Shown here: positions 1 to 5,693 of the stretch, piece by piece
Layout: each line of letters starts with the position of its first letter
How positions within the stretch are numbered: the first letter of the stretch is position 1
Origin: PVC group bacterium
GTDB lineage: Bacteria > GCA-001730085 > JADFSZ01
Length of the DNA: 5,693 bases
Reading direction: 5' to 3'
Assembly: GCA_022560555.1 (NCBI GenBank)
Contig: JADFSZ010000118.1
Span: 1 to 5,693, forward strand
Program-made: the position numbers and the translations under genes
The notes under the pieces: model-generated
The model's input: the letters and a program-made list of their open reading frames with translations, nothing else
Database searches by the model: none
Told to the model about the DNA's origin: nothing

Positions 1-815
1 AAATCATTAATTTTAGTTTTCTTCATCCGGACGATTTAAGCCTCTCAGAAAAACCCATAAAAATACCCAATCCTATTTCTCGTGAACAATCTGTTATGAG
101 AACAAGCTTGATCCCGGGTCTGTTAAAAGTGGCTGTAAGAAATCAAAATATTAAGGAAATGAATCCATGGCTATTTGAAATCGGCCGTATATTTTTGGAA
201 GATTCGTCAAAAAAGAAAGTCTTCGAAAAAACGCGATTTTCTATATTGGTCGCAGGAGGCCCGCATGAGCTTAAAGGGCTTGTGGAGAGAATCCTTGCTA
301 AGTTTCAAATCGAGCGCGGGGTGATCAATACTTCGGACCATCCTTGGCTCAAGAAAAATCGGTCTTTAGAATGGCTGATCGACGGCGTTTCTCTCGGATT
401 TTTTGGTGTCTTAGCCGATTCCGTAAAATCAAAGTATGGATTGGACCTGAATGTATCTATCGGTGAATTTGATTTTGATCGGATTTGTCAGTCAGCAAAA
501 CTTGATAAAAAGTATGCGCCGATTCCAAAATATCCTGCTGTGTATCGTGATATGGCTCTTATTGTGGATGAGGGTGTGTCGTACCAGGATTGTGTTGAAT
601 GCATAAAGACTTATGGGGGATCATGGCTTGAGGATGTCAATCTGTTTGACCTCTATAGGGGTTCCCCACTCAAAACCGGAAAAAAAAGTATGGGTTTTTC
701 GTTAGCCTATAGAGATGCATCGAAAACACTGACAGAGAAAGATGTTGATGTCCCGCATGAAAAAATATTGCACGCCTGTTTTCAAAAACTGGGCGCTGAA
801 CTCAGACCCAATTAA
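1..815 (+). CDS. pheT: Phenylalanine--tRNA ligase beta subunit, C-terminal portion (5' end lies outside the window)
   Basis: The frame of ORF 96..815 stays open back to nt 3 (IINFSFLHPDDLSLSEKPIKIPNPISREQSV-MRTSLIPGLLK...), so the ATG at 96 is internal. NPISxExxxMRTSLIPGLL and LFEIGRIF are characteristic PheT core motifs. The last ~95 aa (YAPIPKYPAVYRDMALIVDE...FDLYRG...GKKSMGFSLAYRDASKTLTEKDV) match the C-terminal FDX-ACB anticodon-binding domain. Stop TAA at 813-815. Confidence 0.9.
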   Translation, partial: IINFSFLHPDDLSLSEKPIKIPNPISREQSVMRTSLIPGLLKVAVRNQNIKEMNPWLFEIGRIFLEDSSKKKVFEKTRFSILVAGGPHELKGLVERILAKFQIERGVINTSDHPWLKKNRSLEWLIDGVSLGFFGVLADSVKSKYGLDLNVSIGEFDFDRICQSAKLDKKYAPIPKYPAVYRDMALIVDEGVSYQDCVECIKTYGGSWLEDVNLFDLYRGSPLKTGKKSMGFSLAYRDASKTLTEKDVDVPHEKILHACFQKLGAELRPN

Positions 816-867
816 AGCGGTTAAACTCAGAAAATCTTTTAAGCTTTAAAAAGCTCCTGTCTTCGTT

Positions 868-2061
868 ATGAAATCTGTTGACCAAACATATACTGTTACC
901 ATAGAAAAAATTGTTTTCGGAGGCTGGGGGCTTGGACGTATTGACAACAAGGTTTGTTTTGTTCCTTTCGTTTTGCCCGATGAGGAGGTGAAAGTTTGTA
1001 TTACGGAGGAGAAAAATGACTATTCATATGCTCGAAGCGTGGGGATTGTTAAACCATCTGGGGCCCGTGTTCAGGCCCCGTGTAAATATTATCAGGAATG
1101 CGGCGGATGCCATTATCAACACCTGAGTTATCCCGACCAATTAACTCTCAAAACTCAGCAGGTGAAAGATGTGATTCGAAGAATATATGGTTCGGTGGAT
1201 TTTCCCATATACGATACGATTCCTTCGGATGATCCATTTTATTATCGTAATGACGTTAAACTCACACGAAATTCGCAGCGGCTCAATTTTCGATACGGAT
1301 TTATTGGCACGGATCATGTCTCCGTTGTGCCTGTTGACGAGTGTATGATTGTGTCCCGGAAAATCAATCAGGAAATAATGAGTCTCCCGCGTGATAAAAG
1401 TAAGCATGCCAAAAAACTTACCATTAAAAGTGATCTCTCAGAGCATGTTTCGTATTGGCCCGGATCATCCGCTGTTTTGCACTCGAAAATAAATGACAAA
1501 AAAGTTTATTATGACGGACGAATATTTTTTCAAGCAAATCAAAATATTTTAGAAAAAATCATACGGCACATATTAAGTATGAACATTTATTCGAAGGAGG
1601 ACAGTTGTTTCTTTGATCTTTATGGCGGGGTTGGGGTCTTTTCTGTAATGATGTCCGATCGCTTCGAGAAGGGGATTCTTGTCGAAGAAAACCGTAAGGC
1701 AACGCGATATTTTGAAAAGGCTGTTAAGGATAATGAGCTGGAGGCAGATTCATTTAGGATTTACCGGAATCGTGTAGAGGATGTGTTTGGATGGGTGTTT
1801 GATAAGGAACACAAAAAAAATAATGTTGTATTTCTTGATCCGCCGCGTATGGGTCTTGACGAAAAACTAGTATCTGAAATATCAAAAAGACGAGAGCATA
1901 TTCAGCATGTTCTATACTTGTCATGCAATCCGTCGACATTGGCGCGGGACCTCAAAAGGTTTGAGAGTGATGCTGCCTGGCATGTAAAGGGTGTATGGCC
2001 ATTTGACATGTTTCCTCAAACGAAGCATATAGAATGTTTAGCTTGGTTAACGAAATCTTAG
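868..2061 (+). CDS. rlmD: RNA (uracil-C5)-methyltransferase of the RumA/RlmD (TrmA) family: TRAM domain, [4Fe-4S] site and class I SAM methyltransferase
   Basis: 397-aa ORF. N-terminal TRAM-like beta barrel (TVTIEKIVFGGWGLGRIDNKVCFVPFVLPDEEVKV). Fe-S cysteine cluster CKYYQECGGCHYQH plus a distal Cys (VDECMIV). SAM motif I FFDLYGGVGVFS, motif IV FLDPPRMG, nucleophile-Cys motif LYLSCNPSTLARDL, and C-terminal DMFPQTKHIECLAWL with the catalytic Glu. Substrate specificity (RlmD, RlmC or RlmCD) cannot be resolved by eye, so the symbol is approximate. No obvious SD before the ATG at 868. Confidence 0.85.
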   Translation: MKSVDQTYTVTIEKIVFGGWGLGRIDNKVCFVPFVLPDEEVKVCITEEKNDYSYARSVGIVKPSGARVQAPCKYYQECGGCHYQHLSYPDQLTLKTQQVKDVIRRIYGSVDFPIYDTIPSDDPFYYRNDVKLTRNSQRLNFRYGFIGTDHVSVVPVDECMIVSRKINQEIMSLPRDKSKHAKKLTIKSDLSEHVSYWPGSSAVLHSKINDKKVYYDGRIFFQANQNILEKIIRHILSMNIYSKEDSCFFDLYGGVGVFSVMMSDRFEKGILVEENRKATRYFEKAVKDNELEADSFRIYRNRVEDVFGWVFDKEHKKNNVVFLDPPRMGLDEKLVSEISKRREHIQHVLYLSCNPSTLARDLKRFESDAAWHVKGVWPFDMFPQTKHIECLAWLTKS

Positions 2062-2118
2062 ACGCTGGGCTCTTTCTAAAATGAAGACATAACACGTAAG
2101 GGGGACACTATACAAGTA

Positions 2119-2526
2119 ATGGGTAGGCAGAAATTTGTGGTTGTGTCAGGCGCCTTGATCCGGATGGGCCAAAAATTTCTTTTGGCGCAGCGTCGTCATG
2201 ACGTTCGGTTTCCTCTTTTATGGGAATTCCCGGGCGGCCGCATTGAGGCCCCCGAAACACCCAAGCAGTGTGTTATAAGGGAAATGAAAGAGGAGCTAGG
2301 CATACTTGTCAAACCTCTACGATTGCTGGGAACATTTGAGGATGAACTTCCGGACCTGAAGATATATGTTTACTTGTATGAATGTGAAATTTATTCAGGA
2401 TCACCAAAAAGTTTAGAATGTGAAGATTGGGGATGGGTTTCACTTGAAAAAATAGAAGACTTGTCCTTAGCGCCCCTCGATCAAAAAATTTTCACTTGGC
2501 TCAAAGATGATACGTGTCATAAATAA
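2119..2526 (+). CDS. mutT: Nudix hydrolase, MutT-like (deoxy)nucleoside-triphosphate pyrophosphohydrolase
   Basis: 135-aa ORF with a complete Nudix box at nt 2236-2304: G-RIEAP-E-TPKQCVI-RE-M-K-EE-L-G-I, which fits GX5EX7REUXEEXGU exactly. It is preceded by LWEFPGG, typical of the MutT/NudG subgroup. The small single-domain size fits MutT. The exact substrate is not inferable. Confidence 0.8.
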   Translation: MGRQKFVVVSGALIRMGQKFLLAQRRHDVRFPLLWEFPGGRIEAPETPKQCVIREMKEELGILVKPLRLLGTFEDELPDLKIYVYLYECEIYSGSPKSLECEDWGWVSLEKIEDLSLAPLDQKIFTWLKDDTCHK

Positions 2527-2531
2527 ATCTC

Positions 2532-2537
2532 AAGGAG
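2532..2537 (+). promoter_or_regulatory. Shine-Dalgarno sequence (AAGGAG) for the DUF456 gene
   Basis: AAGGAG lies 7 nt upstream of the GTG at 2545. This supports the GTG start over the internal ATG at 2566. Confidence 0.6.
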
Positions 2538-2544
2538 TGAACTT

Positions 2545-3058
2545 GTGTTAGAAAGTCCCGGAATCATGGCCCTGCTGATTTGGGTCCTTTTTTTTCTTGG
2601 AACATGTATGCTTGTATTTTGGCTCCCGGGTAATCTTCTATTTGTCACAGGCTTGATCGGTTTATCATTCGCGACTCAATTTAGTATTATTCCCGGGAAA
2701 ATTCTTTTGATCGTCATAGGCCTTTTTCTTTTGGGAGAAGCTTTTGAGTGGATCGGAGCCATGGTGGGTGTTCGTGTGTTTGGCGCTTCAAAAGAAGCTG
2801 CGTGGGGTGCTTTGGCCGGCGGGCTCATCGGATTTTATAGGTCTATTAGGAATTGGGGTCGCGGCTCTTCCCGGACTTCTTCTGGGGCTTTTTATCGGCG
2901 CGCTTGTTGTTGAGCATCGAAAGAAGAGGCCTCTTGCCCGCTCTGTATGGGCAGGGGTCGGTTCTCTCTTTGGATGGGCGATGGGGGTTGGTGTTAAAAT
3001 ACTTGTCGCGATCGCTATTCTTGTGTTAACCTTAAGAAACGTTCCTTTTAAATTTTAG
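2545..3058 (+). pseudogene. DUF456-family small integral membrane protein, interrupted by a 1-nt frameshift (ORFs 2545..2913 and 2744..3058 are two halves of one gene)
   Basis: ORF 2545..2913 (GTG start, AAGGAG SD 7 nt upstream) reads as hydrophobic membrane protein up to ...GVRVFGASKEAAWGALAGGLIGF. It then becomes Arg/Ser-rich out-of-frame-looking sequence (YRSIRNWGRGSSRTSSGAFYRRACC). In the +1 frame the text from nt 2837 continues as IGLLGIGVAALPGLLLGLFIGALVVEHRKKRPLARSVWAGVGSLFGWAMGVGVKILVAIAILVL. Joined at the T4 run 2833-2836 this gives a ~171-aa protein with the DUF456 layout as I recall it (LPG... / FGAS+...G / PGLLLGPFxGAxxxE / R+ALxxGxG). The N-terminal 30 aa of ORF 2744..3058 (MSGSEPWWVFVCLALQKKLRGVLWPAGSSD) look non-genic. 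Confidence 0.7.
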
Positions 3059-3066
3059 GACTTGCT

Positions 3067-4152
3067 ATGGCAAAAATCGACCCATTGCTTGAGTTGGCCA
3101 TACAGAAAAATGCGTCGGACGTGCATGTCGGCAGTTTTAGCGATTGTTATCTGCGTATCAATGGAAAGCTATTGCCTCTATCCGCCGAGGAGATTCCCGA
3201 AGAATTCCGTGTTGAGGATAAAACGGAGGTTCTTCTAGAAATCTTATCGGAAGAGCAGAGGATGCAGTTTGAAAAAGATTTAAGTCTCGATTTTTCATAT
3301 ATCCTGCGTTTAGATAAACCTTGGCGCGCCCGGGTGAATTATTACCGGCAAAATCGCGGGGGATGTGATGCTGTTTTTCGCATTGTACCTCCGGACATTC
3401 CAACATTGAAGGATCTTGGATTTCCTCCATCGGTTATTCAGATGCTGCAGACCAAGCAAGGAATTATTTTCGTCACAGGGCCTCGTGGATCGGGCAAAAC
3501 GACAACATTAGCGGCTATGGTCGATGAATTGAACCGAAATACGACGGATCACATAATTACGGTTGAAGATCCAATAGAGTATGTTCATAAAAATAAATCT
3601 TGCATTGTCACTCAAAGAGAGCTGGGCTCACATACGGATACATTTTCGAATACGCTACGCGCGGCGCTCCGGGAGGACCCTGATGTGATTGTGATTGGGG
3701 AGATGAGAGATTTAGATACCATCTCTATGGCTTTAACATGCGCGGAAACGGGACATCTTGTGCTTGGAACACTGAATACAAATGATGCTGCGTCTACCAT
3801 TGATCGCGTGATTAATGTTTTTCCACCCAACTCGCAAGAACAGGTTCGAGTGATGATTTCGGATTCTTTACGCGGAATCATATCCCAACAGCTCGTTCCT
3901 ATGAAAGAACAGGATGCGAGGTGTATCGCGTTGGAAATTCTTGTCGGATCCCCGGCTTTATCCAGCATGATCCGTGAAAAGAAAACGTTTAATTTAATGA
4001 GTTATATGCAGACGGGTAAAGTAAAATTTGGTATGGAAATAATGGATGATAGCCTTTTGGATCTTTTTAGGAAAAACCTGATCAGTTGGGAAACGGCGCT
4101 TCTCTATTCACATGATTCTTTAGCCTTAGAGGTGGCGAAAGGAGAAACTTGA
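3067..4152 (+). CDS. pilT: PilT-family type IV pilus retraction (twitching motility) ATPase, paralog 1, with variant Walker A and His-box
   Basis: 361 aa, which is canonical PilT length. N-terminal ASDVHV motif. Walker A GPRGSGKTT (3478-3504). Asp-box IITVEDPIEYVH. Walker B REDPDVIVIGEMRD. His-box ETGHLVLGTLNTNDAASTIDRVINVFP. PilT-type C-terminus ALSSMIREKK...GMEIMDDSLLDLF. Weak AGGA SD 6 nt upstream of the ATG. Stop TGA at 4150-4152. Confidence 0.88.
   Translation: MAKIDPLLELAIQKNASDVHVGSFSDCYLRINGKLLPLSAEEIPEEFRVEDKTEVLLEILSEEQRMQFEKDLSLDFSYILRLDKPWRARVNYYRQNRGGCDAVFRIVPPDIPTLKDLGFPPSVIQMLQTKQGIIFVTGPRGSGKTTTLAAMVDELNRNTTDHIITVEDPIEYVHKNKSCIVTQRELGSHTDTFSNTLRAALREDPDVIVIGEMRDLDTISMALTCAETGHLVLGTLNTNDAASTIDRVINVFPPNSQEQVRVMISDSLRGIISQQLVPMKEQDARCIALEILVGSPALSSMIREKKTFNLMSYMQTGKVKFGMEIMDDSLLDLFRKNLISWETALLYSHDSLALEVAKGET
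4138..4144 (+). promoter_or_regulatory. Shine-Dalgarno sequence (AAAGGAG) for PilT paralog 2, embedded in the 3' end of paralog 1
   Basis: AAAGGAG lies 7 nt upstream of ATG 4152. The stop of the upstream gene (TGA 4150-4152) overlaps the ATG by 1 nt, the classic translational-coupling geometry. Confidence 0.65.
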
Positions 4153-5666
4153 TGGATGCCATGCAGGAATTGCTTCTACGTCTGATTGATGTGAATGGAA
4201 GTGATTTGCATATATCCGAGCATCATATGCCCATGATGCGGGTGCACGGAACATTAATCAAAGCTTCCGACAAAGATTTTACGGATGCTGAGATCCGTGA
4301 GATGATCTTTAGTCTTATGAATGACCATCAAAAAAAAAGTTTTCAAAATCGATTTTCTTTTGATTTTGCGCATGAAATACCGGGGAAGGCCCGTTTTAGA
4401 TGTAATGTGATGCGTCATCAGAGGGGGCTTGGAGGTGTTTTTCGTTTAATCCCGTCCATTATTAAATCGATCGATGATCTGAATTTGCCAAAAACGCTGA
4501 TTGATTTATCAAACACGCACAGAGGGTTGATTTTGATCACGGGGCCCACGGGGTCCGGGAAATCAACGACTATGGCCGCCATGATTGATCACATTAATAG
4601 AACAAGAGAGGCGCATATCATTACTTTGGAGGATCCTATCGAATTTGTTCATCAGCCTATAAAATGCCGTATTAGCCAAAGAGAAATCGGAACGCACGCG
4701 ACTTCTTTCGCGAAAGCTTTGATTGAAGCGCTTCGGGAAGATCCTGATGTGATCCTTGTCGGAGAAATGCGTGATTTAGAAACAATCGCTCAGACCATCA
4801 CAGCCGCCGAAACGGGAGCCCTCGTTTTTGGGACACTTCACACGAACAGCGCGGCAAAAACAATCACGAGAATTTTGGATTCATTTCCAGAGGAACAGCG
4901 TGAACAAATCCGGATTATGATGTCTAAATCCATCGTGGGTATTGTGGCGCAGCAATTACTTCCCACCCAAGATCACAAATCCCGTGTGCCCGCGTTTGAG
5001 ATATTGAGGGGATCCGGAGGCCTTAGCAATATTATCCGGGAAGGAAAAATACATCAAATTCAAACGATTATTGAAATGGGGCGATCGGAAGGAATGCGGA
5101 CAATGGACCAATCGCTTCAGGAGCTGGTTGCAGCCAAAAAGATTCTTGTTCGGGACGCTTATGTTTACGCGATCGAAAAAGACAAATTCCTGGAAGGCGA
5201 CATTGAACAGAAGCAGGCTTCATTTACAAATAATTATTCATCGTTTTGTCAGAACTTAGTTGAAAATATCCAAGAGGCTAAAAAGAACAAACAATCCATT
5301 GTCCTGTTGAACATCGCCATGGAAGGAATCGACCTTTACTATGATGTCGCTGGCCAAAAAGACATATCGTCTCTCGTCAGTAATATAACGGATATGATAT
5401 TAAAAAGCGCGAGGGGATATGATAGCTTTTTTGGAGAAGATCTACCGAAAAACTATTTAGTGGTGCTGAATAAAACGGACAATGGCAAAGCTCTTGCACA
5501 ACGTGTCTATGATAGCCTCGCCCCCTTTATAAAATTAAAAACGCAAAGTAAAAAAGTATCTGTCGATGTTATGGTCGGTTATGCTGTCCTGTCCGATGAT
5601 ATTAGTGATGCTGAACAATTCATTATGGCCACAAGGACTAATATCATCCGACAAGCTTCTTTTTGA
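4152..5666 (+). CDS. PilT-family ATPase, paralog 2, fused to a ~158-aa C-terminal degenerate GGDEF-like domain
   Basis: The ORF track starts at TTG 4149. ATG 4152 is preferred because the AAAGGAG SD at 4138-4144 gives a 7-nt spacer, and the ATG overlaps the upstream TGA by 1 nt (TGATG). The core of ~345 aa is near-canonical PilT: GSDLHI, Walker A GPTGSGKST (4542-4568), IITLEDPIEFVH, REDPDVILVGEMRD, ETGALVFGTLHTNSAAKTITRILDSFP, GLSNIIREGK, GMRTMDQSLQELV. Typical PilT ends about here, but this ORF continues for 158 more residues to the stop TGA at 5664-5666. Confidence 0.88.
   Translation: MDAMQELLLRLIDVNGSDLHISEHHMPMMRVHGTLIKASDKDFTDAEIREMIFSLMNDHQKKSFQNRFSFDFAHEIPGKARFRCNVMRHQRGLGGVFRLIPSIIKSIDDLNLPKTLIDLSNTHRGLILITGPTGSGKSTTMAAMIDHINRTREAHIITLEDPIEFVHQPIKCRISQREIGTHATSFAKALIEALREDPDVILVGEMRDLETIAQTITAAETGALVFGTLHTNSAAKTITRILDSFPEEQREQIRIMMSKSIVGIVAQQLLPTQDHKSRVPAFEILRGSGGLSNIIREGKIHQIQTIIEMGRSEGMRTMDQSLQELVAAKKILVRDAYVYAIEKDKFLEGDIEQKQASFTNNYSSFCQNLVENIQEAKKNKQSIVLLNIAMEGIDLYYDVAGQKDISSLVSNITDMILKSARGYDSFFGEDLPKNYLVVLNKTDNGKALAQRVYDSLAPFIKLKTQSKKVSVDVMVGYAVLSDDISDAEQFIMATRTNIIRQASF
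5190..5663 (+). other. C-terminal extension domain of PilT paralog 2: putative catalytically inactive GGDEF (diguanylate-cyclase-fold) domain retaining an RxxD-like motif
   Basis: Hand alignment to the PleD GGDEF domain keeps block order and spacing within 1 residue. IVLLNIAMEGIDLYYDVAGQ aligns with ALLIDIDFFKKINDTFGH. RGYD (5412-5423) aligns with the RAID I-site. LPKNY-LVVLNKT (5442-) aligns with GGEEF-VVIMPDT. KALAQRVYDSL aligns with ALRIAERIR. VDVMVGYAVLSDDISDAEQFIMATRTNIIRQ aligns with VTISIGVSATAGEGDTPEALLKRADEGVYQAK. The signature motif and metal-binding Asp are replaced. This is a by-eye call, not verified by HMM. Confidence 0.55.
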
Positions 5667-5693
5667 TCTTCCCTCTTGATTTATCAACGAGCC

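Follow-up and report, generated by a model that had tools for sequence, protein, structure and literature searches.

What does a PilT-family pilus ATPase do with about 160 residues that lie beyond its conserved core? The question is raised by pilT2, the second of two overlapping pilT genes in a stretch of 5,693 nucleotides (hereafter the window), a short MAG contig of 5.7 kb from an uncultured PVC-group bacterium. The first-pass annotation had described a second PilT paralog of ~504 residues with a C-terminal addition, and both points hold: from the ATG at 4152 the gene encodes 504 residues, 100% identical to NCBI protein MCH7505249.1 (P0003), and ~160 residues at 5184-5663 extend beyond the PilT core, just where that annotation had put them. 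Public annotation names the protein simply "PilT." The open reading frame, on the + strand with its stop at 5666, has two start candidates, TTG at 4149 and ATG at 4152; an AAGGAG Shine-Dalgarno sequence lies 7 nt 5′ of the ATG, and the pilT1 stop codon TGA (4150-4152) overlaps the pilT2 ATG (4152-4154) in the sequence TGATG, an arrangement which suggests that the two genes are translationally coupled. A hairpin overlapping the final pilT2 codons looks like a terminator, and Rfam gave no match within the window. The DUF456 gene near pilT2 is frameshifted, and a genome scan with the adjacent RumA-like methyltransferase, seeking a close relative, returned as its sole match a 33%-identical Leptolinea gene.

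Table 1. Features of the pilT1-pilT2 locus; positions are those of the window.
Feature	Position	Strand	Basis or remark
pilT1, first PilT paralog, 361 aa	3067..4152	+	TIGR01420, 409 bits
pilT1 Walker A	3478-3504	+	
pilT1 Walker B	3682-3711	+	
pilT1 His box CAETGHLVLGTLNT	3739-3780	+	second His replaced by Asn; His-box survey
AAGGAG Shine-Dalgarno and pilT1 stop/pilT2 ATG overlap	4139..4154	+	read from sequence
pilT2-GGDEF-like	4152..5666	+	single continuous CDS, 504 aa and stop codon
PilT core (N-terminal and ATPase domains), residues 1-344	4152..5183	+	TIGR01420 match
pilT2 Walker A, GPTGSGKST	4542-4568	+	intact
pilT2 Walker B, DVILVGEMRD	4746-4775	+	intact
pilT2 His box AAETGALVFGTLHT	4803-4844	+	first His replaced by Ala, second His kept
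pilT2 AIRNLIRE-like motif, GLSNIIREGK	5019-5048	+	
Short, poorly conserved linker, KFLEGDIEQKQASFT	5184..5228	+	pLDDT <50 in both models; 13% identity to ortholog
Degenerate GGDEF-like domain, residues 360-501	5229..5654	+	Pfam, HMM search, hhalign, AlphaFold and Foldseek
Strand β1, LLNIAM, on PleD LLIDID strand	5304..5321	+	metal-binding Asp lost
Helix α1, GIDLYYDVAG	5325..5354	+	top-conserved family segment, 7/10 residues identical to ortholog
RGYD (R421-D424), on PleD I-site R359-x-x-D362	5412-5423	+	R and D invariant in 3/3 family members
LPKNY at GG[DE]EF hairpin position	5442-5456	+	PKN invariant in family
R451, helix α3 (AQR, invariant), on PleD R390	5502..5504	+	hmmalign and hhalign agree
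Hairpin, 17-nt stem and 30-nt loop, then CUUCUUUUUGA	5590..5653	+	MFE -26.7 kcal/mol, z -2.5

The core itself is that of an ordinary PilT. Residues 5-344 match TIGR01420 (pilT_fam) over profile positions 2-341 of 343 with 428 bits (cut-off 319.1), a full-length match above the curated cut-off by which PilT2 belongs to the PilT/PilU family of type IVa pilus ATPases, and residues 6-334 align with Pseudomonas aeruginosa PilT (3jvu). Like the canonical proteins (P. aeruginosa 3jvu/3jvv, Geobacter 6ojx), PilT2 has in residues 1-344 a full-length core with Walker A, Walker B, the second His-box histidine, and an AIRNLIRE-like motif; it differs from them in 160 extra C-terminal residues and in the first His-box histidine (H222), which is replaced by Ala. 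The two His-box histidines of P. aeruginosa PilT are H222 and H229. The first position is His in 216 of the ~225 His boxes surveyed, and it is Val in the PilT2 ortholog described below. With this substitution, PilT2 on its own may fall short of full motor activity. The missing histidine differs between the paralogs, the second being lost in PilT1 and the first in PilT2, and because of these complementary losses and the overlapping genes, PilT2 probably works together with PilT1, presumably in a complex. Tandem PilT-PilT proteins of ~730 aa occur in Lentisphaeria and Verrucomicrobiota; BLAST rejected the idea that they are simple PilT1 plus PilT2 fusions, and the complementary His-box pattern was found among them only in P0019, on whose contig there is no other pilus gene.

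The extension had been read in the first-pass annotation as a GGDEF-derived domain, and this identification is borne out by Pfam, an exhaustive HMM search, hhalign, and AlphaFold combined with Foldseek. The expected match to PF00990 (GGDEF) was obtained in part: it is the top Pfam match of the extension (E 3.3e-4, profile positions 11-149 of 161), but its score is below the gathering threshold of 23.8 bits, at 20.9 bits for the domain alone and 17.0 bits for the whole protein. The TIGR00254 score of PilT2 is likewise below its cut-off (17.3 versus 37.4 bits). When 1.84 billion proteins were searched exhaustively, 21 of the 22 matches from outside the family were PF00990 proteins (E 1e-5 to 1e-3), aligned at positions ~16-152 of the 159-position query profile, and hhalign comparison of the extension with these GGDEF matches gave 99.5% probability, at a sequence similarity to any GGDEF domain of just ~11-21%. 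Against PDB sequences, the single extension sequence matched a GGDEF chain (3icl, E 0.023), and a profile of three extension sequences matched no GGDEF chain, its best match being CheA P1 domains (E 0.17). Since this sequence-only PDB evidence is weak, we base the GGDEF assignment on the search of the larger library, on the comparison of profiles with one another, and on the fold.

AlphaFold models of the extensions from the window and from the ortholog (pLDDT 69 and 66) both have GGDEF topology, with the order α0-β1-α1-α2-β2-β3-α3-β4-α4-β5; the signature-hairpin region of the window model has pLDDT <50. In agreement with the proposed fold, the top Foldseek matches in the PDB are all GGDEF domains down to rank 46 for model 1 and rank 12 for model 2 (TM 0.58-0.68, E down to 7.5e-7). 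The segment between core and domain that had been predicted to be a helical linker does form a helix in both models, but it belongs for the most part to α0 of the GGDEF fold itself and is not a separate linker. A Cas10 palm was among the fold matches, and a defense-system reading was discarded when PADLOC yielded generic P-loop matches, none in the extension. We conclude that the PilT2 extension descends from the diguanylate cyclase GGDEF fold.

Within ~15 billion proteins, two relatives carry the extension. P0004 is a full-length ortholog of 503 aa, 57% identical overall (core 66%, extension 36%), which comes from an independent sample and has the tail of pilT1 upstream, so that the pilT1-pilT2 gene order is kept; P0001 is a third copy, with an extension 82% identical. 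The sequence of the core/extension junction is conserved across the three contigs, and the extension, with a dN/dS of 0.165 (dS 0.55), is under purifying selection. In a related contig, L002, the region upstream of the gene is visibly chimeric. No further family member was found by comparing the extension alignment with GTDB species genomes and JGI metagenome contigs. We also built a chimeric profile, in which a canonical GGDEF domain was attached to each of 12 PilT cores, and with it re-ranked the 8000 proteins of highest word similarity; among these there was no canonical PilT-GGDEF fusion and none with PF00990, and the only proteins to rank above plain PilTs were tandem PilT-PilT fusions and the two family members already known. 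The fusion of PilT with a degenerate GGDEF-like domain is real and conserved, and it is not a common architecture. Because the Pfam threshold misses the extension and the annotation reads "PilT," similarly diverged GGDEF remnants are possibly under-counted elsewhere.

Motifs were placed by aligning the extension with GGDEF domains, PleD among them, in hmmalign and hhalign. Both methods put LPKNY on GGEEF, as originally proposed, and the family as a whole has [LKM]PKN[YI] here (LPKNY, KPKNY, MPKNI). The metal-binding positions D327 and D329 of PleD, said to be N and A, are so in hmmalign, but the hhalign register is one residue off and gives A and E; the D327 position is non-acidic in both. Depending on the alignment, PleD D327 is matched by N or A, E370 by K, R366 by G or P, and K332 by G or D. 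Helix α1 lies where canonical domains have the GTP-binding segment xFKxxNDxxG, though its residues differ, and of the residues known to bind GTP (PleD N335, D344, K332, and R366) none is clearly kept. With the signature, metal ligands, and phosphate ligands all lost, the extension cannot be a cyclase; as judged from these residues, it is catalytically dead as a diguanylate cyclase, just as had been expected.

The residues of the I-site, to which c-di-GMP binds in related receptors, have fared differently. Both alignment methods place R421, D424, and R451 on PleD R359, D362, and R390, and the triad is kept in 3/3 family members; R390, on helix α3, is the last of the three residues that make up the primary I-site in PleD. 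A KKN motif (residues 377-379) is invariant as well, a candidate secondary site. The earlier claim that an RxxD motif sits at the I-site position is thus upheld, and conservation of the motif among orthologs, which had been set beforehand as a test of the idea, was also found (RGYD, RGYD, RIYD). Both alignments contain the one-residue insertion that had been noted between RxxD and the signature. The interval from the β1 strand to RxxD, given as 42 residues against 41 in PleD, is indeed longer by one, but the absolute counts are 32 and 31 (LLNI/LLID to Arg).

In PelD and PopA, for example, a degenerate GGDEF domain with a retained RxxD serves as a receptor for c-di-GMP (PMC10333796). PilT2 resembles PelD of P. 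aeruginosa and PopA of Caulobacter in its GGDEF fold, its lost signature, the RxxD just upstream of the hairpin, and the Arg on helix α3. The host modules differ, being TM-GAF in PelD and REC-REC in PopA versus the PilT ATPase here, and so does the spacing from RxxD to the hairpin, where PilT2 has one extra residue; this excess over the canonical spacing was counted against a c-di-GMP ligand, and binding in PilT2 is putative. On balance, our favored reading, to which we give a probability of roughly 0.4, is that PilT2 is a PilT-family hexameric pilus ATPase with a dead, GGDEF-descended C-terminal domain which would most likely serve, in the manner of PelD and PopA, as a receptor for c-di-GMP. 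That PilT2 senses c-di-GMP is a plausible inference.

We were concerned that conservation of the triad might carry less information than its invariance implies. With effectively two independent sequences and 33% of all columns invariant in the three-member family alignment, the invariance of three I-site residues is weak statistically. RxxD, moreover, is a short motif, and the R390-type Arg is common across GGDEF domains. On the favorable side, 20 of the 21 nearest GGDEF domains, several of which are themselves degenerate, have RxxD and 18 have the R390-type Arg. The best-conserved part of the extension is helix α1 (70% identity to the ortholog) and not the I-site segment (38%, against a domain average of 36%), so that a different ligand or a protein interface is possible.

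A protein interface would mean that the extension binds no nucleotide and is a structural module for oligomerization or for docking PilT1, the PilC/PilM platform, or a regulator. We consider this rather unlikely, though it is the strongest of the alternatives. In FimX or LapD the degenerate GGDEF domain provides a scaffold and not a ligand site, and that of FimX (3hva) is among the structural matches of the extension. The loss of all catalytic residues fits such a role, as does the spread of conservation across the core strands and helix α1 with no focus on the I-site; the long α0 helix of the ortholog model, moreover, resembles the coiled-coil stalks that dimerize cyclases. A pure scaffold, however, would not require the triad to be kept, and the triad is invariant amid varying neighbors.

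The same helix α1 bears on the alternative that the extension senses another small molecule (GTP, ATP, (p)ppGpp, or another cyclic dinucleotide), either in a remodeled pocket in the former active-site half or at the I-site, which we regard as quite improbable. The top-conserved block of the family, G[IM]DL[YF]YDVA, lies in this helix, where canonical domains hold the phosphates and base of GTP, and in the former signature hairpin no family member departs from PKN. The Foldseek matches include PleD structures that contain ppGpp or pppGpp together with c-di-GMP (9g85 and 9g86), and PilT2 has a weak match to PF24898, an ATP-binding GdpP-type GGDEF family. But the PF24898 match (E 0.044) is not significant, no precedent motif fits, and the failure to keep any GTP-binding residue clearly, as described above, also speaks against it. 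Lastly, that the fusion is an artifact of misassembly, read-through, or chance similarity, as the short MAG contig, the chimeric L002, the frameshifted neighbor, and the sub-threshold Pfam score might suggest, is contradicted by the independent ortholog with the same architecture and upstream gene, the junction shared by three contigs, the low dN/dS, and the four independent lines for GGDEF homology, and we give it almost no weight.

If PilT2 is a c-di-GMP receptor, the nucleotide would bind the retained triad, with R421 and D424 just before strand β2 and R451 on helix α3. Occupancy of the I-site would then alter the packing of the six C-terminal domains around the ATPase ring, or the docking of the ring on the pilus platform, and pilus retraction would thereby track the cellular c-di-GMP level. 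If other systems are a guide, retraction would most plausibly be damped at high c-di-GMP, and piliated, attached cells would be favored; nucleotide binding and the direction of regulation are both putative. Cross-linking of the hexamer subunits by c-di-GMP is speculation. A more specific version is that PilT2 would be the first directly c-di-GMP-gated retraction-type ATPase, acting through its attached I-site receptor in a mixed ring with PilT1, where only the regulated subunit type would bear the sensor because PilT1 and PilT2 lack different His-box histidines; this version we hold to be unlikely.

To our knowledge, c-di-GMP control of type IV pili has so far been found on the extension side, through the MshEN domains of MshE/PilB and the FimX-PilZ-PilB relay. 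In a 2023 review, Vibrio cholerae PilT is given as not binding c-di-GMP (PMC10333796). ATPases of the MshE/PilB type have an N-terminal c-di-GMP-binding MshEN domain (PMC5013675, PMC4624772) and share with PilT2 a sensor, putative in PilT2, that is covalently joined to a secretion-superfamily ATPase of type IV pili or type II secretion. They differ in that MshEN (T2SSE_N) is N-terminal and sits on extension or secretion ATPases, whereas the GGDEF-derived domain is C-terminal and on a retraction-type PilT. The 25 top-ranked of the 37 Pfam matches of PilT2 include no T2SSE_N/MshEN family; among the matches listed, none begins before residue 115, and the N terminus is an ordinary PilT domain. FimX is a separate protein; its c-di-GMP site is the EAL domain, and its target is the extension ATPase PilB (PMC5595344). 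The FimX-PilZ-PilB relay of Xanthomonas and Pseudomonas also couples a pilus motor to the sensing of c-di-GMP, and one of its parts is a degenerate GGDEF domain, but in PilT2 the domain is fused to a PilT-type motor. SgmT of Myxococcus xanthus likewise has a noncatalytic, I-site-bearing GGDEF domain appended to the C terminus of an unrelated enzyme as a c-di-GMP input (PMC3509222); the host of this degenerate receptor domain is a histidine kinase, and the host in PilT2 is a pilus ATPase.

Members of the PilT2 family are extremely rare and belong to uncultured organisms, and their ligand is putative. If the c-di-GMP reading is true, a PilT with a PelD/PopA-like sensor would mean that the second messenger is wired directly to the PilT-type (retraction) motor too, and PilT2 would offer a compact, single-polypeptide system for the effects of a peripheral ligand domain on the conformational cycle of the PilT hexamer.

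PilT2, the second of the two adjacent PilT paralogs, proved to be a complete PilT with an additional C-terminal domain, as the first-pass annotation had observed. The TIGR01420 PilT/PilU model is covered end to end by residues 5-344 (428 bits), this core aligns with P. aeruginosa PilT over the whole length of the latter, and the remaining 160 residues (window 5184-5663), the stretch flagged in that annotation, form the extension. Among Pfam families it matched PF00990 (GGDEF) best, at E 3.3e-4 along profile positions 11-149 of 161; the 20.9 bits obtained fall short of the family's gathering score (23.8). With a profile of the extension built from its three known copies (PilT2, its ortholog P0004, and a partial copy, P0001), an exhaustive search of 1.84 billion representative proteins returned 22 matches beyond this family (library-wide E 1.5e-8 to 9e-4), 21 of which are PF00990 proteins (E 1e-5 to 1e-3) matched over profile positions of about 16-152 of 159. 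The exception was the top-scoring P0123 (E 1.5e-8), a protein of 1,598 residues with 11 short matched stretches, the best at profile positions 82-117, and PF00990 was not detected in it. Aligned with those GGDEF domains by hhalign, the extension family scored 99.5% probability, with an E-value that is inflated because the target set was picked by similarity.

Structure prediction pointed the same way. The AlphaFold model of the window extension, made from the three-sequence alignment only (pLDDT 69, pTM 0.68), has the element order alpha0-beta1-alpha1-alpha2-beta2-beta3-alpha3-beta4-alpha4-beta5, and GGDEF domains make up all of its first 46 Foldseek matches in the PDB (E down to 7.5e-7, TM 0.54-0.68), among them those of PleD, WspR, DosC, DgcB, and FimX. 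The other model, made for the extension of the ortholog (36% identity), gave the same outcome, with Cas10 palm domains, which share the GGDEF superfold, next in its list. Against this, the PDB yielded no GGDEF chain in a sequence-only search with the three-sequence profile. Four independent lines (the exhaustive profile search, hhalign, and the two models with Foldseek) nevertheless agree, supporting the earlier identification, and we infer from sequence and models that the extension descends from the GGDEF fold.

We examined the individual motifs by hmmalign and hhalign against a GGDEF domain set including PleD, whose sequence was verified against PDB entries. The motif placements proposed earlier were reproduced: RGYD falls on PleD R359-D362 at the I-site, LPKNY takes the place of GGEEF, offset by one inserted residue, LLNIAM corresponds to the LLIDID strand, and from this strand to RxxD there is one residue more than in PleD. 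Across the family, GG[DE]EF is replaced by [L/K/M]PKN[Y/I], the metal-binding D327 position is N or A, E370 is K, and nothing corresponds to K332 and R366, which bind phosphate, or to N335, which binds the base. With signature, metal, phosphate, and base ligands all lost in the alignment, we exclude cyclase activity, already judged very unlikely in the annotation, with high confidence. The residues of the putative allosteric I-site are kept: PleD R359 and D362 correspond to R421 and D424, and PleD R390, the third member of the primary I-site, corresponds to R451, which belongs to an invariant AQR motif of helix alpha3. R421, D424, and R451 are invariant across the three sequences and their neighbors vary, in a family that is in effect a single pairwise alignment with identical residues in one third of its columns. 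Of the library's GGDEF domains, the 21 closest include 20 with RxxD and 18 with an R390-type Arg, and seven of them are without an intact GG[DE]EF.

Degenerate GGDEF domains retaining RxxD, such as those of PelD and PopA, are established c-di-GMP receptors (PMC10333796), and the extension resembles them in its RxxD as read from sequence; SgmT provides a precedent for such a receptor domain at the C terminus of another enzyme (PMC3509222). The best-supported reading, which we consider plausible at a probability of roughly 0.4 and which follows the function proposed in the annotation, has PilT2 as a motor subunit of the PilT type that would bind c-di-GMP through its C-terminal domain. Binding at the predicted site (R421, D424, R451) would change the dynamics of the ring or the way it docks on the pilus platform; if the product inhibition of PleD and WspR is a guide, neighboring subunits might be cross-linked and high c-di-GMP might damp retraction. 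Known direct c-di-GMP inputs in this ATPase superfamily use an MshEN domain or the FimX-PilZ-PilB relay (PMC5013675, PMC4624772, PMC5595344); MshEN is N-terminal in MshE/PilB/GspE-type ATPases, whereas the GGDEF-like domain of PilT2 is C-terminal. V. cholerae PilT is tabulated as non-binding in a 2023 review (PMC10333796).

In the strongest rival reading, somewhat less probable, the domain would bind no ligand and serve as a scaffold or for docking. Conservation peaks outside the I-site, in helix alpha1, G[IM]DL[YF]YDVA, which is 70% identical (GIDLYYDVAG, window 5325-5354, shares 7 of 10 residues with the 36%-identical ortholog), and the signature hairpin has an invariant PKN (window 5445-5453) where GDE/GEE would stand. 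Constraint thus acts on the former active-site face as well. A second rival, a sensor of another nucleotide bound through this conserved alpha1/PKN face, we regard as improbable.

That the fusion is an assembly artifact is essentially excluded by P0004 (503 aa), which comes from an unrelated sequencing run and has the architecture of PilT2, being alike in both the PilT core (66% identity) and the extension (36%), and by the extension's dN/dS of 0.165 (at dS 0.55) between the window and P0001, a value that indicates purifying selection at the protein level. Identity in the extension is 82% for P0001 (with fragment P0002). The P0001 contig is a chimera: upstream of the gene, its first ~415 bases (1-415; high-GC by eye, with no similarity to pilT) are joined directly to a low-GC pilT2 tail, and the first 36 codons past this junction have a dS of 0.085, far below the 0.55 of the extension. 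No further family members were found in 5.8 billion clustered proteins, 1.84 billion representatives, GTDB species genomes, or JGI metagenome contigs; a chimeric PilT+GGDEF profile revealed no canonical PilT-GGDEF fusion among the 8000 most similar proteins, and we found no published account of any PilT-GGDEF fusion. The fusion is very rare, and its carriers are uncultured bacteria. As read from sequence, PilT2 is a new combination of known parts, a PilT ATPase and a degenerate-GGDEF module with a predicted receptor role.

The window is a complete contig of 5,693 bp from an uncultured "PVC group bacterium," and all of its genes lie on the + strand. PilT2 is a 100% match to NCBI MCH7505249.1, for which the annotation reads simply "type IV pilus twitching motility protein PilT."

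Genes of the window and the His boxes of the two PilT paralogs
Feature	Position	Strand	Remarks
pheT, 3' part	96-815	+	
TRAM/RumA-type RNA methyltransferase	868-2061	+	
NUDIX hydrolase	2119-2526	+	
DUF456 membrane-protein gene	2545-3058	+	in two reading frames
pilT1, PilT-family	3067-4152	+	stop TGA 4150-4152
PilT1 His box	3739-3780	+	CAETGHLVLGTLNT; H..N, second position Asn
pilT2, PilT-family	ATG 4152-4154, stop 5664-5666	+	504-aa product
PilT2 His box	4803-4844	+	AAETGALVFGTLHT; A..H, first position Ala

The DUF456 frames overlap (ORF 2545-2913, Pfam profile positions 1-76; ORF 2744-3058, positions 71-137), and the split is due either to a frameshift, which would make the gene a pseudogene, or to an error in sequencing or assembly. 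A hairpin at 5590-5653 (17-nt stem, 30-nt loop, then CUUCUUUUUGA; MFE -26.7 kcal/mol, z -2.5) overlaps the last codons and stop of pilT2 and looks like an intrinsic terminator embedded in its 3' end; it was missed by a simple terminator scan because its loop exceeds the allowed 3-8 nt.

The pilT1 stop codon shares a base with the pilT2 start codon, and AAGGAG lies 7 nt 5' of the ATG, an arrangement (4139-4154) that suggests translational coupling. On the P0004 contig, the C terminus of a PilT1 ortholog is encoded directly upstream, at a spacing of 8 nt. Both histidines of the His box (PaPilT H222, H229) are present in 216 of about 225 boxes from collected PilT homologs; PilT1 and PilT2 each lack a different one, and the box of P0004 is V..H. 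The same complementary pattern occurs in P0019, a fused PilT-PilT protein whose first half has H..N and whose second half has T..H. Tandem PilT-PilT proteins (P0005-P0034, P0145-P0148) form a sizeable family of roughly 715-800 aa with two complete PilT cores; named members are from Lentisphaeria and Verrucomicrobiota, and after the ortholog they are the highest-scoring relatives of PilT2. None of them carries a GGDEF-like domain. The complementary His boxes suggest that PilT1 and PilT2 work as an obligate pair, and, taken with the stop-start overlap of the two genes and their conserved order, that they act together. Possibly they share one ring, in which case the GGDEF-like domain would be present on only one of its subunit types.
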